From the IMG/VR virus record IMGVR_UViG_3300014944_000002: a stretch of 6,603 nt of DNA. One strand, given 5' to 3'. The position numbers and the translations under genes are program-made. The notes under the pieces were generated by a model. That model searched no databases, was not told where the DNA came from, and saw only the letters and a program-made list of their open reading frames with translations. Every line of letters starts with the position of its first letter. The stretch's first letter is position 1. Positions 1-6,603 of the stretch are shown in pieces. The stretch is from a virus.

Positions 1-99
1 TAAACAATCTGCATTTGATACCAAGTTGCAGCCTTGGCGTGAGGCACTTAACTCTACTAATATGATTTTTAATGGAATTGGTTCTGGATTGGATACATA
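1..99. repeat. Terminal direct repeat, copy 1 (identical to 6505-6603)
   Basis: Base-by-base comparison: taaacaatctgcatttgatacc...ggttctggattggatacata occurs at both ends with no mismatch. It lies inside VP2 coding sequence, so it is a circular-assembly overlap and not a biological LTR. Confidence 0.97.
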
Positions 100-157
100 T
101 AATCGTTTTCTAAATGGTAGAACATTCCGTAATCGTATTAAGAGGCGTCATAAATAA
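2..157 (+). CDS. VP2: 3' end of the VP2 minor capsid / DNA pilot protein gene (wrap-around continuation of 5528-6603). Last 51 codons plus TAA at 155-157
   Basis: The frame starting at base 2 reads KQSAFDTKLQPWREALNSTNMIFNGIGSGLDTYNRFLNGRTFRNRIKRRHK*. Bases 2-99 duplicate 6506-6603 in the same phase as the ORF that opens at 5528. Confidence 0.85.
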   Translation, partial: KQSAFDTKLQPWREALNSTNMIFNGIGSGLDTYNRFLNGRTFRNRIKRRHK

Positions 158-189
158 TCTGTTTCATTATCATATTCTAATTTGCCTTT

Positions 190-229
190 ATGCACTGGCT
201 CGTGATGAGTCGGTGCATTTTATTTTTAT
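190..229 (+). terminator. Rho-independent terminator downstream of VP2
   Basis: ATGCACTGGCTC (190-201) pairs with GAGTCGGTGCAT (207-218). That gives 12 bp including 2 G-U pairs and a 5-nt loop GTGAT, followed directly by TTTATTTTTAT (219-229). It sits 33 nt after the VP2 stop. Confidence 0.55.
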
Positions 230-254
230 AGCTGTTCTCTTTTGTGCGGTAGCA

Positions 255-280
255 AAACGGGTTTCACATCTAGCCCGTTT
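255..280 (+). other. GC-containing stem-loop in the main intergenic region
   Basis: AAACGGG (255-261) and CCCGTTT (274-280) form a perfect 7-bp inverted repeat with a 12-nt loop. It is followed by a C-rich tract (ccttcccctctcgtcc) and has no T-run, so it is not a classical terminator. Confidence 0.5.
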
Positions 281-356
281 CCTTCCCCTCTCGTCCGAGA
301 TTGGCAAAAGTGACACCAACAAAAATGCAAAACATGTTGTATAACATATAATTTAA

Positions 357-388
357 TTTGGTATATTGTTCATTTCCCCTTATCTTTG
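357..388 (+). promoter_or_regulatory. Bacteroides-type promoter: -33 TTTG (357-360), 20-nt spacer, -7 TATCTTTG (381-388)
   Basis: Exact match to the Bacteroides primary-sigma consensus TTTG / TAnnTTTG with spacing in the reported 19-21 nt range. It lies in non-coding DNA, about 28 nt upstream of the first small ORF (ATG 416) and downstream of the VP2 terminator. Confidence 0.45.
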
Positions 389-401
389 TAGTGTAATAAA
401 A

Positions 402-408
402 AAGGAGA
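402..408 (+). promoter_or_regulatory. Shine-Dalgarno-like AAGGAGA upstream of ATG 416
   Basis: AAGGAGA lies 7 nt upstream of ATG 416 (8 nt from the AGGAG core) but only 1 nt from ATG 410. This is why I prefer 416 as the start. No comparable purine box precedes any other gene in the window. Confidence 0.4.
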
Positions 409-415
409 TATGATT

Positions 416-595
416 ATGAAAACAGAAAAAATTTATTCTTGGGTATTAAGAATTTCTAATTCTTTAACTAATGAGGTTGAATATCGCACTCGTATGTATT
501 TAACTACTACGGAAATTGAACAAGAGGCTGAGACTCTTATTTCTAATAATAGAGATTTGTATGTGGCTATCTTTAAGCTTCATAAAATGTATTGA
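416..595 (+). CDS. Small hypothetical protein, 59 aa (paralog A of a tandem small-ORF family)
   Basis: ATG with a well-spaced SD. Third-position T richness resembles the core genes. The stop TGA (593-595) is 2 nt from the next ATG. The protein aligns without gaps to the next ORF (MxxxKxYSW...N.L..EV.YR....LT....E..A......N.......F). ATG 410 is an alternative start. Confidence 0.7.
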   Translation: MKTEKIYSWVLRISNSLTNEVEYRTRMYLTTTEIEQEAETLISNNRDLYVAIFKLHKMY

Positions 596-597
596 TT

Positions 598-798
598 ATG
601 GTAGCAAAGAAAAAATATTCATGGCTTTTTCTCTATTATAATGTTTTGAAAGGTGAAGTCTGCTACAGGCTTCACCATGAATTGACAGTTGACGATGTTG
701 AGTTTCTTGCTAATGAATTTTGTAAGGCGAATAGTGGTTATTGTTTAGGTGTTTTTTTAAATTTCAATTCTACAAGAAAAGTCCTTTTTGATAAATAG
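598..798 (+). CDS. Small hypothetical protein, 66 aa (paralog B)
   Basis: ATG 598 lies just after the stop of paralog A. By my hand alignment about 17 of 56 positions are identical to paralog A. The 5' ends also match at nucleotide level (tgattatg, then gaaaaaat..tattc.tgg). Codon bias resembles the core genes. The track start at 592 is a TTG. Confidence 0.7.
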   Translation: MVAKKKYSWLFLYYNVLKGEVCYRLHHELTVDDVEFLANEFCKANSGYCLGVFLNFNSTRKVLFDK

Positions 799-801
799 TT
801 C

Positions 802-832
802 CCCGCGTGGATTTCGTGCACTTAAGCGCGGG
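802..832 (+). other. GC-rich stem-loop between small ORF B and small ORF C
   Basis: CCCGCG (802-807) pairs with CGCGGG (827-832), a 6-bp all-GC stem with a 19-nt loop that contains the palindromes GTGCAC and CTTAAG. It starts 4 nt after the TAG at 796-798. Confidence 0.5.
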
Positions 833-874
833 CTAACTTTCAATTATATTACTAACAATTTAAAATTTACAATT

Positions 875-1066
875 ATGAAATTACTTATGACTGTACAACC
901 GAAAACCGGTGAAAAACCTTTGTCCCTAGTGTTGATTGATACAAACGAAAGTGACTTGTGTCGTCTTGCTGATGATTTTCTTCGTACTGGCGATAATGTT
1001 CTGATTTTTCAGCCTGTAGCTGAATATCACGCTGCCCCCTGCGGAGACTGTGACAAAAAAGAATAG
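875..1066 (+). CDS. Small acidic hypothetical protein, 63 aa, with C-terminal H-x3-C-x2-C. Possible distant third family member
   Basis: ATG 875 is the first ATG after the 802-832 hairpin. The track start at 788 is a TTG that would read through the hairpin. The protein is MKLLMTVQPKTGEKPLSLVLIDTNESDLCRLADDFLRTGDNVLIFQPVAEYHAAPCGDCDKKE. Its LADDF....G...VLIF block resembles LANEF....G...GVF in paralog B. The stop is followed by a long T-tract. Confidence 0.62.
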   Translation: MKLLMTVQPKTGEKPLSLVLIDTNESDLCRLADDFLRTGDNVLIFQPVAEYHAAPCGDCDKKE

Positions 1067-1153
1067 TTTTTCTTTTTTTTCTTCCGACATCGCTTATCAT
1101 TGACAAATTGTGAAGACTGCACCAAGCGTTATTGTATTGAAAATTGTTAATAT

Positions 1154-1185
1154 CGCGTGTGTGCGAAGCTTGCGTAGCACGCGCG
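1154..1185 (+). other. GC-rich imperfect inverted repeat in the non-coding region upstream of VP4
   Basis: CGCGTG (1154-1159) pairs with CACGCG (1178-1183). An alternative register pairs CGCGTGTGT with GCACGCGCG through 1185, using two G-T pairs. It is centred on AAGCTT and is the most GC-dense patch in an otherwise AT-rich spacer. Confidence 0.5.
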
Positions 1186-1214
1186 TGAAATTAATAATTT
1201 TTGATACAATGTTG

Positions 1215-1247
1215 ATTGGTGCTTTCTGCACAATTTACCTACTTTTG
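1215..1247 (+). promoter_or_regulatory. Candidate Bacteroides-type promoter for VP4: aTTG (1215-1218), 21-nt spacer, TACTTTTG (1240-1247)
   Basis: Exact TAnnTTTG -7 box in non-coding DNA about 100 nt upstream of the VP4 ATG. The -33 element is only a 3/4 match (ATTG). Confidence 0.3.
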
Positions 1248-1344
1248 CGATTTCGTAAGATTAAAAGTAAAAGTATTCTTTACCTGCGCGGAGCGCAAAT
1301 TGTGAGCAACTCTGTTGCGTGTGTTGTATTATAAGTGTAAGTGT

Positions 1345-3066
1345 ATGTCTGATAAAGTTCGTAATTTTTTTAATCGTTGCGAGCATCCTCGCATAATAAA
1401 GAATAAGTACACAGGTGAGCCCGTTTATGTTAAATGTGGCGTTTGTCCTCATTGTTTGATTTCGCGTTCTGACGCGAAAAGAAACTTGTGTGATTATGAA
1501 AAGTGGAATCGTAAGTATTGTTACTTTGTAACACTTACTTATAATTCTCAGTATGTTCCTAAAATGGCACTTGTGCCTATTGAAGATTATGAATTTGATT
1601 ACCCTATAGGTAAGAATTGGCCTGCTGTTCGTTCTCAGCTTCTTACGCGTATGAAGCTTGACCCTCGTGTAAAAAAACAGGACAATGGGCAGGACATTAA
1701 TATGTTTACCTGTAAGGTAAATTTTCCTTATATAGATGAACATTTGAAATCTATATATGATTCCTGTGCTGCTGCTGCTGAGTTTCGAAAAAATTACAAA
1801 CCTAAGTACGCTTCTCCTGCTCGCCCCTATATTCTTCGTACTATTCCGCGCATGTCTAAGTTGCATAATTTCAAAGATGTTCAGCGTGAAGAGCTTGTTT
1901 GGATATCTCCCGAAACTGTTGAGAAACTTAAGGCGAAATCTAAATGCGAAGGTAATGATAATGCCTTTCCTCAATTTAAAGGACTCCTTAAGTATGTAAA
2001 TTATCGTGATTATCAACTTTTTGCGAAACGTTTCCGCAAATATTTATTTACAAAAATTGGTTCATATGAAAAAATATCTTCATACGTTGTATCGGAGTAC
2101 TCTCCTAGGACATTCCGCCCGCATTTCCATATCTTATTTTTCTTCGACTCGGACGAAGTCGCCGAAAACATTCAACAAGCTGTATATCAGAGTTGGCGCC
2201 TCGGTCGTGTCGATACGCAACTTGCAAGGGATTCCGCCGGTTCATATGTATCGGGCTATCTTAATAGCCTTGTGTCTCTCCCCAGCATTTTTACGGACGT
2301 CTCGTTTACAAAAAATAAGTCGCGGTTTAGCAACTTATTTGGATATGAAGGCTTTCGACAGACAGTTAAAACTCCTGAACAGGCAGTCGAGCGCTTATCT
2401 GAGCGAATACGCTTTGTCCGTAATGGTAAGCCTTGCGAATTCAATCCCCCCGTTTCGTATATCTCTAGATTGTTGCCCACATTCGTACCATACAGCAGTA
2501 ATTTTTCTGTCGAAACTCGAACAGTTCTTACAGCAATTCGAGGTATATTACAACTCTTTAGACGAAACGAGCCCTTTAAAAAAGAAACTCCAACAAACAT
2601 ATCCGGTTTTATTCACTCCTATATAGTAACTTTGTATGAAAAGTATGGTTATCGGTATGATACTCTTCCTGAGTGTCTTCGTGTTTATCTTGCTTATACG
2701 CGGTCTGCTAAAGAAATTTCTTATTTCACTGATAGACTTAAGAATAAGCTTTGTCGTCCCCTTTATATATATCGTATTTGGGAGTCTCTTGGTCTTTCTG
2801 ATGATTATATTATTTCTTTATCTGATGAATATATGTCTAGGTGTCGGTCTATGTCCCTAGAAAAGCAATTGAGTATTCAGCAAGAAATGTTCGAGCGTGA
2901 AGGTTATTCGGATGAACTTTTATCTTTGTTTTATATTAATAAACCTCAAATGAAATTTAATAATCGTTATTTTCAGGAATGGAAAGATAAGAATTACTAT
3001 GAAGTGCATTATATTCGCGTAAAACATAAGAAATTAAATGATGAAAATAATGTATTTCTAGAATAA
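1345..3066 (+). CDS. VP4: Replication initiation protein VP4 (HUH rolling-circle endonuclease, phiX174 gene A family), 573 aa
   Basis: N-terminal Cys cluster C-x..-CGVCPHC. Motif I is FVTLTY (1525-1542). The HUH motif is PHFHILFF (HFH at 2122-2130). The twin-tyrosine motif is YVSGYLNS (2245-2268), compare YVAKYVNK in phiX174 A. ATG 1345 is preferred over the in-frame TTG 1315 used by the track. Confidence 0.93.
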   Translation: MSDKVRNFFNRCEHPRIIKNKYTGEPVYVKCGVCPHCLISRSDAKRNLCDYEKWNRKYCYFVTLTYNSQYVPKMALVPIEDYEFDYPIGKNWPAVRSQLLTRMKLDPRVKKQDNGQDINMFTCKVNFPYIDEHLKSIYDSCAAAAEFRKNYKPKYASPARPYILRTIPRMSKLHNFKDVQREELVWISPETVEKLKAKSKCEGNDNAFPQFKGLLKYVNYRDYQLFAKRFRKYLFTKIGSYEKISSYVVSEYSPRTFRPHFHILFFFDSDEVAENIQQAVYQSWRLGRVDTQLARDSAGSYVSGYLNSLVSLPSIFTDVSFTKNKSRFSNLFGYEGFRQTVKTPEQAVERLSERIRFVRNGKPCEFNPPVSYISRLLPTFVPYSSNFSVETRTVLTAIRGILQLFRRNEPFKKETPTNISGFIHSYIVTLYEKYGYRYDTLPECLRVYLAYTRSAKEISYFTDRLKNKLCRPLYIYRIWESLGLSDDYIISLSDEYMSRCRSMSLEKQLSIQQEMFEREGYSDELLSLFYINKPQMKFNNRYFQEWKDKNYYEVHYIRVKHKKLNDENNVFLE

Positions 3067-3079
3067 TCATCTTTTATTT

Positions 3080-3283
3080 ATGAAAATTACTCCGCAACAA
3101 TGGATTGAGGTAGTTAAATTGATTTCTACTTTTATTATTGGGCTTATTACAGCCTTGTGTGTTCAGTCTTGTACTGCGTCTATGTCTGTTTTTTGGAAAA
3201 ACAGTAATTCAAAACAGGATAGTCGACAGACTATAGAACAGTCTGTTGATTCTACTCGTATTAATGTTCAACCAAATTTTTAA
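3080..3283 (+). CDS. Small membrane, signal-anchored or lipoprotein-like protein, 67 aa
   Basis: ATG lies 13 nt after the VP4 stop, and the stop lies 3 nt before the VP1 ATG. The protein has MKITPQQWIEVVK, then the hydrophobic stretch LISTFIIGLITALCV, then QSC-TAS and a polar 35-aa tail. Packing and codon bias argue that it is expressed. Confidence 0.7.
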   Translation: MKITPQQWIEVVKLISTFIIGLITALCVQSCTASMSVFWKNSNSKQDSRQTIEQSVDSTRINVQPNF

Positions 3284-3286
3284 ATT

Positions 3287-5068
3287 ATGAGTTTATTTTC
3301 GTTAAAGGACATTCGTAATCATCCTAGACGTTCAGCTTTTGACCTTTCGTCTAAGGTTGCTTTTTCGGCTAAATCGGGTGAACTTCTTCCTATTAAGTGG
3401 TATTTTACAATGCCTGGTGATAAGTTTACTTTGAAGCGTCAACATTTTACTCGTACTCAACCTGTTAATACCTCTGCGTACACTCGTATTCGTGAGTATT
3501 ATGATTGGTTTTGGGTTCCCTTGCATCTTTTGTGGCGCAATGCTCCTGAGGTTATTTCTCAAATGCAGTCTAATGTTCAGCATGCAGGTTCGCAAACTTC
3601 TGCGTTAACTCTTGGTAATTATTTACCGACTATTACTAATGCTCAATTGAAGTCTTGCCTTACTAATTTGAAGGATAAAACAAATTATTTTGGTTTTAAC
3701 CGTTCAGATTTATCTTATAAACTTCTACAATATCTTCGTTATGGTAGCTGTAGTAGTGATAATGAAGTTTTTGGGACTTCTGTTAAATATTCGACTTCTT
3801 ATTCTCAGGATTTTCGTTTCGATTTGAATTTGAGTGTTTTCCCTTTGTTGGCGTATAAGAAATTTTGTCAGGATTATTTTCGTTATTCGCAGTGGCAAGA
3901 TTCAAGCCCGTATTTGTGGAATATAGATTATTTTACTGGAGTTTCTCAGCGTTTATTTTCGAATATTCCTTCTTCTGGTGATTCTTATTGGAAAAGCAAT
4001 ACATTGTTTGACCTTGAGTATTGTAATTGGAACAAGGATATGTTTATGGGTGTGTTACCGGATACACAATTTGGTGATGTAGCTTCTATTGATACAGGTG
4101 GATTTAAATCTCAGGATTTGTATGTTGAAGTGAAACCTACATCTTCTTCTTCTTCACGTTTATATCTTGGTGAGAAGACGTCACCTACTGGTACTTGTTT
4201 TTCTGTTAATGCTGGTCCTTCTGCTGTTCCGTCAAATCCGTTGGTAGTTACTATGCCTTCGATTTCTTCATCATTTGATGTACTTGCTCTTCGTCGTGGT
4301 GAGGCTCTTCAACGTTGGAAAGAAATTTCTTTGAATGTTCCTCAGAATTATCGTTCGCAGATTAAAGCCCATTTTGGTGTTGATGTTGGTGAAAACATGT
4401 CGGGTATGTCTATTTATGTCGGTGGTGATTCATCGTCTCTTGATATATCTGAGATTGTTAATACCAATCTTCAGTCTGGTACTTCTCAGTCTGAAGCCGT
4501 TATAGCTGGTAAGGGTGTTGGTTCTTCGCAAGGTTCTGAAAAGTTTGAGGCTCGTGATTGGGGTGTATTGATGTGTATTTATCATAATGTCCCCTTATTG
4601 GATTATGTTCCTTCTGCTCCAGACCCGCAATTGTTTGTCTCTCAGAATACGGATTTGCCTATTCCAGAACTTGATTCTATTGGTATGCAATCTATTCCTA
4701 TATCTATGTATTCTAATAGTAATTTGGAGTTGGTGACCGGATTTAGTTCTTCCGATTTTACTATGGGTTATTTGCCTAGGTATTATAGTTGGAAGACTTC
4801 ATATGATTATGTTTTAGGTTCATTTACTACCACTGAGCAAGAATGGGTTGCTCCTATTACGCCTGCTATTTGGAAGAATATGTTGTCTACTGTTTCTACG
4901 GCGTCTTCTTCTATCACCTATAATATTTTTAAGGTGAATCCTTCTGTTTTGGATAGTATTTTTCAAGTGAATGCTGATTCAAAATGGGATACAGACCCAT
5001 TTTTGATTAATTGTGCGTTTGATGTTAAAGTAGTTCGTAATTTGGATTATTCCGGAATGCCTTATTGA
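3287..5068 (+). CDS. VP1: Major capsid protein VP1 (Microviridae F-like jelly-roll capsid), 593 aa
   Basis: The N-terminal block RRSAFDLSSKVAFSAKSGELLPIKW..MPGDKF...HFTRTQPVNTSAYTRIREYYDWFWVPLHLLW matches, from memory, the conserved Alpavirinae-type VP1 N-terminus. Size, position and strong T3 codon bias are consistent. Confidence 0.94.
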   Translation: MSLFSLKDIRNHPRRSAFDLSSKVAFSAKSGELLPIKWYFTMPGDKFTLKRQHFTRTQPVNTSAYTRIREYYDWFWVPLHLLWRNAPEVISQMQSNVQHAGSQTSALTLGNYLPTITNAQLKSCLTNLKDKTNYFGFNRSDLSYKLLQYLRYGSCSSDNEVFGTSVKYSTSYSQDFRFDLNLSVFPLLAYKKFCQDYFRYSQWQDSSPYLWNIDYFTGVSQRLFSNIPSSGDSYWKSNTLFDLEYCNWNKDMFMGVLPDTQFGDVASIDTGGFKSQDLYVEVKPTSSSSSRLYLGEKTSPTGTCFSVNAGPSAVPSNPLVVTMPSISSSFDVLALRRGEALQRWKEISLNVPQNYRSQIKAHFGVDVGENMSGMSIYVGGDSSSLDISEIVNTNLQSGTSQSEAVIAGKGVGSSQGSEKFEARDWGVLMCIYHNVPLLDYVPSAPDPQLFVSQNTDLPIPELDSIGMQSIPISMYSNSNLELVTGFSSSDFTMGYLPRYYSWKTSYDYVLGSFTTTEQEWVAPITPAIWKNMLSTVSTASSSITYNIFKVNPSVLDSIFQVNADSKWDTDPFLINCAFDVKVVRNLDYSGMPY

Positions 5069-5069
5069 T

Positions 5070-5525
5070 ATGAAAAAGAAAGAATATTTACAACATGAGT
5101 TTAACGGTTCTTTTGATATTGCTCATACAAAAGTTCCTGTACAAGATAAGTTAATGCAGCTGTCTACTGTTAAGTATAAGGACGGTTCTATTTCTGTTTC
5201 CAATGATATTACGTTGATTTTTAACCAGCAAAGGTTGGAAAATAAATTGACTGCTATTGAATTGCGTGAATATATTCAGCGTTATACTCCTAATAAGTCG
5301 GTATATACTGCTCAGTTGGATGATGAAACTTTGTTGAATACTCTTAAGTCGAGACATATTCAATCGTTGTCTGAAATGCGTTCTTGGACTGAATATTGTA
5401 TGGAAAATTATGATTCATTAATCAAAGAAGCTGAAGAAAAGGCTCGTGTTGCTGCTGAAGAACAGGCTGCTGCTGAATCTTCTGCTGCTGTTGAGGCTTC
5501 TTCTGCTTCTGCAACTTCTGAATAG
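5070..5525 (+). CDS. Hypothetical protein, 151 aa, with an acidic Ala/Glu/Ser-rich C-terminal tail. Positional candidate for an internal scaffolding (VP3-like) protein
   Basis: ATG lies 1 nt after the VP1 TGA (TGAtATG), and the TAG lies 2 nt before the VP2 ATG. Codon bias resembles its neighbours. The function is inferred only from size and position between VP1 and VP2. Confidence 0.8.
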   Translation: MKKKEYLQHEFNGSFDIAHTKVPVQDKLMQLSTVKYKDGSISVSNDITLIFNQQRLENKLTAIELREYIQRYTPNKSVYTAQLDDETLLNTLKSRHIQSLSEMRSWTEYCMENYDSLIKEAEEKARVAAEEQAAAESSAAVEASSASATSE

Positions 5526-5527
5526 TT

Positions 5528-6603
5528 ATGGGTTTTAAAGACTTTGCAGGCGGTTTATTTGGTGGTCTTGGTTCTGTTATTTCCGGTGCCATTGGTGCTA
5601 AAACTACGGCGGATACTAATAAGACTAATCTTAAGATAAACCAGATGAATAATGATTTTAACGCTCGTGAAGCCCAAAAAGCCCGTGATTTTCAGTTGGA
5701 TATGTGGAATAGGGAAAATGAATATAATAAGGCTTCTTCTCAGCGTAAGCGCTTGGAAGAAGCCGGCTATAATCCTTATATGAGTGATGCACAGGCCGGT
5801 ACTGCTTCTGGAATGTCCGGTACTTCTGCTGCTACTGCTGCTGGTGCTGCTCCTCAAATTCCGTATACTCCTGATTTTCAATCTGTTGGCGTTAATTTGG
5901 CTTCTGCGTTAAAAATGATGTCTGAGAAGAAACAGACTGATATTGAGAATCTCAATATGTCTGATTTGTTGCGTTCTCAGATTTGGCAGAATATTGGTGC
6001 TACTGATTGGCGTAACGCATCTCCCGAGGCGCGTGCGTATAATCTTTCTCAAGGCCGTAAGGCTGCCGAACTTGGTATGGCTTCCCTTGAAGAAAATCTT
6101 TCCAATCAGCGTTGGAGTAACAATTTGCTTGTTGCTAATATTGCGAATTCTCTTCTTGATGCTGATACTAAAACTATTTTAAATAAGTATCTTGACCAAC
6201 AGCAATTGGCTGAATTAAATGTTAAGGCTGCTAATTATGAGTATCTTGTTATGAGTGGTCAATTGAAGAGACAAGAAGTTAATAATCTTATTGCTGAAGA
6301 AATTGAGACTTATGCGCGTGCTAATGGTCATAATCTTCAGAACCGTATTTTACGCGAGACTTCGGACGGTGTGATTCGTGCTACTAATAATACTAATTTT
6401 TATTTTGGTTCGTATTATCACAGTAGAGCATTTAATGCTGGTTCCGATGCGTTTCATGATTCTTCTATCTTGCGTTCCCAGGCTGGTACTGCTGCTGAGG
6501 GTTATAAACAATCTGCATTTGATACCAAGTTGCAGCCTTGGCGTGAGGCACTTAACTCTACTAATATGATTTTTAATGGAATTGGTTCTGGATTGGATAC
6601 ATA
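5528..6603 (+). CDS. VP2: Minor capsid / DNA pilot protein VP2, 3'-truncated by the window edge. The full gene is 5528-6504 joined to 1-157, giving 377 aa
   Basis: My manual translation from ATG 5528 found no stop up to the window end. It reads MGFKDFAGGLFGGLGSVISGAIGAK...NNDFNAREAQKARDFQLDMWNRENEYNKASSQRKRLEEAGYNPYM... A Gly-rich N-terminus plus the FN.REA.K.R.FQ..M and AGYNP blocks are typical of microvirus VP2/H-like pilot proteins. Confidence 0.88.
   Translation, partial: MGFKDFAGGLFGGLGSVISGAIGAKTTADTNKTNLKINQMNNDFNAREAQKARDFQLDMWNRENEYNKASSQRKRLEEAGYNPYMSDAQAGTASGMSGTSAATAAGAAPQIPYTPDFQSVGVNLASALKMMSEKKQTDIENLNMSDLLRSQIWQNIGATDWRNASPEARAYNLSQGRKAAELGMASLEENLSNQRWSNNLLVANIANSLLDADTKTILNKYLDQQQLAELNVKAANYEYLVMSGQLKRQEVNNLIAEEIETYARANGHNLQNRILRETSDGVIRATNNTNFYFGSYYHSRAFNAGSDAFHDSSILRSQAGTAAEGYKQSAFDTKLQPWREALNSTNMIFNGIGSGLDT
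6505..6603. repeat. Terminal direct repeat, copy 2 (identical to 1-99)
   Basis: Same comparison as copy 1. Position 6505 corresponds to position 1. Confidence 0.97.

Follow-up and report, generated by a model that had tools for sequence, protein, structure and literature searches.

The small open reading frames (ORFs) A and B of the microvirus analysed here occupy a variable slot in the genome, which in close relatives is sometimes empty and sometimes holds members of several other gene families. The window under study (6,603 nucleotides, IMG/VR record IMGVR_UViG_3300014944_000002) had been described in a first-pass annotation as harboring a tandem array of three small related ORFs, correctly placed in the accessory arm, which is lineage-specific and separates VP2 (the pilot protein) from VP4 (the replication protein); the positions assigned to the three ORFs, and the 2 nt separating the stop of A from the start of B, were likewise right (Table 1). 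A plain three-ORF reading nonetheless misses the main feature of this region, namely that the same slot contains other families, or nothing, in close relatives. Small genes that are duplicated, lost, fused and replaced between close relatives form a pattern associated with host-acting phage genes. Few phages in the human gut are more abundant than microviruses, which have been thought to be nearly devoid of accessory genes (PMC9239249).

The slot is bounded on its left by a promoter, and on its right by a conserved stem-loop, an origin-like motif and gene C. Across 55 distinct related arms, it contains from zero to three head-to-tail genes of ∼60 codons (here termed ‘cassettes’), which belong to at least four sequence families and follow a fixed order: A, N or E in first position, F or B next, and D last. 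Seventeen architectures were found in these 55 arms, in addition to N followed by B, and B alone. In the pairs A-B, A-D, F-D, E-D and N-F, the two cassettes meet at the junction ttTGATTATG, along with a conserved 3′ end of the first of them, and this junction may couple their translation; junction remnants remain where the upstream cassette has been lost. Internally deleted or truncated remnants of A and B (L012, L087, L049, L081), a fused A-B ORF on five contigs, and F/D chimeras were also observed; the deleted and truncated forms show the cassettes to be individually dispensable. Profile comparison using hhalign found no relation between family D and A/B/F, E/N or C (P = 0.19 to 0.94). Active exchange is one account of the fixed order, but loss of different genes from an ancestral array of three explains it equally well.

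Table 1. Features of the slot and its flanks, in coordinates of the window.
Feature	Position	Strand	Description
Terminator-like hairpin	190-228	+	12-13 bp stem, then T-run; downstream of VP2 stop at 157
Conserved non-coding block	238-356	+	Upstream of promoter; contains hairpin 255-261 / 274-280
Bacteroidetes-type promoter	357-388	+	-33 TTTG, 20-nt spacer, -7 TATCTTTG; 28 nt before A start codon
AGGAG, Shine-Dalgarno-like	403-407	+	8 nt before ATG at 416
ORF A	416-595	+	59 aa; slot-1 cassette, A/B/F family
Cassette junction TGAttATG	593-600	+	A stop, 2 nt, B start
ORF B	598-798	+	66 aa; slot-2 cassette, A/B/F family
Conserved stem-loop	797-838	+	11-pair stem, almost invariant 17-nt loop GGATTTCGTGCACTTAA; right slot edge
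Near-invariant TAACTTTCAATTATATTACTAACA	835-857	+	Resembles phiX174 viral-strand origin core
ORF C	875-1066	+	63 aa, acidic; conserved core gene of the lineage

The proposal that A and B arose by local duplication and then diverged is borne out by comparison with shuffled controls, which indicates that the two genes are true paralogs derived from a tandem duplication. The proteins share 17 identical residues of 59 in a gapless alignment, and their local BLOSUM62 score of 66 lies far above that of shuffled sequences (21.7 ± 4.0; z = 11.1), none of 2000 shuffles scoring as high. The match reported between their 5′ ends at the nucleotide level is also real (28 of 45 bases identical from -9 to +36), and extends in register over the whole genes (87/180 bases), with p < 1e-4 against shuffles in both cases. 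The exact A protein is encoded on 12 contigs and the exact B protein on five. The A/B/F family to which they belong comprises 446 unannotated protein clusters, in which every member is 59-66 aa long, and is found solely on ∼6.5 kb human-gut microvirus contigs; a set of 1.84 billion proteins contained only 38 representatives.

No accepted match to A, B, C, D or E was obtained in Pfam, PHROGs or PADLOC scans, and A and C have no Pfam or PHROG family at E-values up to 1; the same Pfam and PHROG scans did recognise VP1 and VP4 of the window. B matched EutB weakly (E = 0.03; 13.6 bits, where the cut-off is 25), which was put down to chance, and profile searches of PDB sequences returned annexin and capping-enzyme noise only (E > 0.2). 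The A and B proteins display no sequence similarity to any characterised protein in Pfam, PHROG, PADLOC or PDB sequences, and literature searches turned up no account of the gene family or the array.

ORF C, in contrast, was found in all 77 of 77 related loci, and its family consists of 531 clusters. Its acidic character (pI 4.7) and its C-terminal end, H52-x3-C56-x2-C59, were as noted in the first-pass annotation. The similarity claimed between C and B is not above chance, the A-C and B-C scores both falling below the shuffle mean (z = -0.6), and the suggestion that C is a third, more distant member of the family is not supported, no significant resemblance to A or B emerging from either pairwise or profile alignments: comparing the profiles of the A/B and C families with each other gives P = 0.002 to 0.02, with a probability of 2-15%. 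Since C scores at chance, by sequence the array comprises two paralogs and an unrelated-looking neighbour, rather than three relatives; judged on these alignments, C appears to be a separate, universally conserved and strongly constrained gene that is no sequence paralog of A or B.

Predicted structures also bear on common ancestry. The AlphaFold2 model of A, built from the family alignment (pLDDT 92.9), contains strands at residues 6-15 and 21-30, a helix at 31-44 and a strand at 48-55, with the invariant residues of the A/B/F family (W9, Y23, F53) located in the three predicted strands. The model of C (pLDDT 84) displays the same strand-strand-helix-strand order (strands 2-9 and 17-22, helix 25-36, strand 41-47), followed by a low-confidence CxxC tail. 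It is possible, though we regard it as doubtful, that A, B and C all derive from one ancestral gene, of which C would be the oldest and most constrained member. A and C are alike in length as well as in secondary-structure order; they share structural neighbours in Foldseek searches (Dmd, 5hy3_B and 5i8j; PaaB, 3egr); and in each of three independent profile comparisons the helix and last strand fall into one register (P = 0.002 and 0.019 for A/B/F against C, 0.027 for E/N against C). Family E/N, which looks unrelated in pairwise comparison, matches A/B/F over its full length at P = 4e-4, showing how far members may drift. Against common ancestry stand the pairwise scores and low hhalign probabilities given above, a pattern of conserved residues in C that differs (TVQPKxGEKP, D22, Q46, E50, Y51), and a fold simple enough to have arisen independently.

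Among the best full-length PDB neighbours of A in Foldseek is Dmd of phages RB69 and T4 (probability 0.93-0.97), with TM-scores of 0.65/0.67 (5hy3_B) and 0.65/0.61 (5i8j_A) at E-values of 0.3-0.8, which are not significant; C aligns with Dmd at 0.53/0.57. None of the Foldseek matches is significant (E-values 0.1 to 0.8), and folds of three strands plus a helix are widespread: PaaB, GIY-YIG nucleases (in their N-terminal core) and many unnamed small phage proteins score equally. Phage-encoded Dmd binds two defence toxins of the host, RnlA and LsoA, directly and in this way inhibits them (PMC8266594). Like the cassette products, it is a single compact domain of ∼60 aa; unlike them, it is encoded by a single gene rather than within a variable array, in phages that differ from this ssDNA microvirus in type and in probable host phylum, and it shows no sequence homology to the cassettes (Pfam, PHROG, and a PDB-sequence profile search at E-values up to 10).

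Several other candidate relationships were rejected. T4-like Seg/homing enzymes of the GIY-YIG class are neighbours in BFVD (TMq 0.61-0.64), as is I-TevI in the PDB, and the cassettes correspond only to the N-terminal core, spanning ∼55 residues where the full domain has roughly 90 or more; a GIY-YIG nuclease identity was discarded given the 59-66 aa length, the lack of a Pfam GIY-YIG match and the lack of a catalytic part. The few long proteins retrieved by a representative-library search were also set aside: the match to P0258 was a repeat artefact (11 near-identical weak matches), and P0262 proved to be an Ig-repeat protein. Three NUMOD/HTH multi-repeat entries (P0264, P0268, P0269) gave many weak matches of ∼22 residues to the segment YYN....V.YRL..GW(S/T). 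The cassettes were not accepted as NUMOD1 or I-TevI-type HTH repeats, because each match is weak and the segment forms a confidently predicted strand hairpin in A (pLDDT ∼97).

The first-pass annotation credited the array with its own promoter, which can now be specified. A sigma-70 scan performed no better than shuffles (24 sites found, 22.4 expected), and we therefore used the motif TTTG-N20-TAnnTTTG, which we take to be the Bacteroidetes sigma-A consensus. The full motif occurs once in the genome and is present in 58 of 59 related arms, in most of which roughly 15-35 nt separate it from the first cassette (more where a leader has been inserted). The AGGAG preceding A is indeed the sole such sequence on the + strand; it is not a conserved feature, since just some of the relatives have GGAG here.

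Upstream of the promoter, the terminator-like hairpin (13-pair stem, loop of 3, then TTTATTTTTA) has a predicted folding energy of -18.7 kcal/mol (z = -3.5), none of 200 shuffles being as stable, and probably ends a genome-length transcript. With the elements so arranged, the slot would form the 5′-proximal part of that transcript. The non-coding block between hairpin and promoter is near-invariant in 52 relatives, including GenBank viruses with VP1 only 62% identical, and at one pair of its internal hairpin (columns 39/61) A-U is swapped to U-A in 19 sequences. Rfam searches of the whole window and of the inserted leader of L007 returned nothing above noise.

At the right edge of the slot, the stem-loop is supported by covariation: 91% of cells are paired across 68 distinct sequences, against only 23-47% in slid controls, and compensatory double changes occur in 8 of 11 pairs (93 cells), a level reached in 0 of 500 shuffles. 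The origin of phiX174 reads CAACTTG^ATATTAATAACAC, and the motif that follows the stem-loop accordingly shares with it AACTT and 11 of the 12 bases of ATATTA-TAACA. The origin-like pattern occurs once in the window, and its resemblance makes it a lead only as a putative replication origin. Two non-coding elements conserved next to the slot are candidate replication origins, which in non-phiX microviruses have yet to be mapped.

A host-directed accessory role, which the first-pass annotation had raised as speculation, is made more plausible by the new evidence. We tentatively favour, at somewhat less than even chances, the proposal that the cassette products, made ahead of all others from the main transcript, are dispensable, evolve fast, and serve anti-defence or takeover by binding proteins of the host. 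Each cassette would encode a single compact domain of strand-strand-helix-strand topology, comparable in size and shape to the T4 antitoxin Dmd, which would bind a host protein stoichiometrically early in infection, thereby counteracting a defence or toxin, or diverting a host function. Which cassettes a given genome carries would then mirror the host strains that it meets, and their gain, loss and exchange would presumably result from recombination or slippage where conserved junctions lie beside the putative replication origin. A far more specific version, which we consider decidedly unlikely, would make this the first anti-defence locus recognised in Microviridae, an ordered set of Dmd-like mini-inhibitors, each directed at one Bacteroides defence or toxin target, and turned over through rolling-circle errors at the adjoining viral-strand origin.

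The organization of the slot recalls the acr-aca (anti-CRISPR or anti-defence) operons of phages, with which it shares poorly conserved, promoter-proximal small ORFs that are variably present at a fixed site (here 17 architectures in 55 arms) and followed by a small conserved gene. It differs from them in that the conserved neighbour C has no helix-turn-helix in its AlphaFold2 model and no Pfam match, and in that the cassette order is fixed; among the libraries searched, which included PADLOC for defence systems, no cassette resembled a characterised anti-defence protein.

Proximity to the origin-like element could point to a role in replication instead. The cassettes may serve phage replication or packaging by modulating VP4, the origin-like stem-loop or the switch to single-strand synthesis, comparable to the non-essential phiX174 protein K or to protein C, thereby tuning burst size rather than acting on defence. 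phiX174 encodes small accessory proteins with replication or burst-size roles. The slot adjoins the covarying stem-loop and the phiX174-like motif, C and VP4 lie just downstream, and domains of this three-strand-plus-helix type are able to bind nucleic acid, with RepB′ primase and the little-finger domains of Y-family polymerases being further Foldseek neighbours of A. We nevertheless consider a replication role unlikely: unrelated families interchange in the slot, which may be empty or decayed, yet VP4 and the stem-loop are nearly invariant, and a conserved partner is not expected to drive diversification. Moreover, neither A (pI 6.6) nor B (pI 8.5) is basic. Other small microvirus proteins, some of them non-essential, include phiX174 K and C and gokushovirus VP5 and ORF8, and the cassettes have no Pfam or PHROG match to phiX174 C, K, J or E, or to gokushovirus VP5 or ORF8. 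Unlike these known small proteins, the cassettes are not overprinted and not basic, and lie between VP2 and VP4 with their own promoter. Microvirus surveys report a limited accessory repertoire, with unexplained small proteins averaging ∼65 aa (PMC9239249).

Competition between phages offers a further explanation, in which the cassettes would confer superinfection exclusion or immunity against related microviruses, and their diversification would track rival phages rather than host defences. Genes that are first on the predicted transcript, dispensable, variable and lineage-restricted would suit such a function, as would the many close variants in human-gut samples. This reading is very doubtful, in that the proteins lack the membrane segment typical of exclusion proteins that act at entry, and show no similarity in Pfam or PHROG to repressors or known exclusion factors.

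At the protein level, the cassettes evolve at two to four times the rate of C or VP4 (omega 0.17 for C and 0.155 for the VP4 N-terminus), and retain only their hydrophobic-core residues. The expectation of protein-level selection on the array holds for A, which is under purifying selection (omega 0.41, 95% CI 0.24-0.72; lowest of the three reading frames), and only marginally for B (0.60, CI 0.36-0.98; ORF open in 16 DNA sequences). Values for F (0.39) and D (0.38) resemble that of A, with CIs below 1 and the lowest value in the annotated frame. In B, the last 13 codons are in a frame that differs from that of its relatives, owing to a TT insertion in the T-run at 752-758. It is extremely improbable that the ORFs are non-functional, their frames persisting by chance or through DNA conservation, even though in the 16 sequences of B dN/dS is alike in all three frames and stretches lack both synonymous and nonsynonymous change, its tail tolerates a frameshift and cassettes are repeatedly lost, given the omega values of A, F and D, the persistence of open A/B/F ORFs across hundreds of clusters at 27-95% identity, and the confident model of A with invariant residues in its strands.

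Slot content varies among otherwise near-identical genomes, which makes the slot an obvious place to search for the means by which 6.5 kb phages handle the many defences of Bacteroidota. This lineage most likely infects Bacteroidota, and the earlier guess of a Bacteroides host fits the conserved Bacteroidetes-type promoter. The only match in an isolate genome, a 3.5 kb contig in a Chitinophaga silvisoli assembly, may be contamination and was not counted as evidence. The one Bacteroides microvirus in culture, phiHBP1 of B. fragilis, has a VP1 only 42% identical to that of the window, and carries no homologue of A, B or C. As a cultured virus of a neighbouring clade, it provides a possible chassis (PMC13064476). 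The cassette proteins are small enough for bulk synthesis and screening, and the conserved promoter, junction and stem-loop supply exact boundaries for cassette swaps in a synthetic genome.

The window (6603 bases) is a complete microvirus genome, in which ORFs A and B occupy an ordered cassette slot of variable content behind a conserved promoter; both are dispensable, and their evolution outpaces that of the core genes. In 59 related arms (the corresponding regions of related microvirus contigs, 55 of them distinct), we located the end of the pilot-protein gene, gene C and VP4, and listed the content between them. The slot contained cassette type D alone in 12 arms, F+D in 10, A+B in six, N alone in five, nothing or remnants in four, F alone and A+D in three each, G alone and E alone in two each, and H, B, A, N+D, E+D, A+F+D, N+F+D and a fused A~B in one each; N+B and B alone were added by eight further B-directed look-ups. 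Cassette order is constant: A, N or E comes first, F or B second and D third, with C after them. Near-identical A alleles (93-95%) adjoin B, D or F+D, depending on the genome.

Arms without intact cassettes hold recognisable cassette wreckage. One A (L012) carries an internal deletion joining its first 8 codons to its last 7, another (L087) is a 33-aa protein without the second strand and helix, and a third arm (L049) combines a truncated A with B fragments. An A-B fusion (L009 1349-1732) forms one ORF of 127 aa on 5 contigs, and two proteins (P0266, P0277) are natural chimeras of an F N-terminal half and a D C-terminal half, joined at the helix start, which hints that D shares the same architecture. 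From this varied content, and from the wreckage, fusions and chimeras, it follows that the cassettes are individually dispensable and the locus dynamic.

Internal cassette junctions all read ...ttTGATTATG... after the final codons of the preceding cassette, which are themselves conserved, regardless of the families joined. A junction remnant is retained in some D-only genomes, and the start of A, gatATGATTATG, is similar to an internal junction. The Bacteroidetes-type promoter motif TTTG-N18-22-TAnnTTTG, present once in the window, is kept in 58 of the 59 arms, including those of distant GenBank relatives; it ends ∼15-35 nt upstream of the first cassette start codon in most arms, and farther away where a leader is inserted. 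AGGAG is, as had been proposed, the sole copy on the coding strand, and an SD-like GGAG is found in some arms only. The strong terminator-like hairpin and T-run downstream of the pilot-protein stop codon (z = -3.5) suggest a single genome-length transcription unit starting at the promoter; judging by these motifs, the slot would be the first part of the genome-length mRNA to be transcribed and translated. Some relatives (L007 2429-2608; also L037, L079 and L090) carry an insert of ∼100-150 nt between promoter and first cassette, closed by GGGAAA...UUUCCC with a U-run behind it, features suggestive of a structured leader or attenuator; the insert matches no Rfam family and folds with unremarkable energy.

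Features of the window and their coordinates
Feature	Coordinates	Remarks
76-aa ORF	114-344	rejected as spurious
Terminator-like hairpin and T-run	190-228
Conserved non-coding block	∼238-356
Covarying hairpin in block	255-261/274-280
Promoter motif	357-388
AGGAG	403-407
ORF A	416-595	59 aa
ORF B	598-798	66 aa
T-run in B	752-758
Stem-loop	797-838
Near-invariant 3' flank of stem-loop	835-857	candidate nick site
ORF C	875-1066	63 aa
GC-rich hairpin	1153-1188
Stretch with recurrent pseudo-ORF	1209-1334
Replication initiator VP4	1345-3066	recognised by Pfam and PHROGs
67-aa ORF	3080-3283
Major capsid protein	3287-5068	recognised by Pfam and PHROGs

The first-pass annotation, which described A, B and C as an array of small related ORFs, placed all three correctly; its observations were largely accurate and its interpretation partly so, but it understated the main feature, the variable slot. 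A and B are genuine paralogous genes. Their products agree at 17 of 59 positions without gaps (local alignment score 66 vs 21.7 ± 4.0 in shuffles, z = 11.1), and the genes match in register at 87 of 180 nucleotides (28 of the first 45). The proposed kinship of C was not upheld: A-C and B-C alignments fall short of the mean for shuffles (z = -0.6), and the LA(N/D)(E/D)F block and H-x3-C-x2-C tail, although both present, do not reach significance. C, a core gene in its own right whose product has a similar topology, belongs to a separate family (531 clusters) and was found in 77 of 77 related loci collected; common ancestry with A and B is doubtful.

A profile search placed 446 clusters (at 90% identity) in the A/B-like family, all of 59-66 aa and almost all on ∼6.5 kb contigs, and when 1.84 billion representatives were searched exhaustively with a profile, only 38 matched, the credible ones all small proteins. 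A, B and F are subfamilies of a single family; E and N form another, which can be aligned with A/B/F along its whole length (P = 4e-4), and D shows no sequence relationship to these. Neither the A/B-like proteins nor C match Pfam, PHROGs, PADLOC or PDB sequences. Long NUMOD/HTH repeat proteins were rejected as relatives, their matches tracing to a short repeated motif.

Nei-Gojobori estimates of omega, with codon-bootstrap 95% confidence intervals, were 0.41 (0.24-0.72) for A, 0.39 (0.25-0.60) for F, 0.38 (0.24-0.57) for D, 0.17 (0.11-0.26) for C and 0.60 (0.36-0.98) for B (16 DNA sequences), with a point estimate of 0.155 for the VP4 N-terminus. The annotated frame has the lowest omega of the three for A, F, D and C; omega for B is similar in shifted frames. 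The outcomes that would have refuted the first-pass annotation do not hold for A and are only weakly excluded for B, in which invariant blocks (LTVDDV, EFCKAN) are broken up by variable positions. The T-run near the end of B is T7 in the window vs T5 in relatives; the same TT insertion recurs in ENA assembly L032, which is independent, and 5 contigs carry the exact B protein. Because this insertion puts the last 13 codons out of the relatives' frame, the tail of B after the last strand is unconstrained.

The 76 nt between B and C are more than a plain linker and contain a stem of 11 pairs whose 17-nt loop, GGATTTCGTGCACTTAA, is almost invariant. Compensatory double changes affect 8 of the 11 pairs among 68 distinct sequences; the observed values were reached by 0 of 500 shuffles, and shifted pairings are only 23-47% paired. 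In 63 of 68 sequences the stem closes with U:G, so the folding strand is the plus strand, as ssDNA or mRNA. The near-invariant 3' flank, TAACTTTCAATTATATTACTAACA, shares AACTT and 11 of 12 bases of the AT-rich part with the phiX174 viral-strand origin core CAACTTG^ATATTAATAACAC, but has 5 extra spacer bases; on this sequence likeness, it is possibly a VP4 nick site. No coding region is as conserved as the non-coding block that precedes the promoter, even where relatives' capsids are only 62% identical. The block contains a covarying hairpin in which 19 sequences swap A-U for U-A; it is possibly a complementary-strand origin or other cis element. Together with the origin-like stem-loop region, it makes up a pair of candidates for the two replication origins. 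The 76-aa ORF overlies this block. The spacer between C and VP4 contains a GC-rich hairpin (at least 12 pairs, z = -4.1), followed by a stretch with a 41-58-aa pseudo-ORF (MLIGAFCTIYL...LRGAQI.SNSVACV) whose recurrence in many relatives is probably due to conservation of the DNA itself and not to a coding function.

AlphaFold2 models built from family alignments predict the same order of elements in A (pLDDT 92.9; strands 6-15 and 21-30, helix 31-44, strand 48-55) and C (pLDDT 84.2; strands 2-9 and 17-22, helix 25-36, strand 41-47), with the CxxC tail of C at low confidence. The invariant A/B/F residues W9, Y23 and F53 fall one per strand, and few other positions are conserved. The best full-length PDB matches to the A model are the Dmd antitoxins of RB69 and T4 (TM ∼0.65 under either normalisation, probability 0.93-0.97), with PaaB scoring similarly; both are also among the matches to C. 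All E-values for A and C lie between 0.1 and 0.8, and the likeness is therefore a resemblance and not a demonstrated relationship. Most BFVD neighbours are small phage proteins without a name, a few of these belonging to Microviridae; the N-terminal core of GIY-YIG endonucleases is also among them.

By analogy, we tentatively favour the reading that the cassettes are host-directed inhibitors: they are small, single-domain and variable, come first after the promoter, are confined to one phage lineage and conserve little outside strand residues, which is how such inhibitors usually look. The predicted Dmd-like shape would fit, as Dmd, a phage protein, directly inhibits the defence toxins RnlA and LsoA (PMC8266594). 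A phage-internal role in replication, the main rival, would suit the origin-like element adjoining the slot and is rather improbable, as unrelated families interchange whereas VP4 and that element are almost invariant; possibly, the cassettes mediate inter-phage exclusion. The slot is of a kind known from phages, the variable accessory or anti-defence gene island, and its function is inferred. New is the presence of such an island in Microviridae, a phage family without a described example. Microvirus surveys (PMC9239249; PMC3394797) record the occasional methyltransferase or peptidase and small proteins, on average 65 aa long, that are unexplained, but no accessory metabolic genes; our literature searches turned up no account of the A/B family or the cassette slot.

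The window derives from contig IMGVR_UViG_3300014941_000046, and most relatives come from human-gut metagenomes. The Bacteroides fragilis phage phiHBP1, the first microvirus of Bacteroidota to be brought into culture, has been placed near the Bajarodmic, Dulem and Tortoise viruses (PMC13064476). Its capsid is only 42% identical to that of the window, and the phage lacks A, B and C genes. After its Rep gene lies a 54-aa ORF (L102 490-654, minus strand; MEEKKYYFAVLHYMGHKRRVAIRLDS...) with, by eye, a strand-strand-helix-strand-like hydrophobic pattern and no significant similarity to A or B. A C homologue (81% identity) is encoded on a 3476-nt contig (L091; NZ_QTJV01000043.1) from an isolate assembly of Chitinophaga silvisoli; this contig is a contaminant or else hints at a Bacteroidota host outside the gut. 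In the GenBank relatives Dulem virus 256 and bajarodmic viruses 585 and 849, the capsid gene is followed by those for the scaffold and pilot protein, then by two small hypothetical genes, the replication initiator and a further small gene. These relatives also keep the 67-aa ORF between VP4 and the capsid gene, a candidate membrane, lipoprotein or lysis protein with a hydrophobic segment that ends in a lipobox-like ...ALCVQSC.
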